This document shows positions 1-64,000 of a stretch of DNA of 64,000 nt, in pieces. The position numbers and the translations under genes are program-made. Location: the IMG/VR virus record IMGVR_UViG_3300044719_000028, positions 24,745 through 88,744 of that record, one strand, 5' to 3'. Position 1 is the first letter of the stretch; each line of letters begins with the position of its first letter. A model generated the notes under the pieces. It was not told the DNA's origin. It saw nothing but the letters and a program-made list of their open reading frames with translations, and made no database searches. The DNA is from a virus (taxonomy: Duplodnaviria > Caudoviricetes).

Positions 1-2
1 CT

Positions 3-119
3 TGGGATGCAAAGATGTTCCACGCTACTGATGCACTCAATCTCGGTTTGGTGAATCAGGTTATGGATCACAAACAATTCTCGGCCTATGTGGCTGACAA
101 GCATAAAGGAAAAGCGTAA
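3..119 (+). CDS. 3' end of a probable prohead protease (S49/ClpP-like), truncated by the window edge
   Basis: Open frame WDAKMFHATDALNLGLVNQVMDH...KA*. It resembles the C-terminus of S49 peptidases and has a TAATG overlap with the next gene, upstream of the capsid genes. Confidence 0.5.
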   Translation, partial: WDAKMFHATDALNLGLVNQVMDHKQFSAYVADKHKGKA

Positions 120-619
120 TGCTGAATCATCTTAAAAAGTTTTTTAACCAAGAAGAGGAAAAAGTCGAGATGACGACCGAAACCGTTGAAGCTTCTGCTG
201 GCGATAAACCTGCAATCGAAGCTGTGATGGCAGAACTCTCTGAAATGAAAGCAAGTTTTGCTCTGGTTTCGGAAGAACTGACTGCCGCTAAGGCTGAGCT
301 TGAAAAAGCACAAGCTGCTCTCAATGCTGCTGCTGAAGAAAAGGCTAAGGCCGAAGCTGATGCTCTGGCTGCAAAAATGAATGCACGCAAAGAAAAAGCT
401 GTCGCTGCTATGGGCACTGAAAAAGCTGATGCGTTTATGGCGGCTACTGAACAAATGGACGAAACGCAGTTTGAATCGTTCCTTGCAATTTTCAACACTA
501 ATGCTACTGCCGAGGCAAAGAGTGAGATGTTCCAAGAAGTCGGCGTTGAGACTAAGGCAGACGCTAAAGAGGAGCCTAAAGTTACTCATTTCAAACAATT
601 TATCAAAGGAAATAAATAA
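119..619 (+). CDS. Probable capsid scaffolding protein
   Basis: 166 aa, Ala/Glu/Lys-rich coiled coil, lying between the protease and the decoration/capsid genes. Confidence 0.6.
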   Translation: MLNHLKKFFNQEEEKVEMTTETVEASAGDKPAIEAVMAELSEMKASFALVSEELTAAKAELEKAQAALNAAAEEKAKAEADALAAKMNARKEKAVAAMGTEKADAFMAATEQMDETQFESFLAIFNTNATAEAKSEMFQEVGVETKADAKEEPKVTHFKQFIKGNK

Positions 620-621
620 TT

Positions 622-1017
622 ATGGCAAAGCTTGCTTCGCGTAGTAATAAGCTGTCTGGTGTTTTGGCATTTGAAGAAATGCCGGAATACGGCGTCTGCC
701 GCCGTGCTGTAACTGTCACGGTTGCTGCTGGCATGGACGTTGGTGCAGTTCTGCAATTTGACGGTACGAGCAAATACAAATGGGTTGCTAACGCTGACGT
801 TGCAACTCTGAACGCTGATGTTGTTGTGCTGATTGAAGCTGGGCTGGATGTCCCTTCGCTGGCTCCGGGCGACTACACGCTGACGGTTCTGCGCACTGGT
901 CACGCTGGTGTTGTGGATCAAGGTCTGCTGTTCAAGGATGCTGTCACGGCTGGTAACAAAACGACCGTCTATAACGCTCTGCGCGCTAAAAACATCCACG
1001 TCCGTACGGGCGTATAA
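622..1017 (+). CDS. Head decoration protein
   Basis: 131 aa, immediately upstream of the major capsid gene as in lambda D-E order. Confidence 0.65.
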   Translation: MAKLASRSNKLSGVLAFEEMPEYGVCRRAVTVTVAAGMDVGAVLQFDGTSKYKWVANADVATLNADVVVLIEAGLDVPSLAPGDYTLTVLRTGHAGVVDQGLLFKDAVTAGNKTTVYNALRAKNIHVRTGV

Positions 1018-1053
1018 GCCAAACTGGCGTTTAATAAATAAAGGAACACTCCA

Positions 1054-2106
1054 ATGAGCATGACTATTCGCGACTATTTCAATAGTTTCAAAAATGCCGA
1101 CTTCGTTGACGGTATTACCCAAACTCCGCTGCAATATGGCTACATCAACAGCCAAAATCTGTTCAACACCAAATCGACTAATCAGACTGCGATTATCTTC
1201 GATAAGGACTACCAAACTGTTACGCTGCTGCCGCAAGTGAATCGTGGTGCTAAGGCTGCTACGCAAGGTCACGAGCGCAAAGTGGATACGTTCTCGATTC
1301 CGCTGGCGTACTTCAAGCACGCAGACCGAATCACCAATGAGGACATCCAAGGTTGGCGCGCTCCGGGTTCGACCGATAACGAAACGTATGGCCGTGTCAC
1401 CGCAGAAAAGATGGCGGATCTGCGCCTTGCTTGGGACCAGACCGTTGAATACATGCGTCTGCAAGCCCTGAAAGGTGTTACCAAGTCGCCTGATGGCGTT
1501 GTGATGGCAGACATGTTTGCTCAGTTCAGCATCGTCCAAAGCCAAGTTGATTTCGATCTTGGTACGACGAGCACCAACGTTGATCAGAAAATCCGTACGC
1601 TGAAAACTGGTATCGCTAAGAGTGTTATGAATGGTGGCGCAATCGCTGGCGTTAAAGTGCTGGTTGACCCGGTGTTCTACGACAAGCTGATTTCGCATCC
1701 GAACATCAAGAATGCTTACCAATTCTTCATGGCTAACGGTGCTGGCAACCAAGCTCTGCGTGACGATAACACCGAGTACATGAAGTGGGGCATCATGGAT
1801 CACTTCACGCACCGTGGCATCACGTTCGTGTCGTACGACGCAACGTTTAACCTGCCGAACGGCACTACGGAAGCTGCTTTCGCTGATTCGACGGGTATTG
1901 CTTACGCTGACGGTGTTAAAGACCTGTTCAAAGCTTTCAATGGCCCTTCGGCTAAACTGTCGGAAGCTAATCAGCCGGGCCAAGAACTGTTCGTTCGTAC
2001 GTACGTCGATCCGCGTGACGAGTATGTCGAATTTGAACTGGAAGCTGCCCCGCTGATGTTCTGCACTCGTCCTGCATCGCTGTTCAAAGTTATCTCGTCC
2101 ACTTAA
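1054..2106 (+). CDS. Major capsid protein (lambda gpE-like, HK97 fold)
   Basis: 350 aa with gpE-family features (IPLAYFKHADRIT, TVEYMRLQALKG, C-terminal ELEAAPLMFCTRP), strong RBS and highly biased codons. Confidence 0.9.
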   Translation: MSMTIRDYFNSFKNADFVDGITQTPLQYGYINSQNLFNTKSTNQTAIIFDKDYQTVTLLPQVNRGAKAATQGHERKVDTFSIPLAYFKHADRITNEDIQGWRAPGSTDNETYGRVTAEKMADLRLAWDQTVEYMRLQALKGVTKSPDGVVMADMFAQFSIVQSQVDFDLGTTSTNVDQKIRTLKTGIAKSVMNGGAIAGVKVLVDPVFYDKLISHPNIKNAYQFFMANGAGNQALRDDNTEYMKWGIMDHFTHRGITFVSYDATFNLPNGTTEAAFADSTGIAYADGVKDLFKAFNGPSAKLSEANQPGQELFVRTYVDPRDEYVEFELEAAPLMFCTRPASLFKVISST

Positions 2107-2121
2107 TTAGTTGACTTGCTG

Positions 2122-2146
2122 AAGTGCCTCTTGCTGGGGCACTTTG
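2122..2146 (+). terminator. Hairpin after the capsid gene
   Basis: aagtgcctc-ttgct-ggggcactt followed by tgt. Confidence 0.5.
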
Positions 2147-2167
2147 TCAATTCTACTAGGAGAAAAG

Positions 2168-2629
2168 ATGCCCCTTATCGATCTTACCTCCCCTGTCGGT
2201 AAGCTGCGCTACCGTCTTGGTGATTATCTTGATATCCCACGTCTTCCTGACGAAGTGTATGAAAGCGCACTCACGGATACCAACAACAATCTTCGCGCAG
2301 CAACGATCTTGTGTGGGCAGTATATTCTTGCGGGCCTAGCGTTTGATACGCAGCAAAAAATGGGCATCGTTGAAGTATATGGTCAACAAGCATTTGCACA
2401 ATATCTTCAGTATATCAAGCTTGTTATTAAAGAGCCTGCACTGAATCAGACTTGCCCTATTCCGTACGTTGCTGGTGCAGACGAAGTTCATCCTATTCTT
2501 CAATTCAAGGAAGACTTCATTAACGCTCAGAACCGCCCCACTTCGGACGAACGCTTGCATCAGATTGCTATTGGGCCATTTGACCCGTACAGCGGCCCTG
2601 TCGCTAACGGTGGCGTGGAGCCACAATAA
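2168..2629 (+). CDS. Probable head-tail adaptor
   Basis: RBS aggag before ATG 2168, position after the capsid gene, and an adaptor-like N-terminus (KLRYRLGD). Confidence 0.55.
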   Translation: MPLIDLTSPVGKLRYRLGDYLDIPRLPDEVYESALTDTNNNLRAATILCGQYILAGLAFDTQQKMGIVEVYGQQAFAQYLQYIKLVIKEPALNQTCPIPYVAGADEVHPILQFKEDFINAQNRPTSDERLHQIAIGPFDPYSGPVANGGVEPQ

Positions 2630-3024
2630 TGAACAGTCTTGACCGCACAGTTGCATCCATGATGTCCAAATTCGGTACGACAGCGTATATAACTGTCGCA
2701 ATCTCCGAAGAATACGATCCTTCCACGTCAGAGAATGTCGTCACTTACCAAGACTATCTTGTGAACATTATGGTGTTTGACTACGTACGCAAGAATGAAG
2801 GCGAAGGCACACAGAATAACACTCTCATCAAAACTGGCGATAAGCAAGTGTATGTGCAGCCTCCACAAAAGACTGAAGCTGGTATTCCTCTGCCACACCT
2901 TTCTGCCAACAGAGACTTCCTCAAGATTGGTGATAAGACATACAAGATTGTGACAGTGAAGCAACTTAACCCTTCGCTTGCCCAAGAAAATTGCATTCTC
3001 TACGAATTGTATATTCGTGAATAA
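2629..3024 (+). CDS. Probable head closure protein
   Basis: 131 aa (EYDPSTSENV...LIKTGDKQVY), assigned from size and synteny. Confidence 0.55.
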   Translation: MNSLDRTVASMMSKFGTTAYITVAISEEYDPSTSENVVTYQDYLVNIMVFDYVRKNEGEGTQNNTLIKTGDKQVYVQPPQKTEAGIPLPHLSANRDFLKIGDKTYKIVTVKQLNPSLAQENCILYELYIRE

Positions 3025-3050
3025 ACACAACAAACATAAAGGAAATTGAA

Positions 3051-3494
3051 ATGGCGGCTCTCAGCGACTATTTGGAAAATAAGCTTGTTGACTTCGTATT
3101 CCGTGGTCAACCCTTCACGCCTCCCACAACTCTGTATGTGGCCCTTTTCACGACTGCGGATAACGATGCTGGTAGTCAGCGCGTGGAAGTAAGTGGTGGT
3201 TCGTATGCCCGCGTTGCTGTTGCTTCGTCGCTCGCTAATTGGGCTGGTACGCAAGGTGCAGGTACAACCGTGGCATCCACAGGTACGTCTGGTACAACGT
3301 CGAATAACAACTCCATTACGTTCCCTGCTCCGACTGCTGGTTGGGGTACTGTTGTAGGTATTGGCATTTTTGACGCTGCTACAGGTGGCAATGAGCTTGT
3401 CTACGGTGCTCTTGCAACTTCTAAAACTATCAATAGCGGCGACGCTGCACCTCTGTTCTCGGCTGCCGCCCTGTCGCTGCAACTTGATAACTGA
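3051..3494 (+). CDS. Virion structural/fibre-associated protein
   Basis: MAALSDYLENKLVDFVFRG...EVSGGSYARV...ITFPAPTAGWGTV, a recognisable phage virion protein family. Confidence 0.55.
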   Translation: MAALSDYLENKLVDFVFRGQPFTPPTTLYVALFTTADNDAGSQRVEVSGGSYARVAVASSLANWAGTQGAGTTVASTGTSGTTSNNNSITFPAPTAGWGTVVGIGIFDAATGGNELVYGALATSKTINSGDAAPLFSAAALSLQLDN

Positions 3495-3505
3495 TAGGTG
3501 ATGCA

Positions 3506-5026
3506 ATGAAATTTGCAACACGACTTAAACAAACCGCGAGCGCTCTTAGCTCCACTACTCTTTCCGTTGGTGCTGTCGTTACGCTTGGGGCGGCAGCTAC
3601 TAATTGCCGCACGCTTGCACAAGCTATTAGTGATGGCGCTGCTGCGAGCGATACAACTGCAATTCAGGTTAACGATACGAACGTGCCATTTGTCTTTGAC
3701 GACGGCACAAACTGGATGGAAGCCTATTGCACCATTACGAGCACTACGCAGATTACGATTGGTCAGATTGTTTCTGGCTCTAACGGCACAAATGCTGTGA
3801 CATTCTCTGGTGCGCTGCCTACGGTGTTCAATGTTATTCCCGGTAAGTGGCTTCGTCAAGTTGTTATTAGCACTGACGGTGTAGCTCCAAGCGGCCTTTC
3901 CGCAGCAGGTACGTTGTCCAACACGGACACTGTTCTAATCTCGCAAGACGGTAATAATATCGTCACGACGACGCTTGCAAGTATCAAGACTTTTGTTGGT
4001 GCTATTGTAGACACTACCGCACCCACTACTCCTACAGGTCTCGCGTCGTCTGGTGTGACTGCAACAGCGGCAACGCTGTCGTGGACCGCATCTACTGACA
4101 ACAGTGGGGCTACTCCGACGTATGAAGTGTCAAATAATGGATCGTCGTGGACAGCAGTCTCGGCAACAACGTATAACTTCACGGGTCTTACAGCATCCAC
4201 TTTGTACACCTTGCAGGTTCGTGCCATAGACGGTTCCGGTAACAAGTCGGCAGCAGCTTCATTGCAAGTTACAACAAGCGCAGCATCCGACACACAAGCA
4301 CCTGTTATGTCAGGGAGTGTTACGAGTAGTAACATCACGTCCAGCGGACTTACGATGTCCTACAGCGCAGGTACAGATAACGTAGGAATTACACGATACG
4401 ATGTTAGCGTTGATACTGGTACAGCAAACTGGATCGCAAACGGTACAAACCTATCGTATAACGCCACGGGCCTATCTGCTTCTACAGGGTACACTCTACG
4501 TGTTCGTGCAGTGGATGCAGCAGGTAACATCTCCAACGTGCTGACCGCGAGCGCAACGACGAGTGCAGCAGGTACTCCACAATACATTCTGACTGGCCCT
4601 CCGGCTAACTCGGCAAGCTTCAACCAAGGTCCGACTGCGATGACCACACAATCAGGGGCTGACTCGTACTCGTCGCAATCTGCGGCAATTTACGTCAAGA
4701 CAGCGGCAGGAGTTGCTGCACCCAAACCAGTCAAGTTTGCATGGGGTAAGTCGCCCACCACTCCGCCGCTGCACTACAACGACACCGCGCTGCCTATCGG
4801 CGTCAACGGCAACACGACCGGACACACAGGCAACGCCTCGGGATCGTCGAGCGGCCTCGGCGGCTGGACCACGTCGGCGGACGCGCTCTACGGCCTGTTC
4901 TCGGCAGGTAGCGCGTACGCATGGGGTACGCCGGGTACTTATTACCTGTGGGTGCTCACTTCGGACGGCTTTGAGAAAGCTTACGACAACAACACAGGCA
5001 CGGCAATTGGTTGGGTGCTGACATGA
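3506..5026 (+). CDS. Virion protein with two fibronectin type III domains
   Basis: Two repeats of the form DTxAP...L[ST][WY]xAxTDN...Y.V...W...T.Y..TGL.AST.YTL.VRA.D..GN. Confidence 0.72.
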   Translation: MKFATRLKQTASALSSTTLSVGAVVTLGAAATNCRTLAQAISDGAAASDTTAIQVNDTNVPFVFDDGTNWMEAYCTITSTTQITIGQIVSGSNGTNAVTFSGALPTVFNVIPGKWLRQVVISTDGVAPSGLSAAGTLSNTDTVLISQDGNNIVTTTLASIKTFVGAIVDTTAPTTPTGLASSGVTATAATLSWTASTDNSGATPTYEVSNNGSSWTAVSATTYNFTGLTASTLYTLQVRAIDGSGNKSAAASLQVTTSAASDTQAPVMSGSVTSSNITSSGLTMSYSAGTDNVGITRYDVSVDTGTANWIANGTNLSYNATGLSASTGYTLRVRAVDAAGNISNVLTASATTSAAGTPQYILTGPPANSASFNQGPTAMTTQSGADSYSSQSAAIYVKTAAGVAAPKPVKFAWGKSPTTPPLHYNDTALPIGVNGNTTGHTGNASGSSSGLGGWTTSADALYGLFSAGSAYAWGTPGTYYLWVLTSDGFEKAYDNNTGTAIGWVLT

Positions 5027-6762
5027 CGGGGTTTATCCTCGGTAAGAATGGTCGTCTGCTGTTGGCTGGTGGGCGCCCTCTCATTGCAGGAGGTGCTGTT
5101 CAATCGAGTGGTGGTAACTCTACTTTGAGTGCGTTAACAGCATTCTATTTAGGGAATACCGCTGCTCGCTTCAATATTCAGCCTAATGCTGCAAGTGGTA
5201 ACACATTAGCCGATGTACCATTCTTGTTCACATATACAGGTTCGGTTCCTGTGAACGTGAAGGCACGAGTCATTGACCAGAACGGAGTGGCTGTTCCCGG
5301 CGCAGATTGGGCTACGCTGCAAACTGTAACGTACGACGATACTACTAAGGTTATGCTTGGCTATTTGACGGGTGTACGTGTGGGGGCGCAGTACCGGCGT
5401 GAGATTCGGCTTGGTACTGACGACACTACAAAACTTACCGACACTAAGATTTTCGGCGTCGGTCCCAATATCGTGCTGTCGGGTCAGTCGAATATGCAAG
5501 GAACCCTTAGCACAAACATCAGCGTTTCGTCTACTGTTCCGGGGGTCACGCCAACGATCAACGAGGGAGACTTCTGGAAGAACAACGGCACGACGATGTA
5601 TTTCGGCTGCAACGGCTGCATTGCGCCATTGGGCGCTGGCGGCCAGAACAACGGCAGCAGCAGTATCGGTGGTGGGTCGAATTTGTCGATGGAGTCCGGT
5701 GGCCTTCTGGCGTTGAGCAGAATTGTCGGCGACCGACTCGCAGCCAAATACGGGCGTAAGGTCGGCGTTGGTATCGTGCCGTGGACAGTCGGTGGAACAT
5801 CCATGTCGCACTTTCTGCCGGGCGGAGACTTCACGTCGATCTACACGAACACAGGCTACACGGCTGGGACGATTGGCATGGCTTCACCACGCAACACGTC
5901 TGCACCCGCTATCGTGTGGGCTGGGGATTACCAGATTGTAGCGTGGCACCAAGGCGAGACGGGATCGAACCTGACGCGTGCGCAACGATTTGCCGACCTC
6001 AAGACGTACTGCCAGATGCACATCAATAACGTGGCGCCATATGGCCGCACTGCCGACAAGTTGACGTTCCTGTTTGCCATGATGGGGCCTTATGGCGTCT
6101 CACCAAGTACGCAAGTTCCCACAGTACCGTACGCGGAAGTGCTGCGAGGTGCTGTGCTTGATTTGGTTGCCTACGGTGCTACACAAACACCTCCGTGGGA
6201 TGTGCGAGTCGGCTGGACGTGTATTGATCTTGACGCAGGGCTGAATACTGCAGATGGGTTACATATGCTCGCCCCTCAAGCACAGCTAAGTTGCTTCCGC
6301 TTGATTCAAGCGATTAATCACGTAATTGACCCTACGAACGTCCCGTTTGGCGGTGAAGGTCCTAAGTTGACAGGAGCATACACGAGGTCGGGAGATGACA
6401 TCACGCTTACGGTTGCGCACAACGGCGGATCGGGGCTAGCAGCAAAGACACCCGGTTCACCGATTACTGGTTGGTACGCAAACACTGCCGCAGATGCAAC
6501 CGGAAGTTTTACAGGCTCTGACCTTACGATTTCCAACGTTACCATTGTGGATTCAACGCATATCAAGATTACCGTCACAGGAGCGCCCACAACGTTCTTC
6601 GTCAAGCATTGCGGTGGCACGACGAACGCCGTAAATAGCTACCGACCGGACGTGTCGAACCTCATCTACGACAATGTTGTGTATCCTACAGGGGCAAATT
6701 CAGGTGAGCAGTACACTGGGATGCCATTGCAGCCTACACCAACACCAATCCAGATTGGATAA
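5023..6762 (+). CDS. SGNH-family (sialate O-acetylesterase-like) carbohydrate esterase, probably virion-associated
   Basis: Blocks LSGQSNM, WHQGE and DGLH, with an ATGA overlap with the upstream gene. Confidence 0.7.
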   Translation: MTGFILGKNGRLLLAGGRPLIAGGAVQSSGGNSTLSALTAFYLGNTAARFNIQPNAASGNTLADVPFLFTYTGSVPVNVKARVIDQNGVAVPGADWATLQTVTYDDTTKVMLGYLTGVRVGAQYRREIRLGTDDTTKLTDTKIFGVGPNIVLSGQSNMQGTLSTNISVSSTVPGVTPTINEGDFWKNNGTTMYFGCNGCIAPLGAGGQNNGSSSIGGGSNLSMESGGLLALSRIVGDRLAAKYGRKVGVGIVPWTVGGTSMSHFLPGGDFTSIYTNTGYTAGTIGMASPRNTSAPAIVWAGDYQIVAWHQGETGSNLTRAQRFADLKTYCQMHINNVAPYGRTADKLTFLFAMMGPYGVSPSTQVPTVPYAEVLRGAVLDLVAYGATQTPPWDVRVGWTCIDLDAGLNTADGLHMLAPQAQLSCFRLIQAINHVIDPTNVPFGGEGPKLTGAYTRSGDDITLTVAHNGGSGLAAKTPGSPITGWYANTAADATGSFTGSDLTISNVTIVDSTHIKITVTGAPTTFFVKHCGGTTNAVNSYRPDVSNLIYDNVVYPTGANSGEQYTGMPLQPTPTPIQIG

Positions 6763-6771
6763 GAGGAAAGC

Positions 6772-7524
6772 ATGATAGGAAATAACGCGATTGGCTCGGA
6801 TGCAGTGGGCACAAGCGGGGCAAACCCTGCTGCTAATTTGTCGTGTACGTTATCGGCATCCTCTACTGCAACCGCGTCCTTAACCACTAAAATTTCAATG
6901 GTTGCTGCATTAACTACAGCGGCAACATTGAGTGCAAGTTTTGTCTCTGGACAGGCTCTGTTATCGGCAAGTCTTTCTTCGGCTTCGTCAATTACAGCTA
7001 GCCTGAACACAGCGATTAGTCTGCAAACAAGCCTTGCATCAGTAAGTAGTTTGACTGCTAGTTTAACATCTTCTGCTGGTGCACGTTTGCAAGCAATTTT
7101 AGCAACGTCTAGCGGTTTGTCTGCTGACTTGACAATACAACAGGTAATTCCAATGTTTACTCCAAGCGCAGCAAGAACTATTAACGTCCAAGCCACATCT
7201 CCTGTTTTCACTGGTGGTAAGTGGTGGACTATGACGGACCCCAAGAAGCCACGAGGCCTTAAAGACCCTGATGCTACGATTGACATCACATTCGACTGGT
7301 CTAACTGGCTGGACGATATCGGCTCTGTTCAGATTTCAGACGTAACGTTCACACTTAATGGATTGAACAGTGTTGGTAGTTTCTCTGACGGTACAAAAGT
7401 AACGGTGTTTGTCTCTGGGGGCACGGCTAGCAGCAGCGCTACTATTGCTTGCAAGATCAAAACTCTAACAGTCCCTGCACGAACAGACGAGAGAACTGTT
7501 TATATTGACATTGCGGATGAATGA
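6772..7524 (+). CDS. Virion protein with an Ala/Ser/Leu/Thr-rich stalk and a C-terminal KDPDATIDITFDW domain
   Basis: Low-complexity N-terminal half, a phage-type C-terminal domain, and structural-gene context. Confidence 0.45.
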   Translation: MIGNNAIGSDAVGTSGANPAANLSCTLSASSTATASLTTKISMVAALTTAATLSASFVSGQALLSASLSSASSITASLNTAISLQTSLASVSSLTASLTSSAGARLQAILATSSGLSADLTIQQVIPMFTPSAARTINVQATSPVFTGGKWWTMTDPKKPRGLKDPDATIDITFDWSNWLDDIGSVQISDVTFTLNGLNSVGSFSDGTKVTVFVSGGTASSSATIACKIKTLTVPARTDERTVYIDIADE

Positions 7525-7925
7525 TGAACTCTTGCACAGTGATTATTATAAACGAGTCATTAGCACGAGATGATGTGAGATTTGCTGCCAAACCTACAGT
7601 GGAACTTCGTGCTGTTCCATTTGGCGCGATGAAGAAGCAGATCATCAAAAATGCAGCACTCTTTGAGCAAGATGTATTTTCTGTTTTTGATGCTGCGACG
7701 AACCTTCCTGCTGACATTGCAGGAATGGCCATCTTTCTCACATTGTCTAATTCAGATGGGGAGGTTGTGCAAGTTAAGGGTAAAGTTGATTCTGATATCA
7801 AAGGAATGATTTCTTTCTCTTACAAACCTCCTTCCGTTGGCTTTTACAACTACGACATTTCTGTGAAAGCTGCTAACGAATATTCGCAAAGTCTACTGTC
7901 TGGTTCGTATGTTGTGCAGTCGTAG
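7521..7925 (+). CDS. Virion protein, possibly Ig/BppU-like
   Basis: 134 aa beta-rich pattern (G.ISFSY...GFYNYDISV...LLSGSYVV). Confidence 0.4.
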   Translation: MMNSCTVIIINESLARDDVRFAAKPTVELRAVPFGAMKKQIIKNAALFEQDVFSVFDAATNLPADIAGMAIFLTLSNSDGEVVQVKGKVDSDIKGMISFSYKPPSVGFYNYDISVKAANEYSQSLLSGSYVVQS

Positions 7926-7927
7926 AA

Positions 7928-7956
7928 TTGACAAGAATGTTAGCCGGTGCTATAAT
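7928..7956 (+). promoter_or_regulatory. Perfect sigma70 consensus promoter
   Basis: TTGACA-17bp-TATAAT upstream of gene 7977. Confidence 0.85.
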
Positions 7957-7976
7957 TCTGATCTATAGGGAGACGT

Positions 7977-8420
7977 ATGGGAAGTTTCACTGATTCTCTC
8001 AAATCAAACATCAATCGCGTGCAGCAAGAAGTTAACACTAAGATTAATTTTGTCGCTTACACGCTGTTCTACAAGATCGTCAATAATTCTCCTCACGTTG
8101 GTGACGGACCGTATGTTGCGGGTCATTTCGTTGCTAACTGGTTCCCTGCTGTTAATTCTTACGACAGGTCGATTACGAACGCTACAAGCAATGGTAGTGA
8201 CAGCCTAGCCAGAATCGATATGATTGTAAAGGAGTCTAACGCATTCTTCCAAAAGGATGGATTTGTTACGCTCTCTAACAATCTAACATATGCAATGCGT
8301 GTGGAAATCCTCGCTTGGCCTGCTGGTAAAGACCCTATTAGCGGTTGGACTTGGACAGGTTTGCGCAGGTATTACGCTCCGGTGGCAGTTTCTATGAATG
8401 CGATGAAAGGCTCTGTTTAA
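7977..8420 (+). CDS. Neck/tail completion protein (HK97 gp10-like position)
   Basis: 147 aa with SPHVGDG...GHFVANW, upstream of the tail terminator. Confidence 0.55.
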   Translation: MGSFTDSLKSNINRVQQEVNTKINFVAYTLFYKIVNNSPHVGDGPYVAGHFVANWFPAVNSYDRSITNATSNGSDSLARIDMIVKESNAFFQKDGFVTLSNNLTYAMRVEILAWPAGKDPISGWTWTGLRRYYAPVAVSMNAMKGSV

Positions 8421-8812
8421 TGAACATTCGACAAGAAGTTGAAACTGCACTACGTGTGTATGCCACCAGCAAGAACATCCCTGTTGCAGTTGAGGGGGTT
8501 CCCTTCAACAAACCTTCTACTGGCAACTGGCTGGAACTTGTATTCCTTGCTTCAGATACGACCAATCCGACAGTAGATGGTACAAGGGTGCGTAAGACAG
8601 GTGTTTTCCAGATCAACTGTTATACACCCACGGGCAAGGGCATGAAAGCTCTCGACATCATGTCTGAGGAGGTTGTTGCCTTGTTCCCCTTCGATCAAAA
8701 AGAAGTATACCAAACTTTCTCTGTAGAGCAAACTCCAAATGCCAGTCAAGCTATGCAAGATGCAGCGTTCTTGATGTGTGCTGTTAGAGTTAAATACAGG
8801 CAAGAATTCTAG
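8420..8812 (+). CDS. Tail terminator protein
   Basis: G.FQINCYTPTGKG...VRVKYR pattern, upstream of the tail tube gene, with a TAATG overlap. Confidence 0.65.
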   Translation: MNIRQEVETALRVYATSKNIPVAVEGVPFNKPSTGNWLELVFLASDTTNPTVDGTRVRKTGVFQINCYTPTGKGMKALDIMSEEVVALFPFDQKEVYQTFSVEQTPNASQAMQDAAFLMCAVRVKYRQEF

Positions 8813-8893
8813 AGCTTCTAGCTCACAAAAAGAATACGGCTAGAAGTCGTATAACAAGCATCTTTGCAAAGATAACTATTTAAAGGAAATAAA

Positions 8894-9343
8894 ATGACTG
8901 TAATGACATCTGCCACCACTACCCTGTACGCTTCGGCAACTCTGCCGACTACGTACGATAAAACGGGTTACGAGGCTCTGACTTGGACGAAGATTTCGGA
9001 AGTGAATAACGTTGGTGCTATCGGTGGTACTAACTCGATGCAGAAGCATATGCCGATTGACACTGGCACTGTTGTCAAGATTCCGGGTTCGCGTGACGAA
9101 GGTAGTGCAGAAATCACGATGGCGAAGCACCAAGGAAGTGACACCACTCTTCTGCAAACAGCTTTTGACGCACGCACTCCGATTGCTCTGAAGATTGTGT
9201 ACCCCACTGCACTTGGTGTGACTGCTTACACCACTGGCTACGTTGCCACCAATGTTACCACGATTGGTACGTCGGATACGATTCTTGAACTGAAAACCAC
9301 GGTCGATCTGGCTACTAAGATTCTCGAAATCACTGCGTCGTAA
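8894..9343 (+). CDS. Major tail (tube) protein
   Basis: 149 aa, strong RBS, upstream of the chaperone and tape measure genes. Confidence 0.75.
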   Translation: MTVMTSATTTLYASATLPTTYDKTGYEALTWTKISEVNNVGAIGGTNSMQKHMPIDTGTVVKIPGSRDEGSAEITMAKHQGSDTTLLQTAFDARTPIALKIVYPTALGVTAYTTGYVATNVTTIGTSDTILELKTTVDLATKILEITAS

Positions 9344-9348
9344 TACAG

Positions 9349-9372
9349 AGAGGGCTACGGCCCTCTATTCTT
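9349..9372 (+). terminator. Rho-independent terminator
   Basis: agagggc-tacg-gccctct followed by attctt. Confidence 0.6.
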
Positions 9373-9482
9373 CTAAGTATTCTAACACAGATTAGAGTCT
9401 TTAGAAGAATCAATAAAAGGCAGCATAGCCTTCTTTCAACGCTCTCATGAGCAAACTATAACATAACCAAAGGAACTCTACC

Positions 9483-9899
9483 ATGACTTTTGAACTGAAC
9501 ACCCTTGCTATCGCTGACGAAGGCGTCCTGCATCTGACTCACCCTGTCACTGGCGTCCCGCTGTATGCCCCTGTTAAGAAAGGGGAGGATGCTGAATCGA
9601 AGCCGGTGCAGATCGTGCTGAAGAGTACGGCATCGCAATCTTACCGTAGGGCAGTTGATGCAATGATGAAGAAAGCAGCTAAACGCGGTAAGCGCGAAGC
9701 AACCCCGGAAGAAATGCGGGAACAGAGTGTTGAATTTCTGGTTGCTCTGTCCGTGCGTGCGGACAATCTTACGCTGAATGGTGAAACTCTGGACAACGCA
9801 GAGGCATTCCGTAAGCTGTATTCCAACGATAGTTTCGGATGGATTAAAGAGCAAGTCAATACGTTTGTTGGATCGGTTGACGGTTTTTTGTCGGCATAA
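9483..9899 (+). CDS. Tail assembly chaperone (gpG-like)
   Basis: Lies between the tail tube and tape measure genes and ends at a slippery site. Confidence 0.75.
   Translation: MTFELNTLAIADEGVLHLTHPVTGVPLYAPVKKGEDAESKPVQIVLKSTASQSYRRAVDAMMKKAAKRGKREATPEEMREQSVEFLVALSVRADNLTLNGETLDNAEAFRKLYSNDSFGWIKEQVNTFVGSVDGFLSA
9884..9890 (+). promoter_or_regulatory. Programmed -1 frameshift slippery heptamer T TTT TTG
   Basis: In frame GGT TTT TTG TCG GCA TAA. The -1 frame is open from 9887 into ORF 9965. Confidence 0.7.
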
Positions 9900-9964
9900 G
9901 TAATTCTCTACTCTTATATTGTTCCCAGCTAGCATGGCTAGGGGCCACACCGGATAAGGCTCGT

Positions 9965-10375
9965 ATGAGTCGATGGGAGCAAATTAAGAGTAATGCCCCG
10001 AGAGAACGGGGAGACAACGAAGAAGGTGACGTTCCACCGGCCCCACAAGAGATTCATTTGCCCGAAATTCCGGCGCCTTATGATGCTCTGGTGGGGCTTT
10101 TCCATTTGTCAGGACAAGCTCTGCAAACTGGTTGGGGGCTTTGTCCGTTGACATGGGTGGAGATAGACGCTTTCGTTAGGGTCAACGATCTCGACCTTAC
10201 TCTTTGGGAAAGAGAATTACTTAAAAAAATGTCCGAAGCTTATTGTGCAGAATATTCGCGTGCTTCCGATCCGAAACGACCGGCACCATATCAACCAGAA
10301 CAAACAGAAGAAGTAGATCAAATAGCAAAAGCTATGAGGATCATGGATTCACTATCGGCCTTTAGGAAGACATAA
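9965..10375 (+). CDS. Tail chaperone frameshift extension (gpT-like part of gpGT)
   Basis: In the -1 frame relative to gene 9483, and the open frame extends back to the slippery site. Confidence 0.7.
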   Translation: MSRWEQIKSNAPRERGDNEEGDVPPAPQEIHLPEIPAPYDALVGLFHLSGQALQTGWGLCPLTWVEIDAFVRVNDLDLTLWERELLKKMSEAYCAEYSRASDPKRPAPYQPEQTEEVDQIAKAMRIMDSLSAFRKT

Positions 10376-10376
10376 T

Positions 10377-13300
10377 ATGGCACTAGAAGCAAGCGTCCTT
10401 ACCGTTCGTGTACAGAGCGAAGGGGTAGAGAGCACAACTAAAGCTCTTAACGATCTTGCCAAAGCTGGCGAGAATGCTGAGAAAAAGACATCTAACATTG
10501 GCAGCGGAGCCAAACAATCCGCGAAAGCTCAGGTGGACGCTGCTCAACAGGCAGCATCTGCTTACAATGCTATCATCGATATGATGACTGAGAAGGCAAA
10601 TGAATTCTACGCCAACAAAGTAAGGAAAGCATTTTTGGCTTCTCAGCAAGAAATCTTTGAAGGTATGGCCCTTGCAGATAAACTCTCTGCGATTATTCAG
10701 CAAGGTCAAGCTGACCGCCAAGCCATGCGCGAGAAAGAGAGCGCTGATATCCGTGCCAAGCAACAAGAGCAAATGAATGCTGCTCAGGAATGGTATGCGA
10801 AGCAGCAAGACTTGGCTAACAAGATGAATGCTGTGTACGACAAGAAGCAGGCGACTAAGCTTGACAACGACCATGAAGCAGCAATTTTGGAAGATAAACG
10901 GCGCGCATGGAAGGCTCTTGGCGAAGCTCAGGCTGAAGCATTAAGGATTAACGCACAAATTGACGCTGCCAATAAGCGTCTTGAAAACGATCACGCTGCT
11001 GCAATTCTCGAAGATAAAAAACGAGCATGGAAGGCTTTGGGACAAGCCCAATCGGAAGCAATGGCGATGAATGCTAAGATGACTCGTGATTCGCAGCAAG
11101 CACGCACAGATGCTGATGAGTTTGTAAAAGCGTTGAAACGTCAAGCCGATACGGTTGGTATGACAACAAAAGAGCTTCGCGAATACAATGCAGAACAACT
11201 AAGAACTAAGGCCGCTCAATTAGGTGTCTCTCAGCAGGTTGAAGGATACATTAACACTTTGCGCAACGCCAAAGGTCCACACGAGAGCTTCAATCTTTTG
11301 ACGGCAGGTTCTGCGCGAGAGCTCATGGTATTGGGCCACGAACTTAGTCAGGGTCAGTTTAACAGGTTCTACGGCTCGTTGATTGTGCTCGCTGAACGTA
11401 TTAACTTCCTACCGAGCCTTCTTGAGAAAGCCAGCGTAGCTGCAACGTCTATGGGGATGAGCCTTGGTGTACTGGTTACGGCAGTTCTTACAACTGCTGC
11501 TGCAATTGGCATGGCGATTTATACGTTTAATAAAAGTTCGTCCGCTCTGCACGATATGCGAAACGCTGTTGTGCTAACTGGTGATTCTATCGGAACTACA
11601 GGCGACCAACTGTACAGCATGGCTAACAAAATTGGAGACTCGTTCGGCAGTTTTGGCAAAGCTCGCACCGCTGTTATTGAGCTTGCTAACACAGGACGAT
11701 TTACGGCAGAACAGATCAACGTAATTGCAGAGGCTGCTGTTGGTCTTGAGAAGTATGGTGGTGTTGCTATTGATAAGACGATTAAGCAATTTGAACGTCT
11801 TGCCGCAGAACCGCTGAAAGCAGCCGATAAAAGCTTTAAGGGTGTGTCCAATGCGGCAATGGAGTTGAATACACAACTTCACTTCCTTGAACCTGCTGTG
11901 CTTGCTCAGATTATGCATCTGGAGCGTACAGGGGATGTTGCGGGCGCAAGTAAGATTGCAATCGCCGCTCTTGCGGAAGAAGAGAAGAAGCGTATCGAAG
12001 AGTTGAAGGGCAATCTCACTGAACTCGGTAAAATTATGTCAGGTGTTGGGACTTTTGCATCTCGGATGTGGAATAACATTTTCCATAAAGAGTCTGACGA
12101 AGATGAACTGGAACGTGTTGTTGATCGGATTAATGATGCATTGAAACGCATTGGCAAGACAGGCGGAAGCTCCACGCAGACAGAACAACTTAATGTTTGG
12201 TTGCAACAGAGTAATGAGATTCAAGAGCGTATTAACAAGAAGCAAAGTAAAGCTCAAGCTGAGCAAGCCAAACAAAAGCTCAACGATGAAGCGAATCTCG
12301 CGTTGGTTCAATTACGCAATATTCAAGAGAAGGCTAAAGGCGAAGAAAATCTGGCGGCTGCAAAGGCGCGATATGAGAAAACCCTGAATGCTGCTCGTGA
12401 ACGTGCTAAGACAGACTCTGCATTTGCTGCTAATGCTGCCGACTTTATTTCGCCAGAGGCAGAAAAAGAGGCGTTGGCGTATATTGAACGGACGCATAAC
12501 CTACGCCAGAAACAGCCTAAACAAGACGGCCTTGCTGGGCTGAACTCCAAGCTTTCCGAAGTCAATGCTCAATACGAGATTGATAAACGCTATTACGATA
12601 ATCAAGTCAAATTCATCGATGACCTGCAGAAGAAGAAGCTTATTTCTGACTCTGCTGCTGAGCACGCTAAGAAAGAGTTTCTTGACAATCAAGCAGCGAT
12701 GGAAGAGAAGTCTCTGAACGACCAGCTTGCACTGATTGACGCCTTCCATTCTAAAGATAATAAGCTGATGGAACAAGCAGCCACAAAGCGTCATGAGATT
12801 GAAAAGAGGATTGAGAAGAATCAAGCTGACAACGCAGCAAAGAAAAACATCCTTGCAACTGACGCTGCTGCTCGCGAACAGAAAGCGCAAGAAGATGCTG
12901 ACAAAGCTTCCAATCAGATCATTTCTCAAGTGGCATCGCAGACGCAAGCTATCCAAGCAAAGATTGAGGCATACAATGCTCTGCCTGAAGCTGTAAAGCA
13001 AGCTGGTCTGACAGAGAAGCAGATGCAAGACGAAATCACTCAGGCCGAAATTCGCGCACTGGACGAGCGGATCGCTGCAATCAAAGATTTTAACTCGGAA
13101 GCAGCTTCCCAAGAGATGGTTCGTTTGAAAGCACAAAAGAAAGCTCTTGAGGATCGTGCCAAAGCACAGAAGCAATGGGAAGAAATTCAAGAGAAAAACC
13201 AGTCTAATCTTGGCCGATCTGCTGCACTCACCAAAGTCGCCACAGAGCAAATCCGTATGTGGAAAGACGTTGGAAGCGAGATTGAAAAGTCTCTGAAAAA

Positions 13301-16163
13301 GTCTTTCGGTGCTGCCGGTGATGCTGCGGGTAAGATGTTTAAAGCTTTCGCTGAAGGGCAGGCAGATCAAATCAGTCTGATGAATCAAGCTCGTGTGATT
13401 AGCGAGAATAAATCCCTGAGCGAGACTGAGAAGGAAAAACAGCTTAACGAAATTCGTGTTCAGTCTGCACAGAACCAAGTTGGTATGTACGGTGATATGG
13501 CGAGTGCTGCGTCGCTGTTCTTTGAAAAAGGTTCCACAGGCTATCAGGCAATGGCTAAAGCTGCAATGATTTTGCACACTGCCGAAGTTGCACTGAGCGT
13601 CATTAAAGGCGTCAACGCTATTCTTCATCAGGCAGAAGGCGGTGATCAATACTCGGCGTTCGCACGCATGGCCGCAATGGCTGCTGTCGTCGCTGGATTG
13701 GGTGTTGCTATCTCTGGCTCGTTTGGAAGCAAAGGTGGTTTCTCTTCTGCGGATCAACAGAAGATTCAGGGTACTGGTACAGTGCTTGGTTCCCCAACAA
13801 TCACTGATGGATTCAACGTAAAGCTCGTAGGCGCTAAGAGCGATTCTATTGACAACTCGTTGAAAATTCTTGAGAAGAATTCTGGTCTTGGATTGGTTGT
13901 GCAGAATGATATGCTGACAGCCATGACGACGCTGAGCAACAACATCACGTCTCTCGCTAAGAGTATTGTTCAGAATGGTAATCTGACAGGAAATATTACA
14001 GACAACAATCTGAGCGGTGGCTTTATCAGCAAGATGTTCAGTTCGATTGGTAATGCCATCTTTGGCGGCAAAACCACTGTGGATGACACTGGCCTTAAAG
14101 TGAATGCTGCTTCTCTGGCTCAGATTGCTGCCCAAGGCATTGTGGCGAACCAGTACACCAACACAACCAAGAGTGGCGGTTGGTTCCGTTCGGATAAACA
14201 CAACACGAGCCTCTCAGCGCTCGATGCAAACACAACAGACCAGTTTACCAAAGTTATCCTGAGCATGTCGGACACTCTGAAAACTGCTTCTACGTCCCTT
14301 GGCGTCAGTGGTGATGCGTTTAACCAGAAGCTGCAAAGCTTTGTTGTTGATATTGGAAATGTCAGCCTGAAAGGAATGAATTCCGATCAAATTCAGAAGA
14401 CTCTTGAAAACATCTTCTCCAAAGTCAGCGATCAAATGGCAACATTTATGTTTGCAGACTTGAAGCAATATCAGAAGATTGGCGAAGGCCTGATGGAAAC
14501 AGTGTCTCGTGTCGCTAACGATCTGATGCAAGTGAATGATGTGTTTGCTGTGCTCGGTAAAACTGTACAACAGGGTGCGCAAGCTATTGCGACATCTGAG
14601 CAGCTTATCAGTGAATTCGGCTCTGTGGACAATTTGACGAAAGGTGTTAAGGCGTACATCGATGCGATTTATTCGGATGACGAGAAGCTTGCCCCAGTGG
14701 TTAAATCTGTCAATGATGCTTTTGCAAAGCTGAATCTCACAGGGATTAAGACGAAAGAAGATTTCAAGAAAGTTGTAGACAGCATTGACCTCACCACAAG
14801 TGCTGGACAAGATTTGTTTGCGGCAATGATGAATATTGCCCCAGCATTTGGTAAAGTGGTAGATGCTGCAGATGACGCTGCAAAGAAAGCAGCAGAAGCC
14901 GCTGCTGAAGTAGCTAAGACGGTTTCTGATGGTCTTCTATCAGATGTTGACACGGCATTCAACGCTCTGTCTAAAAACATCTCCAAACAGAAAGACGAAA
15001 TTTCTAAAGCCGCTGATGCTGCAAAAGAGGCTGCACAGAAACAACTGACTGCTGCACAAAGCACACAATCTGCACTCCAAACTGTTTTTGATAGCATCAC
15101 AAGCGCTTTGAAAAACACTGTGGCTGACTCTATTGCAGTGACAAAAGCAAAACGGCAGGAAGCTCAAGCGTATATTGCTGTCGCTACAGCATCGGTTGCT
15201 GCTGGAAATGATGTGTCGAAGATGAGTGGGTTGCAGGACGCTCTTGATACGCTGTCCAATCCTTCCAAGGACATGTATGGCTCTTATCAAGAATATGCGT
15301 TTGATCAAGCTAAAACAAACGTAAGTTTGACCAAGCTTCAATCGGCCACCAAGGGTCAACTTGATTATGCTAAATTGACAGTAGACAAGCTGAATGATAC
15401 AATTACAGCAATTGAAGACCAGAAGAACGCTCAAACAGAAGCTCTTGATAATGTGCTGAATAAAGCGCAAGATCAAATTGATGTTCTCAAAGGTCAATCT
15501 TATTCGCTGCTTAGTATCGATCAAGGCATTGCCGCTCTCAATGTTGCTATTCAAAAGGCTTACGGTAATACAGCCATTGCAGGCAATTCCGCTGTCAACA
15601 CTGTGTACCAGAATGCTCTTGGTCGAACCGCAGACACAGCAGGGCTGAAATACTGGAATGATCAAATTGCAAAAGGGACGCCAATCTCTGACGTTACCAA
15701 GGCAATTGCGACATCGGCAGAAGCGCAGGCTGCTATCGAGAATCTGTATCAGACGGTTCTCCGTAGGCACTCTGATGAAGGTGGTATGCAGTTCTTCATG
15801 GATGCTCTTGCTCGTGGCAGCAATCTGAATGATATCTCCTCTGCTATGAAAAATAGCGATGAGTACAAGAAGCTTCCTTCGTTTGCTGTTGGTACAAACA
15901 ATCTTCCAGAAGATATGATTGCCCAACTCCATCGGGGTGAACGCATCATTCCGGCAGCAGATAATGCAGCGTTGCAACGTAAGCTTGATAAGGCAGACGA
16001 AAACTCTGCAACGTCGGCTGAAGTATCTGCAAAGCTTGACCAACTTATCAGTATTGTGAGTGCTGGAGATGTTTCTAACGTCAACATGACTCGTGAGCTT
16101 GTTAAGATTATCAAGCGTTGGGATACCGAAGGTCAGCCAGAGACACGTGATGTGACGGCATAA
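10377..16163 (+). CDS. Tape measure protein
   Basis: 1928 aa, Ala/Gln/Lys-rich and helical, with a lambda-type TMP region, directly after the chaperones. Confidence 0.92.
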   Translation: MALEASVLTVRVQSEGVESTTKALNDLAKAGENAEKKTSNIGSGAKQSAKAQVDAAQQAASAYNAIIDMMTEKANEFYANKVRKAFLASQQEIFEGMALADKLSAIIQQGQADRQAMREKESADIRAKQQEQMNAAQEWYAKQQDLANKMNAVYDKKQATKLDNDHEAAILEDKRRAWKALGEAQAEALRINAQIDAANKRLENDHAAAILEDKKRAWKALGQAQSEAMAMNAKMTRDSQQARTDADEFVKALKRQADTVGMTTKELREYNAEQLRTKAAQLGVSQQVEGYINTLRNAKGPHESFNLLTAGSARELMVLGHELSQGQFNRFYGSLIVLAERINFLPSLLEKASVAATSMGMSLGVLVTAVLTTAAAIGMAIYTFNKSSSALHDMRNAVVLTGDSIGTTGDQLYSMANKIGDSFGSFGKARTAVIELANTGRFTAEQINVIAEAAVGLEKYGGVAIDKTIKQFERLAAEPLKAADKSFKGVSNAAMELNTQLHFLEPAVLAQIMHLERTGDVAGASKIAIAALAEEEKKRIEELKGNLTELGKIMSGVGTFASRMWNNIFHKESDEDELERVVDRINDALKRIGKTGGSSTQTEQLNVWLQQSNEIQERINKKQSKAQAEQAKQKLNDEANLALVQLRNIQEKAKGEENLAAAKARYEKTLNAARERAKTDSAFAANAADFISPEAEKEALAYIERTHNLRQKQPKQDGLAGLNSKLSEVNAQYEIDKRYYDNQVKFIDDLQKKKLISDSAAEHAKKEFLDNQAAMEEKSLNDQLALIDAFHSKDNKLMEQAATKRHEIEKRIEKNQADNAAKKNILATDAAAREQKAQEDADKASNQIISQVASQTQAIQAKIEAYNALPEAVKQAGLTEKQMQDEITQAEIRALDERIAAIKDFNSEAASQEMVRLKAQKKALEDRAKAQKQWEEIQEKNQSNLGRSAALTKVATEQIRMWKDVGSEIEKSLKKSFGAAGDAAGKMFKAFAEGQADQISLMNQARVISENKSLSETEKEKQLNEIRVQSAQNQVGMYGDMASAASLFFEKGSTGYQAMAKAAMILHTAEVALSVIKGVNAILHQAEGGDQYSAFARMAAMAAVVAGLGVAISGSFGSKGGFSSADQQKIQGTGTVLGSPTITDGFNVKLVGAKSDSIDNSLKILEKNSGLGLVVQNDMLTAMTTLSNNITSLAKSIVQNGNLTGNITDNNLSGGFISKMFSSIGNAIFGGKTTVDDTGLKVNAASLAQIAAQGIVANQYTNTTKSGGWFRSDKHNTSLSALDANTTDQFTKVILSMSDTLKTASTSLGVSGDAFNQKLQSFVVDIGNVSLKGMNSDQIQKTLENIFSKVSDQMATFMFADLKQYQKIGEGLMETVSRVANDLMQVNDVFAVLGKTVQQGAQAIATSEQLISEFGSVDNLTKGVKAYIDAIYSDDEKLAPVVKSVNDAFAKLNLTGIKTKEDFKKVVDSIDLTTSAGQDLFAAMMNIAPAFGKVVDAADDAAKKAAEAAAEVAKTVSDGLLSDVDTAFNALSKNISKQKDEISKAADAAKEAAQKQLTAAQSTQSALQTVFDSITSALKNTVADSIAVTKAKRQEAQAYIAVATASVAAGNDVSKMSGLQDALDTLSNPSKDMYGSYQEYAFDQAKTNVSLTKLQSATKGQLDYAKLTVDKLNDTITAIEDQKNAQTEALDNVLNKAQDQIDVLKGQSYSLLSIDQGIAALNVAIQKAYGNTAIAGNSAVNTVYQNALGRTADTAGLKYWNDQIAKGTPISDVTKAIATSAEAQAAIENLYQTVLRRHSDEGGMQFFMDALARGSNLNDISSAMKNSDEYKKLPSFAVGTNNLPEDMIAQLHRGERIIPAADNAALQRKLDKADENSATSAEVSAKLDQLISIVSAGDVSNVNMTRELVKIIKRWDTEGQPETRDVTA

Positions 16164-16165
16164 CT

Positions 16166-16194
16166 GAAGGGGCTTTAAGCCCCTTCTTTTCTTT
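16166..16194 (+). terminator. Rho-independent terminator
   Basis: gaaggggc-tttaa-gccccttc followed by ttttcttt. Confidence 0.75.
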
Positions 16195-16206
16195 GTAAGG
16201 ATTATT

Positions 16207-17373
16207 ATGAAAATTGTTAAGCCGTTTGTCGTTCAGAGTGGTAACTTGGTTAGCACCACAGTTGCAGAGAACGACGCACCTGCTTACTCTTCTTCCACGA
16301 CGTACACGCTAGGCCAGAAAGTCATGGTAGCAAGTGTGCACAAAGTATATCAGTCGCTACGTGGTGGGTCTAGTACTGTCATGATTACATATGCGAGTCC
16401 TGCTGTGATTGGCTGGACTAAGCATGGTTTGGCTGATGGTACAGCGGTTACATTTAGTTCTACAGGTACATTACCCGGAGGGTTGTCATCTAGCACAACA
16501 TACTACGTCGTAAATGCTAGCCAAGATACTTTTAACGTTTCAGCCACTCTTGGTGGCACTGCAATAAATACAACCAACACAGGCAGTGGAACATTCACTT
16601 GTTACGATACACCTAACATTGGGAATGACCCTACGACAAGCCCTACATGGTGGCTTGATTGTGGAAGCACAAACGCATGGCGTCCATTTGACTCTCTCGT
16701 GCAAACACAGCTTACGGCAGATGTTTCTGCTAACTTTGTTGTCAATGTTCCGCAAAGGATCGACACTGTAGCGTTGCTTAACCTGACGCCCGGCACTACG
16801 CAGGTTTTTGTGTCAGCAGTTTATCTTGCAGATGGTTCCACTGTGTACAACGAAACTGTCACGCTTTACACAGACGAAACTCCAGTAACAGATTGGTATG
16901 AATATTATTTCACAGATTTTAGGCAGAGGCAAGACATCATCCTTAATGATCTTCCTCCTTACTTGAATGTGAACGTGAGTGTAACACTACAAGGGTCGGC
17001 AGGTTCCACTGTAGGTGTTGGTGCGGTTATTTATGGCAAGTCCAAAGACATCTCAAGTGCAAAGGCTGGTGTAGAGCAAGGGGCAAAGGTAAGTATTACT
17101 GATTACTCTGTTAAGACGACGGATGAATTCGGTAACTACACTATCACACCAAGATCATTTGCTAAACGTGCGAATTGGGATGTTTGGATTGATAATTCTG
17201 ACCTAGACTTCGTGTACAACTTCCTGTCCTCTATTCGCACAACACCAATTCTGTTCGTCGGAAGTGGCAAGTACGCTTCTATGTCTATTTACGGCTTTTA
17301 TAAGTCGTGGGAAGTGGCAGTCGCTTATCCAGATGTCAGTGTTTGCACAATGGAAATTGACGGCCTCACATAA
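16207..17373 (+). CDS. Tail tip/hub protein
   Basis: 388 aa, first gene after the tape measure gene, with a Thr/Ser/Gly-rich inserted domain. Confidence 0.55.
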   Translation: MKIVKPFVVQSGNLVSTTVAENDAPAYSSSTTYTLGQKVMVASVHKVYQSLRGGSSTVMITYASPAVIGWTKHGLADGTAVTFSSTGTLPGGLSSSTTYYVVNASQDTFNVSATLGGTAINTTNTGSGTFTCYDTPNIGNDPTTSPTWWLDCGSTNAWRPFDSLVQTQLTADVSANFVVNVPQRIDTVALLNLTPGTTQVFVSAVYLADGSTVYNETVTLYTDETPVTDWYEYYFTDFRQRQDIILNDLPPYLNVNVSVTLQGSAGSTVGVGAVIYGKSKDISSAKAGVEQGAKVSITDYSVKTTDEFGNYTITPRSFAKRANWDVWIDNSDLDFVYNFLSSIRTTPILFVGSGKYASMSIYGFYKSWEVAVAYPDVSVCTMEIDGLT

Positions 17374-17392
17374 GAAATATTAAGGAAACAAA

Positions 17393-19399
17393 ATGGCAAT
17401 TACACCTCTACCAACTCCACCGTCAAGGCAAGACCCTGCAAATTTTTCTTCTAGGGCTGATGCTTTTTTTGATGCGCTCGCAACATTTTCTACTGAGATT
17501 AGTGATTTGCCGAATCAAGTTATCTCAGCAGGCTTGGCTGTTGAAAGTAACAACCCTCCTAGTAACCCTATCGACGGTCAAGAATGGCTTGACGCTACAA
17601 GTGGTCGGAGGTACACGTATGATGCAAATAGCTCCTGTTGGGCTGAGACTTACGCCACCCTGTCTGTTGATAATCCGGCTTTGGTGCAGCAACTACGTGC
17701 TGAGATAGGTGTTGTAGGTGTTACCAAATTCGGTACAGTTGGTGATGGAGTGACAGATGACAGTGCTGCTATTATCGCAGGACTTTCGACATTGACGGGG
17801 CGAAATCAACTCACATTTCCTTTGGGGGATTATTTACTTGGGAATAACGTCTCTGTCAATGGTAACGTTTTGTTGGAATTTAAAGCAGGTGCTCGTGTCG
17901 TCATTCCAGACGGTGTTACGCTGACGTTGAATGATTGTGAAATCCGGGCAGGTAGGCAGCAAATTTTCAAATGCATAGGTACAGGTAAAGTAGTTGGTAC
18001 TGTCCGAAACGATCTGATTCTCCCCGAGTGGTGGGGCGCGATCGCCGACGGCCTGCACCCGAACGTCGGCACCGACTTCTCGGACCGAGCAGCAGCGGCC
18101 GCGCGCAACGCGCCCCCACTCCAGGCGGCGCTTACCTTCGCAGGCAACCAGTACTCGTTCAACGGCAACACGGGCACCGTGTCGCTCACGTACGGATACT
18201 ATGTCTACGATACGACGCTGTCGATTCCGCTCAGCGTCAACGTCGTCGGCTATGGCATCGGCAGCGCACTGTTCTTCTATTCGGCAACCGGCAATGCAGT
18301 CGAATGCATCAATACGAATAATTCGATGCTCAAGGACTTCTTCATCGCACCGCTCGCCGGGCCAACGTGGAATGTGAGCACGGGGTATGGCCTGTATATG
18401 AAGAACGTCAGCACGCCGATTGTTGATAATGTGTGGTCATCCGGGTTCGGCAACGGCGTGAGCGGTGGTGGTACGTTCTATTTTGAAAGTGTTATCGAAG
18501 GACGCATTAGGGGCTTGATATCAGACAACTCTAACGGGACTGCCTATACGATTCGTGGAGTCGGTCAAGCTACAGTGTTTTACGGTTGTCTAAATGCTGG
18601 TACAAAACACGGCGCCGCCTTTGATATTCAAAACGGATATGACTGGACATTAATTGGCTGCACAGGTAAAGGTGGCTACACAGGTTTCACAAATGGCTTT
18701 TATCTGAACTCGTGCGAAGATATCAATTTAATTGGGTGCAGTACCTTCCGCGTCAACCGTGAAGGTCTTCTAATGACCGCATCGGCTCTAAACTGCAACA
18801 TCGCTAACATGACAGTTAACGATGCCAGCTCGGACAGTCCGGGAACATATGCGGGCATGAACATCTCTGGAACGAGAATCACGCTAACTGCCCCTAAGGT
18901 GACATCTAATACTCCACAATATAGCTATGGTATTGCCCTGATGGGAGGTGCCACTGACATAACTGTACAAAATCCAAACGTCACACCGGGAATACAGGGT
19001 TCGATTCTTGACGCACAACCTATTGGGTCGAACACATTCCCTGTACGTAAAGTGACGACGACAACAGCCACTCCTACTACGATCTGGCAGAAAGCGTTGA
19101 ATAACAACTGCTGCTGCTCCCTAGAGGCGACAGTAAATATGAAGCAACGAGGTGCCACGGGGGAAAGCGCCACATTCAAGATTCGGGCACGTGCTGTTAC
19201 AGGCACGAGTGGAACAACGTTGTCCTCGGGGGTTATTTACACGGATAAATCAAACAGTTCGTCAACTGTAAATGCTTCGTTTGTACTTTCTAATAGTGCA
19301 GCAAACAACGGTATGGTGGATTTGCAAATTACAGGACTTGGTAGTGGCCTTTCAATTGATTGGGAAGCTACCATTAATGTAATTTCTGTTACTGGATAG
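17393..19399 (+). CDS. Tailspike 1, pectate-lyase-like beta-helix depolymerase
   Basis: FGTVGDGVTDDSAAI motif, beta-helix-like repeats, and an N-terminal MAITPLPTPP anchor. Confidence 0.8.
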   Translation: MAITPLPTPPSRQDPANFSSRADAFFDALATFSTEISDLPNQVISAGLAVESNNPPSNPIDGQEWLDATSGRRYTYDANSSCWAETYATLSVDNPALVQQLRAEIGVVGVTKFGTVGDGVTDDSAAIIAGLSTLTGRNQLTFPLGDYLLGNNVSVNGNVLLEFKAGARVVIPDGVTLTLNDCEIRAGRQQIFKCIGTGKVVGTVRNDLILPEWWGAIADGLHPNVGTDFSDRAAAAARNAPPLQAALTFAGNQYSFNGNTGTVSLTYGYYVYDTTLSIPLSVNVVGYGIGSALFFYSATGNAVECINTNNSMLKDFFIAPLAGPTWNVSTGYGLYMKNVSTPIVDNVWSSGFGNGVSGGGTFYFESVIEGRIRGLISDNSNGTAYTIRGVGQATVFYGCLNAGTKHGAAFDIQNGYDWTLIGCTGKGGYTGFTNGFYLNSCEDINLIGCSTFRVNREGLLMTASALNCNIANMTVNDASSDSPGTYAGMNISGTRITLTAPKVTSNTPQYSYGIALMGGATDITVQNPNVTPGIQGSILDAQPIGSNTFPVRKVTTTTATPTTIWQKALNNNCCCSLEATVNMKQRGATGESATFKIRARAVTGTSGTTLSSGVIYTDKSNSSSTVNASFVLSNSAANNGMVDLQITGLGSGLSIDWEATINVISVTG

Positions 19400-19413
19400 T
19401 AAAGAAAGAGAAT

Positions 19414-21273
19414 ATGATTAACTTCCCCTCAAACCCTACTTTAAATCAAGTGTACACATTTGGTGTAAAAACTTGGAAATGGAATGGTCGCGCTTGGGAT
19501 TTGCAGACTATCAGTGATGTACAAGTGCAGCGTGCTGAGACTGCTGCCACAAACGCACAAGCATCTGCAAATGCTCTCCGGGTAGCTGATTACGCAGCGC
19601 TACGTTCACTTACAGCAAATGTGCCCGTCGTTTACGTTAGCGGGTATGCAACAACAACATCCCCATCGGGCATTGCGGGAACGTTTGTTAGGGACGACGC
19701 GGACACCACAAGTCTTGACAATGCTGCGACTGTTATTGTCGATAGTAGTGGCAGGAGGTGGAAACGGCAGTACAGTGGTGCCGTGTTGCCACAATGGTTT
19801 GGTGCCAGAGGCGACGGTGTAACCGACGATACAGCAGCGATACAAGCAGCACTGGATGCCTCCTACGCCGTGTTTCTTCCAAATGGCAGATACAAGATCA
19901 CCTCCCCTTTGATTTTCGATACAAGTGTTACTCTTACTGCTAACAAGCGAGGCGCAACAATCGTAGCTGGCAGCGGTTTTGCTGCTGGTAATATCTCCCG
20001 TACATATGTTGACAGTAACTCTGTTACGCAAACCTTGACGTGGAATGACAAGGCGGCAATGTATCTTGTCTGTCCTAATAATAGTTACTTAACAGATGTT
20101 ACCATTGACGGCGTGAGCTTTGATCTGCCTTCTGATGGCAGTATCGGTGCCATCAATGGTAAGCGCATCTGCTATTCCAATTTCTCCAATCTTTTCTGTA
20201 ACTATTCTGCCTATTTCGCTAAAGGTTACGACATGTGGGAGATTGGTTGGGAAAATATTCGTTCTCGTTTCAGTAAAGATCACTTCAACCTTGACACCGG
20301 CACGAGTAACACATTTACGAACGTTGCATGCGATACGAAGAATAGCAGTGGTGGCACAGGGTTTACGTTCAAGAATCTGAATTACTCGTTTATGTCAGGT
20401 TGTGCAGCAGACAGTCTTGATCGTTGCTACTATTTCGATAATTCCAATTTCGTTGTATCTGGTTGTGGTGCCGAGTCATTCAGCCGTATTGCGCAAGCAG
20501 TTAACGGTGCCCAAGTGACGTTCATCGGGGGTGCACTGGAGATTTGGAAGATTTCCAGCTTCACAGGAACTGCAACCCCCTATGATTTTAGTGGAGCTAA
20601 CACAAAGATCAAATTCTTCGGCACTTGGCTTGGTATTAGGAATCCCGCTTCTGCTGGCGGAAACTACGACAAGATGGCTATCACGGGTGGCGCAGATGTT
20701 GTCATGGACGGACGTGGACCGACTGAAATTGCATCTAAATGGTGGTACATCGCAGGCACTGACTCTGCATTGACAGTGAAGGATTCGTCAACTGGTGTCA
20801 CCTATTACAACCAATATGGTGCAAGTCGTAGAAGCGCAACTTCAAGCATGAAGGCGTTTGAAACCACGAAGACGATTGCTGCGGGTTCTGCGCAAGGCAT
20901 CTTCCGTATTAACAATGCGTCAGATGGGAGTTCTTACGGTGCAAACTGTTTTGGAGAAATTAAAGTTATGCTCCTCAACAGCTACAACCCTGATATTGGT
21001 TTTGTAGGCGCCCAGACATATCAGTTCGCATGCTACAGGGAGACCACAACAGCACAGAATCTGGTTAAAGTTGGTGACGCAACAGCGGTGACCAACACAG
21101 GAGGTGCCCCTCTTGGCACCATTACTGGTGTGCTTGTACGGAATGCCGATAACACGATTGATTTCCAGATTACGATTCCTTCGTCATACGGTACGACCAC
21201 TGTCACCGTTTTTGTGGAGTATATGAATAACGTTGGTGGAAATCCTGCATCTGAAGTAATTACGAGTCTGTAA
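19414..21273 (+). CDS. Tailspike 2, pectate-lyase-like beta-helix depolymerase
   Basis: WFGARGDGVTDDTAAIQAALD motif and a short N-terminal FPSNPTLNQVY...WKWNG module. Confidence 0.8.
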   Translation: MINFPSNPTLNQVYTFGVKTWKWNGRAWDLQTISDVQVQRAETAATNAQASANALRVADYAALRSLTANVPVVYVSGYATTTSPSGIAGTFVRDDADTTSLDNAATVIVDSSGRRWKRQYSGAVLPQWFGARGDGVTDDTAAIQAALDASYAVFLPNGRYKITSPLIFDTSVTLTANKRGATIVAGSGFAAGNISRTYVDSNSVTQTLTWNDKAAMYLVCPNNSYLTDVTIDGVSFDLPSDGSIGAINGKRICYSNFSNLFCNYSAYFAKGYDMWEIGWENIRSRFSKDHFNLDTGTSNTFTNVACDTKNSSGGTGFTFKNLNYSFMSGCAADSLDRCYYFDNSNFVVSGCGAESFSRIAQAVNGAQVTFIGGALEIWKISSFTGTATPYDFSGANTKIKFFGTWLGIRNPASAGGNYDKMAITGGADVVMDGRGPTEIASKWWYIAGTDSALTVKDSSTGVTYYNQYGASRRSATSSMKAFETTKTIAAGSAQGIFRINNASDGSSYGANCFGEIKVMLLNSYNPDIGFVGAQTYQFACYRETTTAQNLVKVGDATAVTNTGGAPLGTITGVLVRNADNTIDFQITIPSSYGTTTVTVFVEYMNNVGGNPASEVITSL

Positions 21274-21323
21274 TACCTGCACGTTGGGTCCAACAAGACT
21301 AATGAAGATTGATAGGAAATATA

Positions 21324-22346
21324 ATGGCAATTACACCTCTACCAACTCCTCCTAATAGGAGCGACCCCAATAACTTCGCTGTTAGGGCTGATGCGTTCAT
21401 GGCGGCACTCCCTACGTTTGCCTCTGAAGCGAATGCCTTAGCGTCCACAATGACCAGCATTGCATCAGGCGGTGCAATATCTATCCCTTACAAGTTTGAT
21501 ACGGCAACAACGAACGCCGATCCGGGCGCTGGTAAGCTTAGGTTGTCTAGTGGCACGCAGAACACAGCAACGGCAATTTACCTTGATTTGCTCGGTTCAG
21601 ATAACACAGACTACAGTGCTGTCACTAATACATTCGATGCATCCACTAGTGCAACCAAGGGATACATCATGCTGCGCAAAGCCGGAGACGTTTCTAAATG
21701 GCTTCTGTTCAGCGTTACAGGCAGGGCTGTTGTGTCGGGCTACAGGGCATTCAACGTGACTTATGTTGCAGGTACATCGGCCAGTCCTTTCGCACTGAAT
21801 GATAATATCACATTGCAATATACACCTAACGGCGATAAGGGGGATATCGGGGCAACACCAACACAGTATTTTACACTGCTTCAGAGTGCAACGATTCCTT
21901 CCGGTGTGGCTTATGTAGATTTCTTAACCGTGTTTTCATCTGGCTACGACCACTACATGATTGACTTAGCGGGTGTTAACGTTTCTAATGCAACGTCGTT
22001 AAACTTTTATTTTGTTACTGGTGGAAGTGTCGTGGATTCTTCCAACAATTACTATCTTGGCGCGGACGGTGCGTCATCTATAACTCCTGCTACATCTTTC
22101 TCATTTGGTATTCTTTCAGCGAGCAATCCTTCTACACTAACTGCCACACTCGAAGTGAAGAATGCGAATTCTGCGAGCATCCCGAAAAGCTTTTCTGTCA
22201 GAGGAAATAGTAATCTTGCGATATTTGTCAAAGAGGGAGTTTGGTACGTAACCAATGCTGCACCGACAGGCTTCCGTATTATGCCCGGTAACTCTTTTAC
22301 TTTCACTGGCGGCACTATCAAAGTGTACGGCATTAAAAATAGCTGA
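21324..22346 (+). CDS. Tail fibre 3
   Basis: Begins with the same MAITPLPTPP...RADAF module as gene 17393. Confidence 0.65.
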   Translation: MAITPLPTPPNRSDPNNFAVRADAFMAALPTFASEANALASTMTSIASGGAISIPYKFDTATTNADPGAGKLRLSSGTQNTATAIYLDLLGSDNTDYSAVTNTFDASTSATKGYIMLRKAGDVSKWLLFSVTGRAVVSGYRAFNVTYVAGTSASPFALNDNITLQYTPNGDKGDIGATPTQYFTLLQSATIPSGVAYVDFLTVFSSGYDHYMIDLAGVNVSNATSLNFYFVTGGSVVDSSNNYYLGADGASSITPATSFSFGILSASNPSTLTATLEVKNANSASIPKSFSVRGNSNLAIFVKEGVWYVTNAAPTGFRIMPGNSFTFTGGTIKVYGIKNS

Positions 22347-22356
22347 TGGAGGCTTT

Positions 22357-22692
22357 ATGACGTTTCAAGTATTGGTAGATGGTGAGTTACGGGACGCCAC
22401 TCCAGAAGAGATTGCGGAATTGGAAGCATTACGTGCATCCGAGAGGCAGATTGTACCAGCACAAGTGACAATGAGGCAAGCCCGTCTTGCCTTGTTTAAC
22501 GCTGGGAAGCTCGCTAATGTAGACGCAGCAATTAACTCCCTCCCAAGCCCTCAGAAAGAGGTGGCTCAGATTGAGTGGGAGTTCTCCAGCACTGTAGAGC
22601 GAGGCAGGGATATTACGACAAGTATTGCAACTGCCCTTGGTATGAGTGAACAGGATTTGGACAACTTGTTTATCGAAGCTTCTAAACTATAA
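22357..22692 (+). CDS. Probable tail fibre assembly/accessory protein
   Basis: VPAQVTMRQARLAL...QIEWE motif, after the fibre gene. Confidence 0.5.
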   Translation: MTFQVLVDGELRDATPEEIAELEALRASERQIVPAQVTMRQARLALFNAGKLANVDAAINSLPSPQKEVAQIEWEFSSTVERGRDITTSIATALGMSEQDLDNLFIEASKL

Positions 22693-22700
22693 GGACATGC

Positions 22701-23210
22701 ATGAAATACTCTGAATTTAAGAAAGTATGCCAGAGCGGGGATTTAATAGCAGTGAGCCACCAAGAGTGGGAGAGCATTTCTGATATAGAGTCGCAGATTG
22801 TCCGCATGGCTACTGAATCAGAGTATAGCCATGTGTGCGTACTTGTCAAAGATAATGATGGAAAGCCTTGCGTCCTAGAAGCTGTAGTTCCTGAAGTGAC
22901 TGTTAGCCCGCTTACGAAGTATTTGAATAGTGGCTTCTACCATATTGCCACACCAGACAAACCAATGAGCAAGGAAGAAGAAGCTTACGGGATGTCTAAA
23001 GTAGGTCAGAGCTATTCCAAGCTAGAAGCAGTTGCTGGATATCTTGACTTGCTTCCTATTGGTGGGGATGAGCTTTGGCAATGCAGCGAGCTTACGATTG
23101 CTATGCGTAAGCTTTCAGGATTGGACCTTGGGCCACATGCTACACCGGCAGCAGTAGTAAAACAAGCCCTTTTGCGGGGATATGAACTCAAACTGATTGA
23201 AAGGGATTGA
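22701..23210 (+). CDS. Permuted papain-like (NlpC/P60, YaeF/YiiX-type) protein
   Basis: GDLI...YSHVCV...W.CSEL, with His before Cys. Confidence 0.7.
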   Translation: MKYSEFKKVCQSGDLIAVSHQEWESISDIESQIVRMATESEYSHVCVLVKDNDGKPCVLEAVVPEVTVSPLTKYLNSGFYHIATPDKPMSKEEEAYGMSKVGQSYSKLEAVAGYLDLLPIGGDELWQCSELTIAMRKLSGLDLGPHATPAAVVKQALLRGYELKLIERD

Positions 23211-23213
23211 TAT

Positions 23214-23495
23214 ATGGACTACTCGTTGTTTCTCGGACCTGTACAGGCATTGTTGGGTGCTCTCTGCGCAGTGCTGTGGGCGAGTTTGACAGAGACGAAG
23301 AAGAAGGCTGAGAAGGTGGAAGCAGACCTTGCGCAGTTCAAGGTGGACGCAGCAACGAATTTCACCACTAAACATGAGATGCGTGCAGCTATTGAGTCTC
23401 TTAGCAAAGTTATCGAAGCGCAAGGCAACCGCATCGAAAGCCGTTTCGATAAAATTGAAGATCGTCTGAGCAAGATGTTGGAGCACAAGGACTGA
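23214..23495 (+). CDS. Putative holin/antiholin-like membrane protein
   Basis: One N-terminal hydrophobic helix plus a coiled coil, directly upstream of the endolysin. Confidence 0.45.
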   Translation: MDYSLFLGPVQALLGALCAVLWASLTETKKKAEKVEADLAQFKVDAATNFTTKHEMRAAIESLSKVIEAQGNRIESRFDKIEDRLSKMLEHKD

Positions 23496-23496
23496 C

Positions 23497-24030
23497 ATGG
23501 ACATCACGCTTGAACAGTTGGTAGCCATTTCTCCTTACACCAAATCTCGTGCAAGCGTATTCCTGCCTTACCTCAACGCTGCTATGAGGGAGTTTGACAT
23601 TACAACTCCACTGCGTCAAGCAGCGTTTCTTGGGCAGATATTACACGAGAGCGGGAGTTTGGTGTACACGGAAGAGATTGCATCTGGCAAGGCATACAAT
23701 GGGAGAGTTGATCTTGGTAACACTCAACCGGGAGATGGAGAACGCTTTAAAGGCAGATCGCTAATTCAGATCACAGGGCGTGTAAATTACGTCAAGGTGA
23801 TGCTTGCCCTTGGAATCGATTGTCTTGTTCATCCAGAGATGTTGGCACAGCCTGAAAACGCTTGTAGGGCATCGGCATGGTGGTGGCACGATCATAAGTT
23901 AAATGAGATTGCAGACCTAGGCACACAAGACGCTTATCGAAAAATAACCAGAACTATTAATGGCGGCTACAACGGATGGGAGGATCGTCTTGCCATCTAT
24001 AACCTAGCAAGAGAGGTGTTGGGATGTTAG
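23497..24030 (+). CDS. Endolysin, glycoside hydrolase family 19
   Basis: AAFLGQILHESG, FKGRSLIQITGRVNY and ITRTINGGYNGWEDR motifs. Confidence 0.9.
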   Translation: MDITLEQLVAISPYTKSRASVFLPYLNAAMREFDITTPLRQAAFLGQILHESGSLVYTEEIASGKAYNGRVDLGNTQPGDGERFKGRSLIQITGRVNYVKVMLALGIDCLVHPEMLAQPENACRASAWWWHDHKLNEIADLGTQDAYRKITRTINGGYNGWEDRLAIYNLAREVLGC

Positions 24031-24482
24031 AGAAGATGAAGGCTCTGATGAGCCTGTTTAAACAGGGGTCGGCTGTTGCTGATCCTGCAAAATGGAAGAA
24101 CCGGCAGATTAGCGCGACGATGCTTGCTGGCTTAATTATTGCTATTGTACAACTTGCACGAGCATTTGGGTATGAGATTCCGATTGACACTGACACGGCT
24201 ACAGCTATTGCAGGCGGGTTTATTGCTGTTTTTAACACTGTCTTCACAGTGGTCACAAGCAAGCACGTCGGACTGCCCACGAGCACCGTACGAGAAACCA
24301 AACAGGCTTTGCCAAGCGATGAACAGCCTGCCGAAGAAGAGTCCGCCACAGTGCAAGTTGAAGCCACATCTAATGATGGACGAGGAGTTATTAATACATC
24401 AGTTGATGACGACGTACGTGCTCGTGCCATTGAATGGTCAAGACAACACACATCAACAAACGTATTCACAAATGATGCTTAA
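24024..24482 (+). CDS. Two-TM lysis-associated membrane protein
   Basis: Two hydrophobic segments and an acidic tail, overlapping the endolysin stop. Confidence 0.45.
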   Translation: MLEKMKALMSLFKQGSAVADPAKWKNRQISATMLAGLIIAIVQLARAFGYEIPIDTDTATAIAGGFIAVFNTVFTVVTSKHVGLPTSTVRETKQALPSDEQPAEEESATVQVEATSNDGRGVINTSVDDDVRARAIEWSRQHTSTNVFTNDA

Positions 24483-24496
24483 CTCCGTCAAGGGAG

Positions 24497-24630
24497 TTGA
24501 CATCACGTTGAAATGTCGATTATGATTAAAAGCGTGAGATAGCACTAACTGGCCCTCACGCTTTCCCTTAAGCGTCTTTGGTAGAGACTGCTTTAGCCCC
24601 TTCACCGTGAGGTGTTGGGGCATTTTTATT
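24497..24630 (+). ncRNA. Candidate ~95-100 nt small RNA with its own promoter
   Basis: TTGACA-18bp-TATGAT, then three hairpins and a T-rich tail, with no ORF. Confidence 0.35.
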
Positions 24631-24631
24631 A

Positions 24632-24904
24632 TCAGGCTGCTTGTTGTTGTGCGCCTTTTGCAAACGCCTTGATATCATTGTAGAAAGTCACGAACGCAGC
24701 GATAACTTCGGTGATGTGGCTCAGCAGAGCATCGAACGGCATCGGGGGGCTAGAAGCTTCGTAGATCGATTTGATAATTGCAACTGCAAGGTCTTTCTTC
24801 TTGGCGCCATTGCCTGCACCGACAGCAGCTTCAACGTTCTTAACAGTGTCGCTGATGACTGGCAGCAGAGGGGCGACAACTTTACCAACAGTGATGATGT
24901 TCAT
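24632..24904 (-). CDS. Hypothetical amphipathic protein
   Basis: 90 aa, RBS aaggaaa, own promoter and GC3-rich codons. Confidence 0.7.
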   Translation of the reverse strand: MNIITVGKVVAPLLPVISDTVKNVEAAVGAGNGAKKKDLAVAIIKSIYEASSPPMPFDALLSHITEVIAAFVTFYNDIKAFAKGAQQQAA

Positions 24905-25019
24905 TTGATCTTTTCCTTAATTTAACTTGGTAGAGGTTAGTGTTTGTGCTTCGTGGCCGTTCGGCTCTTGTTCTGTCTGTTTCCTAGGGAAATCCTTGTT
25001 CTGAATCAACCCTGAAGTA

Positions 25020-25048
25020 AGGATATCCTCAGGAAACATTACTGTCAA
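25020..25048 (-). promoter_or_regulatory. Sigma70 promoter for gene 24904
   Basis: TTGACA-17bp-TATCCT on the minus strand. Confidence 0.6.
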
Positions 25049-25138
25049 TCCATATTTGAGATAAATCACGCTCTATAGCAACAGCATATACATGATCTTG
25101 TGTAAATGTTGCGTGAATTGTCACAGTGACTGTCAGTT

Positions 25139-25156
25139 AGTCATCTCAAGATGACT
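25139..25156 (-). terminator. Hairpin at the end of the minus-strand operon
   Basis: agtcatc-tcaa-gatgact abutting the stop codon at 25157. Confidence 0.5.
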
Positions 25157-25420
25157 TTATTCATCGACCGCTTTACTCAGAGCATCAAGAGTTTCCGCTT
25201 CGGCAACGATGTCCTTGGTGGTGGCTTTGTAGCGAGCCGTGATGAACTTACGAACGATCTTTTTGTCAAGCTTCATCTTGTCCGATGCCTCTTGAACAAG
25301 GGTCTTGAAGTCTTCTGCGAGAGCTTCTTTCTCAGCCAGCACGTTGATGCCACGGCGCAGGAAGTTGGTCAGTTCGTCTGCATTCACAGTTGCGTTATCG
25401 ATGGTGATCGTCTTAGTCAT
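25157..25420 (-). CDS. dsDNA-binding protein, T4 DsbA/GapR-like
   Basis: 87 aa with EDFKTLVQEASDKMKLDKKIVRKFITARYK, resembling the T4 DsbA pattern. Confidence 0.55.
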   Translation of the reverse strand: MTKTITIDNATVNADELTNFLRRGINVLAEKEALAEDFKTLVQEASDKMKLDKKIVRKFITARYKATTKDIVAEAETLDALSKAVDE

Positions 25421-25430
25421 TGTTGATCCT

Positions 25431-26021
25431 TTAATCGTCAATATTTACAGTAAAATTTTTAAGTGCTTCGTATGCTCGTGGATCGATTTTGTCTTTCCAC
25501 TTTTCGGCAAGAAGTTTAGCTATTTCTTCCTTGCGATTCTTATATGCGAGGAATGCTTCTTCTGGAGTTTCAAAGTAACCAATTTTCCGGTATAACCCTG
25601 TTCCGGATGAAGCACATTCTGCACAAAACTTGTGTCTCCGATCTTGGCAATAAGAAACACCAATAGGATATTTACCTCTGGCCCGTTTAGATTTTGTAAG
25701 AAACTGGTTGATTGCCTTGGGGAGAAATACGCAAGTCTCCGAAGAATAAACTTTTCCAAAACTTGACAACAAATCTTTATCTAACTGGAAGTTTTCTTCG
25801 CAGTATCCTACTTGAGTTTGACACCAATCCGCAAACTCTTGAAAGTCTTTAAAGGACACTTCAACACCTTTGTATGTTGGATTTCGCTCCAACATCTTTC
25901 CAGATGTTCTACTTTGGATCGCCCACCAAAGCATTCCTGCCTTTGTATATACCCTGCCTTTCCCAGTCCCTACATACCAAACCCAACCTCCGTCGGAATG
26001 CTTAAAGTCCGGTATCTTCAT
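25431..26021 (-). CDS. Free-standing His-Me/HNH-like endonuclease with an AP2-like C-terminus
   Basis: FQEFADW...LDKDLL...Y...TCVFLPKAIN and GYFETPEEAFLAYK. Confidence 0.7.
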   Translation of the reverse strand: MKIPDFKHSDGGWVWYVGTGKGRVYTKAGMLWWAIQSRTSGKMLERNPTYKGVEVSFKDFQEFADWCQTQVGYCEENFQLDKDLLSSFGKVYSSETCVFLPKAINQFLTKSKRARGKYPIGVSYCQDRRHKFCAECASSGTGLYRKIGYFETPEEAFLAYKNRKEEIAKLLAEKWKDKIDPRAYEALKNFTVNIDD

Positions 26022-26221
26022 TTCACTTTTTGCTCACGGCGCTCGCGCTTTTCCCAATTTATCCAAGTACCTTGCTCAGCACTGTTATGAAACAACTTGC
26101 CACGTTTAAGAGCCTTCACAACCCCGTTGGCTGCTGCACGGCGACTACGGTAAGCCTCGAAAGATTCGCCTTCACCTCGTACCAGAGTGTTGTAAGCGGT
26201 TTGAGTAGTTTGTTTAGTCAT
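26018..26221 (-). CDS. Hypothetical protein
   Basis: 67 aa, coupled to its neighbours by ATGA overlaps. Confidence 0.6.
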   Translation of the reverse strand: MTKQTTQTAYNTLVRGEGESFEAYRSRRAAANGVVKALKRGKLFHNSAEQGTWINWEKRERREQKVK

Positions 26222-26523
26222 TCAAATTCTCCGTCATATTTGTATTCACTAGAATTGTTGATCGCCCAAGGGTAGTCATCAATCCACACATCAATAAGAA
26301 CACCGTTCTTCTCGGTGTACTCTTTCTTAGCTTGCAGGTCAGTGGCGAAGAATCCGTGCACTTTCCCGTCAAGCTTTTCATACACTTCAGGCATCATTCC
26401 TTCGTTACGCCAAGTCACCAAATAAATCTTATGACCCGCTTTGCGGAAGATGTCTAGCACTTTGTCCCATGTTGCAGGGTCACGAGTGTATGTGTCATCG
26501 AAGTCGATCCCTATGTTCATCAA
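26218..26523 (-). CDS. HAD-superfamily phosphatase-like protein
   Basis: DFDDT motif I, VT motif II, and WIDD. Confidence 0.7.
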   Translation of the reverse strand: MMNIGIDFDDTYTRDPATWDKVLDIFRKAGHKIYLVTWRNEGMMPEVYEKLDGKVHGFFATDLQAKKEYTEKNGVLIDVWIDDYPWAINNSSEYKYDGEFE

Positions 26524-26693
26524 GCTTCTTCTACACTAAAGTACGAAACAAAGTTTTTATTAAAGCCGACTCGTGGGCTGTATTTAGAATCCCCTCGGTA
26601 AAGATAAAGAAAGTCTCCCTCTTCACCTACAGCCACGACATCCTCTACGACATTCGTGCAATCATTTCTAGTTGTTACGGTCACGGTGTACAT
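26520..26693 (-). CDS. Hypothetical protein (57 aa, not in the ORF track)
   Basis: MYTVTVTTRND...SVEEA*, fills the gap and overlaps the next start. Confidence 0.5.
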   Translation of the reverse strand: MYTVTVTTRNDCTNVVEDVVAVGEEGDFLYLYRGDSKYSPRVGFNKNFVSYFSVEEA

Positions 26694-26721
26694 GATAGCC
26701 TTTTACGCAAATACCTCGCCG

Positions 26722-26904
26722 TTAGGCGAAAACCTGCACACGTTGCTTGCCACTCTCGTCCGTAAAGCTCGCCCACAGTTTACCTTTACCGACATACGCA
26801 CAAGCGTGAAACTCAGCATTGATGTGACGTGCAACCTGTTCTTTCGACACGCCAGTACGCAGGATGGCGTTAACTCGGGTAGCAATCTGTTCGATCATGT
26901 TCAT
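26722..26904 (-). CDS. Hypothetical protein
   Basis: 60 aa, first gene after promoter 26950. Confidence 0.55.
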   Translation of the reverse strand: MNMIEQIATRVNAILRTGVSKEQVARHINAEFHACAYVGKGKLWASFTDESGKQRVQVFA

Positions 26905-26949
26905 GTGTTTCTCCTTAAAATGTTTGTGTCGTTTGCTGCGACAGGAAGA

Positions 26950-26978
26950 ACTATACTCTTAACAATCCTTCCCGTCAA
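26950..26978 (-). promoter_or_regulatory. Sigma70 promoter
   Basis: TTGACG-17bp-TATAGT. Confidence 0.65.
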
Positions 26979-26991
26979 CAACAATTTTAAA

Positions 26992-27246
26992 TTATTTTAA
27001 TGCTTCAAACTGTTCGTCGGTAAGCGACTTAAATTTGTTGTAGTCGCCCATGTGCACAACAGTGTTGCCATCTTCCAAGAACACTTGCGGGACACTACGA
27101 AGGCCGCACTCTCGCATAACATTCATAGCCTCGTTGTCTTCGTAAATATCTACCTTCTTGTACGACACACCCTTGCGATCCAGCAGGTCAGCGAGTTGCC
27201 CGCAAGCCACACAGCTTGGCATAGAGTAAATCAGAATAGTTTTCAA
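26992..27246 (-). CDS. Glutaredoxin/NrdH-like redoxin
   Basis: CVAC active site and SVPQVF. The start is TTG 27246 or GTG 27258. Confidence 0.85.
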   Translation of the reverse strand: MKTILIYSMPSCVACGQLADLLDRKGVSYKKVDIYEDNEAMNVMRECGLRSVPQVFLEDGNTVVHMGDYNKFKSLTDEQFEALK

Positions 27247-28247
27247 AATGTATCCCACCCTTCCACAGCAGTAGACTGCGAATACTCAGTTACGTTGGTT
27301 TCAAAGAAGTTCTCCTTCTTTGCTTGATCCAAATATGCATAAGGGTCAGTGTTGAAACCTTTGTACAGAGTGCCTAATCCAACAACCTTTGCACGTTGGT
27401 TCGCCAAATGCTTCACCTTGGCTTCAGTAGAAGCTTTAGAAATACCAAGAATGTTATCTCCGTAAATAGCATGCCCCCAAGCGATTTCTTGCTGCACAGC
27501 CGTATCAATCACTGCACGAAGCATCTGCTTGTCATCTTCATCGAACAACTCTTTGATGAGATAGTTCATGAATGACACATGAGTCACTTCATCGTTCTCG
27601 ATATATTTAATTACCTTAGCCACGCCGACAGCTTTATTACGAGAAGCAAGCTGATAAAAATAATTGAAGCCGATGTAGAAGTAAATCCCCTCAAGAACGA
27701 AGTCAGCAGCAAGCGCCTTCTTAAAGTTCTTCTCAGTGCGATCCTTCACAAACTCTTCATACATGTTAGCAATCAGTTTGTTGCGTTCAAGCAACAGTGG
27801 ATTCGTACGCCAGTAGTTGTAAATCTCTTCCCTGTCAAGATTCGGGAACAACTCTTGCAAGATGTACTGATAACTCTGGCTATGTACAAGTTCCTGATAC
27901 GCCTGCACGGTGAATAGACCTGATACTTCCGGTGCAGTGATGTAGTCGGATAGAATTGGAAGATTCGCCACTTGCATACTATCCAACGCAATCAGAAACG
28001 AAAGCGTGTTCTTGAACGCTTCCATCTCGTCAGAGGTAAGCTCCTTGATTGTAACCTTGTCTTCAACCAGACTGACCTTCTGTGGAAGCCAGAAGTTGTT
28101 CTGCATGATGTTGACAAGGTTACTTGCCCATTTATACTTAACAGAGTTCAGATTCATAATGCCGGTGGAGTTACCACCGACAATCTGTTTGTCTGCAATG
28201 TCATCCGAGCCAAACTCGTTAAAAACCTTTTTTTGCTCTAGTTGCAT
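27243..28247 (-). CDS. nrdB: Ribonucleotide reductase class I beta subunit
   Basis: Di-iron ligands (ALD, ELVH, LEG, DEVTH) and the radical Tyr in HSQSY. Confidence 0.92.
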   Translation of the reverse strand: MQLEQKKVFNEFGSDDIADKQIVGGNSTGIMNLNSVKYKWASNLVNIMQNNFWLPQKVSLVEDKVTIKELTSDEMEAFKNTLSFLIALDSMQVANLPILSDYITAPEVSGLFTVQAYQELVHSQSYQYILQELFPNLDREEIYNYWRTNPLLLERNKLIANMYEEFVKDRTEKNFKKALAADFVLEGIYFYIGFNYFYQLASRNKAVGVAKVIKYIENDEVTHVSFMNYLIKELFDEDDKQMLRAVIDTAVQQEIAWGHAIYGDNILGISKASTEAKVKHLANQRAKVVGLGTLYKGFNTDPYAYLDQAKKENFFETNVTEYSQSTAVEGWDTF

Positions 28248-28255
28248 ATCTCTCC

Positions 28256-30457
28256 TTACGAAGCGCAGGCTACACAAGCTTCTTCCCGTGGAGCAAGCGT
28301 AGCATTTTTCTTAATAGTCCTCACATAGTAGATAGTCTTGATCTTCTTCTCATGAGCGTAGTGGATGGCATCATACAAGTCCTTCGCACTAAATCCCTCG
28401 CGATTCTGGTCAAGAATCCACTCCATGCTAATCCCGGTATCAGTGAACGTTTGTGCAGCAGATACAGCGTCAATAATTTCAAACACTGTGTGCTTAGCAA
28501 AAGTTTTCCCGTAGCCAATAGGATTATCCTTCAAAAACTTCGCGCTGACAAGCAGACTTCCGTTTTTATTGTCTTCGCTGAAGAATGCGGAATAGACAGG
28601 CAGCACAGTCGCAGATGCGTCTTGATAGATACTTGTGCTCGTCGTAGGTGCTGGCGAAGTTAGTTGCGAGTTCAGAATGCCAAATGTATCAATCCTCCAC
28701 TGCAAGGCGTCCCAATCCCACTTACCGTTACTGTTCTCCTTAAAGCGCTTAACCATGTTGCCATTAGCCCACTCGCTGTGAGGGAATGCTTCAAACGTGT
28801 ATCCAAGTTCTTCAGCCATCACTGTGCTTTCCCAAGCAGCATTGAACTCGATACACTCAGCTAACTCCTTGATGACATCAACGTTCTTAAACGTCATCCA
28901 GTTCTTAGCAAGGTAGTCATGCAAGCCCATCTGCCCGATGCCGATAGTGCGATAACGCTTGTTATGAGCAGCCGTGATGGGGTCGGGATTGTTCGTCAGT
29001 TCAATACCATAGTTCAGCAAACGTGTTGCAACACGGGCAACATACGCAAGCTCATCCATATCGACAATATTACCTTCGTTGATCGATGCGAGATTGCAGA
29101 CGTGTCCATATTTATCAGGCACAACATTAGAGTAAGACTCAACACAAAGGTTTGCGCACAGAATGCCATATGCCTCAGGATCGCCCTTATTAGGGTTGAC
29201 TTCATTGATCGTATCGATATTAGTCATATACGGCAAGCCAGTATCGAACTGCGAACGCATAATCAACTTCATCAGATCACGAGCATTCTCAATCTTGCGA
29301 GCAACCTTCAACTTACCTTCTTCAAAAGCTTTCTCAATCTCTGAATAGATAGCTTTAAACTCTTTACCGTACTTGCCACGAACGTCAATACCCAACTTCT
29401 GCTTAACTTCGTATGGGCAGAACGTAACCCACGGCTGCTGGCTCTTATCTCGTTCGTAGAACAGGTCCGGTATGGTAACTTGCGGGAACACGTCGTAAGA
29501 CTTCAAACGAAGATCACCATGCTCTGTCTGCATATCCAAAAAATCTTGAATGTCATTGTGCCACACAGGAAGCGCAGGGGTGATTGCGCCTGCACGCTTA
29601 CCCCCCTGATTCACTGCCACCGCAACGTCATTGATGATCTTGACCCACTGCGTCACAGGGCCAGCAGCGTTCTCATATCCACCGACCATTGAACCTTCGG
29701 CACGCAGGAATCCGAGGAACACACCAATACCCCCGCCACTCTTACTAATTTTTGCCATACGTTTGACGTTATCAAAAATGCTTTCAAGATCGTCTTCGAT
29801 AGCTAGAATGAAGCAAGATGCTACGTTGCCACCTTTGCGCAGATTACTCATGAACGGGGTTGCCAGAGACAGCTTCCGCTTGCTAAGAATGTCGTAAAAC
29901 TCTTTAGCACGAGCTACACGGTTAGACGCCTTCTCAAGCTGAGCAAAACGCATTGCACTCACCATGTGCATATGTTGGTTCAGTTCATACTTACCAAGAT
30001 ACTTCTTTTGCACTGTGACAAGAGACGAGTGGGAATGGTCCAAGTCACGGTCCATGTCAACGTATTTGCCAAGCTCCGCAAAGTCATCTTCCGAGTAGAA
30101 CTCCAGCAAATCTTTCGTGTACTCATTCTTGCGAATGTTGTAATGCAGAACTTCTGAAAAAGTCTTACCCCGCAGCTTGAAGTTTGCCCACATATCTGCC
30201 GCCATCGCGCGCCCTGCAACATTCAGCCACTCAGGTTCTTGCGGTGTTGCAAGTTGTTTGGCATGCTGGATAACATTCTTCTGAATATCAGATGTCTTAA
30301 TTCCGTTGCGAAGGAACTGATCAATACGTGCCTCAAGGGCAAGTGCGTTAGCTCCAGTGCCTTCTACAGCATGCGCAATGGACTGCTTCAGCTTCGATAC
30401 ATCATACGGAACTTTGCTACCGTCCCGCTTCACAACCATAATTTGCTTCTCAGACAT
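28256..30457 (-). CDS. nrdA: Ribonucleotide reductase class I alpha subunit
   Basis: ATP cone (VVKRDG), ASCF, NLCVE, CNLASIN, APTTSTS and C-terminal CVAC. Confidence 0.93.
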   Translation of the reverse strand: MSEKQIMVVKRDGSKVPYDVSKLKQSIAHAVEGTGANALALEARIDQFLRNGIKTSDIQKNVIQHAKQLATPQEPEWLNVAGRAMAADMWANFKLRGKTFSEVLHYNIRKNEYTKDLLEFYSEDDFAELGKYVDMDRDLDHSHSSLVTVQKKYLGKYELNQHMHMVSAMRFAQLEKASNRVARAKEFYDILSKRKLSLATPFMSNLRKGGNVASCFILAIEDDLESIFDNVKRMAKISKSGGGIGVFLGFLRAEGSMVGGYENAAGPVTQWVKIINDVAVAVNQGGKRAGAITPALPVWHNDIQDFLDMQTEHGDLRLKSYDVFPQVTIPDLFYERDKSQQPWVTFCPYEVKQKLGIDVRGKYGKEFKAIYSEIEKAFEEGKLKVARKIENARDLMKLIMRSQFDTGLPYMTNIDTINEVNPNKGDPEAYGILCANLCVESYSNVVPDKYGHVCNLASINEGNIVDMDELAYVARVATRLLNYGIELTNNPDPITAAHNKRYRTIGIGQMGLHDYLAKNWMTFKNVDVIKELAECIEFNAAWESTVMAEELGYTFEAFPHSEWANGNMVKRFKENSNGKWDWDALQWRIDTFGILNSQLTSPAPTTSTSIYQDASATVLPVYSAFFSEDNKNGSLLVSAKFLKDNPIGYGKTFAKHTVFEIIDAVSAAQTFTDTGISMEWILDQNREGFSAKDLYDAIHYAHEKKIKTIYYVRTIKKNATLAPREEACVACAS

Positions 30458-31034
30458 CAACACTCCCTTCTTTACTCTTACGTTTCTTATATTTTTTCCT
30501 AAGCTTTTCAGCAGGCTTCGGATTGCTATACTCTTCCAAGGTTTTCACCGAACCATCGGCATTAAACTGACTTCCTCGGATATGGAAGAGAATCCCCTCA
30601 AGCTGTTCAATCTGTTCAACAATCTTACGTTCTTCGTCTCGATACTCTTCAGCCTCCTTGGTAGGAATGTTATCGTCAAGTGCGTGACTCCCTCCGTAAG
30701 CTGGAACAGTGTGCCCCATCGAATGTAACTCTTCAAACAACGATTTGTCTTGAAGACTCGCTGCGATAAGAACGTCTTCAGGTTGCGAGTACTTGCCTTT
30801 CAGGTGATGACGCTTCAACGACAACTCACCAGCAAACAAGTAACCAATTTTAACATCACCTGCAAGAGTTCGGTGTTGTGCGGCATAAATATGCACAGGT
30901 TTAGCCACATCCATGCCCAAAGTTTCTAGAACGTCATACACAATTTCAGCGTTGTCAAGATGCACAAGATCGAAGATGTTCATGTGCTTCAGAGGGTCGG
31001 CAAGCAAGATGTCGTAGCAGGAAATTACCTTCAC
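30450..31034 (-). CDS. Hypothetical protein
   Basis: 194 aa, coupled to its neighbours. Confidence 0.65.
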   Translation of the reverse strand: MKVISCYDILLADPLKHMNIFDLVHLDNAEIVYDVLETLGMDVAKPVHIYAAQHRTLAGDVKIGYLFAGELSLKRHHLKGKYSQPEDVLIAASLQDKSLFEELHSMGHTVPAYGGSHALDDNIPTKEAEEYRDEERKIVEQIEQLEGILFHIRGSQFNADGSVKTLEEYSNPKPAEKLRKKYKKRKSKEGSVDV

Positions 31035-31498
31035 GCTTCACCTCCAAAGAAACCTTCTGGCACAAGATCGGCAATCTCTACAGATTTGAAACCAATAGGT
31101 TTACGAATCTTGTGATTCTTATCTTTCAGAATATGGCACCAGTATTTGTGATTGTATCCAATAGACCACCCTTGTTGTTTATAGTACACCTCATCTGCTA
31201 GAGCAATTTCACTAGGGAACTTCTCAAGATTGTTAGCATTCACCCGATCAATTGCCTCACTCACATCAAACCCTGCCACGTTCATCTTCTGAATCAAACC
31301 CATCAACGTGACAAAACCATCGCACACGCCATCCAGCAGCCCTACAGCATCCTTGTTGTAGAAGGCGTCTTTGAGTTCGCTGATTTCCTCTACAACCACT
31401 TTAATTTGTGCTTCGATAGCAGCAACGTCAACGTTGTCAAAATTGCCAGCGATATCATTAAACTTTTCAACCGACTCATATTGTCGCAGAATATCCAT
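31031..31498 (-). CDS. MazG/PRA-PH-like NTP pyrophosphohydrolase
   Basis: EEISEL...LLDGVCD...RVNANNLEK all-alpha NTP-PPase pattern. Confidence 0.7.
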   Translation of the reverse strand: MDILRQYESVEKFNDIAGNFDNVDVAAIEAQIKVVVEEISELKDAFYNKDAVGLLDGVCDGFVTLMGLIQKMNVAGFDVSEAIDRVNANNLEKFPSEIALADEVYYKQQGWSIGYNHKYWCHILKDKNHKIRKPIGFKSVEIADLVPEGFFGGEA

Positions 31499-32475
31499 TA
31501 ATTACCTCCAAATTCTTTCTCAAGCCATTCCATGCTAACAAACAACGGGTCGTAGCTACCATCTCGCACATTATGCTTCAGCACGATTCCCCTCCAGTGT
31601 TTGTTCCCCTGTACACCCTTGTAATGTTCCTCATGCACGTAAGCAGCCCCACAGATCATCCCCCATTGCTGCTTACCACTCGACGGGAGAAACCTTGTAG
31701 TGACATCCAGAGTCTGCCTATGGCCCATCGTGAAGCTCTCACCAATGGTCTTCAGCATGTTTTGTGCAGTGCCAGTAAGAGGCTTACCAGACATAACATT
31801 TGGGAAGTAGTGGCAGTAATTTACACCGTCAATTGTAATCGGCGTAAGAAACGGAACAACTTCCCAACCCATCTCCTTGTACTTCAAGTCATCAATACTC
31901 AGAAATCCGTGAAGCTCTGCGTTAGCGTCTACGTGCCGAGAGATTCTATCCTCATGATTGCCTAGAGTCAAGACCAGTCGTGGGTTGTAAACTTCTTCTC
32001 CGTTTTCTCGCTGTTGCTTTTGCAAATCTCGTAGAGGCTTCAACAGCGTTTCCATACCTTCGATAGCAGCTTTAATATCTTCCGTAACACGTTTACCTTC
32101 CGCTGTGCGCCTGCCTTTATCATATGTGCTGAGACTTTCCATGTCTGCGTGATCGCCAATTTGCACAACGACATCCGGTTTTTTACGAACGATGTATTCG
32201 CCAATCCACCGAAGATAGTCCAGAGAAATCCCCGGCCTCACTTGTGTGTCAGGAATTACAAGATGAGTTTTGCTTGGTTGCTCTGGCTCGTTAAAAGCTT
32301 CATCAAGTTGCTCAACACTCTCATCAACCTGCTTTTGCATTGCACAGTAATTACGTAAGTGGTCACTCACAGTACTCTTCGCCACACCCAGCAGCTTCGC
32401 AATATCGCGCCAAGACATAGTATTCGTGTTATGCAATGCTACAGCCTGCACTTTCCAATCTTCTTGCTCGATCAT
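31498..32475 (-). CDS. HTH-fused calcineurin-like metallophosphoesterase
   Basis: N-terminal SWRDIAKLLGVAKSTVSDHL helix-turn-helix, plus DTQ, GD.AD, GNHE and GH motifs. Confidence 0.8.
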   Translation of the reverse strand: MIEQEDWKVQAVALHNTNTMSWRDIAKLLGVAKSTVSDHLRNYCAMQKQVDESVEQLDEAFNEPEQPSKTHLVIPDTQVRPGISLDYLRWIGEYIVRKKPDVVVQIGDHADMESLSTYDKGRRTAEGKRVTEDIKAAIEGMETLLKPLRDLQKQQRENGEEVYNPRLVLTLGNHEDRISRHVDANAELHGFLSIDDLKYKEMGWEVVPFLTPITIDGVNYCHYFPNVMSGKPLTGTAQNMLKTIGESFTMGHRQTLDVTTRFLPSSGKQQWGMICGAAYVHEEHYKGVQGNKHWRGIVLKHNVRDGSYDPLFVSMEWLEKEFGGN

Positions 32476-32629
32476 TTAATCTCCTTCTTCCACAGTGTAA
32501 TTGCATCACTTTGAATATGCGCCTGCCCAACAATATTGCCATTAATCTTTTTAAGTAGTTTTAATATGTCTCGCAAATAAAAGGAGATAGACAGCAACAG
32601 ACAAAACAGAGCACAAAACATCAATGCAG

Positions 32630-33202
32630 TCACACGCCCTCCATCTCTTCAATCTTCTTACGCAAATCATCTTGACGGCTCTTATAATTCGCCACAAGCC
32701 TGTTGTGATGCTCAATCGTCTGTTCCTGAATACGGATGCTATTGTCAAGCTGGAAAATCTGCTCTTTGAACTCTTTCAGTTGACGCTGTTGTTCGGCTGT
32801 GAGAACGGGCTTGGGGAGGATTTTCCAAGAATGCTTGAGGGAACACTTTACCTGTTCTTCGGTAACACTAAGTGATCGTCCACCCTCTTGACACGTAAGT
32901 GTCCAATAAAGCTTCCCGCGTACGGCCTTAAAACGCTCATCCAAACTGTTGGTGAAGTAAAACTCATCCGGCAATTTATCTTTCTGCTTTGGGTTGTCGT
33001 CCACCAACAACCAAAGCCCATCTTCCACCAGCCAATTCACCTCGTTGCTATCAAACACAACATGCGGCACAAAACCAACAACATTTGCCCACCCTCGTGC
33101 CCATTTCACTTCGTAGTCACCGTAGCGGTTGAGCTGTGCAGTGTGAGTGTAGTTGGTGTAGTCTGCGTGTCGAAACTGGAATACGTCTGGAATTTCTTTC
33201 AT
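32630..33202 (-). CDS. Hypothetical protein with a C-terminal coiled coil
   Basis: RBS ggag before MKEIP. Confidence 0.6.
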   Translation of the reverse strand: MKEIPDVFQFRHADYTNYTHTAQLNRYGDYEVKWARGWANVVGFVPHVVFDSNEVNWLVEDGLWLLVDDNPKQKDKLPDEFYFTNSLDERFKAVRGKLYWTLTCQEGGRSLSVTEEQVKCSLKHSWKILPKPVLTAEQQRQLKEFKEQIFQLDNSIRIQEQTIEHHNRLVANYKSRQDDLRKKIEEMEGV

Positions 33203-33399
33203 GCTTTCTCCTTGTGTTGTTGAATCGCACATCCTTTGACGTGCTCGTAAGCTTGTTGCAGGGCGTTGATGAGTTGAGGAATATCCGATGGATTGAACGC
33301 TGTTGTGTACCAGTAAGTGTCTCTCACAACAATTTCACCGTGCACATCTTTGACGATAACGTATTCACCGTCATGTCCTTTAAATTCAATATTCATCAC
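33199..33399 (-). CDS. Hypothetical protein
   Basis: 66 aa with coupled overlaps. Confidence 0.55.
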   Translation of the reverse strand: MMNIEFKGHDGEYVIVKDVHGEIVVRDTYWYTTAFNPSDIPQLINALQQAYEHVKGCAIQQHKEKA

Positions 33400-33929
33400 A
33401 CCTCCTTTAAGATGTTTGTTAATGCTTCTCTACGTTGAACATCATTTCTACAATCATACCCGTTTTGCGTGAGGAGTGCAACCATTTCTGCCCTGTTCTC
33501 TTTACGCAACAGACGGATAACTTCTTTCTGTATCTTAGCTTCTTCAAAAGTGATGCCCAGAGTCTCTGCCAACGTATGTGTAGAGTGACAAGGTTCCTTG
33601 CACAGCACTCGCAAATTATCAACTTCGCAGTACAGGTTGTTAGCGAAATTGCCAATGTCCTCTACAGATAAGATTGACCCTGCTGCGATTGGAAAATGGT
33701 CAACACAAACTTCTTTAAGTTTTTTCCATTCCCGACATATAGCACAGACGTACTCCCACTTCTGCTGCTTGTTAGGACCACTGTACGGGCGACGAGCAAG
33801 TTCCAAGGCTTTGTTGCGAGGAGGCCAGCGGAGGCTCTTAGACCTGAGCGCCGAACGAATCCATGCAAGGTATGCTGCCTCCGTCATTGTACCACCGCAG
33901 CGGGTAAGTTTGTTATCTTTCTCAGCCAA
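33396..33929 (-). CDS. HNH-type nuclease, possible junction resolvase
   Basis: CAIC...VDH...NLRVLCKEPCH, located downstream of the exonuclease as a resolvase is in T7-like modules. Confidence 0.65.
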   Translation of the reverse strand: MAEKDNKLTRCGGTMTEAAYLAWIRSALRSKSLRWPPRNKALELARRPYSGPNKQQKWEYVCAICREWKKLKEVCVDHFPIAAGSILSVEDIGNFANNLYCEVDNLRVLCKEPCHSTHTLAETLGITFEEAKIQKEVIRLLRKENRAEMVALLTQNGYDCRNDVQRREALTNILKEV

Positions 33930-34794
33930 GTTGCACCCCGATCTTTTGGCACATACGGCTAATTTGGCTACAATCGATATTCAATAACTTACCGATAGAA
34001 ATCGTGGTTTCGCCCTCTAACCTTAACCAAGCCATCAAACGGATTTGAGCATCAGTTAGTGACCCATTGTAAGGCGTCTCTTCACCACTCAACTTAAGAA
34101 TTTTACGACCTTCTCGCTTACCAGCAACTGCCTCTTCTACGGTCCAACCGCGTAGCAACCTGTATTGCAACGTGTTTGACTTTACTTTTAGCAGATCGCC
34201 CAATTCTGCGTAGGTGTAGAATTTTCCTTCGTACTCAACATTGCCGACATGATCGAGACGCCTAATAAAGTCTTTTCTCGGCTCCCACATACAATTGTCA
34301 GGACCGTAGGAACCTGCTAAGTCTTTTCTGGTAAGGTTATATCCTTTCGGGCAATCCCCCATATCTTTGTAGAATTGTGCCAAACCACCCTCTCCACACC
34401 ACACATCATCAACAGTAGTGTTGTTTGCCTTGGCACGAGTGAACATGTTATAGTAGATAGGTTTGATTGGGTGTTTAGTAAGACCGTGTTTCAGCAGCCC
34501 ACCATCCCCGCCAATGGCCCTATTCCACCCGATGTTCTTCTTGGGGCGAAGGTGTTTTTCAGCAGACAACACTTCATTTCTGGTTCCTGTAATCAGTGTC
34601 TCCACCATTGTGTAGGAAGACGTTAGTAATGCACTTGAAAAAGCATCTGAATAATTTCCACACTTTGCTGCGCTCAAATGCTGTTCGTATCGCTGTATCA
34701 CACCAATACCTGTAACTCCTACGTACCCTTGGGAATAGACATCTGAATGCCTAATGTCGTGAATCCAATAAAGATAATGAAGACGATCACTCAT
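33922..34794 (-). CDS. Free-standing homing endonuclease, GIY-YIG plus degenerate HNH-like domain
   Basis: LYWI...GYVGVT...RYEQH at the N-terminus, MGDCP...RKD..G.YGPDNCMW in the middle, and C-terminal HTH-like segments. Confidence 0.7.
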   Translation of the reverse strand: MSDRLHYLYWIHDIRHSDVYSQGYVGVTGIGVIQRYEQHLSAAKCGNYSDAFSSALLTSSYTMVETLITGTRNEVLSAEKHLRPKKNIGWNRAIGGDGGLLKHGLTKHPIKPIYYNMFTRAKANNTTVDDVWCGEGGLAQFYKDMGDCPKGYNLTRKDLAGSYGPDNCMWEPRKDFIRRLDHVGNVEYEGKFYTYAELGDLLKVKSNTLQYRLLRGWTVEEAVAGKREGRKILKLSGEETPYNGSLTDAQIRLMAWLRLEGETTISIGKLLNIDCSQISRMCQKIGVQLG

Positions 34795-35747
34795 ATCAAC
34801 CCCCACTCCTCACTAAACTTATACCTCTGCTCAACACTATCGAGCATCTTAAGAAGCATAACATTCTCATCCATCACTTCAACCCAAGACAAGATTGTCC
34901 CATCTTCCAGCTTGTGCCCATCCTTGAACGTCTCTTGATACACCCAAGCAACGCGCTTGGCAAGTTCCTCTTGTGTCTCGCACCCGACAAGACATTTCGT
35001 AGCAGCAACCTCACCGAACCCCTTGCCCTTGCGAATACCGAACTTCTCTCGCACAGAGTCTACAGCAGTAGGAATGCCAAGAATATTATCGATTGTATCT
35101 CCTCGGAGGCTTTGCCAGCAGAGTTGATAGAAGCCGTCAAACTCGTTCGTGTACGTCGCAGCGTCATCCCACCTCGTAGCGTCAGTGTGCCAGCCCACAC
35201 ACATCTTCAAGTCTTTGTCAGGGCTGCTAATTGCCCTGTCAGAATCTTCGCCAAGATGCTTGTGCTCAGCAAGCCAGATAGAGCAAACATCATCACTCTC
35301 GATGTTCGTCTGCGGCTGCACTATATAATCTGAAATACGAGCAATCAGCTTTTCCTTTATAGCGTTGAACAGCAACGGTTTAGCAGGGCGCTGACCCTTG
35401 TAGGGCTGAATTCTAGCAATCTTATCACGGAAGTTGCCATGTTTCCCGCCTAGAACAAACTTGACACTCTTAACAGGGTTGCTCTCACTGATCTGATACA
35501 TCCTGCCAAGCAACCCTTCTACAGCGTTGTTAACACTGCCAACAATAGTAGCATTGTCTTCAATTTCAAACTGCTCAGCTTTCCACTTCGGATTCTCTTT
35601 CAGCCAATTCTTAAAGGCTGTACGATTCTCGTATTCTTTCTTGCGACCTGACGCAATGTGACGAGCAAAGATTGTGTTCTTTTGTTGTGCAGCAGCAGCA
35701 GAAACTAGCGGAGTGTCGAAGTCACAGTATAGATGATACTTTCTCAT
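34791..35747 (-). CDS. 5'-3' exonuclease (T7 gp6-like)
   Basis: CDFD, ESDDV, SPDKDL and GDTIDNILGI motifs. Confidence 0.85.
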   Translation of the reverse strand: MRKYHLYCDFDTPLVSAAAAQQKNTIFARHIASGRKKEYENRTAFKNWLKENPKWKAEQFEIEDNATIVGSVNNAVEGLLGRMYQISESNPVKSVKFVLGGKHGNFRDKIARIQPYKGQRPAKPLLFNAIKEKLIARISDYIVQPQTNIESDDVCSIWLAEHKHLGEDSDRAISSPDKDLKMCVGWHTDATRWDDAATYTNEFDGFYQLCWQSLRGDTIDNILGIPTAVDSVREKFGIRKGKGFGEVAATKCLVGCETQEELAKRVAWVYQETFKDGHKLEDGTILSWVEVMDENVMLLKMLDSVEQRYKFSEEWGLI

Positions 35748-35817
35748 AAGCCTCCAAAAGTTAAGCCCCACACCCTTACGGATGCAGGGCAGATGTTACT
35801 CTACAATGTTGTCAATC

Positions 35818-36450
35818 TTAAAATGGGGCTTGTTCATCGTCTTCCATTTCCGGCTCAGGCTTCTTAGCGGCAGAGCGTGCTGCACGACCTTGCGTCACTT
35901 CTTCACGAGCCGCTTCTGCTTTAACCGGCTTAGCATCGCCGAATTCCGATCCTGCTACACCACCGCCAGAGGACTTGTACTCAATAAAACCGTCTTCGTC
36001 CATAAGAATGTTATTCAGTTGAGCGAACGTACCAAACGAATTCTCAGTGATGCGGTACGACACTTTAGCCTTGCTGCCGTTGCTGATGAGTCGACTGGTA
36101 GTAATTTCCACACGCTCACCGTCTTTGGTGTCCAGCAGCACGCGAGGGCGGTACTTCTCATCGTACATCTCGCCATCTTTGGATGCAGGCTTGCGCATTT
36201 TAATCACATAAACTTCCTCACCGCCAAACGGAGGTTCCATCTTGAACTTCTGCTGAAACTCTTCTGCATCGAATTCCTTTGCCTTTTGTTTAGCAAATTG
36301 CTTATTAAAAGCTTTGGCAGTAGCCTTATCAACGATACAGTCAACTTCGTACACGAGGTCTTCAGATTGAAACTTTTTTACCGGCTCCCCAATCTTCGCG
36401 TAAGCCAGCACAACATTGTTCAGAACACCGTATTGATTTTTGTCAGCCAT
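35818..36450 (-). CDS. Single-stranded DNA-binding protein (T7 gp2.5-like)
   Basis: ISNGSKAKV core and an acidic tail ending DDEQAPF. Confidence 0.7.
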   Translation of the reverse strand: MADKNQYGVLNNVVLAYAKIGEPVKKFQSEDLVYEVDCIVDKATAKAFNKQFAKQKAKEFDAEEFQQKFKMEPPFGGEEVYVIKMRKPASKDGEMYDEKYRPRVLLDTKDGERVEITTSRLISNGSKAKVSYRITENSFGTFAQLNNILMDEDGFIEYKSSGGGVAGSEFGDAKPVKAEAAREEVTQGRAARSAAKKPEPEMEDDEQAPF

Positions 36451-36556
36451 TATTTATTTCCTTCTCTTGAATAAAATTACAACATTTGTGGAATGCCTCT
36501 TGGCGCTTCCTCCTTATAGGCTCTCTGAGAACGCACAGAGCAGACGTACAGCAATC

Positions 36557-36856
36557 TTACATCATCAGGTGCAACAGGAAGCCGCAAAGCAGTGCCAGAG
36601 CCGATACCATGATAATTTCAAGCGACGCTTCCCAACCTTCTTTCTCTTGCACATGTGTGGTGTAAGGATTAAACAGGAATGTGTTCACCAATAGTTCAAG
36701 GCCAAACACAGCCACAACAGAAATTGCAGGCAAACCGAACACTGCTACAGCAAACCAACCCCACAGCATAGTGATAGTCCAAGCGTTAAAGCCTGTGGCA
36801 AACAGACCGAGAACAAATTTACCAATCAGTACACCAATACTATTTTCTTTCTTCAT
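36557..36856 (-). CDS. Hypothetical membrane protein
   Basis: 99 aa with several hydrophobic helices. Confidence 0.6.
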   Translation of the reverse strand: MKKENSIGVLIGKFVLGLFATGFNAWTITMLWGWFAVAVFGLPAISVVAVFGLELLVNTFLFNPYTTHVQEKEGWEASLEIIMVSALALLCGFLLHLMM

Positions 36857-37101
36857 ACATCTCCTCCTTCATAATAAAGCTTCCAAAGTTCCTTCTCAAC
36901 ATCCTCAATCGACTTGGTGCCAAACAAGCAGGATACCTCGTAATCGTCAATCCAAATCGATTCAATCTCGATTTCGCCATCGAAGCCGGGTTCATCCCTT
37001 GTGGTATCGTATGGAGCATAGAACCAAAAGTACACCGTCATCTCTATATTATTCAGCTTAATATCCCGACAAATCACTTTCGGAACGTCTTCATCGCGCA
37101 T
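36853..37101 (-). CDS. Hypothetical acidic protein
   Basis: 82 aa with an RBS. Confidence 0.55.
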   Translation of the reverse strand: MRDEDVPKVICRDIKLNNIEMTVYFWFYAPYDTTRDEPGFDGEIEIESIWIDDYEVSCLFGTKSIEDVEKELWKLYYEGGDV

Positions 37102-37317
37102 TCATATTTCTCCTTCATTTCATCCCATAATAGCAAGAAGCCTATTCGGTAAATCATTATCCAGTATGTTAGGGCATTCACTCTGCCTCCAACTCAATCA
37201 TCTTATAGAGCATCTTGTACAGCTTATCCACTTCCTGCTGCATCATACGGTTCTCTTCTTCGTTAGCATCCATCTCGTCGCACAGAAGATCAATTCGAGA
37301 TTCGATTTCTTCCTTTG

Positions 37318-37782
37318 TCATTCTCCCTCCTTAATTTCAAGGTTAGCATTATACAGATTCAGTTTCTCGCTGTCAAGAACATTTTTATGATTCTTAAGAA
37401 TCTCGTCTTCAGGATTAAGAATCATGCGGTCAATCTCACCCCAAAGGTTGTTCACCGTGCGCATACTTTTAACAGTGCCCTTTGCATCAGCAGCAAGATA
37501 CCCGTGTGCGTGCAACCAATCAGCAGCTTTGAACGCTTTTACTTTGTACCAATTAAAGTGAGCGTCACGTTTAATGCAGATGCCCTTGGGCCAATCGTCA
37601 GCAAAGACAATGAAGTAAGGAACCTTGATAACAACATCTCGACACTTGTTAGCAATTGCTGAGACTACGTGTGCAGCAAGCTTTTGGTAGTCTTCTTCGA
37701 TTGCTGGGTGAGTTGCTGCCCTAGCTTCGTTGGTCGGCTTGACACGTTTATGCATCCCATACCTGCTCGTAATGCTGCTCAA
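37318..37782 (-). CDS. Hypothetical protein
   Basis: About 150 aa, start uncertain. Confidence 0.55.
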   Translation of the reverse strand: MSSITSRYGMHKRVKPTNEARAATHPAIEEDYQKLAAHVVSAIANKCRDVVIKVPYFIVFADDWPKGICIKRDAHFNWYKVKAFKAADWLHAHGYLAADAKGTVKSMRTVNNLWGEIDRMILNPEDEILKNHKNVLDSEKLNLYNANLEIKEGE

Positions 37783-37933
37783 TCGCGTCTAGTGCACATT
37801 GCATGGAATTTCCGTGATATAGCTTCAGGTTGTCCTCTGCTGGCAAATACCAAACACGAATTCCTTGCGGGCAGAACACGATTTGATATCCAAGTTCACC
37901 GTAGCGAACTAGATTTTCGCTGAAGATTTCCAT
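37748..37933 (-). CDS. Hypothetical protein
   Basis: 61 aa in the operon. Confidence 0.5.
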   Translation of the reverse strand: MEIFSENLVRYGELGYQIVFCPQGIRVWYLPAEDNLKLYHGNSMQCALDAIEQHYEQVWDA

Positions 37934-37940
37934 AACACCC

Positions 37941-38153
37941 TCACAGCATCACAGCAGTTACAGTGTAGCCAATATCTTCAGCCTCAAACCCATCTTGTGT
38001 CCACTCGTCCCATAAACAATGGTTGGTGCTGTCCGCGTACACGTACTTAGGTTCAGACACCTTCTCAGGACTTTGCCCATGATCGCAATAGCCGTACACT
38101 TCAAGATTGCCGTCGAATTTCTTCAGTGCTTCGATAAGCTCTTTAACCTTCAT
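37941..38153 (-). CDS. Hypothetical protein (MKVKELIEALK family)
   Basis: 70 aa, RBS gaggag. Confidence 0.6.
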   Translation of the reverse strand: MKVKELIEALKKFDGNLEVYGYCDHGQSPEKVSEPKYVYADSTNHCLWDEWTQDGFEAEDIGYTVTAVML

Positions 38154-38450
38154 TCGTAATCCTCCTCATTTGGATAGAAATCGTCTACAAGGTCCAGATA
38201 TGCACGTCGAAACTGATCTTTTGTGATATCGCCATTTTCAAGGTCTTCTTCAAGATATGCAACTTCCTTATCAAAGCGTTCATCAATAGTCATCATTCAA
38301 TCTCCATTCCAGTAATACTCGCTTCAAGTCCCTCTGCAATTTCTCGCAGCTTGTCTTCGATAAAACCCTTCGTGTAGACGTATTGGTCGTCTGTGAGGTA
38401 GCCCGAGTCGATGTTATCTAGGGTTAGGGTGATTTTAAGTTCCATTGTAA

Positions 38451-40856
38451 TTAGTGGCATGTTGCCCAGTTAGTTCCAATCATATATCCGGCAGTAAGCT
38501 CAACGTTAAGTTTGTAGTATTCACCAGACATTTTAACCGCTTGTACAGCAAGCTCTCCTGCTCTGTTGTACGCTCTGAACCAACCTTTGTCATTGTGAAT
38601 TACATCGCTCCAGCGTTTACCTTCAGGGTCAACAAAATTCTTAGCTTCTTCTTCAGTTTCAAACTTCTTAAACTTCACTGCGCTACGCCGAACTTCGTAC
38701 TGTGCTTCGTCGTGATAGGCAATTAATTGTTGGCAAAAGTCTTTATTCCTCCAATCATCTTTGAAAAAATCAACGCTCAGCCCTTCTTTCTCCAGCATCT
38801 TATCATGAATCACCATCGCACGCTTAGCACAGATAACGCCTGCCGACTGAAGATAACTGTTAATCACGTTGCCTTTAGAACGAATAGGAAGCTTGCGTTT
38901 GTCAATAGCAGGGATAAACTTCTTCTGCCCCGGTCCTTCCCAATACTTCTGCATAGCCTCTTTCAGCAATTTCAAAGGCGCCGCTTGAGTCCAGAAAGCA
39001 TCGAAAATAACTTGCCCGTCTTCTAAGCTACAACCCACGGTCTTAGCAACTCGTTTCGGTTGTGCGTTGTAGCTGCACCCATACTTCACAGGCTTTGCGG
39101 ACTGGCGCGGAAAGCTTCGTCCTAATAGTTCGGTAATCGAACGAGCCAACACAGAGTGGCAGTCATTTGGTTTCTCTGCCGTCAAGCTGTAGCCATACTC
39201 CGGACCACCGGGATACTTCCAAACTGCGTGAGTCTCCATTTTTGCCTCCAGACTGTCAAAGTCGAACGCCATTTGCAAGAAGCCGTCTTTAACGTCAACA
39301 CCAAACAACGAACGCATTTGCGGGCCGTACAAGCTTGTAGTGCGGCTGATGTTTGCGACGCGGCGGTGTTTCATGCGGCTAGTAGCTGCGTCGCACGTGC
39401 CTGCGGGCGTAGGAATCCTGCCATCTATATCTAATCGTGGCTCTGACAGAAAACCCTTCTCTGGCTCCTCTTCCTCGTCATCTGGGTCTACACCTCCTCC
39501 GAGAATGCTATTGCGACGGTGTGTGTACGTAAAATAATCAGACACAAGCTTTGCATGAGGAAACTTATCAGCAATCTCAAGAAGCTTAGGATCAATCTCC
39601 TTCTCTTGTCCAACGGTAAGCGTCGGGTTAGTGTACACCTTCAACGGACGTTTGATGTCGTGCTTCAACAACTTTTCACGCAACCGCTTCGGACTAACTT
39701 CCAACTCTTCGCAGCGGTCTTTACAGAAAGGAGAACTCAACGTTTGCTCTACATACTTCTCAACTGCGGCCTCAAACTTCTCCTGCGTAACTTTCTTCTT
39801 CTTAGCATCGCATGTCAAGTCACGTTCTTTGTACTGCGAAGGTTGCCATTTGAACTTCTCTACAAGCCAACCCTTTAGGTGTGCGCTATCATTTGCGCTG
39901 CTGCTTAATTTACCCGGCTCCGTGCTAATAAGAGGCTCGCAAGGGATAGGAAGCTTATGAGTCTTACCCAGCAGGGTAGCGTACCAACCGTCTTCACGTT
40001 CCTCTAAAGTGCCTTCGTGCTTTGCTACAAAATTCTTAAGATGCGTACTAGGGGCACCCGACTTAAGAAACTGTGTTGCAGGAGGAGTGTACTCCTTTTG
40101 TTTCGTTTTCGCAAGGGGGCGCGGAGGAATAAGAGGCTCAACAATCTTACGAATATCTTCCATCTTCTGGTCCAAATCTCGCACGCATTCCTCTGCAAAA
40201 TTCTTATCAAACCAAAAGCCACGATGTTCTTGACGAGTGATGATTTCTGCAACCTTCTGCTCCATCTTGAACGCGTCCTGCCAAGGCCAATCGCCCCACT
40301 CTTTCAAAAGAGCATTGTAAACCTTATGGTTAACTTCTACGTCTCGGACGTTGTACTCCAGCATTTCAGGATGATAAACTCGGAACTCAGCACCCTTTTC
40401 GGCGTCTTTATCGATCAGGCCAATCTCGATAGCTTTGGCACGCCAGTCAATCTTCTCAAGGCCAAGAGTCTTACCCCAAGCTTCGATGCTGTGCCCTCCG
40501 TAGCGGTCCGGGTTGAGCACTTTGCTGGCAATCATCGTATCGTAGATGACCACAGGGCGACCGTCAAACATATCTACGTCGTCAATCTTGTAGTCCAGTC
40601 CCAGTGCCAGCTTCAATGCCAAAAGGTCGAAGTTAATGATGTTGGCGCCGATTAGCATTGTTACTTGCTTACTCCATTGCGGAAACTTTGTGTAGCATTC
40701 TTCCTGCACGAACTTGTAGATTGTGCCAGTATCGATATCTTTGGCAACAATGCAGTGAATCTTGAACGTGTCTTTCAGCTTGTAAGGGCTGGCCGTGTAG
40801 TCGATTGCAGTACTGTCAAGAAGCCCTGTACTCTCGATGTCAAACACTACTCTCAA
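38451..40856 (-). CDS. DNA polymerase family A with a 3'-5' exonuclease domain
   Basis: FDIES (ExoI), NIINFD, YNVRD, motif A FDFDSLE, motif B RQSAKPVKYGCSY, motif C YHDE. TTG start. Confidence 0.93.
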   Translation of the reverse strand: MRVVFDIESTGLLDSTAIDYTASPYKLKDTFKIHCIVAKDIDTGTIYKFVQEECYTKFPQWSKQVTMLIGANIINFDLLALKLALGLDYKIDDVDMFDGRPVVIYDTMIASKVLNPDRYGGHSIEAWGKTLGLEKIDWRAKAIEIGLIDKDAEKGAEFRVYHPEMLEYNVRDVEVNHKVYNALLKEWGDWPWQDAFKMEQKVAEIITRQEHRGFWFDKNFAEECVRDLDQKMEDIRKIVEPLIPPRPLAKTKQKEYTPPATQFLKSGAPSTHLKNFVAKHEGTLEEREDGWYATLLGKTHKLPIPCEPLISTEPGKLSSSANDSAHLKGWLVEKFKWQPSQYKERDLTCDAKKKKVTQEKFEAAVEKYVEQTLSSPFCKDRCEELEVSPKRLREKLLKHDIKRPLKVYTNPTLTVGQEKEIDPKLLEIADKFPHAKLVSDYFTYTHRRNSILGGGVDPDDEEEEPEKGFLSEPRLDIDGRIPTPAGTCDAATSRMKHRRVANISRTTSLYGPQMRSLFGVDVKDGFLQMAFDFDSLEAKMETHAVWKYPGGPEYGYSLTAEKPNDCHSVLARSITELLGRSFPRQSAKPVKYGCSYNAQPKRVAKTVGCSLEDGQVIFDAFWTQAAPLKLLKEAMQKYWEGPGQKKFIPAIDKRKLPIRSKGNVINSYLQSAGVICAKRAMVIHDKMLEKEGLSVDFFKDDWRNKDFCQQLIAYHDEAQYEVRRSAVKFKKFETEEEAKNFVDPEGKRWSDVIHNDKGWFRAYNRAGELAVQAVKMSGEYYKLNVELTAGYMIGTNWATCH

Positions 40857-41571
40857 TCTTTTTCTCCTTTTCTAAGTAGGCTACTACGGCCTCGTGTGCA
40901 GCTTCCTCTGTTTCAAAAACCCCCAGATGAACTTGCCTTAACTTTCCTTGTTCATCGCGGCGACTTGTAACGGCACGCCATTTACCCTTGTGAGAGCACA
41001 CGCCGTAGTACTTAGAAGTCTTACGCTTGTAAGGTCTTTTCCCGTTGTCCAGTGTGACGATATTTTCCTTAATCATTCTCAACGCTTCTTCGTCGCCAAA
41101 CTTTAGCTTCCATTCTACGGCCTGATCCCTCGCATCAGCGGCTTCTTCTTTGCTGTCAAATATGTTAATAGTGAACGGCACGTTATCAAACGTTACTTGA
41201 GCAATCCAGCGGTCATCCCAAGGAAGTACGCCTAAACGCCCAGACCGCGTATTCCGCTCTTTCCTGAAGTTGTTCTGCTGAGTTTTCTTATCGGCCCACC
41301 GGCAGTTTGAAGGTTCGTAGTTTCCGTAAGGGTCTTCCCGGTCTACTGTGTGCTTGGCTGGGCGTTCACCCATGTCTAAGATAAAATTTGCGAACCCTTC
41401 TGGATTATCCCATCGCCACCTTTCGCAAACTGTAATCCCTGCGCCACCGTACGTATCAAAGTTCGTATGAACATCAGAAAAACACCTGTAGTTCATCATT
41501 CTCCATGTGCAAAACAACGGATGCTTAGAGTACAGGTGTACGCTCTGTTTTACAAGGCTACAAATTTCCAT
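40840..41571 (-). CDS. HNH homing endonuclease with two AP2-like domains
   Basis: MGERP.KHTVDRED..GNYEPSNCRWA, plus two repeats of the form GV....W.A...G.F.(T/S).EEA. Confidence 0.8.
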   Translation of the reverse strand: MEICSLVKQSVHLYSKHPLFCTWRMMNYRCFSDVHTNFDTYGGAGITVCERWRWDNPEGFANFILDMGERPAKHTVDREDPYGNYEPSNCRWADKKTQQNNFRKERNTRSGRLGVLPWDDRWIAQVTFDNVPFTINIFDSKEEAADARDQAVEWKLKFGDEEALRMIKENIVTLDNGKRPYKRKTSKYYGVCSHKGKWRAVTSRRDEQGKLRQVHLGVFETEEAAHEAVVAYLEKEKKIESSV

Positions 41572-41597
41572 AACAATCTCCTCTGTGCAAAATAACA

Positions 41598-41626
41598 ATT
41601 ATACACTCAACTGTTAAACTTGTCAA
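41598..41626 (-). promoter_or_regulatory. Perfect sigma70 promoter for the HNH and polymerase genes
   Basis: TTGACA-17bp-TATAAT on the minus strand. Confidence 0.85.
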
Positions 41627-41673
41627 GAAGAAACCATTATGCACGCCTCACTTAGAAATATTTAGACTTGCCA

Positions 41674-41994
41674 TCAACAATCCCTCCAAAACTCTTCCAC
41701 TTGCAACTCCTTCATATTGTGCAGCTTCTGGAACGCACCTTCACAACCTTCTCTCTGATAGTCATCATACGCCACATACTCTGGAGAGTTATAAACAGAT
41801 TCGTCATCACTCCAATACCAACGTGTGCCAAACTTCTCTTCCACAACGCTGCGTAAACGAGCTTCCTCCTCTTGGTACACTTTGTAGTAGTCGTACCATT
41901 CTTGTTTGGACACAGGGTGATCGCATACGTACAAGCCATGTACGCCATAGTCAGAATACTCGCCAATACTGAACATGAAGTAATATTGCGCCAT
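41674..41994 (-). CDS. Hypothetical protein
   Basis: Acidic and Tyr-rich, about 106 aa. Confidence 0.55.
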   Translation of the reverse strand: MAQYYFMFSIGEYSDYGVHGLYVCDHPVSKQEWYDYYKVYQEEEARLRSVVEEKFGTRWYWSDDESVYNSPEYVAYDDYQREGCEGAFQKLHNMKELQVEEFWRDC

Positions 41995-41996
41995 AA

Positions 41997-42386
41997 TCAT
42001 TCCCAAATAACATTACCATCAGCATCGAGATTAAACCACTCAAAACTATCTTGTCGTTCCCAAGCTTCCAGACAAGCTTGACACTTCAACTCATGCTTCA
42101 GAGCCTTCTGCACTTCCTCCAGCCCTGCAATTTTCTTCTTGAAGCGTTTGATATATGGCGTGAAAATTGCTGCTTGCTCGCGATGGGCTTTAGCCTCTTC
42201 CAAAGCTTCACGCTCTTTTTCTCCGTCTTCACGGTCGCTATACCAGAGTGCAGATTTAGCAAATTCATCTGCAATTTCGTTATACTTCTTACGCTCAGCA
42301 CGAAGCTTGTTATATTCCTCGTGAAGCCCGCTAAGGACACCAGCATTCAGTTTGATTTGCCGTTGCAGCAACCTAGAATTTGGCAT
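41997..42386 (-). CDS. Hypothetical coiled-coil protein
   Basis: 129 aa, coupled to its neighbours. Confidence 0.6.
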   Translation of the reverse strand: MPNSRLLQRQIKLNAGVLSGLHEEYNKLRAERKKYNEIADEFAKSALWYSDREDGEKEREALEEAKAHREQAAIFTPYIKRFKKKIAGLEEVQKALKHELKCQACLEAWERQDSFEWFNLDADGNVIWE

Positions 42387-42568
42387 TACATTTTCTCCTT
42401 ACTCATATACTCAATCACAGACTCAATCTTATCCACTTCAAAATCATCTAACCATCGCATGATAACTCCATTGCGTGTGATGCACCACCGTTGCAGATCA
42501 TGATAACCGTACTGCCTCTTCTCTATGAATGCACTACCATCCCGTTTAAGTGGAATCTTCACGTTCAC
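42386..42568 (-). CDS. Hypothetical protein
   Basis: 60 aa, coupled to its neighbours. Confidence 0.5.
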   Translation of the reverse strand: MNVKIPLKRDGSAFIEKRQYGYHDLQRWCITRNGVIMRWLDDFEVDKIESVIEYMSKEKM

Positions 42569-43020
42569 TCCACAAGATTGTTAAGATATTGAAGTTCGCT
42601 AATCCACTCAGCAGGAATCCTCTTGTCAGCAGAAGCAAATCGCTGCATAGCTTCAACAATGTCGCGAAGACGGTTGCTGTCGTGGATGCTCTTTGGCACT
42701 AGGCCAATTGGTTCAGGATCGGTTGGCAGAGGTGCGTACGTCGTTTCAGGTTGTTTGAAGTAGTCTTCTACTCTAGCAAACGTACCTTGTGGAGTAAGAA
42801 TATACTCGTCTGCTCTAAACTCGTCAAAGAACACCTTGTCGTTACTCACATACGTGATGCAATTGTCGTCAGGGCCAAAGCCCGCTGCCACAAGGTACTC
42901 CGCATCAGTGTGGCGAAATGTTTTATCAGTCTTGACCCAAGCGTATCCTTCTTTAAACAAAGCTGTCTGGATAGCTTTACTGTGATCTTCAGAATACACT
43001 CTAAACTTCATAGCTTTCAT
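42565..43020 (-). CDS. Hypothetical protein
   Basis: 151 aa, strong RBS aaggagga. Confidence 0.65.
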   Translation of the reverse strand: MKAMKFRVYSEDHSKAIQTALFKEGYAWVKTDKTFRHTDAEYLVAAGFGPDDNCITYVSNDKVFFDEFRADEYILTPQGTFARVEDYFKQPETTYAPLPTDPEPIGLVPKSIHDSNRLRDIVEAMQRFASADKRIPAEWISELQYLNNLVE

Positions 43021-43047
43021 CTTTCCTCCTTAAAATTGTTATGCAGC

Positions 43048-43076
43048 ATTCTAAGCGGGAATTTGCCCGCTGTCAA
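43048..43076 (-). promoter_or_regulatory. Sigma70 promoter with a palindromic spacer
   Basis: TTGACA-17bp-TAGAAT, with AGCGGG-caaatt-CCCGCT filling the spacer. Confidence 0.7.
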
Positions 43077-43080
43077 GTGG

Positions 43081-44814
43081 TTAGAATTGTTGAGGGTGCA
43101 GAGTAAGATACTCGTCCTTGTCCCATAGAGTGTGAGTGTCTGAGTCGTAGAACAACTCACAAGCCAGCCCTGTTGCACCCGTTGCACGAGACTTCAAACA
43201 ATGAACCTGAGTAGTGTTTCGCACCATGAAGTCTTCCGCAGTCTTGTCACGTTGTAGAGCAATGTTGATGCCTGCTGAACGGTATTGCGTACCAGAGCCA
43301 ATAATACTCTCTTCCGTAAGAAATTTGCCTTGACTTGCAGATTTCTCCCCACTACCGCCCTTCCTAGTGTGCGCGACTTGCACTAGAATACAGTTGTACT
43401 GCTTGACAAGTTTCTTCTCCCATGCCATCCACAGGTCAATCTGCTCAATGCTCATACCGCTGAACACGTCAGAGATAACGTCGATAACAATAATACGGAC
43501 TCCACAAGAAACAATAACTTCCTCAATCTTTTCTTGAAGCTTACTGTAGTCCCCACGATCGTCTAGCAGGTACAGACGAGGCGTGCCATCAGGTTTGTTG
43601 AACAAATTGTAGGCAGCTTCTTCAGCCTCTTTGCTACCAACGAAATCAATCTTCTCTTGTGGGTCCGAAATCATAGCAATCTTACGGCCCATCTTGAAGC
43701 TTAGAAGGTTCTCGCCAAACTCTGCCGCCTCAGCTTCAAGACTTGCTACCAGCACAGCCTGATCGCACTCTTCCATCCAGTACGCGATACATTGGTTCGT
43801 CAGAGAACTCTTGCCACTGCCACTGCCAGCAAGAATGTTAACAATATACCCCCAATTGATACCACCGGCAAGCATCTTATTCAGCTTATTCAGCATTGGC
43901 GGGAACGGAAGTTTCTGCTGCTTGCTTCGCTCTACAATCTCTTCGTAGATGGAATTGCTGCTGACGATGCCTGACGGAGTGTATGGCTTAGCCTTCCAGA
44001 ACTCGTTGACGAATTGCTTCTCTTTACCTTTAGTAAGAAACTCGTTAGGGTCTTTGAGGCTCCAATCGGCAATAAAAACTTTACCTCGTGGCAGAACTCG
44101 TGCGATCTTCTCAGCAGCTTTACGTCCTGCCTCATCACTGTCCAGTCCGATGACGATCTTATCCCAAAGCGAGAACCATTCATATTGTGCCTGTACCTGC
44201 TTGTCCGCCCCGGACTCTCCAATTGAAGGGGAAACGACTGCAAACGCTTCATAATCACCGTATCCCCTCTTCTCTTGGTTCTCGCGCAGCATTTGCTCGG
44301 CTGACAACATATCGACTTCACCGCCAACAATCAGTACTGTCTTACCCCCTGCCTTGTATCGAAACTGTCCAATAAGCTGACAATCTTTTCCGGTAAGGCC
44401 GAGTGGTGAGCCAAAGTCTTTAGGAAACTTACGAATCTTATAGCCAACAAGTTCGTTGTTAATCGTGCAAGGCACGTATTGCTTTACTGGTTCACCCGAC
44501 TCTGGATCGTATTCATACCGCACACCATACGCAACATTCGTCTCATCTTTGATTCCACGCCACCCCTTAGACTTAGTGGACGTGTATTTCTTCAACGCTT
44601 CATTTTCTTCAGGAGTTAGCTTTTCCTTTGTCACTACAATTTCCTCCTCTTCTTCCTGTTCAATACCCAACTCGGCCTTTCTCTCATCAGAGAGAATGCT
44701 TCTCGTGCAACTATAGCAATACCCGCCATTACCTTCGCCGTACCAGTGGAAGCCGTCGCTAGAACCACATCCAACAAAAGGGCAGGCGTTCTTACCAACG
44801 ACGAATTCTGTCAT
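43081..44814 (-). CDS. DNA primase-helicase (T7 gp4-like)
   Basis: Zn ribbon CPFVGC...CYSC, TOPRIM GGEVD and GLDSD, Walker A AGSGSGKS, and IDVIS. Confidence 0.93.
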   Translation of the reverse strand: MTEFVVGKNACPFVGCGSSDGFHWYGEGNGGYCYSCTRSILSDERKAELGIEQEEEEEIVVTKEKLTPEENEALKKYTSTKSKGWRGIKDETNVAYGVRYEYDPESGEPVKQYVPCTINNELVGYKIRKFPKDFGSPLGLTGKDCQLIGQFRYKAGGKTVLIVGGEVDMLSAEQMLRENQEKRGYGDYEAFAVVSPSIGESGADKQVQAQYEWFSLWDKIVIGLDSDEAGRKAAEKIARVLPRGKVFIADWSLKDPNEFLTKGKEKQFVNEFWKAKPYTPSGIVSSNSIYEEIVERSKQQKLPFPPMLNKLNKMLAGGINWGYIVNILAGSGSGKSSLTNQCIAYWMEECDQAVLVASLEAEAAEFGENLLSFKMGRKIAMISDPQEKIDFVGSKEAEEAAYNLFNKPDGTPRLYLLDDRGDYSKLQEKIEEVIVSCGVRIIVIDVISDVFSGMSIEQIDLWMAWEKKLVKQYNCILVQVAHTRKGGSGEKSASQGKFLTEESIIGSGTQYRSAGINIALQRDKTAEDFMVRNTTQVHCLKSRATGATGLACELFYDSDTHTLWDKDEYLTLHPQQF

Positions 44815-45017
44815 TAATCCCCCTCTACAACAATGCCCCAATGCACCGTTATAAAATCCTGCAATGCCTGATCATCGGATTCATATGTGAAATCGGGCCT
44901 GTACTTAGCGACATGCACTCGTTGAGATTTGATGGCATCTTCGACAGTCACACGAAGCTCTACACAAACATCTGCTTCTACACTATACGGCTCAATCCAC
45001 TTTACATATTTAGCCAT
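44814..45017 (-). CDS. Hypothetical protein
   Basis: 67 aa, TAATG-coupled to the primase gene. Confidence 0.6.
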   Translation of the reverse strand: MAKYVKWIEPYSVEADVCVELRVTVEDAIKSQRVHVAKYRPDFTYESDDQALQDFITVHWGIVVEGD

Positions 45018-45020
45018 CCC

Positions 45021-45206
45021 TCACCCCTGAAAAACATATCCCGGCTGCACTTCTTTCGCACCTTCCCACGAATCGCACATCACCGTATTCTCAGAAACAT
45101 GCCCCTCACCATTCGCCATCACATCCACAAACCATCGTCCCGGAATGCCTTCATAGCGATAAGGCTCACCAAGAACCTCTACAACGTGCAGATCGATAAG
45201 ATTCAT
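45021..45206 (-). CDS. Hypothetical protein
   Basis: 61 aa. Confidence 0.55.
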   Translation of the reverse strand: MNLIDLHVVEVLGEPYRYEGIPGRWFVDVMANGEGHVSENTVMCDSWEGAKEVQPGYVFQG

Positions 45207-45472
45207 TGATTGTTCTCCGCATCAATCTTGTCAATCTGTTGCCGAGCATACTTGAAAGCTTTACGCCGAGTGCTGAACAACTTATTCTTCCAATAAACCT
45301 GATGTGCAATGTAAGGTCCGCGTTCTGTATTGTAGTACACAGATGTTCCCTTTACTTTTGTAACATAACACGAAAAGACACACGCAACATACCTGTCGTC
45401 ATACCCTTCGATCTTGCCGGGATCGTACACTACAACTTTAAACTTGGTGTGGCCTTGTTTAACTTTTTTCAT
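45203..45472 (-). CDS. Hypothetical basic protein
   Basis: 89 aa, RBS ggagg. Confidence 0.6.
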   Translation of the reverse strand: MKKVKQGHTKFKVVVYDPGKIEGYDDRYVACVFSCYVTKVKGTSVYYNTERGPYIAHQVYWKNKLFSTRRKAFKYARQQIDKIDAENNQ

Positions 45473-45638
45473 TACGCCTCCCTGTACAAGTCACCAATCT
45501 TATTCACAATAGCGTCATACCTTTTCTGCAACTCTTCTTTTTGTTGCAGCAGATCGTCATAGTATTCAGAACTTACCCACCAGCCCCAAGACCCAACTCG
45601 TTCCATACCGTCTTCCGAACATTCAAAATGTTGTACGC

Positions 45639-45875
45639 TCATAGGTCATCCATCACCCTTTCAGCCTCAACACCAGCAGTTTTCAGCAAATCATACAACT
45701 CTTGTGCAGTACCTTCTGCATCGCCATCAGTGCCGAAATAGAAAGCTTTGACGTACTCGTTTCCTAGCACAAGTACTGTAACAATATTTTCATCCTCGAT
45801 ATGAATCTTATACTCAGGCTTCGGCATACTTGTCTCCGCAAGAAACATGACTTTCCCGATTACACCCAACAACAT
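45639..45875 (-). CDS. Hypothetical protein (true start probably at MPKPEY)
   Basis: Operon context. Confidence 0.45.
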   Translation of the reverse strand: MLLGVIGKVMFLAETSMPKPEYKIHIEDENIVTVLVLGNEYVKAFYFGTDGDAEGTAQELYDLLKTAGVEAERVMDDL

Positions 45876-46023
45876 CCATATCCTTGTATCGAAACACTGT
45901 CATGCCAAGTTCCATATCCAGCCCGAAGATTTCTTTGTATCCCAAGAATAGGTATTTTGGCTCTCTGCCAGTCTCAACGATATACCCGATTCGCTGAGAT
46001 TCGATACGCTCTAGAATATTCAC
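45814..46023 (-). CDS. Hypothetical protein
   Basis: 69 aa, coupled to its neighbours. Confidence 0.5.
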   Translation of the reverse strand: MNILERIESQRIGYIVETGREPKYLFLGYKEIFGLDMELGMTVFRYKDMDVVGCNRESHVSCGDKYAEA

Positions 46024-46295
46024 GCCACATTCCTCTGTGCCAAGAAGCTCGCGAGACGAGTCATCAGTTTATGATGTCCATAACCCGTCTTCATTTCCTT
46101 CTCAATAGCTCCCGGCAGAACATCCAGCAAGTCATGCACAGCATTGATTTCAGTTTGATATTCTTGCGAATTCTTGTAATAGATATCCTTCATATCGTTA
46201 GCCTGCTTCAGCTTGCCTACCAGATCAATAACTTGCTTATCAAGCTCTGCAATTTGACGCTTCAACGACGTTACAGTTTCTTTCTTAGCAACCAT
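46020..46295 (-). CDS. Hypothetical coiled-coil protein
   Basis: RBS aaggag before MVAKKE. Confidence 0.6.
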   Translation of the reverse strand: MVAKKETVTSLKRQIAELDKQVIDLVGKLKQANDMKDIYYKNSQEYQTEINAVHDLLDVLPGAIEKEMKTGYGHHKLMTRLASFLAQRNVA

Positions 46296-46305
46296 GTACT
46301 TCTCC

Positions 46306-46461
46306 TTAATTGATTTTCTTAATAAACTCTTCAGCGAACCCATCAATCTCCGAAAAGAGGGCTGCACCATCAAATTGCATATCACCGTCAACATCTTCAA
46401 AATAGAAATGATCTTTGTTGTCCAGAAGACGCTGTTTAAGCTGTTCAAACACTTCTTTCAT
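46306..46461 (-). CDS. Hypothetical acidic protein
   Basis: RBS ggag before MKEVFE. Confidence 0.5.
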   Translation of the reverse strand: MKEVFEQLKQRLLDNKDHFYFEDVDGDMQFDGAALFSEIDGFAEEFIKKIN

Positions 46462-46627
46462 TTGGACATCTCCCCTGCCCACACACCAAGACATGACAGC
46501 AGGGACATCACTATCAAAATAGCAAACCTGCTCGATTCCTCCCACAGCGAAATGTCAAAGCCAACATTGTAGAACGCACCCATAAGAAAGCCAAGAAGTG
46601 CTCCGAGAATAGCGAAGAGAATGGTTT

Positions 46628-46849
46628 TCATAAATTACCTTTGAAGAAAGGGCGGCGAAGAATCGGTGTTAAATTATCTTGCACGATTACAAAAATAACA
46701 AGTGCGAGAGTAAGAAGGCCCAACAACGTACCGACTAATACTGCACCAACGGATGTATCATCGTAAACAGTGTCAACGTGGTAGTGCCCAATATACATTC
46801 CAACAAATCCTGAAATCATCCACACCAATCCAATCAGAACAAAAATCAT
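46628..46849 (-). CDS. Hypothetical two-TM membrane protein
   Basis: Two hydrophobic helices. Confidence 0.55.
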   Translation of the reverse strand: MIFVLIGLVWMISGFVGMYIGHYHVDTVYDDTSVGAVLVGTLLGLLTLALVIFVIVQDNLTPILRRPFFKGNL

Positions 46850-47070
46850 TTCACCACCTCCGGGAAGTACTGCCGATAAGTCCACTTGCGCATGTCCCAC
46901 AGCGCCCTATTGTACGTACCGTCAATATCAATGTCATATGCCGCCCAATTATCAGATGCAAAAACTTCATCAATCCGCTTATTGACATACCTTGAAGCCA
47001 TCATAGTTCGTGCAACTGCGAACACAAACAGAATAGACCAAACAACGTAGAAAATATAAAAGGCTTCCAT
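46846..47070 (-). CDS. Hypothetical membrane protein
   Basis: N-terminal TM helix. Confidence 0.55.
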   Translation of the reverse strand: MEAFYIFYVVWSILFVFAVARTMMASRYVNKRIDEVFASDNWAAYDIDIDGTYNRALWDMRKWTYRQYFPEVVK

Positions 47071-47082
47071 TAGATGTCTCCT

Positions 47083-47265
47083 TTATTTCTTAGCCACACA
47101 AACGTAACGCAATTCTTTAGTAGAATTGCTCACAAGGGCTTCAGATTGCTTGCCAGCCTCCGTGCAGCTTGCCTTAGACGAGAATCCTTCAATCGTCGTC
47201 AGCGTCACACTATCACCCTTTGCGAGCATTCCTGCATATACGTAAAGTACCAAAACCCAAGTCAT
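47083..47265 (-). CDS. Hypothetical protein
   Basis: 60 aa, hydrophobic N-terminus and a Cys pair. Confidence 0.55.
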   Translation of the reverse strand: MTWVLVLYVYAGMLAKGDSVTLTTIEGFSSKASCTEAGKQSEALVSNSTKELRYVCVAKK

Positions 47266-47266
47266 A

Positions 47267-47608
47267 TTACAGTTCCTTCCAATATTTTCGAATTACTTTG
47301 GCAATTTCAGGGAATGTCTTACCTCGGACATCATTCATATGCATGAGATTAGTGTTGTAGTAGATGTATCCGTCGTGACTGCACATGTCCGCCCAATCTT
47401 GCACCTCTTCAGGCAGTAAATCTGATGAGCCAAGGTAGCTGGATTTGAATCTCTGTTTAGCTGCAATCTCGGGGTGCTCTTGTGCGTGCAGATTGCAAAG
47501 GACTCCAAGTGCGCAGAACTTGTCACCTTTACGCAATTGCCCTTTACCTTGTTTGTACTCACCGCTCTCCAACGCAGCAGCCCACTTCCGTGCAATAGAA
47601 CGTTTCAT
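47267..47608 (-). CDS. Conserved phage hypothetical protein
   Basis: KWAAALESGEYKQGKGQL...CALGVLC motif. Confidence 0.65.
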   Translation of the reverse strand: MKRSIARKWAAALESGEYKQGKGQLRKGDKFCALGVLCNLHAQEHPEIAAKQRFKSSYLGSSDLLPEEVQDWADMCSHDGYIYYNTNLMHMNDVRGKTFPEIAKVIRKYWKEL

Positions 47609-47626
47609 GTTTTCTCCTTAAATTGA

Positions 47627-47644
47627 AAGGGGCTTTCGCCCCTT
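47627..47644 (-). terminator. Rho-independent terminator after the PEP-CTERM-like gene
   Basis: Minus strand aaggggc-gaaa-gcccctt followed by tcaattt. Confidence 0.7.
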
Positions 47645-47653
47645 GCTTACAAA

Positions 47654-48037
47654 TTACAGCGTTTCAGTGCCCTTCTGCTTCTTCCGACGAGCCAGCTTGC
47701 TCACACCTACCAGACCAAACAGACCGAAGCCGAGGCCAGCCATTGCGAAGCTAGACGAGTCATCTTCAGCCTTAGCCACTTGAGGGGCCGAGACAGGGGT
47801 TCCACAGCAATTAAGCGTTGCCACGCTTGCAGCAATGTACGGAGCGCTGACAGGAATACCGCAGCAATCACTATCTGCCACAGACGGACCCGGACGACGA
47901 TTGTCTTTAGGATCGGTAGCAGCAGTACGTGCGGATACATCGTCAGTTGCTACGGCAGATGCGGAGACGGGGATGCCTTGTGCAAATGCCGAAGCAGCAA
48001 ACATGGACAGGAGCAGAGCGGAGATAGTGTTTTTCAT
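47654..48037 (-). CDS. Exported repeat protein with a PEP-CTERM-like C-terminal anchor
   Basis: Signal peptide ending AFA|Q, three G[IT]PVSA repeats, and SSFAMAGLGFGLFGLVGV followed by a basic RRKK cluster. Confidence 0.65.
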   Translation of the reverse strand: MKNTISALLLSMFAASAFAQGIPVSASAVATDDVSARTAATDPKDNRRPGPSVADSDCCGIPVSAPYIAASVATLNCCGTPVSAPQVAKAEDDSSSFAMAGLGFGLFGLVGVSKLARRKKQKGTETL

Positions 48038-48091
48038 GTTGTTACCCTTTCTTGTGTTGTTTAGGATGTGCTCTTTGTCAAGCACAGACAT

Positions 48092-48120
48092 ATCTTACTG
48101 AACTGTTGAGTTGCTGTCAA
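48092..48120 (-). promoter_or_regulatory. Sigma70 promoter for gene 48037
   Basis: TTGACA-17bp-TAAGAT. Confidence 0.7.
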
Positions 48121-48128
48121 GCGATTAT

Positions 48129-49118
48129 TTAGCCAGTGTAATTTTCACCTTCAATCGTCTTGCGGTACTGTATCCAGCCCTTGAAGTTACCGCTCCACAG
48201 ATTGCCGTTTCGATCCACATGTGTGATTCCCTTTTCCCATGTATCAGGGCTAAGGCGAAGATTTAGACGGCCGCAGATTGACATTGGATTACCTTGTCGT
48301 TTCTGTATAGGCGTTGCCACATGCTCAAACGCAGAAGCATGCTTTTTATCACTACCAAGAAGCCTGCCATAAACTTCTAGTGACTTCTCCAGACCATAAC
48401 CATTGTTGCGATAGGAGACTGCTGCACAGCGTGCGCAAGACACTTTGATGGCTTGCTCAAGAGTGATTTCAGTGCTATACGATTCGTCAAGATAATAGTG
48501 CTGATTGTTCAAAGCCCAATCTTTGGTGATGTAAGGCAAATGATATTGCCCCGCTTTTAATTCAACCGGATTACTCTGCTCATACGAATCTTTCATACAA
48601 CGTGCAAGTTCAGCAATCGACGGATCAGCAGCCTCGTCATCTCGCAGCCAGAAAAAATTGGCAACTTCTGTAGCAGTGATGATCGTCTTCATCATCTGGA
48701 ACGGCTCTGTCAGGCGTCCTGTAATCTGCTTGTGATAGCCTGCGTCCGAGAGTGTCCGCGCATGCTCCACCGCTGTGTCTAGTGCAGCTTCCCAAACATC
48801 AATTGCACGACCTTTTACAAGGCTACCGTCCCCGCACCGGATCAACATTTCTACTGAGTGATCGTCTCCAGTATCCTGCATACCCGCCTGATTAGCACCA
48901 AATCGCACAGGACGCCCGTTAAGCTGCTCAACCATCTTAGCAAATGGAATGGCACGGCTACTTGCGGCATTGCGCGAGAACATGCGATGCGTCATTAGCT
49001 CAGAGTGGATCAGACGAGGATATTCTACTTCCCATGTCGTCAGCCGCACACCTTGCTCACTGATGCTGTCAGCAATAACACGAGCAACAATGTTAGCTTT
49101 ACCTTTTACTTCAATCAT
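48129..49118 (-). CDS. thyX: Flavin-dependent thymidylate synthase
   Basis: IHSELMTHRMFSRNAASSRAIP, a ThyX RHRxxSxxxxSxR-type motif, and HASAFEH. Confidence 0.85.
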   Translation of the reverse strand: MIEVKGKANIVARVIADSISEQGVRLTTWEVEYPRLIHSELMTHRMFSRNAASSRAIPFAKMVEQLNGRPVRFGANQAGMQDTGDDHSVEMLIRCGDGSLVKGRAIDVWEAALDTAVEHARTLSDAGYHKQITGRLTEPFQMMKTIITATEVANFFWLRDDEAADPSIAELARCMKDSYEQSNPVELKAGQYHLPYITKDWALNNQHYYLDESYSTEITLEQAIKVSCARCAAVSYRNNGYGLEKSLEVYGRLLGSDKKHASAFEHVATPIQKRQGNPMSICGRLNLRLSPDTWEKGITHVDRNGNLWSGNFKGWIQYRKTIEGENYTG

Positions 49119-49429
49119 TCTACAACCTCCACATCAGTCCACTCTTCAGTTTCTTTCCAAACTACATTTACAACCCTACCATTCTTACGTTTATAGTCCA
49201 CGCTAAACACGTTTGAGATTGCTCCAAGACCTTCAATAAAACTATCCTCACCCTGCGCAAGCTGTCGTGCAGCAAACTTGAACAGGTCTGCATACTTCTG
49301 CTCAAGCGTAATACCATCCAATTCAAACATGTACGACTCAAACTCCTTGACAAATTCTGGAGTAAGAATGCTGTCGTCAATGTCGATGTCGTACTCTTTT
49401 TCGATTTGTACTCGCAAGATTTTCTTCAT
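49115..49429 (-). CDS. Hypothetical acidic protein
   Basis: 104 aa, coupled to its neighbours. Confidence 0.6.
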   Translation of the reverse strand: MKKILRVQIEKEYDIDIDDSILTPEFVKEFESYMFELDGITLEQKYADLFKFAARQLAQGEDSFIEGLGAISNVFSVDYKRKNGRVVNVVWKETEEWTDVEVVE

Positions 49430-49432
49430 TTC

Positions 49433-49783
49433 TCACCAATCATATTTAAACGAATACAGATTCTTCGACAGAACATCTTCCTTGAACGCTACAACATCAA
49501 TCTTAGACGGATCAATTTCGCTGATAACGTCAAGAATGTACTCGACATCTACAGTCTGATAACGTTCAGCATAAACAGGTCCATCGTACCCAACAAAATC
49601 TTTTGGAAGCCCTTTAAATCGTTGTATCCACGGGCTACTGCCTTGCAAATTATCAGGAGCATTCATAAACACTTCCCATCGCTCATCAAGCGGAATCGAC
49701 TTGTCTGCAATGTAAGCTGCAAACTCACTTTTGATTGCCTCAATTTGTTTGTTGAGGTCTTCTACTCGCTCTTTGAAGTTCAT
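49433..49783 (-). CDS. Hypothetical protein, possible partner of the NTase module
   Basis: 116 aa, DKSIPLDERWEVF...FKYDW. Confidence 0.65.
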   Translation of the reverse strand: MNFKERVEDLNKQIEAIKSEFAAYIADKSIPLDERWEVFMNAPDNLQGSSPWIQRFKGLPKDFVGYDGPVYAERYQTVDVEYILDVISEIDPSKIDVVAFKEDVLSKNLYSFKYDW

Positions 49784-49941
49784 TGCACCTTCTCCTCAAT
49801 CCACTTGAAAGACATCTCTCCAAGATCAAATCCGCACTTAGCATACAGGAAAAGCCAATATACAACAAAGCCGAGAATTACAAATGGCAGTAGAGGAATC
49901 AGGAACAATCCACCTACGACGTAGCGCTTTTCAATTTTCAT
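49780..49941 (-). CDS. Small membrane protein
   Basis: One long hydrophobic helix. Confidence 0.5.
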   Translation of the reverse strand: MKIEKRYVVGGLFLIPLLPFVILGFVVYWLFLYAKCGFDLGEMSFKWIEEKVQ

Positions 49942-50153
49942 TTCACATCTTCCTCGTGACACCTATAAACTTCAGTAAGATCAACAAGCTGATAACGAAT
50001 TTGATCGTCAAACCGTACAAACTCCCTACCATATCCATTGTTAGCGTTTGCCCAAGCATTCTTGGCATTACCCGGCTTGGTCCATGCACATTTGGAGTTG
50101 TAGGCAATGAATTCGTTAGTTTCTGTGTCAATAATTGCGTAGATTTTTGTCAT
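49938..50153 (-). CDS. Hypothetical protein
   Basis: 71 aa, coupled to its neighbours. Confidence 0.55.
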   Translation of the reverse strand: MTKIYAIIDTETNEFIAYNSKCAWTKPGNAKNAWANANNGYGREFVRFDDQIRYQLVDLTEVYRCHEEDVK

Positions 50154-50794
50154 TGTTTATCCTTGTAAGACTGCCATACCGTTGTTGGAGAACCCTCTTC
50201 AAAATGCCTTTCAGTGTATCCGAAGCCTTTTTCATTCAACTCAAGAATTTTATTAATTCTAAATTCTTTAGCCATTTCCATTGCTCTTTCCTCACCAAAC
50301 TTATCAATTGAAAATCGCCTACAGCGGGTCTTTCCACCTTCGTACCATGATGCTGTTGCGTATCGATTTCCTGCCCTACCGTTATCGGTTATCGAAATCC
50401 CAGCCATGCCGTGTTTGTTGTGAGAACAAATTCCACGATTCCTTTTGTTGACAATCATTGGAACACATCTGAGGTTGTCAATTTTGTTGTTACTACTGTC
50501 CCCGTCTATGTGGTCAATCTGAAAACCATTTGGGATAGTAAAGTTGTGCATCTCCCATACTATCCTATGTGCCATCACGCCCTTATATTTCTGCCCGATT
50601 TTTATATTCACTCGCCAGTAACGCTGTCGCAAGCCTACGCAAAACGAACCCGCAGGCTTGCCGTCCTTTGGTTTCTTTCTGCTTTTAGTAGGTCTGCTTG
50701 GATTCCACCTCAAACAACTTGGAGATGTTTCGTCATAGATAAAAGTCTTACTCCATTCCGAACTTTCTAACCTTACCTGTCTTAATTCCGTCAT
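50150..50794 (-). CDS. HNH homing endonuclease with an AP2-like domain
   Basis: MAHRIVWEMHN...IDHIDGDSSNNKIDNLR. Confidence 0.85.
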   Translation of the reverse strand: MTELRQVRLESSEWSKTFIYDETSPSCLRWNPSRPTKSRKKPKDGKPAGSFCVGLRQRYWRVNIKIGQKYKGVMAHRIVWEMHNFTIPNGFQIDHIDGDSSNNKIDNLRCVPMIVNKRNRGICSHNKHGMAGISITDNGRAGNRYATASWYEGGKTRCRRFSIDKFGEERAMEMAKEFRINKILELNEKGFGYTERHFEEGSPTTVWQSYKDKQ

Positions 50795-51665
50795 ACACCC
50801 TTTCCATATAATTCTTTCCTATTTGTTCATACAAATCTTGTACCTTGTAGTAGTTGTCATACGCATAGCTTCTGAACCTCCCGCTTGTAATGGATGTGCA
50901 AACTTTGGATAGTGCCATATCAAAACTCCACTTAGGGTCGATTTTCTTATCGGGGAATGCTAGCTGCGACCTCTCTGCTGCGAGAACAAGTGACTCCTCT
51001 AATACAGCTAGAAGCTTGGTGTTTTCAGGAAGCGTTTCAAATACGTCCATATCGCTCCAAACCTCTCCACCTGAAAAATATTGGTACGCAGGTTTGTCAA
51101 GGTGGGCCAAAACAAGGTGCAGATCGTCGTGCTGCCATTCGTACTTAACTTCCGCAGGATTGAAAAATTCTTCTTTCGTACGGTTCAGTTTAGGAAGTTG
51201 GTTTTGATACGTTTCTTTCTCACGTTGCTGGAAGAATTCCATGTGCTCATCGCGCAGCTTAGCACCACACACATCACGCATAAAAATGATGTCGTCCATA
51301 GTCTTTTTGAAAAACGGACTATCTTTTTTATATTTGTGACTAAGCTTCAACAAATACAACACATCCAACGAAGGCACAACAGAGCCGCCACACGAAGCGA
51401 TGTTATCCGGCTGCGACATCACAAACTCAACAAGACGCTCAGCCATACTGTCAGGCCAAGCAATCTCAACTTCTACGATGATACCGCTGCGGTCACGCAT
51501 GTAGATCGATTTGCCGCTGTTGATAGGGTAGCATACATCGATTTTGTTACGCTTCCTGAATTCCATTGCCTGTTCGTACGTGCCCACATAATCTTGATCG
51601 GCAATCTTGCGATCAGCAGGCAGTTTTACGTGATGCTGCAACGCGCAGCTACCAATCAAAATCAT
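50748..51665 (-). CDS. Nucleotidyltransferase-like protein with an unknown C-terminal domain
   Basis: N-terminal LIGSCAL...DQD fits the Pol-beta-type hG[GS]x(n)DxD motif. A third carboxylate may lie in VEVE, and LYLLKLSH follows. Confidence 0.55.
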   Translation of the reverse strand: MILIGSCALQHHVKLPADRKIADQDYVGTYEQAMEFRKRNKIDVCYPINSGKSIYMRDRSGIIVEVEIAWPDSMAERLVEFVMSQPDNIASCGGSVVPSLDVLYLLKLSHKYKKDSPFFKKTMDDIIFMRDVCGAKLRDEHMEFFQQREKETYQNQLPKLNRTKEEFFNPAEVKYEWQHDDLHLVLAHLDKPAYQYFSGGEVWSDMDVFETLPENTKLLAVLEESLVLAAERSQLAFPDKKIDPKWSFDMALSKVCTSITSGRFRSYAYDNYYKVQDLYEQIGKNYMERVYDGIKTGKVRKFGME

Positions 51666-51682
51666 GTCAAGGTTCCTTTATA

Positions 51683-52123
51683 TCAGCAATACGAAGTGAG
51701 CCAATCAGAAACTTCAGACTCCATATCTTCCAGTAGCCCCCACAGCTTGCCAACAGCTTCGCTGTCGTTGAGTGCCTCATTTTCAGCTTCGTCAAACTGA
51801 GTCGAATACGGATCGCCGTAAGGAGCATATTCGGCCTGACGGTCGTAATATGGCAGACGATATGTAACACCCGACACTTCACTCACAAAACTTACAGCAG
51901 ACAGCAAATCGTAAGCCTGTGTCGCCACTTCTTCCACATCGCCCTCAAAATCCTCGTCCAGCAACGCTTCAACAAGCTTCTTACCTTCATCAAGCTTCTC
52001 AGCAATGAACTTGGAAGCTCCTTGACGAACCTTGTTACGAGCCTGCTGCATCTCAGCTTGCAAAGCATCGTGCTTAGCCTTCATTTCATTCAGATTTACA
52101 CCATCAATAACGATTTCTTGCAT
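51683..52123 (-). CDS. Acidic protein ending DWLTSYC
   Basis: 146 aa, RBS aaggag. Confidence 0.75.
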   Translation of the reverse strand: MQEIVIDGVNLNEMKAKHDALQAEMQQARNKVRQGASKFIAEKLDEGKKLVEALLDEDFEGDVEEVATQAYDLLSAVSFVSEVSGVTYRLPYYDRQAEYAPYGDPYSTQFDEAENEALNDSEAVGKLWGLLEDMESEVSDWLTSYC

Positions 52124-52145
52124 TCTTATTCTCCTTGTAAGTTAA

Positions 52146-52400
52146 TTAGCACGAGTAGGACGAAGACGCCCAATCCAAATTCAGCATACCAATCTCATCA
52201 ATCAGATCGCTAAACTCGTACTCCAGCTTAACAGTAGCACCACTCCGCTCCGACACATCTTTAATTTCACGCAGCAGAATCTTAATAGCTTCCACTTTCT
52301 CTGCAATGATCTTATTGCCATCACGTACAGAAATCACTTCCTCGCCAGCCTTAGCCAGCAGTTCATCCAGACGTTTCTTGCTAATAGTTACCGTGCTCAT
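52146..52400 (-). CDS. Protein ending DWASSSYSC
   Basis: 84 aa, RBS aaggag. Confidence 0.75.
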   Translation of the reverse strand: MSTVTISKKRLDELLAKAGEEVISVRDGNKIIAEKVEAIKILLREIKDVSERSGATVKLEYEFSDLIDEIGMLNLDWASSSYSC

Positions 52401-52422
52401 ATTTTCTCCTTGTTAAAATTGT

Positions 52423-52650
52423 TTAGCAGCTTTGTGAAGACGGGTTCCAGCCTTGATAATCCGACCAAACACGAACTTCTCCGGTAGGATCATAGTAACC
52501 GCCAAGACCACGTTCTGCTGTACCCTCTCCACCATATGGCAATTCAAAGATGATTTCGTTTTCGTCAGCGATAGCAACACATTCGTTAAAAAGTTTGTGC
52601 AACTCTTCGCACTTCTCTGCTAGTAGCTTTACAGCTTCTTCTTTTGTCAT
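52423..52650 (-). CDS. Acidic protein ending GWNPSSQSC
   Basis: 75 aa, RBS aaggag. Confidence 0.75.
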   Translation of the reverse strand: MTKEEAVKLLAEKCEELHKLFNECVAIADENEIIFELPYGGEGTAERGLGGYYDPTGEVRVWSDYQGWNPSSQSC

Positions 52651-52670
52651 TGTATATCTCCTTAGTTAAG

Positions 52671-52991
52671 TTACCAGATTTTAACTGTGTGTACAACACG
52701 ACAGCAGGTTTCCATACCAAACATCTCAGTCCATGCTTCGGCTGCGTCAATAACATTATCACTGAACACACCCGGCACATCAGATGATTCAACGGTGAAG
52801 CCTACGAACCAATCTTCTCCGCTGTAACAATCGAGACATTGCACTTCCAAACCTTGTTGGGTTTCTCCGTCAAATAACGGTTCGATCCAGCTTTCATCTA
52901 CTGCAAGATTTTCTAGCAGAAACTGCTTTACTTTTTCTTTGCTACACATCCTGCGACCAATGCCCAAAAACGCATCGTAGTCCACACCCAT
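52671..52991 (-). CDS. Hypothetical acidic protein (MGVDYDAFLGIG)
   Basis: RBS ggagg, leads the Cys-tail cluster. Confidence 0.65.
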   Translation of the reverse strand: MGVDYDAFLGIGRRMCSKEKVKQFLLENLAVDESWIEPLFDGETQQGLEVQCLDCYSGEDWFVGFTVESSDVPGVFSDNVIDAAEAWTEMFGMETCCRVVHTVKIW

Positions 52992-52999
52992 AACCCCTC

Positions 53000-53398
53000 C
53001 TAACAATAAAATTTCAATCTCTCTTCCCTGTGCACCAGATGCTTCTTCCTAGCCCAACTTGGCTGTTGTCCGCTATGAAACCATTCTGCACAATTTCTCA
53101 ACACGGGGGCCATTCTAGCGACACTTCGGAAATCTTGCAATCCCCTTGGGGTAACTTTCATAGCAATGTTACGGCGATACCATGAGAACTGATGTTTTTC
53201 TGCAACAACAGCACGACAACTCTTGTGCTTCTTACGCATTCTGTGTTGCAGAACGTCTAGTACAGCACGCTTGCTGCGTTTGCTTTCAGAGCCAGCTTCA
53301 CGCATGATTGTGTAGGCCTTGCAAACGTCTTCAGATTGTTTAGCTTGTGCACCGCTTGCCAGCATCATCAAGAGCAGCAATGCTGGAGTTGCACTCAA
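53000..53398 (-). CDS. SleB-like cell wall hydrolase with a signal peptide
   Basis: TIMREAGSE...AVLDVLQHR...VV.EKHQFSWY, the Hydrolase_2 pattern. TTG start after RBS ggagg. Confidence 0.72.
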   Translation of the reverse strand: MSATPALLLLMMLASGAQAKQSEDVCKAYTIMREAGSESKRSKRAVLDVLQHRMRKKHKSCRAVVAEKHQFSWYRRNIAMKVTPRGLQDFRSVARMAPVLRNCAEWFHSGQQPSWARKKHLVHREERLKFYC

Positions 53399-53664
53399 GA
53401 CAACTCCTCCATAAGTTCCTTCGCCGTATAATCTGGCAAGTCTGCCCTCGCAAAATCCCACTCCGTACCCCAAGCAAAATACCATTCTAAATTGTTGGGG
53501 TTCTGCACAACAAACAAGAAGTCTCCACGTCGTCGTGTGTTGAACGTTTTAAACTCTCCGTTGCGACTCCAACGAACACCGTAACGCTCGTTGAGGAACA
53601 GTTGCAGCTTACGATTCCACCACCAGTTTTCACAGGCAATTTTGCAGGGTTTGAGAGGTGTCAT
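53395..53664 (-). CDS. Hypothetical Trp-rich protein
   Basis: 89 aa, coupled to its neighbours. Confidence 0.55.
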   Translation of the reverse strand: MTPLKPCKIACENWWWNRKLQLFLNERYGVRWSRNGEFKTFNTRRRGDFLFVVQNPNNLEWYFAWGTEWDFARADLPDYTAKELMEELS

Positions 53665-53909
53665 GAGATATCCTTCACAATTGACATCACAAGACCCTCA
53701 AACAAAGCTTTTTGCCCAAGATAGATATGAGGTCCAAAGTCTTGCATCAACGACCAAAGCTGCGTACGAAGAGTGTCACCGGCTTTGTACTCTTTAACAG
53801 TTAAATCGTAGCGTTGAACGAGTGGATACCATCTGTCATTGTAAATTTCAGCACCTTCCTTCGTCAGCACAACTTCTACAGTTTCGTTAAGATTGATTTC
53901 AAGTTTCAC
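53661..53909 (-). CDS. Hypothetical protein
   Basis: 82 aa. Confidence 0.6.
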   Translation of the reverse strand: MKLEINLNETVEVVLTKEGAEIYNDRWYPLVQRYDLTVKEYKAGDTLRTQLWSLMQDFGPHIYLGQKALFEGLVMSIVKDIS

Positions 53910-54062
53910 TTTTCTTCCTCACGAACTCCATAGCAGCTTCCCACCCGTCTTTAAAGTAGTCTATTGCAATAAACCGTTGAATACCTTCAAGATCATCATC
54001 ATTCACCAACTTTGTTATGGCTTCGTTAGCTACCCAATCTTCTTCAGTGTCACCGCAGTAGT

Positions 54063-54335
54063 TCATCCTACTTTCTCCATCAAATTCATGATATCGTTGT
54101 AGTCGCCTCGCAATTCCTTAGGGACAGGTGTCAGCACATATTCTGACAAAGGCCAACGATTGACGATGTAGTTACGATCTTTTGCAAGAACTTCATCACC
54201 ACGAATTTCAAAATTCCACGCTCCGTTCTCTACCCAACCACTTTTCAGTGTGCCATCGTTGTTGAACTTCACATCAGAGAGTAAGAGTTCGTAAGATTTT
54301 ACTCCGTCACGCAACTCATAATACATGTACATCAT
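54063..54335 (-). CDS. Hypothetical protein
   Basis: About 90 aa, coupled to its neighbours. Confidence 0.55.
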   Translation of the reverse strand: MMYMYYELRDGVKSYELLLSDVKFNNDGTLKSGWVENGAWNFEIRGDEVLAKDRNYIVNRWPLSEYVLTPVPKELRGDYNDIMNLMEKVG

Positions 54336-54577
54336 CGATCACAGTCCTCCACGTTGATACCAAGTTCTTGTTTAGCTTTCTCAGACACCGACCTTTGATC
54401 GTCTACACAAGACTTCACATAGAATTTCTCCATGTCCTCGTGCGCAATGATACTAAATAGCGAGTATTCGGCCTCATTAGGAATGTCTGCACTTCCAGAA
54501 CGCTCTGCTATACTTAATAAGTCGGCATAGTCAAAGTCCCGACACCAGCAGTAATTCATCAGTTCAAACTTGGTCAT
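54332..54577 (-). CDS. Hypothetical protein
   Basis: 81 aa, RBS ggagg. Confidence 0.6.
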   Translation of the reverse strand: MTKFELMNYCWCRDFDYADLLSIAERSGSADIPNEAEYSLFSIIAHEDMEKFYVKSCVDDQRSVSEKAKQELGINVEDCDR

Positions 54578-54879
54578 ACCTCCTCCTCCACAATGTTCTT
54601 AGGCTTCATCAAGTCGTTCATCTTCTCGTTGAGCCAGCTTTGAAGTTGTCCGGGGAAGCGTTTAAGCTTAAGATTGACATGTTTAACACAAATACCATGT
54701 TTGGCGTCCTTCGTGCTCGCAAGATAACCTTCGTATGACATATGGACTCCCTCCAGATCTACACATTCTCGCTTGGCAATACCTGCTTCGATGGTGCACT
54801 CTACGCCAACATAACTTTCATGAATCGTACCATCACCTTGCACAATGATGCACACACTACCAACTGGATACTCTCTCAC
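54574..54879 (-). CDS. Hypothetical protein, first gene of the long minus-strand unit
   Basis: 101 aa, RBS aggagg. Confidence 0.6.
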   Translation of the reverse strand: MREYPVGSVCIIVQGDGTIHESYVGVECTIEAGIAKRECVDLEGVHMSYEGYLASTKDAKHGICVKHVNLKLKRFPGQLQSWLNEKMNDLMKPKNIVEEEV

Positions 54880-54972
54880 AACATCCTCCTAAATTTGTTC
54901 AGAGCCACCAATGTACAACAATTTTCTTTTCAGTGCAAGCGATTCTTACGAATTCTTACGTGCACAAGACGC

Positions 54973-55001
54973 TTGACATGATGTGCAAGAAGCTGTACCA
55001 T
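54973..55001 (+). promoter_or_regulatory. Sigma70 promoter at the strand switch
   Basis: TTGACA-17bp-TACCAT. Confidence 0.65.
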
Positions 55002-55030
55002 ACAACTTTCAACAATCTTAGGAGGGAAAT

Positions 55031-55720
55031 ATGAAAGGTGGCACCACTAGCGTGATGCGTGTACGTGTAACGAGGGCAACAGATGACAACTGGTACAAAG
55101 TGGGCGAAGTGCATGAGGTTGAAAGTAAGACGATTCACCGAGGAGGGGTTGATTACTACCCTCTGGTGGAAGATCGCAACGTAGGGGTCGGGCCAGAGCA
55201 CTGTGAAATTATTGACGAGCAACCTAAAGCTGAACTGACGTTCCCGTTCAAGGTGAGGTGCATTAACGCCGACAGTTGGGAGGGCACTTTAGAGTTTGGT
55301 GAAGTTTACACTGCCACTGGAGAGAATGGTCCGACTGACTACTTCATCGATGATAAGGGGTCGTTTATGAAATTGCGTTTTGAAATCGTCAAGGAAGAAC
55401 CTGTGCATCATCCTCCGCTTACTGAGCAGAATGTAAAGGAAGAATATACAGGAGGTAGCGTAAGTTACTACAGCGTCCCCATCGATCATCCTACCGATCC
55501 TGAGAAAGACCCTTACGTTGCAGAGTGTAACGACGTTGTTGAGAATCTTGACATGTCCTTTGCGGCTGGCAATATTCTTAAAGCAATTTGGAGGTACTCC
55601 GCCGCTAAGAAGTTTGGAGCCAAGAAAAAAGGCTACGACGATCCGAAATACGATCTTGAAAAAATTATCTTCTTTGCTCAACGTTTGATCGAAATGGAGA
55701 AGAATAAGGATGGGAAATAG
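55031..55720 (+). CDS. Protein with a C-terminal DUF3310/SaV-like domain
   Basis: GGSVSYY...ECNDVVENLDMSFAAGNILKAIWR...DLEKIIFFAQR. Confidence 0.65.
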   Translation: MKGGTTSVMRVRVTRATDDNWYKVGEVHEVESKTIHRGGVDYYPLVEDRNVGVGPEHCEIIDEQPKAELTFPFKVRCINADSWEGTLEFGEVYTATGENGPTDYFIDDKGSFMKLRFEIVKEEPVHHPPLTEQNVKEEYTGGSVSYYSVPIDHPTDPEKDPYVAECNDVVENLDMSFAAGNILKAIWRYSAAKKFGAKKKGYDDPKYDLEKIIFFAQRLIEMEKNKDGK

Positions 55721-56291
55721 AAAGTACGGCACTTTGGGTGTGGGAAGGCATACAAGTTCAGTAAATGGTGTGCAGACGAAAACGTACACAGTGTGGTCAG
55801 ACCTTGTAGCAAGGTGCTGCTCGGATGAGTGGAAAACTAGGCGTCCTGAGCACCTGCACACTGATATGTGTACAGACTGGCTTGATTTTCAAGTATTCGC
55901 AGAATGGTACGAGACACAACCTTGTTTCGGACTATTCAATGCACAGATTGATAAAGACCTCCTAGGGAAGTCTAGCAGAATGTATGCTCCAAGCACAACG
56001 TGCCTTTTACCTCGTGTAATCAATAATGTGCTCAAGACGTGCTCAAAGCAGCGCGGCACCCTTCCTATAGGAGTAACGTACAAAGGTCAAATCAAACCAT
56101 ATCGCGCGTGCTTGTCGATACACGGCAAAACAGTGTGCTTTGGATCATATAGCACTACTGAAGAGGCGTTTGCGGCATATAAACAAGGTAAGGAAGATTA
56201 CGTTAAAACCCTTGCGTTACAGTTCAGGGAATTTTTGCCAAACAACGCTTTTGACGCTTTGATGAATTTTTCTGTATCTGTTTTAGATTAA
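55710..56291 (+). CDS. His-Me/HNH-like endonuclease with an AP2-like domain, paralogue of 25431
   Basis: WLDFQVFAEW...IDKDLL...Y...TCLLPRVIN and GSYSTTEEAFAAYK. Confidence 0.7.
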   Translation: MGNRKYGTLGVGRHTSSVNGVQTKTYTVWSDLVARCCSDEWKTRRPEHLHTDMCTDWLDFQVFAEWYETQPCFGLFNAQIDKDLLGKSSRMYAPSTTCLLPRVINNVLKTCSKQRGTLPIGVTYKGQIKPYRACLSIHGKTVCFGSYSTTEEAFAAYKQGKEDYVKTLALQFREFLPNNAFDALMNFSVSVLD

Positions 56292-57168
56292 CAACTGTGC
56301 ACAGACCTTCCGCAAAATTCTTCACAAGAGAATTCCCAAACAAACGCGGAAGGCTGGCATTCAAAAAATGATTTTCAAGCTGTATAGAGTTTCAAAACTA
56401 AAAGTTGGTTGGTGAGTCGAAATTATGCACCCCTTGGGATTCACGAGGGGTGTCTTCCGTTTTCCCTAAAATTCCTTTCTTCCCCACTTTTCCTAAAATT
56501 CTTATTCGCCAAAACACGTTTTACGAAACGCACCCCCTCAGTGGCCTTGGACACGATCCGTTCAGGCAAAGCTCCGCCATTCACCCCATCTTTAGGTCGT
56601 CTTTACAAATCGCAGGCGTAGCAGTGCCCTTTCCCGTGCTAACAAGCCGGGGTACATTCTTTTTGGCAATAAGGCTCCCTGACCCTCATCTAGAGGTCAC
56701 TGAGACACTTTCCTTCAACTCCCATATTACGCCTACCTCTAGGGCACTCTCCTATTAGTTCTGCTAGGCCATCCGCTCCCTCCCTCTGTTATGTGCCGCA
56801 CATAAGATAGATAGCGCAAGAATTACAATCAGGTTACGCCGATTCTTTCCTAATGTACATAAATTATTGTGATTATTTGGTGAGAATTGTAGGAATCTTG
56901 TAGGTGTGCTCTGACATGCATACATTTACGGCAACAGAACCACTGTTTGCATATACAGCAAGCTTGTTAGAATCTCTCACTATCATGATTCCGAACAGAA
57001 ATCTAGTAGGAATTGTCTGATTCAAGCAAATTTTTGTTGACGTGTGGTTTTAGCTGCTTTAAAGTACACACATCGACAAGCAAGACAGCAATGCGAAACA
57101 GAACAAGCAAGGTTGTCGAGAACGCTTACAAACTAACTTTACATACACGCATATATAGGAGCTTTATC
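56292..57168. other. Long non-coding region, possible genome-end or origin region
   Basis: About 870 bp with no RBS-supported ORF, containing hairpins, pyrimidine-rich tracts and a motif shared with 60655-60740. Confidence 0.5.
57037..57065 (+). promoter_or_regulatory. Sigma70 promoter
   Basis: TTGACG-17bp-TAAAGT. Confidence 0.6.
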
Positions 57169-57861
57169 ATGACCGTTCAACAATTCGTAGTCCGCCTCGC
57201 CCCGATCACTTCGCAGCCTCTGCTGGTCCATGCTGACAGTCTCAAGGACGGTCAACTGAAAGCTATCGTCGGGGAAGAGACTAAGACGATTGGCGTTGAC
57301 TGGTTCCGTGCATCGGCGCCTGTCGATCCTGAGATTGCTCACAAGATTGTGCAAGAGTATGCAAAGAAGCACGGCATTGACGAACATAGCATTCTCGTGC
57401 GCAGCCGACTGCCCAAGACGAATGTGAAGCCACGCAAGACAAATGATGCCGCCCTTACTTTGGTACAGAACAAACAGGAAGAACAGCCAAAGAAAGAGGA
57501 ACCTAAACAAGACCTGACACAGATGGCCCAAGCTATGCAGGATGCCCATGACAAGCAAAAGAAGGGAGGTAAATCTGAACAGAAAGCATCTGCTACCAAC
57601 CCTGAAGGTGCCACTGTTAAACGGACCGAGGAAGAGAAGAAGCCTGCAAAACGTGGCTATCAGAAACGTGATAAGGAACGTTCGGCACGTTCCCGCGCTG
57701 CTTACGAACGTTATGTTAAAGAGCTTGGACAGCAAATTTCGGAGTCGCCTACCGCCATGCAGCCAGCAGTTCCCGGTCCCGGCGTAAGCGATGCAGAGGT
57801 AGACGAGGCAACGTTGCAATTCGCCATGAAACTTGCTAAACTGCTCAAAGGTGTGATGTAA
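57169..57861 (+). CDS. Hypothetical Lys/Gln/Glu-rich protein
   Basis: RBS aggag before MTVQQF, 230 aa. Confidence 0.75.
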   Translation: MTVQQFVVRLAPITSQPLLVHADSLKDGQLKAIVGEETKTIGVDWFRASAPVDPEIAHKIVQEYAKKHGIDEHSILVRSRLPKTNVKPRKTNDAALTLVQNKQEEQPKKEEPKQDLTQMAQAMQDAHDKQKKGGKSEQKASATNPEGATVKRTEEEKKPAKRGYQKRDKERSARSRAAYERYVKELGQQISESPTAMQPAVPGPGVSDAEVDEATLQFAMKLAKLLKGVM

Positions 57862-57867
57862 TGTTCA

Positions 57868-58728
57868 TCAGGCTGTCACTTCTACAAGACGAATTTTGTC
57901 TGGAGTGACAGCCCTCCCTTGCTTTAACCTCACCATTTGCTTCCTCGTGAGGTTAAATCGTTCCTGAATCTCTTTAGCGGATGCGTGAAATTCGTCTCCT
58001 GCTACGTTAGTAAACTTCCTGACAACGTTTTTCCATTCGTAATTTTTAGCACCCTTTATGTCATCACCCCACAAATCTTTTCTGTAATATCCTCCAGAAA
58101 TCTTGGTGTTGCCATACACCAGCCCATTTACGTGCCCACGTGTCAAACCAAGTTCGTCAAACATTTGCTTTCTGGTTACGTACATTTCTGTATCGTCAGA
58201 AACCCTAACGATATTGTAAATCTGGCGGTCTACACAACCGCTTGTAGTATCGACACCATACAGCGCGAACCCATTCGCAATCTTATTACCATAATTTTCA
58301 CAAACAACATACCTTGTTCGATCTAAAGGTACTCCAAACTTTTCAAAAAGCTCAGTTCTGGTAAGTTCAAAAATTTCACCGTCCGCAATACGTATCCACT
58401 TTCTTTTCTCATTGTTTTTCACAGACAGTAACGCCGCTTCTTGTCTTGCAATTGCAAAAGCTCTCCTATTCTTAATCTCTCTGACACCTCTGATTGATAG
58501 CTCCATAGCGGTTACCGCAAACCATAGTTCCTTTGTACGGTAGGTGCGTGCCAACAGTAGATGTGCCATAAAGTGATCCTCCGCTGTAAGATAGACCAAG
58601 TTTTCATCTTCATCCCCACCTCCCATACATACAGGTACAATGTGATGCCTCTCATAGTACACTCCATCAAGCTTAGGCATCATCTTCCTGTGCTCAATCA
58701 GTTCGTTATAAATCCTCAGATAATCCAT
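57868..58728 (-). CDS. HNH homing endonuclease with repeated C-terminal DNA-binding (NUMOD/IENR-like) modules
   Basis: YYERHHIVPVCMGGGDEDENLVYLTAEDHFMAH. Confidence 0.85.
   Translation of the reverse strand: MDYLRIYNELIEHRKMMPKLDGVYYERHHIVPVCMGGGDEDENLVYLTAEDHFMAHLLLARTYRTKELWFAVTAMELSIRGVREIKNRRAFAIARQEAALLSVKNNEKRKWIRIADGEIFELTRTELFEKFGVPLDRTRYVVCENYGNKIANGFALYGVDTTSGCVDRQIYNIVRVSDDTEMYVTRKQMFDELGLTRGHVNGLVYGNTKISGGYYRKDLWGDDIKGAKNYEWKNVVRKFTNVAGDEFHASAKEIQERFNLTRKQMVRLKQGRAVTPDKIRLVEVTA
57871..57913. terminator. Long hairpin between convergent genes
   Basis: Perfect 10-bp stem ggctgtcact/agtgacagcc with an inner agac/gtct stem. Confidence 0.55.
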
Positions 58729-58949
58729 GCAACGCTCCCATCCTGAGCGCCGTACAGAGCGTCATACTCTTCCGTGAGCTTCAAAATCTTGGCCAACTTT
58801 TTTGCTTGCTCCAGCTTCGCAAGCATTGCGCTGTCTTCTTTTTTCGTGTAATATGCAATCAACTTGCTGTACGCCTGAAGCTGGACTGTGTTAAGGTGTT
58901 GTGCAGTTTCTCGCAGCGTGGCTTTTTTGTAGTCGAACGAACGCGACAT
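58716..58949 (-). CDS. Hypothetical protein
   Basis: 77 aa, RBS aggag. Confidence 0.6.
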   Translation of the reverse strand: MSRSFDYKKATLRETAQHLNTVQLQAYSKLIAYYTKKEDSAMLAKLEQAKKLAKILKLTEEYDALYGAQDGSVAWII

Positions 58950-59158
58950 AGTAATTCTCCTATATGGAAATTTGTTAAGTGGGATTTACAACAGACTTAC
59001 AAGGTAGCGTTGCACTACCCGACAACTGTATATTACCAGTAAGATTGCTATTTGTCAAATATGGCGAGGTTATGTGTACACACTCCCTCATCCTCGTGCC
59101 TTTGCCAGTCCTAACCCGGCTGGCTTTTTCTTTTGTGCGACAAATTTGTGTATAGGTC

Positions 59159-59186
59159 TTGACACCTAAGATTCTTATGATTTAAT
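59159..59186 (+). promoter_or_regulatory. Sigma70 promoter
   Basis: TTGACA-16bp-TTTAAT. Confidence 0.5.
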
Positions 59187-59224
59187 ATGAAGGCTCTTAA
59201 GAATTCAACACAAGGAACCATAAC

Positions 59225-59695
59225 ATGCTCACACAAGAACACATCGCAGCAATTGAAGAAGCTGCACAGACGCTTGAATCTGCTGCCAAGTATAACCGTG
59301 AAATGGGACGCACAGTGTTTGCACATTCTCAGCAGGCGAAGGCTGATAAGCTTCGTGAAGTGATTTCTGCTGTCGCTATCCCTGCTCAACGTAATCCTAT
59401 GGACCCTTCGTATCCACCTAGAAAGATTGCTAGTCGTGTACCTGAAGCCCCGCCAGCGCCACCAACCCGTTTTGTGTGTGATAGTGTCCATCCAAGTAAG
59501 GGATATTCTGCTGTCTCGCCTTCCGACTCGACGGATGCGGCTCGGTATCGAGCATGGCGTAGTGCCGTACTCACTCGTGACGAGGCTTTCGTGGACGCCG
59601 TGCGAAACGTGATCCCTGTTGCAGATGACGACCTCACCGCTACCAAGTGGGACGAAGGTATCGACGCAGCAATTGCAGCCAGCAAAAACAAATAG
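59225..59695 (+). CDS. Hypothetical protein with a DAARYR motif
   Basis: 156 aa. DAARYRAWR resembles a motif common in small phage early proteins. Confidence 0.65.
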   Translation: MLTQEHIAAIEEAAQTLESAAKYNREMGRTVFAHSQQAKADKLREVISAVAIPAQRNPMDPSYPPRKIASRVPEAPPAPPTRFVCDSVHPSKGYSAVSPSDSTDAARYRAWRSAVLTRDEAFVDAVRNVIPVADDDLTATKWDEGIDAAIAASKNK

Positions 59696-59705
59696 CAATC
59701 AGCAA

Positions 59706-59734
59706 TTGACTAAATAACCATTCCGCTCTACACT
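59706..59734 (+). promoter_or_regulatory. Sigma70 promoter
   Basis: TTGACT-17bp-TACACT. Confidence 0.65.
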
Positions 59735-59765
59735 GTTCATCATTAAAACAAACAAGGAAAGCGGA

Positions 59766-60002
59766 ATGCCTGAAATGTCCGTGGAAGAGATTCACATCGC
59801 AAGCGTGCAGGGCGACGAATTATATGCCTTCATTGGGCCGTCATCTGCAACAAAGACATGGCCCAATTGCATTTGCCACAATGAAGTTATGTATATGTAC
59901 GACGACTATTGGCTGTTGCCTACCAAAATGGGTAATGGCTACGTACAAGCAGCGCGATACCTGAGGATTGAAAATGAGGAACATCAAGGGAACAACCAAT
60001 AA
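59766..60002 (+). CDS. Hypothetical protein
   Basis: 78 aa with an RBS. Confidence 0.55.
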   Translation: MPEMSVEEIHIASVQGDELYAFIGPSSATKTWPNCICHNEVMYMYDDYWLLPTKMGNGYVQAARYLRIENEEHQGNNQ

Positions 60003-60183
60003 AGAGCGCCCATTCCGTCAGGATGAGATTATCGAATATTCTGACGACTTGTATGTTGTGCTGAAAAATTATGGCAATCGTGGTAAAGTGAGGCTTCTGA
60101 ATACATATCTTACAATCGACCCGTTCTATTGGGAATTTGATGGAACGGAAGCGAGACGTGTCAAAAAGGAGGATGAGGAATGA
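59974..60183 (+). CDS. Hypothetical protein
   Basis: About 69 aa. Confidence 0.5.
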   Translation: MRNIKGTTNKERPFRQDEIIEYSDDLYVVLKNYGNRGKVRLLNTYLTIDPFYWEFDGTEARRVKKEDEE

Positions 60184-60437
60184 ATGAGATTGTCGTTACA
60201 TTTAAACACTTCGCATATTCCCTTGCGACGTTCTTTGTGCTGTCTTTCGGAATGCTTCTCTTAAATCAGGCGCAAGAGTTGAATGATGCAGCTAAAGTGC
60301 TGGCTGCTGCAATCCTCTCATTCGGAGGCTACCTGTCGTATGAATTGCTCACAACGAAAGACTACAAGCTGATGCCGTTTTGGTGCTTCGGTGTGTCAAT
60401 TATTGTGTTGATTGGCGTGATGTGCCTGTATAGCTAG
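60180..60437 (+). CDS. Hypothetical three-TM membrane protein
   Basis: 85 aa, hydrophobic. Confidence 0.6.
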   Translation: MNEIVVTFKHFAYSLATFFVLSFGMLLLNQAQELNDAAKVLAAAILSFGGYLSYELLTTKDYKLMPFWCFGVSIIVLIGVMCLYS

Positions 60438-60445
60438 GAGGAGAT

Positions 60446-60571
60446 ATGAAGAAAGCATTTATTGCTGTAGGACTTGCATTCGTTTGTTTTGTAGCTTTTG
60501 CAGATTGGGCAAATTTTGAACACAAACAGAAGGAACGCCGCGAACAAATCCTAGCAGGGACGTATAAATGA
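60446..60571 (+). CDS. Small membrane or secreted protein (41 aa, not in the ORF track)
   Basis: RBS aggagg, MKKAFIAVGLAFVCFVAFADW. Confidence 0.55.
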   Translation: MKKAFIAVGLAFVCFVAFADWANFEHKQKERREQILAGTYK

Positions 60572-60679
60572 TTTTGGAATTGAAGAATCGAATATATGGA
60601 AAAACTGGACAGTGAGTGGGAAACCCAAACCTATTGGGAGCAACTTGGGGGTGTCCACATTTTCAGGAAATTTATATTT

Positions 60680-60706
60680 GCCAGCCTCTTGCTGGCTTTT
60701 CTTTTT
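60680..60706 (+). terminator. Rho-independent terminator
   Basis: gccagc-ctctt-gctggc followed by ttttcttttt. Confidence 0.75.
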
Positions 60707-60875
60707 GGTGAAAACGTGTTTTGAAATGTGAGGGGTGTGTGTTTAGACTGTTTGGGTGTACTACTACACTAATACACCGATATTGCTATCGACTTGTAAG
60801 ATTGCGATAGTAATCTTTAAAGCGAGCGGGCAGCAGCGGATTAGTCTGACCATCCCGGATGTCTAGAGTGAGTAC

Positions 60876-60908
60876 AGAATATCGCAATTCTGCAAGCACG
60901 TCAAGCAC
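60876..60908 (-). promoter_or_regulatory. Sigma70-like promoter with GTGCTT boxes, facing the non-coding gap
   Basis: GTGC-TTGACG-17bp-TATTCT. Confidence 0.55.
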
Positions 60909-61022
60909 GATTTACAAGAATCTTTTTGCTGCTATATAGTGTTGCGCCGGGATGACTGTCTAGCGCCAGTCCGCAACCTGTAGACACATAGTACAAGCGG
61001 AACCGAGGAACACAGGAATTCG

Positions 61023-61075
61023 GTGCTTATACGTGCTTAGAAGTGCTTGACATGCTTAAAAGGAGTGTTTAGAAT
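61023..61075 (+). promoter_or_regulatory. Strong early promoter with phased GTGCTT repeats
   Basis: TTGACA-17bp-TAGAAT, with GTGCTT at 61023, 61033 and 61043. Confidence 0.8.
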
Positions 61076-61104
61076 GGCTGTACGGTCAACGAACGGAGGT
61101 AATC

Positions 61105-61311
61105 ATGAAAACCAAGCAAATCCCTATCTATGACAACCGCGCTATCGTAGGATACGCCAGCTCTATCAAGGGCGCTGAAAAGGTACTGCGTAGCGCCCTC
61201 ACCATCCATCCTAAAATGTCTCTGTCTGTGTGGCGTAGGCCGCAACACTTGCAAGAGATTCTAGAGTTGCCGGATGGGTTTGTTTACTCTGTTTCCTACA
61301 CTTACAAGTGA
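61105..61311 (+). CDS. Early hypothetical protein
   Basis: 68 aa, RBS ggagg. Confidence 0.65.
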   Translation: MKTKQIPIYDNRAIVGYASSIKGAEKVLRSALTIHPKMSLSVWRRPQHLQEILELPDGFVYSVSYTYK

Positions 61312-61318
61312 GGATAAC

Positions 61319-61666
61319 ATGATCGATAGTAACAACATGACACACGAGGAATTCTATCGTATCGACGGATTCCTCACACCAGCACGGATTGATGCTGTGC
61401 TGTCTGAAGTGGACAATATCAAAGCTTATGACGTGCGAGAATATGCACCATATGCACAAGAGGCATCGTCACAGTTTCCGGCTGAAGACTTCCTAAGCGA
61501 ACAGGTTAGTGCTTTACAAGAGTTCGCAAAGCGCCTTAGAGGAGACAACAAGAAAGACTTGCAACACATCATAGAGTGTATTTCTGACGCGCTACAATGC
61601 CAGTTTTACGCCAGTGATTACGGCATGGCAGAGCTTAATAAAATCATCCGTACAATCAAACGTTGA
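61319..61666 (+). CDS. Early hypothetical protein
   Basis: 115 aa, RBS gagga. Confidence 0.65.
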   Translation: MIDSNNMTHEEFYRIDGFLTPARIDAVLSEVDNIKAYDVREYAPYAQEASSQFPAEDFLSEQVSALQEFAKRLRGDNKKDLQHIIECISDALQCQFYASDYGMAELNKIIRTIKR

Positions 61667-61673
61667 GAATAAC

Positions 61674-61862
61674 ATGGAAACTTTATCAGACAAACTCCTA
61701 GACTTGCGCAACTACGTTAGCAGATACGGCCAAATTCTAGACGATGTATCTTGTGAGATTGAAGGGAATCACTACAGAACCACAACGTACAAGATTGACG
61801 ACAAGCGCATCATTATGAACATGCGCAATGGGGAAGTGTCAAGCGTAATCTGTAAAGACTGA
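61674..61862 (+). CDS. Early hypothetical protein
   Basis: 62 aa. Confidence 0.6.
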   Translation: METLSDKLLDLRNYVSRYGQILDDVSCEIEGNHYRTTTYKIDDKRIIMNMRNGEVSSVICKD

Positions 61863-61865
61863 TAG

Positions 61866-61890
61866 GCGCCCTACGGGGCGCTTTTCTTTT
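61866..61890 (+). terminator. Rho-independent terminator
   Basis: gcgccc-tacg-gggcgc followed by ttttctttt. Confidence 0.8.
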
Positions 61891-62031
61891 CGTATTGCGT
61901 CACGTTTAGTATAGGCGAGTCCGGATTAATCAATCTCTAGACTAGACGCTTGACTATTGCCTCTCTTGAACTGATGGATACAGTGTACGTGCTTTCCGTG
62001 CTTATGTCAACAGGAATACCGAAATAAATTT

Positions 62032-62074
62032 GTGCTTAAAAGTGCTTGCGTTGCCTGAAAAGCTGACGTAAGAT
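62032..62074 (+). promoter_or_regulatory. Early promoter with GTGCTT repeats
   Basis: TTGCGT-17bp-TAAGAT, with GTGCTT at 62032 and 62042. Confidence 0.6.
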
Positions 62075-62124
62075 GCTCTACATGGACGGCGCAACGGGCG
62101 CTAACAAACACAGGAGCTAACAAA

Positions 62125-62679
62125 ATGAACGCACAAGACAAAGACATGGAACGCGCATACGAGCAAGCACAGGCACAAGCTAACAGCATTGCTACAATGG
62201 TTGCAGCTTTGGAAGTGGATTATGTTCGGCTGGAAGAGTTGAAAGACGAATTAGCATCGTTAGAGTTCGACTTGCAGAACGCTGACACTGAAGAAGAAAA
62301 ACAAGATGTTCTTAAGCAACTTACGGAGTGGCGCACTGAGAACGCAGAAGAGTTGGCAGAACTGGAAGAAGCTGCAAACGGCATGACTGACTGTGACGAA
62401 GCCCGCGAGGCTATCCAAAACGATGCCCTTGACGTGCAAGTACGCTCTGCATGGTACAACCCTTGCGCAAGTGACGAGAGCGACCCAAGCGAATTCATGA
62501 TTTTGCTTTGCACTGGTGGGCCTGCTGTTCGCATCATGGGGGAACTTGACGACTACTTGCAGCCTAAGCGCGCATGGCTCGAATACCAAGATTGGTTTCA
62601 GCCTTGGACCGAAGCGCCGGGAATCATCGATCGAGACACTCTGTTGACGTACTGTGCGCAATTCTACTTTGGCGAATAA
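62125..62679 (+). CDS. Conserved acidic phage protein
   Basis: Coiled coil plus EFMILLCTGGPAVRI motif. Confidence 0.75.
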   Translation: MNAQDKDMERAYEQAQAQANSIATMVAALEVDYVRLEELKDELASLEFDLQNADTEEEKQDVLKQLTEWRTENAEELAELEEAANGMTDCDEAREAIQNDALDVQVRSAWYNPCASDESDPSEFMILLCTGGPAVRIMGELDDYLQPKRAWLEYQDWFQPWTEAPGIIDRDTLLTYCAQFYFGE

Positions 62680-62696
62680 ATTAAAGGAATAACATC

Positions 62697-62939
62697 ATGG
62701 CAGAACATTACGGCAACTATCTAGTTTTCTCTTCCAACGCATCCAAAAACCAACGCGCAAGCGTGACGGTGAGGCGTGACGATGGGGCGATTATCGCACG
62801 AGTGTATAGCGACAAGAGCCAACCATTGCGATATCTACGCAATTGGATTAGTTGTGCTGAACGCCTAAGCTTGATTGAGCAACTAAAAGAAAACGGAGTA
62901 GAGCCACACATTATCCAAAAGATTTTGACGAAAGGGTAA
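62697..62939 (+). CDS. Early hypothetical protein
   Basis: 80 aa with an RBS. Confidence 0.6.
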   Translation: MAEHYGNYLVFSSNASKNQRASVTVRRDDGAIIARVYSDKSQPLRYLRNWISCAERLSLIEQLKENGVEPHIIQKILTKG

Positions 62940-62943
62940 TTCC

Positions 62944-63198
62944 ATGGACAAGATTATTTACACACTGGTTAGTAAAGGCGGCGGCGTTGACGGGCGAGAC
63001 TTTACAGATAAAGGCGGCAAGGTTATTGCGGCATCGTACGAACGTAAAGACTTAGAGAAGAATAAAAACCTGCCGTGGTGCGACATCGTCCCTCAAGTCG
63101 TGGATATTGAAAAGGCAACGAAGTCAGCATTAGCCAAACTTTCGCCAGTTGATAAACTTGTGTTGGAAATGCCAACTGTCAAAAGAGTAAGTAAATGA
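62944..63198 (+). CDS. Early hypothetical protein
   Basis: 84 aa. Confidence 0.6.
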   Translation: MDKIIYTLVSKGGGVDGRDFTDKGGKVIAASYERKDLEKNKNLPWCDIVPQVVDIEKATKSALAKLSPVDKLVLEMPTVKRVSK

Positions 63199-63380
63199 TA
63201 ACCCTACGCTGGTTCTACACATCAGGCAACCATTACGACTACAGCAGCGACGATGCCGCCACAATTGGCCGATTGTATCACCTGAAGTATCTAGAGGATG
63301 ATGTCAAGCTGGTGCAAGTGTGGTTTGACGGTTACAAAATAATCGAATGGGACAGAAATAAATTTCTCGCAGGTGCTTGA
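63195..63380 (+). CDS. Early hypothetical protein
   Basis: 61 aa, ATGA overlap. Confidence 0.55.
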   Translation: MITLRWFYTSGNHYDYSSDDAATIGRLYHLKYLEDDVKLVQVWFDGYKIIEWDRNKFLAGA

Positions 63381-63405
63381 CGTGCTTGTGTGATACAGGC
63401 ATACT
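63373..63405 (+). promoter_or_regulatory. Early promoter with GTGCTT repeats
   Basis: TTGACG-17bp-CATACT, with GTGCTT at 63373 and 63382. Confidence 0.7.
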
Positions 63406-63458
63406 GTGGATACGTAGTAGACACCACTAAGCACATACGATAAAGCCAAGAGGAAAGC

Positions 63459-63749
63459 ATGCAACGTTCAATCAAAACCCACTTTTACACTGGCCGTAAA
63501 TACCACGATCCTGTACAAGTGAATAGCAGCACGGATGCCAATAGGGCTGTAGCACAATGCATCCTGCACTTGCAAATTGCCCGGTACGACGCAGACAGTG
63601 CGGAAGTGTACGACGATGCTACAGGAGAGCTTCACGCACAGATTAAGCGGAACGTGCAAGGCAACATCACGATATTATACAAGAGGAATCCGGCAGAATA
63701 CGAGACACGCCTAGCTATTGGCGCATTGTTTGGAAAGAATGCAAAATGA
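63459..63749 (+). CDS. Early hypothetical protein
   Basis: 96 aa, RBS gagga. Confidence 0.65.
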   Translation: MQRSIKTHFYTGRKYHDPVQVNSSTDANRAVAQCILHLQIARYDADSAEVYDDATGELHAQIKRNVQGNITILYKRNPAEYETRLAIGALFGKNAK

Positions 63750-63928
63750 ACAAACAACAGGCCCATTCCCTCAAGCTGGCAATCGCTGTTTTCGCCGAAG
63801 CAACAGCAATGCTACAATATGCGACAAGCACAGGCCGACAAAGTGAGCTTGATTTAGCAATCACAAACAGGGACAAAGCAAGGGACGATGTTTATAGCAT
63901 GCTTGATAGTTTATCGACGGAGGAATAA
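63746..63928 (+). CDS. Early hypothetical protein
   Basis: 60 aa, ATGA overlap. Confidence 0.55.
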   Translation: MNKQQAHSLKLAIAVFAEATAMLQYATSTGRQSELDLAITNRDKARDDVYSMLDSLSTEE

Positions 63929-64000
63929 ATGAAACAAATTGACGTAGAGCTTACAGCACAAGTGATTGACACAATGAGTGAACGTGCACAATATCTCATG

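What the first reader, a model, noticed from the sequence alone, without database searches (positions are those of the whole stretch)
47627..48120. Self-contained moron encoding a PEP-less PEP-CTERM mimic with CCG[IT]PVSAP repeats
Seen: the gene has its own promoter (TTGACA-17-TAAGAT) and terminator. The 127-aa product has a signal peptide, then QGIPVSA, SVADSDCCGIPVSAP and SVATLNCCGTPVSAP, then EDDSSSFAMAGLGFGLFGLVGVSKLARRKK. Established: PEP-CTERM sorting signals (VPEPxS/TxAL/M...GLG...RRRK) are processed by exosortase in EPS-producing Proteobacteria. Here the hydrophobic and basic parts match but the PEP motif is absent. Inference: this is an uncleavable exosortase decoy or surface protein that remodels the EPS or floc layer (superinfection exclusion), or a repeat-core precursor of disulfide-bonded peptides. 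This would be unusual cargo for a lytic phage that also carries polysaccharide depolymerases.
Basis: partly seen in the sequence, partly recalled or inferred. Interest (0 to 1): 0.75.

Follow-up and report, generated by a model that had tools for sequence, protein, structure and literature searches.

The report
Phage membrane protein with sorting-like tail
An uncultivated 89-kb phage carries a small, separately switched-on gene for an exported, floppy, membrane-anchored protein whose tail only looks like a bacterial surface-sorting tag; it defines a phage-only family of unknown function and is not a PEP-CTERM protein.

Summary
On the minus strand, 47654..48037 encodes a 127-aa protein with a cleavable signal peptide (AFA|Q), VSAS/VSAP repeats, two CCG[IT]PVSAP units, an acidic patch, a glycine-rich membrane helix and RRKK. 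It lies between a TTGACA-17-TAAGAT promoter and a GNRA-loop terminator.

The gene is real. There are 39 homologues, all from metagenomes or phage contigs, at the same position in about 90-kb relatives. dN/dS is 0.14-0.40. Promoter, a 5' leader hairpin and the terminator are conserved, the two hairpins with compensatory changes. Two complete relatives and the two nearest cultured phages lack the gene, so it is accessory (moron-like). Its GC3 equals its neighbours', so it is not recent foreign DNA.

It is not PEP-CTERM. Neither TIGR02595 nor PF07589 gives a meaningful match, and no family member has a PEP motif. The GlyGly-CTERM and WGxxGxxG-CTERM models also fail. Only the small-protein model NF041742 matches, below its cut-off. 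The tail occurs nowhere else in 5.8 billion protein clusters or 185,579 genomes.

The predicted structure is two helices joined by a disordered stretch.

Best reading (inferred): a strongly expressed, C-terminally anchored inner-membrane protein acting on the infected cell's envelope, perhaps in superinfection exclusion. The exosortase-decoy idea is untested, because the host is unknown. An earlier scan note (e1-3423426) recorded the same cassette in another genome.

The parts
48092..48120 (-). Sigma-70-type promoter: TTGACA (48115-48120), 17 nt, TAAGAT (48092-48097)
   Evidence: Found by the consensus scan. The -35 box, the 17-18 nt spacer and the -10 box are present in all 16 related loci.
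48067..48086 (-). 5' leader hairpin (TGTGCTT / AGAGCACA), starting about 6 nt after the -10 box and followed by an A/C-rich unstructured leader
   Evidence: Every one of the 17 loci folds a hairpin at this place (-5.5 to -16 kcal/mol), with different, mutually compensating stem sequences. RNAalifold on the MAFFT alignment found no consensus because the stems are out of register. There is no Rfam match.
48045..48053 (-). Ribosome-binding site AAGAAAGGG, 7 nt before the ATG at 48037
   Evidence: AAGAAAGG is conserved in the related loci.
47978..48037 (-). Signal peptide, residues 1-20, with predicted signal peptidase I cleavage after A-F-A
   Evidence: K2, A17, F18, A19 and Q20 are invariant or nearly so across 39 proteins. 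The stretch is hydrophobic (Kyte-Doolittle 2.0) and predicted helical, residues 2-16.
47750..47977 (-). Disordered periplasmic ectodomain, residues 21-96: Ala/Ser/Pro/Val/Asp-rich, VSAS/VSAP repeats, a basic KDNRRP patch, two CCG[IT]PVSAP units (47783-47866) and the acidic patch EDDSSS
   Evidence: pLDDT is below 50 with no secondary structure. The repeat motif is enriched. Repeat number varies by in-frame indels between relatives, and dN/dS is 0.23. The CC pairs are absent in some members.
47690..47749 (-). Glycine-rich transmembrane anchor, residues 97-116 (FAMAGLGFGLFGLVGVSKLA)
   Evidence: A100-L106 (AGLGFGL) is invariant in 39 proteins although the codons differ. dN/dS is 0.14, the lowest in the gene. 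Residues 106-121 are predicted helical.
47657..47689 (-). Cytoplasmic basic cluster RRKK plus a short variable tail (QKGTETL); the stop codon is at 47654-47656
   Evidence: RRKK is nearly invariant. The tail after it comes in at least six interchangeable versions across the family.
47620..47644 (-). Intrinsic-terminator-like hairpin (7 bp, GAAA loop) followed by TCAATTT, lying directly before the ribosome-binding site of the next gene
   Evidence: It is probably leaky, because no other minus-strand promoter of this consensus serves the downstream genes.

Best explanation
Shown:
- This is a genuine protein-coding accessory gene of an uncultivated clade of about 90-kb myovirus-like phages related to Pseudomonas phage vB_PsaM_M1.
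- It has a host-RNA-polymerase promoter, a leader hairpin at the 5' end of the leader, a ribosome-binding site and a hairpin terminator.
- The sequence predicts a signal-peptidase-I signal peptide, a disordered acidic Ala/Ser/Pro/Val ectodomain of about 75 residues with VSAP-type repeats, one glycine-rich transmembrane helix, and a basic stop-transfer cluster.

Inferred:
- After Sec export and signal cleavage, the protein stays in the inner membrane as a C-terminally anchored (N-out, C-in) protein whose floppy stalk reaches into the periplasm.
- The invariant AGLGFGL face of the helix, where G101, G105 and G108 fall on one side, mediates tight helix-helix packing, either with itself or with a host inner-membrane protein. 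Where CC pairs are present, they would give disulfide-linked oligomers.
- The 5' hairpin stabilises the mRNA, and the cassette gives high expression.
- The most likely role is an envelope-level function for the infected cell, such as blocking entry of a second phage (superinfection exclusion) or interfering with a host membrane complex.

It resembles a PEP-CTERM sorting signal in layout only and is not a member of that family.
For: Gene and architecture:
- ORF and motifs.
- 39 homologues share the signal peptide, repeats, acidic patch, AGLGFGL and RRKK.
- Purifying selection acts in every part and is strongest in the membrane helix; the invariant residues are encoded by varied synonymous codons.
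- AlphaFold2 predicts only two terminal helices and a disordered middle.

Expression cassette:
- Promoter, hairpin and terminator are conserved in all 17 loci (window plus 16 relatives).

Position and distribution:
- The gene sits at the same place, after the thymidylate-synthase slot and before the g113 homologue.
- The slot just downstream in relatives holds other exported proteins: small lipoproteins, an SPFH/Band 7 lipoprotein and a secreted 119-aa protein. In this window the gene is followed by small membrane proteins at 46458-47070. The region is therefore devoted to envelope-directed accessory genes.
- Accessory status: it is absent from two complete relatives, from vB_PsaM_M1 and from Limnohabitans phage DC31.

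Not lysis:
- The endolysin/holin cassette lies at 23214-24482 on the other strand.
Against: - Function is inferred from architecture and neighbourhood only. Nothing matched in PHROGs, Pfam, PADLOC or the PDB.
- As far as I recall (not checked here), the known superinfection-exclusion proteins (T4 Imm and Sp, HK97 gp15, T5 Llp, Cor) are N-terminally anchored or lipoproteins, not C-terminally anchored.
- The pattern of a very strongly conserved motif at the periplasmic edge of the helix, an acidic patch before it and a basic cluster after it is also what a cleaved sorting signal looks like.
- The hydrophobic stretch is short (16 strongly hydrophobic residues), as in sorting signals.
- Expression timing is unknown, because this phage uses sigma-70-type promoters for late genes too.
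Confidence: 0.45

Rival explanations
1. The tail is a true, new C-terminal sorting signal. A host intramembrane or membrane-bound sorting enzyme (exosortase-like, rhombosortase/rhomboid-like or unknown) cleaves at or near S-x-A-M-A|G-L-G. The ectodomain is then released into the periplasm or attached to a surface polymer or lipid.
For: - The layout is tripartite: signature motif, short glycine-rich helix, basic cluster. The signature is invariant across the 39 aligned members, while the ectodomain varies by indels.
- There are weak, consistent sub-threshold matches to sorting-signal models: NF041742 in 35 of 39 members, PVV-CTERM in 15, LPXTG anchor in 16.
- The nearest language-model clusters are small PEP-CTERM, VPDSG-CTERM and VPEID-CTERM proteins at 0.76-0.88.
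- [LFVI]-x-x-A|G-L fits the rhomboid rule of a large hydrophobic P4, a small P1 and a hydrophobic P2', followed by helix-breaking glycines (PMC2941825).
Against: - No curated sorting-signal model reaches its cut-off. TIGR02595, PF07589, TIGR03501 and NF038039 gave no hit in the phage.
- No cellular protein of any length carries this tail. A dedicated host system with matching native substrates is therefore not visible.
- The rhomboid rule is loose enough to fit several registers in this helix.
- The divergent member L058 has AGVGLVGL instead of AGLGFGL.
- The phage encodes no candidate enzyme.
Confidence: 0.2
2. One reading: an uncleavable decoy jams the host exosortase and so remodels the exopolysaccharide or floc layer.
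For: The spacing from the acidic residues to GLG equals the spacing from PEP to GLG in my recalled PEP-CTERM consensus (memory only, a lead). The tailspike at 19414-21273 shows pectate-lyase-type similarity, so the host probably has a polysaccharide coat.
Against: - The PEP-CTERM models do not match.
- No member has a proline within 15 residues of the helix.
- The host, and therefore the presence of an exosortase, is unknown.
- The closest cultured relatives infect Pseudomonas sp. and Limnohabitans; neither carries the gene.
Confidence: 0.05
3. A lysis-related membrane protein: a spanin-like periplasm-spanning tether, or an antiholin or holin modulator.
For: The architecture has a signal sequence at one end and a membrane helix at the other, with a stalk long enough to cross the periplasm. 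The CC pairs recall the intermolecular disulfides of spanins (established knowledge, not tested here).
Against: - There is no lipobox cysteine after the signal peptide.
- The gene lies 23.5 kb from the endolysin/holin cassette, on the opposite strand.
- It is absent from complete relatives.
- The CC pair is dispensable.
Confidence: 0.05
4. A ribosomally made precursor of disulfide-bonded or otherwise modified peptides, with CCG[IT]PVSAP as repeated cores.
For: The CCGxPVSAP unit is duplicated in this phage and in about a dozen relatives.
Against: - Most members have one unit and several have none.
- A Sec signal plus a membrane anchor is not a precursor-peptide layout.
- There are no modifying enzymes, proteases or transporters nearby.
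Confidence: 0.02

Closest known systems
PEP-CTERM / exosortase sorting signal (TIGR02595, PF07589)
   Same: Small exported protein with an N-terminal signal peptide and a low-complexity middle, ending in a short Gly/Leu-rich helix and an Arg/Lys cluster.
   Different: No Pro-Glu-Pro in any member. No meaningful model match. Seven further residues follow the basic cluster. The gene is carried by a phage, and the host and its exosortase status are unknown.
WGxxGxxG family protein (NF041742) and the orphan WGxxGxxG-CTERM domain (NF038039; Haft 2023, bioRxiv 10.1101/2023.06.07.544157)
   Same: Best database match: 35 of 39 members hit NF041742, aligned from the signal peptide to the helix. The helix has G-x-x-G-x-x-G spacing (G105, G108, G111). 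WGxxGxxG-CTERM likewise has no known sorting enzyme.
   Different: Scores are 22 bits against a 35-bit cut-off. The domain model NF038039 does not match. There is no tryptophan. The signature here is AMAGLGFGL.
Phage envelope-directed accessory or superinfection-exclusion genes (T4 imm and sp, T5 llp, cor, HK97 gp15), compared by function from established knowledge
   Same: A small exported or membrane protein, with its own promoter, variably present among relatives, sitting among other small membrane and lipoprotein genes.
   Different: No sequence similarity. The C-terminal anchor with a cleaved signal peptide and a disordered ectodomain is unlike those proteins. The function has not been tested.
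Rhomboid / rhombosortase substrates (GlyGly-CTERM TIGR03501; rhomboid recognition motif, PMC2941825)
   Same: N-out, C-in single-pass helix with small residues and glycines at its outer edge, and a P4/P1/P2' pattern that fits.
   Different: TIGR03501 does not match. There is no Gly-Gly. The rhomboid motif is too loose to be diagnostic.

Membership tests
PEP-CTERM (exosortase substrates) | Match to TIGR02595 at 16 bits or more | tested here: not met
   Not listed for the protein at E<=10. No hit in the whole phage. Not among the families matched by any of the 39 members.
PEP-CTERM (exosortase substrates) | Match to PF07589 at 20.7 bits or more | tested here: not met
   No hit. One of 39 members hit at E 7.7, which is noise.
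PEP-CTERM (exosortase substrates) | Pro-Glu-Pro signature just before the helix | tested here: not met
   The sequence before the helix is [ED][DE]xSxSxAM in all members, and the nearest proline is about 15 residues upstream.
PEP-CTERM (exosortase substrates) | N-terminal signal peptide, and a hydrophobic helix plus basic cluster at the C-terminus | tested here: met
   In this phage the basic cluster is followed by 7 more residues.
PEP-CTERM (exosortase substrates) | Organism encodes an exosortase (XrtA/EpsH) and multiple PEP-CTERM paralogues | not testable with these tools
   The host is unknown. The phage has no protein with more than three or so predicted helices apart from spurious frames.
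WGxxGxxG family / WGxxGxxG-CTERM | NF041742 at 35 bits or more, or NF038039 at 24 bits or more | tested here: not met
   NF041742 scores 22.3 bits, E 1.5e-4; 35 of 39 members match it, best E 1e-5, with the window's protein well below the cut-off. NF038039 gives no hit.
WGxxGxxG family / WGxxGxxG-CTERM | W-G-x-x-G-x-x-G motif at the start of the helix | tested here: not met
   G-x-x-G-x-x-G is present (G105, G108, G111), but no tryptophan is present in any member.
GlyGly-CTERM (rhombosortase substrates) | TIGR03501 match and a Gly-Gly signature | tested here: not met
   No hit, and there is no GG in the tail.
Moron (autonomous accessory transcription unit in a phage genome) | Own promoter and own terminator flanking a gene not needed for the core phage cycle | tested here: met
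   Promoter and terminator are conserved. The gene is absent from two complete relatives and two cultured relatives. The terminator is probably leaky.
Moron (autonomous accessory transcription unit in a phage genome) | Base composition different from the flanks, indicating foreign origin | tested here: not met
   Total GC is 0.55 against 0.41-0.48 for neighbouring genes (sliding windows 0.54 against about 0.43). GC3 is 0.48, the same as the neighbours' 0.44-0.51. The excess sits at codon positions 1 and 2, so it comes from amino-acid composition.
Spanin (unimolecular type) | Lipoprotein signal with a lipobox cysteine, a C-terminal membrane helix, and a location in the lysis cassette | tested here: not met
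   The signal is of the signal-peptidase-I type (AFA|Q) with no conserved cysteine. The lysis cassette is at 23214-24482.

The most novel reading that the evidence does not exclude
The conserved [ED]DxSxSxAMAGLGFGL...RRKK tail is a previously unrecognised C-terminal sorting or cleavage signal carried only by phages. A host intramembrane enzyme (exosortase-, rhombosortase- or rhomboid-type) reads it. The phage would thereby plant or release a disordered stalk in the envelope of the infected cell. The stalk is rich in Ser flanked by Ala and Pro, the kind of disordered, Ala/Pro-rich region that general PglL-type O-glycosylation targets, with Ser flanked by Ala (PMC8423747). It could therefore be a glycan acceptor or sink that changes the cell surface seen by other phages.
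Probability: 0.15. Interest if true: 0.75.

Novelty: new variant of a known kind. Interest (0 to 1): 0.4.

Why it matters
Small exported phage proteins are a main way in which phages rewire the host envelope, for example by excluding rivals or masking receptors, and most of them are unannotated. This family is phage-only. It is strongly constrained, apparently built for high expression, and common in one clade of environmental phages, so it is a tractable candidate for a new envelope-acting function.

If the tail proved to be a processed sorting signal, it would be (to my knowledge) the first such signal known only from a virus. It would also give a handle on orphan sorting or rhomboid enzymes. 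If it is just a membrane anchor, the finding is a routine new family of hypothetical phage membrane proteins.

Tried and rejected
Family and structure libraries:
- PEP-CTERM, GlyGly-CTERM and WGxxGxxG-CTERM models: no match.
- Pfam, PHROGs, PADLOC, the PDB profile search and Rfam: nothing useful.

Sequence searches for relatives:
- GenBank phages by DNA and by protein: no match.
- Profile search of vB_PsaM_M1 and Limnohabitans phage DC31: no copy.
- Tail-only searches among longer and similar-length proteins: only the family itself.
- Exhaustive phmmer over 1.84 billion cluster representatives: 5 clusters, all small proteins of the same kind.
- Scan of 185,579 genomes: no relative.
- Metagenome scan: one more phage-context copy.

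Structure:
- The AlphaFold2 model has no fold to search with.

Host identification failed:
- There are no tRNAs in the window.
- The tailspikes have no informative relatives in cultured phages or genomes.
- The IMG sample numbers appear in no paper.

Other:
- RNAalifold on the leader alignment gave no structure because the stems are out of register. Per-sequence folds were used instead.
- The weak 'Cor' hits of neighbouring lipoproteins cover only the lipoprotein signal region and were not taken as evidence of function.

Full report
**1. What is there**

The minus strand of 47654..48037 encodes a 127-aa protein. Its parts, in order:
- a typical Sec signal peptide ending A-F-A|Q;
- a stretch of about 75 residues rich in Ala, Ser, Pro, Val and Asp, holding VSAS/VSAP units and a basic KDNRRP patch;
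- two copies of CCG[IT]PVSAP;
- the acidic run EDDSSS;
- a glycine-rich hydrophobic stretch (FAMAGLGFGLFGLVGV);
- SKLA-RRKK and seven more residues.

The 145-aa reading listed by the ORF finder starts directly at the -10 box. It is not used by any relative.

Such a match is not significant by itself: 5 sites were found against 5.0 expected. The 49-nt stretch, which includes a second small stem, folds at -15.3 kcal/mol, z -2.5. All features in the finding are therefore present. The only omission is that the basic cluster is not the very end of the protein.

**2. It is a real, constrained gene in a conserved expression cassette**

A word-indexed search of 5.8 billion protein clusters found 39 homologues at 42-79% identity. 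None is named, and many lie on contigs of 87-99 kb. An exhaustive phmmer search over 1.84 billion representatives added only two more distant small proteins of the same design.

IMG/VR holds 24 loci. In them the gene sits at the same place: after the thymidylate-synthase slot and usually before a homologue of the 113-aa gene at 47267-47608.

Seventeen non-redundant copies were aligned codon by codon.
- dN/dS is 0.40 for the signal peptide, 0.23 for the ectodomain and 0.14 for the membrane helix.
- The invariant AGLGFGL is written with different synonymous codons in different phages. The protein is therefore under selection, and the helix most of all.
- The ectodomain changes mainly by in-frame gain and loss of repeat units.

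Upstream, all 16 relatives keep TTGAC[AT], a 17-18 nt spacer and a -10 box. About 6 nt later comes a hairpin whose stems differ but stay complementary (GTGCT/AGCAC, GCAC/GTGC, GCGCTG/CAGCGC, ACGCTC/GGGCGT). An A/C-rich leader and AAGAAAGG follow. Downstream, all keep a GC-rich hairpin with a GAAA, TTCG or TTTC loop and a T-rich tail. Three of its 8 pairs show compensatory changes.

This is good comparative evidence for a promoter, a 5' stabilising stem-loop and a terminator. Rfam has nothing here.

**3. How autonomous is it?**

The genome has 27 strong sigma-70-type promoters on both strands, including some before late genes. The promoter type therefore does not fix the time of expression. On the minus strand the next promoter of this consensus downstream of 48120 is at 43076. 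The genes from 47608 down to the primase must then be read from 48120 or further upstream. So the terminator is probably an attenuator that gives an excess of the short mRNA.

The gene is accessory.
- Two complete relatives lack it: one of 90,390 bp with terminal repeats and one of 83,454 bp, both with capsid identity of about 72%.
- The closest cultured phage, Pseudomonas phage vB_PsaM_M1, lacks it too (capsid identity 64%).
- So does Limnohabitans phage DC31.

The raised GC (0.54 against about 0.43) lies in codon positions 1 and 2. GC3 is 0.48, the same as in the neighbours. There is therefore no sign of recent foreign origin. 'Moron-like accessory cassette' is fair; 'recent import' is not.

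**4. Is it PEP-CTERM or another known sorting signal?**

No.
- TIGR02595 gives no hit for the protein, for the whole phage, or for any of the 39 members.
- PF07589 gives no hit for the protein or the phage, and one member hits at E 7.7.
- No member has PEP or any proline near the helix.
- GlyGly-CTERM (TIGR03501) and the WGxxGxxG-CTERM domain (NF038039) do not match.

The only recurrent match is NF041742, 'WGxxGxxG family protein'. It scores 22 bits against a cut-off of 35 and appears in 35 of 39 members. Weaker hits go to PVV-CTERM, the LPXTG anchor and MYXO-CTERM. These hits reflect the shared design: signal peptide, low-complexity middle, Gly-periodic helix and basic cluster. Haft describes WGxxGxxG-CTERM as a possible orphan sorting signal with no known enzyme (bioRxiv 10.1101/2023.06.07.544157).

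Language-model neighbours of the whole protein and of its tail are small PEP-CTERM, VPDSG-CTERM and VPEID-CTERM proteins. Their scores are 0.76-0.88, which the tool says shuffled sequences often reach.

The tail is also not copied from cellular proteins.
- A tail-only search among longer proteins found nothing.
- The same search among similar-length proteins found only the family.
- A scan of 185,579 genomes found no relative.

**5. Structure and topology**

AlphaFold2, run with the family alignment, gives helices at residues 2-16 and 106-121 and nothing between them (mean pLDDT 50.6). No PDB relative exists.

From the established positive-inside rule and the -3/-1 rule, the mature protein should be N-out, C-in. 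Its disordered stalk of about 75 residues would lie in the periplasm, and RRKK in the cytoplasm.

In the helix, G101, G105 and G108 fall on one face. A GxxxG-type glycine face of this kind usually mediates close helix packing (established knowledge; an inference here).

Cysteines in the mature protein come only as adjacent pairs, one or two per protein. However, four lineages have no CC pair (P0040/L061, P0041, P0042 and the L058 copy). Disulfide chemistry is therefore not the core function, which also weakens the peptide-precursor idea. The divergent L058 copy has VSGPP repeats and an AGVGLVGLIGLG helix. The family constants are thus:
- the signal peptide;
- VS[AG]P-type repeats;
- an acidic patch;
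- a Gly-periodic helix;
- a basic cluster.

**6. Context**

The lysis cassette (membrane protein, endolysin, holin-like protein) is at 23214-24482 on the other strand, so a lysis role is unlikely.

The gene lies among small genes of unknown function, several of them membrane proteins (46458-47070). In relatives the position just downstream is filled by a changing set of exported proteins:
- lipoproteins of 74-79 aa;
- an SPFH/Band 7 lipoprotein;
- a secreted 119-aa protein;
- a TPR/DUF2076 protein.

This marks the region as a hotspot for envelope-directed accessory genes. It is the main, indirect support for an envelope-level role such as superinfection exclusion. The phage encodes no polytopic membrane enzyme, so any processing would need a host enzyme.

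**7. Host**

The host is not identified. The window has no tRNAs. The tailspikes have no informative relatives. Whether the host has an exosortase cannot be told.

**8. Verdict**

- The cassette and the sorting-signal-like layout are real and conserved.
- The PEP-CTERM, exosortase-decoy and peptide-precursor interpretations are not supported by any test that could be run.
- The best-supported reading is a strongly expressed, C-terminally anchored inner-membrane protein with a disordered periplasmic stalk, acting on the infected cell's envelope. I put this at about 0.45.
- The main rival is a true, new, host-processed sorting or cleavage signal, at about 0.2. The fit to the rhomboid P4/P1/P2' rule (PMC2941825) and the resemblance of the VSAP stalk to PglL-type O-glycosylation targets (PMC8423747) are leads only.
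I confirmed that such copies exist (for example the 112-aa copy in L014).

Noticed in passing
L005:4777-5001, L006:4814-5053, L009:4741-5622, L017:4398-4757, L007:4438-5424, L014:4746-5042: In related phages the slot just downstream of the small gene (or of its g113 neighbour) is a hotspot. It is filled by different exported proteins: lipoproteins of 74-79 aa, an SPFH/Band 7 lipoprotein, a secreted 119-aa protein, a TPR+DUF2076 protein and a secreted Ala/Val/Pro-rich 98-aa protein.
   Followed up: partly
window 47267-47608 (-): A 113-aa gene (phrog_18067, function unknown) with a conserved C-x-L-G-V-L-C-N-L-H motif follows the small gene in most relatives, including the most divergent ones. 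It may be a functional partner.
   Followed up: no
window 48129-49118 (-) and L005:3273-3920, L006:2832-3530: The slot upstream alternates between a 329-aa ThyX-like thymidylate synthase (about 50% identical to those of Erwinia, Salmonella and Vibrio ICP1 phages), a canonical-looking ThyX of about 215 aa, and an unrelated 232-aa protein.
   Followed up: no
window 47657-47677 (-) and the family alignment A1: The cytoplasmic end after RRKK comes in at least six interchangeable versions (QK, QKGTETL, ADKKPGL, AVKEPGL, SKSTESI, SKKSEGSGIA). Their distribution does not follow the rest of the protein, which suggests recombination within the gene.
   Followed up: no
whole genome (G000), for example window 59058, 43076, 41626, 37376 (-) and 7928, 24497 (+): There are 27 near-consensus TTGACA-17-TAnnnT promoters on both strands, some followed by strong 5' hairpins. 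The phage seems to rely on host RNA polymerase throughout.
   Followed up: partly
window 23214-24482 (+): Lysis cassette at the end of the late block: a 93-aa protein with an N-terminal membrane helix and a coiled coil, an endolysin (phrog_181) and a two-helix holin-like protein (weak phrog_962 hit).
   Followed up: partly
L058:1477-1806 (-): A divergent family member (109 aa) has VSGPP repeats and an AGVGLVGLIGLG helix in the same genomic position. It is useful for defining which features are essential.
   Followed up: partly
window 50150-50794 (-): An HNH endonuclease with a sub-threshold AP2-domain match overlaps the 3' end of the DUF7275/DUF7277 gene at 50748-51665.
   Followed up: no
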